This document shows, in pieces, positions 1 to 6,720 of a stretch of 6,720 nt of DNA (positions are counted from its first letter, which is position 1; each line of letters opens with the position of its first letter). Source of the DNA: a virus; IMG/VR virus record IMGVR_UViG_3300029856_000098, positions 1 to 6,720 of that record; one strand, given 5' to 3'. Position numbers and translations under genes: made by a program. The notes under the pieces are model-generated. The model was not told the DNA's origin. It worked only from the letters and a program-made list of their open reading frames with translations, and did not search any database.

Positions 1-99
1 GGTCAGTAACAATCAACTGCATGGCAGCAGAAAGGGGAATGTGTTCACGGACTACAACAACAGTCGGTGTTTCTTCCTGAGTAGACAGAAATTTACGAG
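1..99. repeat. Terminal redundancy, copy 1 (identical to 6622-6720). It is a circular-permutation/assembly overlap, not a biological repeat.
   Basis: Base-by-base reading shows 1-99 (ggtcagtaacaatcaactgc...atttacgag) is identical to 6622-6720. Confidence 0.97.
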
Positions 100-169
100 T
101 TGTAAAAGTAACACGGGGTTCATTGTCTTGTGCTGTGACTGAACAGCAATCTACGTTTAATTTTACCAT
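1..169 (-). CDS. N-terminal part of a 74-aa junction-spanning hypothetical protein. The full ORF is 169..1 joined to 6621..6566 on the circle.
   Basis: Hand translation from ATG 169-167 gives MVKLNVDCCSVTAQDNEPRVTFTTRKFLSTQEETPTVVVVREHIPLSAAMQLIVTDRQLPDGMYEQYLIEPEDD, ending at TAA 6568-6566. The total is 225 nt and stays in frame across the junction. Its stop overlaps the start of the next gene (ATGACTAA). It is absent from the ORF track because the window cuts it. Confidence 0.55.
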   Translation of the reverse strand, partial: MVKLNVDCCSVTAQDNEPRVTFTTRKFLSTQEETPTVVVVREHIPLSAAMQLIVTD

Positions 170-181
170 AATGTAAAAATT

Positions 182-361
182 TTAAGTGAAACAAAAATTA
201 TTAGATAGGACTATCAGGTAATCATCCTGCATAAGTCCAGGTAGTTCAAAATTCACAAATAAAATATAATCATCAAGAGTTTCAAAGGTGCGATAAGAAA
301 TCTTATCCTTTTCATAGTTTAACATCACTTTCGGATATATCTTAGCATAAATGTACGGCAT
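182..361 (-). CDS. Hypothetical small protein, 59 aa.
   Basis: Hand translation from ATG 361-359, 2 nt after the VP4 stop, gives MPYIYAKIYPKVMLNYEKDKISYRTFETLDDYILFVNFELPGLMQDDYLIVLSNNFCFT, ending at TAA 184-182. It fills an otherwise empty gap in a very compact genome. It is not in the ORF track, probably because it is below the length cut-off. Confidence 0.5.
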   Translation of the reverse strand: MPYIYAKIYPKVMLNYEKDKISYRTFETLDDYILFVNFELPGLMQDDYLIVLSNNFCFT

Positions 362-363
362 AG

Positions 364-1761
364 TTACAAAGTTTCTTTATAAATAGCAAGAATATTCTCG
401 TTATCTGTTTTATATTTAACATATGTTATATCAATCTCAGGTTGCGTTGACATATATTCACTCATAAACTCGTGATGTTCACGCTTAGCAGAAGTCATCA
501 TTTTGTAATACTCGAGATCGAATTCGTAAGCATCAAGCATAGCCAAGAGAGGTTCAAGAATATGTTCCATGACGATAAGGCTATCTTCCTGATGAATAGC
601 ATAAAAGTTCTTCGCATTATCAAAAATAAAGCGAGGAAAACGTTCAACACAAGTGTCAAAATTGTAAAAAGGATACTTTTCCTGAAGACGTTTACGAGTT
701 ACATTAACTTCCTTGTCAGGCATACGAAGATGTATTTGCCAGAGACAAGCACGAAGTGACAAAAAGTAATCGGCAAGCTGAATAGTATCACGTATCTCTT
801 TTCGAATGAGCATAGAGGGGGTCGGATAAAGTTTCCGACGGAAATATGCAGGGATATACGAAGTAAAGCGTTCACCTGTGAACTTATCAACAATTTCAAC
901 AGTTAAAATATCAGGATTTTGGTAAAACCACATGACGTGATCAAGGCACCATTTATAGCCGAGACCGCCGCCGCGGCGGGAGGATAGATAAAAAGTTGGT
1001 TTACAACCTTTAGGGACATCACTTTCTTTACGCATGTATTTCATACAATATTGAATACCACCTTGAGTACAAGGTTTACAATAGACAAATCCGAGTTCAC
1101 CTACATAATCCCAATCAAAGCGATGAGCAAGTTTATTATAAACTCGTTTTCGAACAGACCAAGCTTGATGGACAACCTGATACACGTCCATAGCAGACAT
1201 GTGAATAGGCATATTCCACAAAATAAGATGATAATGAGGCAATTTCGTATGACTGCCATATTCAGCGGCGGCAAAATACCGAATTTTCTCATCATAGTTA
1301 TGGTCTCTAATAAGAATTTGACGCAAACGCTTAAGAAAATCTTGTACATGTTTTTTATCTACACCGTCCGCGGGACGGTGTATGGGATTGTAAGTGAGGG
1401 TGATAAAATAGGGGACAGAACGGGACGACTGCGTTTCAGCAACAGCTCGAAACATCCAATCGCGAGCGTTCCTCCTTCGACAAAGACCACATTTACGACA
1501 TGGAGTTGCAAGGAACATCGGTACGAAGTCACCATCGCGGTCAACGGCATAAAAACTGTCTTGCCATGACGCAAGGTTTTGAAAATCAATGTTTTTCGGT
1601 GAAAACAAGGCATACGGAAAGTTCCAACGCCATGCAGCGAGTTGCATTTCCGGTACAAAAGTTGCATTTCCATCATAAACATATTTTCCAGTTTGTAAAA
1701 GTGCATCCTTAAAAGCAGGATTTAAAATATATTTTGGTTTTTCACAAAGAATATCTGTCAT
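364..1761 (-). CDS. VP4: Replication initiation protein VP4, an HUH rolling-circle endonuclease of the phiX174 protein A class.
   Basis: The 465-aa product carries motif I FITLTY (aa 119-124, nt 1390-1407) and HUH motif II HYHLIL (aa 176-181, nt 1219-1236). The double-tyrosine motif III is YCMKYMRK (aa 238-245, nt 1027-1050; compare phiX174 A YVAKYVNK). It also has the Cys cluster PCRKCGLCRRRNARDW (aa 87-102) and SRRGGGLG (aa 261-268), both typical of microvirus Rep proteins. Confidence 0.93.
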   Translation of the reverse strand: MTDILCEKPKYILNPAFKDALLQTGKYVYDGNATFVPEMQLAAWRWNFPYALFSPKNIDFQNLASWQDSFYAVDRDGDFVPMFLATPCRKCGLCRRRNARDWMFRAVAETQSSRSVPYFITLTYNPIHRPADGVDKKHVQDFLKRLRQILIRDHNYDEKIRYFAAAEYGSHTKLPHYHLILWNMPIHMSAMDVYQVVHQAWSVRKRVYNKLAHRFDWDYVGELGFVYCKPCTQGGIQYCMKYMRKESDVPKGCKPTFYLSSRRGGGLGYKWCLDHVMWFYQNPDILTVEIVDKFTGERFTSYIPAYFRRKLYPTPSMLIRKEIRDTIQLADYFLSLRACLWQIHLRMPDKEVNVTRKRLQEKYPFYNFDTCVERFPRFIFDNAKNFYAIHQEDSLIVMEHILEPLLAMLDAYEFDLEYYKMMTSAKREHHEFMSEYMSTQPEIDITYVKYKTDNENILAIYKETL

Positions 1762-1784
1762 AGTTTTTAATTTTTAATTTTAAT

Positions 1785-1940
1785 TTGGGCGTTACCCCTA
1801 AAGGGGTCGGGCTATCCGCTCAAACAAATTCGCTTCGCGAATACTCGCTCCTATCCCTAACGCGCTTCGCTACGCTACGCAATGCATACGGAGGCGTCAT
1901 CCAAGATGACAGAGCGGTGTTCGCGCTACCGCGCTCACGA
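1785..1940. other. GC-rich, hairpin-dense non-coding island upstream of VP4.
   Basis: A hand count of 1791-1940 gives 85 G+C in 150 nt (about 57%), against roughly 30-40% in sampled coding lines. Hairpins: 1794-1807 (ACCCC taaa GGGGT), 1828-1842 (ATTCGC ttc GCGAAT), 1896-1910 (GTCATC caa GATGAC) and 1912-1936 (GAGC-GGT ... ACC-gc-GCTC). Confidence 0.7.
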
Positions 1941-1972
1941 TTTCATAATTTCCTTTTATCTCTCAAGATGTG

Positions 1973-1980
1973 CAAAGATA
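1973..1980 (-). promoter_or_regulatory. Candidate Bacteroidetes -7 promoter box TATCTTTG (TAnnTTTG) upstream of the VP4 leader. No good -33 TTTG partner.
   Basis: The plus strand reads caaagata, which is TATCTTTG on the minus strand followed by CA. This is identical to the -7 box at 2626-2633. No TTTG lies 19-21 nt upstream. Confidence 0.35.
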
Positions 1981-2009
1981 AAGTGTAGTTAAAAATATCG
2001 TTTATCAAC

Positions 2010-2063
2010 CTGTACCAAACTATGTTAAAGTCGCTACGCTTTGTTTAACATAGTTTACTACAG
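2010..2063. repeat. Long imperfect hairpin built on a perfect 13-bp inverted repeat whose arms resemble the XerD half of a dif site.
   Basis: Arms AAACTATGTTAAA (2017-2029) and TTTAACATAGTTT (2044-2056) enclose a 14-nt loop, gtcgctacgctttg. The stem extends by CTGT (2010-2013) pairing with ACAG (2060-2063) across a 3x3 internal loop (acc/act). CTATGTTAAAG and CTATGTTAAAC each match 9 of 11 positions of the E. coli XerD arm TTATGTTAAAT. Confidence 0.6.
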
Positions 2064-2152
2064 AACGCCAAACGCTATTTTTCCCTACGCATTGTTTTAT
2101 TGCACGTCTCGAAAGAAAAAAGGAAAAATATGCTTTGTTGTTTGCGATATAG

Positions 2153-2170
2153 AGAATAAGAATGAGAATG
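2153..2170. repeat. Three tandem hexamers, AGAATA AGAATG AGAATG.
   Basis: Read directly at 2153-2158, 2159-2164 and 2165-2170, within the non-coding region. Confidence 0.6.
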
Positions 2171-2179
2171 AACGCAAAC

Positions 2180-2240
2180 CGAAGTTGGAAACTTCGTAAG
2201 GCTGTAGCCTGATTGGGCGAGGGAGCGCAAGGCGCTCCTC
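2180..2240. other. Three consecutive stem-loops downstream of the 94-aa ORF. They could be a terminator or a complementary-strand origin.
   Basis: Stem-loop 1 is 2180-2196 (CGAAGTT gga AACTTCG, 7 bp). Stem-loop 2 is 2199-2210 (AGGCT..AGCCT). Stem-loop 3 is 2219-2240 (GA-g-GGAGCGC aag GCGCTCC-TC, 9 bp with one bulge, GC-rich). Confidence 0.6.
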
Positions 2241-2254
2241 ATTCAAATCTTTCA

Positions 2255-2281
2255 CACAAGCTGACCAATGTGTCAGTTGTG
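2255..2281. other. Stem-loop immediately 3' (on the virion-sense strand) of the phiX-like nick motif.
   Basis: CACAA-g-CTGAC caatgt GTCAG-TTGTG gives 5+5 bp with one bulged G (2260) and a 6-nt loop. Confidence 0.55.
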
Positions 2282-2287
2282 CTACAT

Positions 2288-2297
2288 ATATCAAGTT
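2288..2297 (-). promoter_or_regulatory. Candidate viral-strand replication origin nick site, AACTTGATAT. It matches 10 of 10 positions of the phiX174 origin core CAACTTG/ATATTAATAAC.
   Basis: The minus strand reads TAACTTGATATATGTAGC starting at the TAA stop of the 94-aa ORF (2298-2296). The predicted cleavage lies between G2292 and A2291. The motif is on the coding/virion-sense strand, at the edge of the large intergenic region, next to a hairpin. Confidence 0.45.
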
Positions 2298-2580
2298 AGT
2301 CAATGCTGGATGTTTCACCCAGTCCACAAGCTCGACGATAAAAATCGTCGTAGGATACAGTAAGTGTAACCTTTCGGTTACAAAATGATTTGTCAATAAT
2401 ACCTGCGACATAAAAATCATCATTAAGCTTTTCCTCGATAAGAGGCAAGGCATAAAGTGTCTCCGATGAAAAATTCAACTCAATCAGAGCACGTAAAAGA
2501 GTGTTAACAGGTAGATTTTCAACACAAACATAAAATGTTTTCTTTCTCCTAGCACTTTGTAATTGCAAAAGAATGTCCAT
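2296..2580 (-). CDS. Hypothetical 94-aa protein with its own promoter (moron-like accessory gene).
   Basis: The ORF MDILLQLQSARRKKTFYVCVENLP...ACGLGETSSID is preceded by a consensus Bacteroidetes promoter at 2626-2657 and followed by four hairpins. I recognise no family motif. Confidence 0.55.
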   Translation of the reverse strand: MDILLQLQSARRKKTFYVCVENLPVNTLLRALIELNFSSETLYALPLIEEKLNDDFYVAGIIDKSFCNRKVTLTVSYDDFYRRACGLGETSSID

Positions 2581-2625
2581 AATTGTAATGTTTTAAAGTT
2601 AATAGTCTTGTTTCTTTCAACACTA

Positions 2626-2657
2626 CAAAGATAGACATTCTTTATAATTTTACCAAA
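2626..2657 (-). promoter_or_regulatory. Bacteroidetes sigma-ABfr-type promoter, -33 TTTG / N20 / -7 TATCTTTG.
   Basis: The minus strand reads CTTTTG-GTAAAATTATAAAGAATGTC-TATCTTTG-TAGTG. TTTG is at 2657-2654, a hand-counted 20-nt spacer follows, and TAnnTTTG is at 2633-2626. It sits about 45 nt upstream of ATG 2580. Confidence 0.6.
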
Positions 2658-2670
2658 AGTTCTGTGTTAA

Positions 2671-3795
2671 CTAATCATAATATTCGTATGAAGTTTTCCG
2701 AGTAGTTACTCCACGATGCGTGGATGAGCTTTCAGATTTACTTTTAGGTTTACCTGAATTACTTGCGCGAGGGTTCGTAAAGGGAATAAATGTCGCAACA
2801 TCGTTTAAAATAGAATGAATCTGATTCATACTACGTTCAAAATCATTCCAATTCGAGTCCTGAGTAAGGTCAAAGCGGAGACGATCCGCTTCAGCGTTTA
2901 CCTTAAAGCCTAGATCCTGATAAAAAGAAGATAAGGCTTGATTTCGTTTCTCTTCAGATTTCATGAGAGGCAACTTACCAGAAAGTTCCAGAAGAGCAGC
3001 CTTAAGCTGTTCTTGAGAAACCTTAAGTTGACCTTGCAGGGTTTTTAACTTACCGTGTTCAATAAATGAATCCAAAGCAAAACGAACATGACGTTCCCAA
3101 ATACGATCATCAACATCAGCAGCTTGCGAAACCAAAAGATCAATTTCAGAATCAATCTTACTAATATTAGCGTTAATCTGTTCGACCATGCTACGAGATT
3201 GTGCAGCCTGAGAGTCATTAAGCTTAATTTCACTACCATTAACCAAAATAACACTTTTCATAGTGTCAAGCTGACCTTGATTAAATGCGTCACGAAACGA
3301 AGCATCAGAAGAAAGAATGTCATTTGTATGTTTCTGACCTTCGGTTTCAGCACTTGTCTTAGCTACCTGAGCAGATAAGGCAGTGTCCGCAAGAGCCTGT
3401 GAAGCAACACTTCCAATAGGTTTGTAACGATTCCATGCGGAAGTATCAGCAACAGGGCCAGAAGGAGTATGACCGCCTTGCGCCTGAATAGATGAACCTT
3501 GTAATGCACCATTAGTAGCATATAAATCAGGGTTAATATCTGCAGCTTTTAATCGAGCCTGAACGGCAGCAGGAGTATTATACTCATTATTAGCCTGCCA
3601 AAGCTTAAAATTCCAATCATTTTGAGCCTCACGTTCAGAGGTCTGCCATTTACGAGTTTTCTCAGCTTCTTCACGCGCCGCCGCGAGCTGTTTTTCAACA
3701 GATTGATTTTGAGAATGAGCACCAAATAAATTAGAGATGCCGGAAAGTGCGCCACCGATCAGCGCACTACCAGCACCTGCAAAAAAGCTTCCCAT
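2671..3795 (-). CDS. VP2: Minor capsid / DNA pilot protein VP2 (protein H analogue).
   Basis: The 374-aa product has the Gly/Ala-rich hydrophobic N-terminus MGSFFAGAGSALIGGALSGISNLFG typical of microvirus VP2. The middle is long, Q/A/E/K-rich and looks like coiled coil. Its position downstream of VP1 fits, and its start overlaps the upstream stop (TAATG). Confidence 0.75.
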   Translation of the reverse strand: MGSFFAGAGSALIGGALSGISNLFGAHSQNQSVEKQLAAAREEAEKTRKWQTSEREAQNDWNFKLWQANNEYNTPAAVQARLKAADINPDLYATNGALQGSSIQAQGGHTPSGPVADTSAWNRYKPIGSVASQALADTALSAQVAKTSAETEGQKHTNDILSSDASFRDAFNQGQLDTMKSVILVNGSEIKLNDSQAAQSRSMVEQINANISKIDSEIDLLVSQAADVDDRIWERHVRFALDSFIEHGKLKTLQGQLKVSQEQLKAALLELSGKLPLMKSEEKRNQALSSFYQDLGFKVNAEADRLRFDLTQDSNWNDFERSMNQIHSILNDVATFIPFTNPRASNSGKPKSKSESSSTHRGVTTRKTSYEYYD

Positions 3796-4106
3796 TACTC
3801 TAACTGTTTACGCTTTTCATTGTAGGCGGCTACAATCTTAGCGCGGGCATCACGTTGGGCATTCCAAATATCAGCTATATCCTGACCTCGACGATATTCG
3901 ACGGGAACAATCCAGGATTCCTCATCCATAAAGTCATCAGAAGGTAACTGCGAAATATTTTGAGAAGAAATAGGTACACCAGCTTTAGCAGCTTCGTACA
4001 TTTGGGCGGGAGTGTATGCAAGGTCACCACGTACAGGAAGTTCGCCTGGCTTCCGAGTACATGTACACGTGTGAGTGTTCCATGCGTGAATTACTACTTG
4101 TTTCAT
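3795..4106 (-). CDS. Hypothetical 103-aa protein between VP1 and VP2. A scaffolding or other structural accessory role is possible.
   Basis: The ORF starts 2 nt after the VP1 stop and overlaps the VP2 start by 1 nt, an arrangement consistent with translational coupling. It has a charged C-terminus (RDARAKIVAAYNEKRKQLE). I see no recognisable motif. Confidence 0.55.
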   Translation of the reverse strand: MKQVVIHAWNTHTCTCTRKPGELPVRGDLAYTPAQMYEAAKAGVPISSQNISQLPSDDFMDEESWIVPVEYRRGQDIADIWNAQRDARAKIVAAYNEKRKQLE

Positions 4107-4108
4107 AA

Positions 4109-6370
4109 TTATTCAATATGAGGTATAGAGTTACGAGGAATAGTAGTCTTCTTAGTAATATCAAAAGCAATACTACCTAAAATCTTATCACCATTTTCAG
4201 CAGTCATAGCAAATACGTCATTAACGTGATCAGGGTTGACAAGAAGAAAATCCTTAGATAATTCAGGAGCTCTATCAAAAACGCGATTAATAACAAAGTT
4301 ACGCATAGAGCCGCGAAACTCGCCATGAACTTCATCGAAAGATGCAATCAAATCCCAATATGCACGTTGATAACCAAATACATTATTGATATTTGCAGGG
4401 TTCACAGCATAAGCCTGATACGGACACAAATGCTTATACAGCATAGGTTGGTAACTGATATTATTAAATTGCGGAAAATGCCAATCCAAAAGATTCATAC
4501 GGGTAAAATGTGGAGGCAACAGTTGCGAATAATTAGCAGCAGGAACAACCGACATAACACCAAGAATATAGCCGTCTTCCGGACAATATTTACGAATAAC
4601 ATGACGCATACCTGATTGCAAGGAACCTTGACCAGCAAAAGCACCTAACGGATTACCCTCTGCAGGTGTAGTTTGAGTTACCTTGTATACAGGTATGGTA
4701 TCAGAAATACCACCAAGGAATTCAGGCATCATAAGTTCATCATAATCTAAGTTAACATCGAAAAGACCTTTAACAAGATTCTTGTAACGCGGAGATTGAC
4801 GAATACGAATTTCAAGAAAACGTTGAAGCGAATTAACGTTACGGAAATCCGAGATAGATATACCCGAAGTAGCCATACCTATAAGGTTTCGTACAACATC
4901 AGCAGGGGCATTGGAAGATTTGACCTGAAAACCTGTAACAGTATCACCATCATCAGCAGTTTCAAGCTGTGCATGATATTCAGTACCAGCAGCATCACGG
5001 AATGTAGCTTCACCGAGAGAAGTAATACCTACAAGAGGAGCAATACCAGCTTGAGGAGACTGTAAAGCAGTAGTGTAAGCATCTGGTTCCCAATTAGCAT
5101 AATGCAACTGATATTTATAACTATCACGTCCACCTTTCACAGAAGGTACATAACGATTGTATTCAGGCTTACCATCTACAATAAACGGATTATTACGAAT
5201 ATCGCGGCCGAAAGCATTGTAATATGCTTCATATGCACGGAAAGGAAGTGCAGACAACGGAATAGGAGGCATTCCAGAAGAAGTATAGAAAGGACAATTA
5301 GCAGCTTCAGGCTTCGTCCACTCAGTCGAAGAAACTGTATAATAAAAATAATTCAAAATATTTATACTATAAATATCTCCCGTTTTAGAGCCTGAGCCAT
5401 GAACATAGGAAATCAAATGCTCTTCATGTACGTATTCACTTTTTACCTTGCGAACATCAACCCAAAATACCAATTGGGTAGTACCAGTAAAATTAGACTT
5501 TGTAGAAGAAACAACGTAATAGTCGCCTTGAATAGAGGCAGTAGTAAAATCAACATACGAAAGCTGCGTAACTATTTCACCGGAATCGTTATAAAATCCT
5601 ATCCAGAACGGACTATTATAATCTGAAAACCACTTGATTGGAAAACGGAACTCAATAACATCAATACCTATTTGCTCAACATCCCAAATATAAGGAACAC
5701 CAAAATAATTGCTTTGATAACCAACAGATGGACCAGCCCAATCATTCGTTACAAAAAGTTGAGATAATGGCTTTTCCGCTTGACGGTGAAAAAAATCAGA
5801 AATAGTAGCATCCGGAGAACCAAAAATCTGACTAGCGGGAAAAACAGGGTTGGCAATAACAGGGTTTGAGGAAATTGCATCCGAAAAAGTCAGACCTTTA
5901 AGACGGTCATAAGATACTTTGTTGCTCTCATATTCACGACCAAAAGAACCAGTAATCGTTGTCGGAACACCGAGATAGTCAGCAAGAGTACCAGTCTGGA
6001 GATCGTCGGGGATATTGAATTGCTGTTTACGACTATCGGTATTACCATCCGCAAGAATATCCATCCAAGGCGGAGTAACGGTTTCGTCACCACCAAAGAA
6101 AGACATCCAATCTTCCCAAAGAGTACGAGTACGAACATAAACGAAGTGTAAACGCACATATAATTGGGTCTGTATAGGGAATACGGTCGGAAGCAATTGC
6201 AAATTGAAACGGGCATTTATCTGAAAGGAATCACCAAATGAAGCAGGAAGCAAGCATACAGGGGTAATTGCTCCAAATTTCATCGTTAAATTGTTCACAA
6301 ACGAAAGATCGAAAGTAGAACGATTGACGCGATCTATATACGAATCTTTTTTACGAAATATATTTGCCAT
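4109..6370 (-). CDS. VP1: Major capsid protein VP1 (F-protein family), unusually long at 753 aa.
   Basis: The N-terminal signature is RSTFDLSFVNNLTMKFGAITPVCLLPASFGDSF...VRTRTLWEDW. Conserved blocks follow: LADYLGVP (aa 129-136), LSALPFRAYEAYYNAFGRD (aa 372-390), ISISDFRNVNSLQRFLE (aa 504-520), and GYILGVMSVVP plus YQRAYWD in the C-terminal part. Confidence 0.95.
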   Translation of the reverse strand: MANIFRKKDSYIDRVNRSTFDLSFVNNLTMKFGAITPVCLLPASFGDSFQINARFNLQLLPTVFPIQTQLYVRLHFVYVRTRTLWEDWMSFFGGDETVTPPWMDILADGNTDSRKQQFNIPDDLQTGTLADYLGVPTTITGSFGREYESNKVSYDRLKGLTFSDAISSNPVIANPVFPASQIFGSPDATISDFFHRQAEKPLSQLFVTNDWAGPSVGYQSNYFGVPYIWDVEQIGIDVIEFRFPIKWFSDYNSPFWIGFYNDSGEIVTQLSYVDFTTASIQGDYYVVSSTKSNFTGTTQLVFWVDVRKVKSEYVHEEHLISYVHGSGSKTGDIYSINILNYFYYTVSSTEWTKPEAANCPFYTSSGMPPIPLSALPFRAYEAYYNAFGRDIRNNPFIVDGKPEYNRYVPSVKGGRDSYKYQLHYANWEPDAYTTALQSPQAGIAPLVGITSLGEATFRDAAGTEYHAQLETADDGDTVTGFQVKSSNAPADVVRNLIGMATSGISISDFRNVNSLQRFLEIRIRQSPRYKNLVKGLFDVNLDYDELMMPEFLGGISDTIPVYKVTQTTPAEGNPLGAFAGQGSLQSGMRHVIRKYCPEDGYILGVMSVVPAANYSQLLPPHFTRMNLLDWHFPQFNNISYQPMLYKHLCPYQAYAVNPANINNVFGYQRAYWDLIASFDEVHGEFRGSMRNFVINRVFDRAPELSKDFLLVNPDHVNDVFAMTAENGDKILGSIAFDITKKTTIPRNSIPHIE

Positions 6371-6372
6371 AA

Positions 6373-6573
6373 TTATAAATTGACATTAATATCAGGAGTT
6401 TTTAAAGTATCTACACGCGTAGTAGTAGACTGTTGCGTGCCTTGAGAGGAATTCTGGTTTTTCCAAAATAAGGACATGGACGCAGTACAGCTATCCAAAA
6501 GAATAGCCGCGGCTACTCCTAAAATGAAAGTAGTCGCATGCTCTATAATTTTATAAATCTGTTGCTTAGTCAT
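6373..6573 (-). CDS. Small secreted or membrane protein of 66 aa, signal-peptide/lipoprotein-like.
   Basis: The product is MTKQQIYKIIEHATTFILGVAAAILLDSCTASMSLFWKNQNSSQGTQQSTTTRVDTLKTPDINVNL. It has a basic n-region, a 14-aa hydrophobic core, then a Cys at position 29, followed by a polar S/T/Q/N-rich tail. I place the start at ATG 6573 rather than the TTG at 6585 used by the ORF track, because ATGACTAA overlaps the upstream stop. The ORF ends 2 nt before VP1. Confidence 0.55.
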   Translation of the reverse strand: MTKQQIYKIIEHATTFILGVAAAILLDSCTASMSLFWKNQNSSQGTQQSTTTRVDTLKTPDINVNL

Positions 6574-6720
6574 CTTCCGGCTCAATTAGATATTGTTCAT
6601 ACATACCATCAGGGAGTTGACGGTCAGTAACAATCAACTGCATGGCAGCAGAAAGGGGAATGTGTTCACGGACTACAACAACAGTCGGTGTTTCTTCCTG
6701 AGTAGACAGAAATTTACGAG
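6566..6720 (-). CDS. C-terminal part of the 74-aa junction-spanning hypothetical protein (5' end cut by the window edge; 6622-6720 duplicates 1-99).
   Basis: This is the same reading frame as feature 1-169, continued across the junction. The stop TAA is at 6568-6566. Confidence 0.55.
   Translation of the reverse strand, partial: RKFLSTQEETPTVVVVREHIPLSAAMQLIVTDRQLPDGMYEQYLIEPEDD
6622..6720. repeat. Terminal redundancy, copy 2 (identical to 1-99).
   Basis: Same exact 99-nt match. The window ends inside the repeat. Confidence 0.97.

Follow-up and report, generated by a model that had tools for sequence, protein, structure and literature searches.

Microviruses dominate single-stranded DNA viromes, and throughout the Microviridae it is the mRNA-sense strand that is packaged. 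The rolling-circle origin nicked by an HUH initiator is a known kind of element, with phiX174 as the type case: the 30-nt plus-strand origin of phiX174, G4 and alpha3 (Bullavirinae) is cleaved by the gene A protein, and in phiX174 the nick core of the viral strand reads CAACTTG/ATA, with an AT-rich stretch (TTAATAA) directly on its 3' side. In the phiX174 record NC_001422 the origin occupies positions 4299-4328 (CAACTTGATATTAATAACACTATAGACCAC), with a rep_origin annotated at 4306; it lies inside gene A (codons 107-116) and has no hairpins. A mutagenesis preprint (bioRxiv 10.64898/2026.07.25.740675) places the cut inside the 30-nt ori+, at the step from G4305 to A4306. For microviruses outside the Bullavirinae the searchable literature yielded no mapped nick or origin, as had been assumed when the locus described here was originally proposed as an origin candidate.

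The window, by which we mean the whole stretch of 6,720 nt that was analysed, holds a complete circular genome of 6621 nt, bases 1-99 being repeated at 6622-6720 as a 99-nt terminal duplication. Since every long ORF of the window is carried by the minus strand, and the packaged strand of these phages is mRNA-sense, the minus strand was taken to be both the coding and the virion-sense strand. It encodes a Rep (VP4; 364-1761), a major capsid protein (4109-6370; Phage_F), a pilot-like protein (2671-3795) and ORF94 (2296-2580), a 94-aa reading frame for which Pfam and PHROG scans gave no family match. The sole large gap of the genome (1762-2295, 534 nt) separates ORF94 from Rep. Judged by its capsid and genome size, the phage is a large gut-associated, Alpavirinae-like microvirus, the placement being informal. 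In GenBank it is most closely related to Dulem virus 258 and Human gut microviridae SH-CHD12; relative to Dulem virus 258, the capsid module shows approximately 78% nucleotide identity and the Rep 52% amino-acid identity.

Where ORF94 meets this gap the minus strand reads cattgacTAACTTGATATATGTAGCACAACTGACACATTGGTCAGCTTGTGtg, which includes, at 2288-2297, an exact and single-copy occurrence of AACTTGATAT. Comparison with NC_001422 bore out the original claim that these ten bases, cleavage dinucleotide included, are identical to the phiX174 origin; the match also lies, as had been stated, on the correct (coding) strand and at the start of the only large non-coding region. The predicted Rep recognition and nick motif, TAACTTG/ATA (TAACTTGATA; 2289-2298, minus strand), is unique in the window and shares 9 of its 10 bases with phiX174 positions 4299-4308 (CAACTTGATA), compared with 10 of 10 for AACTTGATAT. 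Its TAA, at 2298-2296, doubles as the stop codon of ORF94, placing the motif at the 5' edge of the 534-nt gap. The chance of the 10-mer match had been put at 0.013 occurrences, somewhat more given the AT bias; a rise was rightly foreseen, but the real figure is higher: when the 6621-nt sequence was shuffled 2000 times with its dinucleotides preserved, 3.7% of the shuffles contained AACTTGATAT on one strand or the other. The same shuffles served for the comparison with the full 30-nt origin. Taken alone, the raw match to phiX174 is weak evidence, suggestive but not decisive. It serves as a lead, and the verdict rests on comparative data. Likeness to the entire phiX 30-mer was dropped as evidence, as the 19/30 ungapped identity was reached by 31% of shuffles (P = 0.31); a second, unrelated 19/30 match to the 30-nt origin is located at +5104.

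Downstream of the nick motif is a 13-nt spacer, TATGTAGCACAAC (2276-2288, minus strand), whose first six nucleotides are variable and AT-rich and whose remaining GCACAAC is invariant within the lineage. The six bases that follow GATA are TATGTA in the window and GAAAAT, TATATA or TAAGTA in relatives, all of them AT-rich. The spacer leads to a TGACAC box (2270-2275, minus strand), which makes up the 3' half conserved in the composite element and through which Rep probably binds duplex DNA. In the predicted DNA fold the box forms part of the 5' arm and loop of a hairpin, HB (CACAACTGAC / ACATTG / GTCAGcTTGTG; 2255-2281, minus strand), which begins 6 nt 3' of AACTTGATAT. The original prediction described HB as a 10-bp bulged hairpin directly following the motif. 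The hairpin itself was recovered in the fold: nine pairs never vary, while the top C:G pair exists in only 4 of 22 relatives, leaving a 9-bp bulged stem in most. No covariation was seen in HB among these 22 relatives, the stem being invariant, and this speaks neither for nor against the structure. What matters in HB is probably the invariant TGACAC box within it.

On the other side of the motif, hairpin HA (CTGGGTG-AAA-CATCCAG; 2306-2322, minus strand) ends 8 nt 5' of AACTTGATA and 7 nt 5' of TAACTTGATA, and one of its pairs is compensatory, being U:A in 12 relatives and C:G in 10. Further out on the minus strand are H0 (CGACGAT-tttt-ATCGTCG; 2333-2350), in which 6 of 7 pairs have changed on both sides across relatives, and H3 (GGAGCGC-ctt-GCGCTCC; 2222-2238), in which this is true of 5 of 7. 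The 3' end of ORF94 overlaps both H0 and HA. H0, HA, HB and H3 all form in the predicted single-stranded DNA fold of the region (z = -5.5), which leaves 23 nt between HA and HB unpaired, with the nick motif inside this linker; the only pairing that encloses the motif is CTA/TAG, at 3 bp short of a stem of at least 7 bp. A further minus-strand hairpin, H4 (CGAAGTT-tcc-AACTTCG; 2180-2196), was flagged as terminator-like; the homologous positions carry CAAACTTcccAAGTTTG in Dulem virus 258 and CGAGTTTcccAAACTCG in SH-CHD12.

A sensitive nucleotide search using the ORF94-Rep region uncovered a conserved core block of 88 nt, extending from GTGGAC to TGAATG (2240-2327, minus strand), with 88-90% identity to Dulem virus 258 and SH-CHD12. 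Neither phage has an annotation for the block, which is non-coding in both, and the intergenic DNA next to it resists alignment. For a closer comparison, 27 IMG/VR loci with Reps 78-97% identical were collected, and the 22 distinct versions of the region that they contained were aligned. Both TAACTTGATA and GCACAACTGACAC were invariant in all 22, the invariant 3' part of the block in this alignment being equally well written as GCACAACTGACACATTG-n-TCAGCTTGTG or as GCACAACTGACAC...TCAGCTTGTG. The test that had been set for the origin candidate was whether relatives keep AACTTGATA in the corresponding place; the 22 relatives passed it more fully than expected, except that the final T is variable and conservation covers 9 of the 10 matched bases. 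Retention of TAACTTGATA extends even to phages whose Rep is only 52% identical and whose surrounding intergenic DNA is unalignable. The neighbouring H0 and H3, on the other hand, have changed in sequence among relatives by compensatory substitutions. This combination of an invariant motif and covarying neighbours indicates, at the level of sequence comparison, a site of sequence-specific recognition bracketed by structural elements. Of 20 relatives, 13 keep the ORF94 frame open (93-99 aa); the rest lack it but still have the DNA block, so that the constraint acts on the DNA.

To extend the comparison, 69 further microvirus loci with Reps 26-45% identical to that of the window were fetched by means of a 23-homologue Rep alignment, and all were oriented with Rep on the plus strand. 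A recurrent element was found on the Rep-coding strand, consisting of CTTGAT[A/G], 12-14 nt (mostly 13) and TGACAC. With at most one mismatch in total, CTTGATA-N12-14-TGACAC was present in these loci 51 times on the Rep strand, as opposed to once on the other. When up to two mismatches were allowed, approximately 53 of the 69 loci contained the element, in non-coding DNA except for one weak hit; roughly 10-15 had no clear match, and several of the remaining loci carried recognisable variants. As a control for circularity, the search was also anchored on a TGACAC box that follows a perfect hairpin of 7 bp or more. The Rep strand had 36 such arrangements and the opposite strand one; CTTGA was present in 28 of the 33 distinct loops of the anchored hairpins, the stem sequences of which were unrelated. 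The conserved loop core, CTTGAT, covers the experimentally mapped phiX174 nick, CTTG/AT. In the window, CTTGATA, 13 nt and TGACAC are found at 2295-2270 on the minus strand, and a weight matrix derived from other microviruses, with the window genome excluded, scored this site at 26.7 bits, compared with 2.6 for the next-best site of the genome.

Two arrangements of the element were observed. In gokushovirus-like genomes CTTG is positioned in the loop of a hairpin of 7-19 bp that encloses the motif, and such a hairpin exists in an intergenic region of each of four classical gokushoviruses, Chp2 (ca. 2903; loop TCTACTTGAT), Chp1 (ca. 2749; loop CCTCTTGGCT, then GAGCGACAC), SpV4 (ca. 511; loop ATTACTTGTTATA, then TTGACGAC) and phiMH2K (ca. 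3295). The phages that keep the core differ widely in their hosts, which include Spiroplasma, Chlamydia and Bdellovibrio, and gut Bacteroidales-type phages are among them. In the Alpavirinae-like loci (L064-L074) the enclosing stem measures only 2-5 bp, and a separate hairpin of unrelated sequence is found 6-9 nt 5' of the motif; together with the window these loci give the consensus TAACTTGATA-TATATAGAGCAAC-TGACAC. The window thus has in common with the gokushovirus-like stem-loop its core, 12-14 nt spacer, TGACAC box, coding strand and non-coding position, and differs from it in having a 5' hairpin instead of the enclosing stem and in carrying TGACAC within a second hairpin. Judged from sequence, the window and the Alpavirinae-like loci are a subgroup variant in which the 5' hairpin replaces the enclosing stem, and the window element would be the local form of a family-wide signal, CTTGAT[A/G]-N12-14-TGACAC. 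The element is located ca. 95-111 nt upstream of the Rep start in L064-L074 and ca. 530 nt upstream in the window, the greater distance being due to the insertion of extra hairpin-rich DNA.

Taken together, conservation in the 22 relatives and recurrence in most of the 69 microvirus loci support the proposal of a phiX-type origin, and we consider it likely, with good confidence, that the block at 2240-2327 (minus strand) acts as the plus-strand origin of rolling-circle replication and is nicked at CTTG/ATA, between G2292 and A2291; the exact position of this nick is deduced from the sequence. The likeness to phiX174 goes somewhat beyond the core (TAACTTG/ATA in the window, CAACTTG/ATA in phiX174): the stretch directly 3' of it is AT-rich in both (TATGTA and TTAATAA), a GAC-containing element follows 13-14 nt after GATA (TGACAC in the window, AGACCA in phiX), and both phages possess a cognate HUH Rep with two tyrosines spaced four residues apart. 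The 3' part of the phiX 30-nt origin (ACACTATAGACCAC), which is needed on duplex DNA, has GAC at the same offset, in an overall match (19/30) that is within chance; homology of the two 3' halves, with TGACAC in the family and AGACCA in phiX, is not established. By analogy with this 3' part, TGACAC and the invariant HB repeat plausibly form the duplex-binding portion of the element. The two origins differ in position and surroundings, that of phiX174 being embedded in gene A and free of hairpins, whereas that of the window is intergenic, overlaps a single stop codon and is flanked by hairpins.

The presumed enzyme acting on this origin is the Rep (VP4), an HUH endonuclease that matches Pfam PF23343 and is classed by PHROG as a replication initiation protein. 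Its translation contains the motifs FITLTY, PHYHLILW and YCMKYMRK, and tyrosines Y238 and Y242 are invariant in 23 Rep homologues. A phiX-like double-tyrosine motif had been ascribed to this protein, correctly so: phiX A, which has an HFH motif, carries YVAKYVNK at residue 343, and the Y-x-x-K-Y spacing is equal in the two proteins. The phiX protein presumably belongs to a Pfam family (Phage_GPA) other than PF23343, and no solved relative of the window Rep was found in the PDB. In the mechanism that we propose, Rep would attach to the replicative form, while this is double-stranded, by way of the invariant 3' part of the block, GCACAACTGACAC and the inverted repeat of HB, and the AT-rich segment between HA and HB would become single-stranded, possibly assisted by extrusion of the hairpins in supercoiled DNA. 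One of the YCMKY tyrosines would then cut TAACTTG/ATA at G2292/A2291 and remain bound to the 5' phosphate, while the free 3'-OH would serve as a primer for synthesis by a host polymerase. After one round, the second tyrosine would cut the regenerated site, and the displaced strand would be ligated into a circle.

Similar arrangements are used by other HUH enzymes. In CRESS-DNA viruses such as geminiviruses and circoviruses, a nonanucleotide in a hairpin loop is accompanied by iterons, and the Rep nicks this short, hairpin-presented motif near its own binding element. Their nick sequence, of the TAATATT/AC type, is unrelated, and their Reps have a single catalytic tyrosine and a fused helicase; the parallel is best regarded as a functional analogy that implies no homology. 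In the nic sites of conjugative oriT regions (TrwC, TraI), the cut strand carries a hairpin that ends a few nucleotides before the nick on its 5' side, a position like that of HA, and their relaxases are HUH enzymes with paired tyrosines; they differ in serving conjugative transfer, in belonging to another protein family and in their sequences.

Other functions for the block have to be weighed against the origin. Complementary-strand origins, of which G4 oric and the M13 ori(-) are examples, could be housed in the same region: hairpins in the incoming single-stranded DNA would be recognised by the host RNA polymerase, primase or PriA primosome, and the dense hairpin array, the strongly non-random fold (z = -5.5) and the covariation of several hairpins of the region are what such a minus-strand origin might be expected to display. 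A primosome hairpin of this sort is described for phiX in PMC9865509, and in the same work Olo Ndela et al. (2022) reported conserved Cap-Rep hairpins in two tiny microvirus clades as possible minus-strand origins, leaving the matter undecided. We nevertheless regard this function as unlikely for the block itself, whose conserved parts are invariant in sequence, beyond what structure demands. The loop core equals the plus-strand nick site of phiX and not its primosome site, the motif is in an unpaired linker in the window genome, and its persistence across very different hosts is more in keeping with an enzyme encoded by the phage than with priming factors of the host. If a minus-strand origin is present in the region, then H0, H3, H4 or the long palindrome at 1949-2126 would be better candidates. 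One could also argue for a packaging signal, a terminator of the structural operon, or a promoter or operator of Rep, the resemblance to phiX then being fortuitous. The block comes after the last structural genes and follows the capsid module (ca. 78% nucleotide identity in Dulem virus 258) better than it follows Rep (52% amino-acid identity), a pattern that a packaging or host-factor role would also fit; TTGATA resembles the sigma-70 -35 hexamer (consensus used: TTGACA), and the raw phiX match, found in 3.7% of shuffles, is not very improbable. Roles of this kind are nonetheless quite improbable in our estimation, with some small probability left to a packaging role. The promoter and terminator readings were rejected: a scan of the minus strand over 1700-2700 revealed no promoter-like site, the block included, and neither HA nor HB is followed by a T-run. 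Moreover, in gokushovirus-like genomes the element differs in its place relative to the genes but not in motif, strand or spacing, and the loop core is strongly enriched for the phiX cleavage heptamer.

Another element known from this location is the dif-like site. Krupovic and Forterre (2011, PMC3091885) described dif-like sites that flank Alpavirinae proviruses; these sites are located upstream of Rep, in the same intergenic region and with a similarly short inverted-repeat geometry. The hairpin at 2255-2281, with a geometry of roughly 10-6-11 and an invariant sequence, might accordingly be a site for integration by the host XerC/XerD, in which case the match to AACTTGATAT would be a coincidence. 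This we consider highly improbable. A dif site is set by the host and should differ between hosts, whereas in phages with unrelated hosts the distance between the element and CTTGATA stays fixed; nor does it resemble what we take to be the dif consensus. In the one degraded prophage examined (L067/L068), the element is intact and internal, and the junction with the host lies downstream of Rep, so that in this prophage the site of integration is not the element. Species-representative genomes, scanned with the block pattern in search of an integration junction for the lineage, returned no integrated copy but only a free contig of 6689 nt in a Chitinophaga silvisoli assembly. A better dif-like candidate in the window is the palindrome at 1949-2126, which has inverted CTATGTTAAA arms and is present in the closest relatives only; the tip of this palindrome also gave the sole Rfam match, a sub-threshold miRNA-like hit.

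With the plus-strand origin as the preferred reading, the comparison suggests a broader conclusion, which we hold to be reasonably probable, though with less confidence: that a single ancestral plus-strand origin, CTTG/AT[A/G]-N12-14-TGACAC, is common to essentially all Microviridae (phiX174, gokushoviruses and Alpavirinae), whose Reps can barely be aligned, and that it has been remodelled in three ways, namely as a hairpin loop, as a hairpin-flanked site and as a site within the Rep gene. What appears from the sequences to be new is the intergenic, hairpin-flanked architecture in an Alpavirinae-like phage, along with the family-wide consensus that includes the TGACAC box. No description of this architecture, or of the motif outside phiX-type phages, was found in the full-text literature, in which the Cap-Rep hairpins of undecided function (PMC9865509) come nearest and whose coverage excludes the older papers on Chp1, Chp2, SpV4 and phiMH2K, which may mention it. 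If the proposal is correct, the origins of distantly related microviruses may be predictable from sequence alone, and the nick sites of thousands of uncultivated microviruses would become readable in the manner of the CRESS-DNA nonanucleotide, giving a natural start coordinate for their genomes and a handle for the building of replicons. A sequence-defined, strand-specific signal would also supply a concrete cleavage substrate for VP4-type Reps, allow metagenomic microvirus genomes to be annotated and linearised consistently, and help to tell the plus-strand origin apart from its neighbours in the intergenic region, namely dif-like sites and hairpins that prime the minus strand; it would further imply that nick-site specificity has been retained across a very deep divergence of initiators.

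Several contigs were also considered as possible prophage junctions and set aside. Two metagenome contigs (P0038 and P0043) contain Rep fragments fused to host genes (Rnf, AraC), are probably chimeras or relics, and yielded no junction that could be used. In a third (L017), Rep and VP1 are joined to holin-like ORFs, an arrangement that probably reflects a chimeric assembly.

The window carries an exact 99-nt terminal duplication, positions 1-99 being identical to positions 6622-6720, and it represents a circular genome of 6621 nt that was arbitrarily opened. Upstream of the Rep gene, a 94-aa ORF (ORF94) occupies positions 2296-2580 of the minus strand. A family search with ORF94 yielded no match. 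Its frame was found to be open in 13 of 20 relatives, with a length of 93-99 aa and a diverged protein sequence; in the remaining relatives ORF94 has been lost by frame changes within the loop of hairpin HA, the hairpin located 5' of the predicted nick motif. The conserved origin block (2240-2327, minus strand) supplies the final codons of ORF94, whose stop codon is the TAA of TAACTTG, with which the predicted nick motif begins.

The sequence A[A/G]CTTG was also seen to occur three times in 2255-2330 (minus strand), at a spacing of exactly 35 nt. The three copies read AGCTTGtggac, TAACTTGatat and cAGCTTGtgtg, and the second and third of these are preceded on their 5' side by CATTG. The first copy is TAACTTG in many relatives, but overall this copy is not conserved.

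In Chp1 (NC_001741), a hairpin composed of GGGCTATAT-CCTCTTGGCT-ATATAGCCC and followed by GAGCGACAC lies at approximately 2749-2776, in the gap between ORF3 and ORF8. The NC_001741 record annotates four hairpin-like structures (h1-h4) but not this hairpin, although it matches the family-wide element (CTTGAT[A/G], a 12-14 nt spacer and TGACAC).

Two further intergenic structures were observed. A long imperfect palindrome (1949-2126, ~190 nt, with arms of 55 and 27 nt) folds into a single hairpin (z = -8.5), at the tip of which CTATGTTAAA is present in inverted copies; this sequence resembles the arm bound by XerD in E. coli dif (TTATGTTAAAT). The closest relatives carry a near-identical version of the palindrome, and among the relatives compared neither the 80%-Rep group nor the group typified by Dulem virus 258 has it. 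This structure could serve as a folded dif/att site like that of CTX-phi or as an origin for the minus strand, or it could be a mobile palindrome that was inserted here. Small hairpins, including ATTCGCGAAGCGAAT and ACCCCTTTAGGGGT, form a GC-rich cluster shortly before the start of Rep and are followed by an A-rich leader (1777-1864, minus strand). This region displays 81-92% identity to several otherwise distant microviruses (MG945248, MG945282, MZ089795 and OM869667); it may act as promoter or leader for Rep, or it may represent a further mobile module of the intergenic DNA.

Two of the loci compared (L067 and L068; IMG/VR 3300029719_000294 and 3300029438_000362) represent a degraded Alpavirinae-like prophage, in which a truncated VP1 adjoins genes for a DDE transposase and Vsr, and host Usp and TPR genes begin ~90 nt past the Rep stop. 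Between VP2 and Rep, this prophage retains an intact origin-like element. The window's phage lineage was also found as a free 6689-nt contig (L138, NZ_QTJV01000041.1; same as L026 and L062) in the assembly of Chitinophaga silvisoli K20C18050901, which either hints at a Bacteroidota host or a replicative form, or reflects contamination. In L017 (IMG/VR 3300045988_116266), L056 and L057, Rep or Rep fragments of the lineage are joined to genes unrelated to them, namely holin-like ORFs and the genes for an Rnf subunit and an AraC-type regulator; these loci are probably assembly chimeras or relics.
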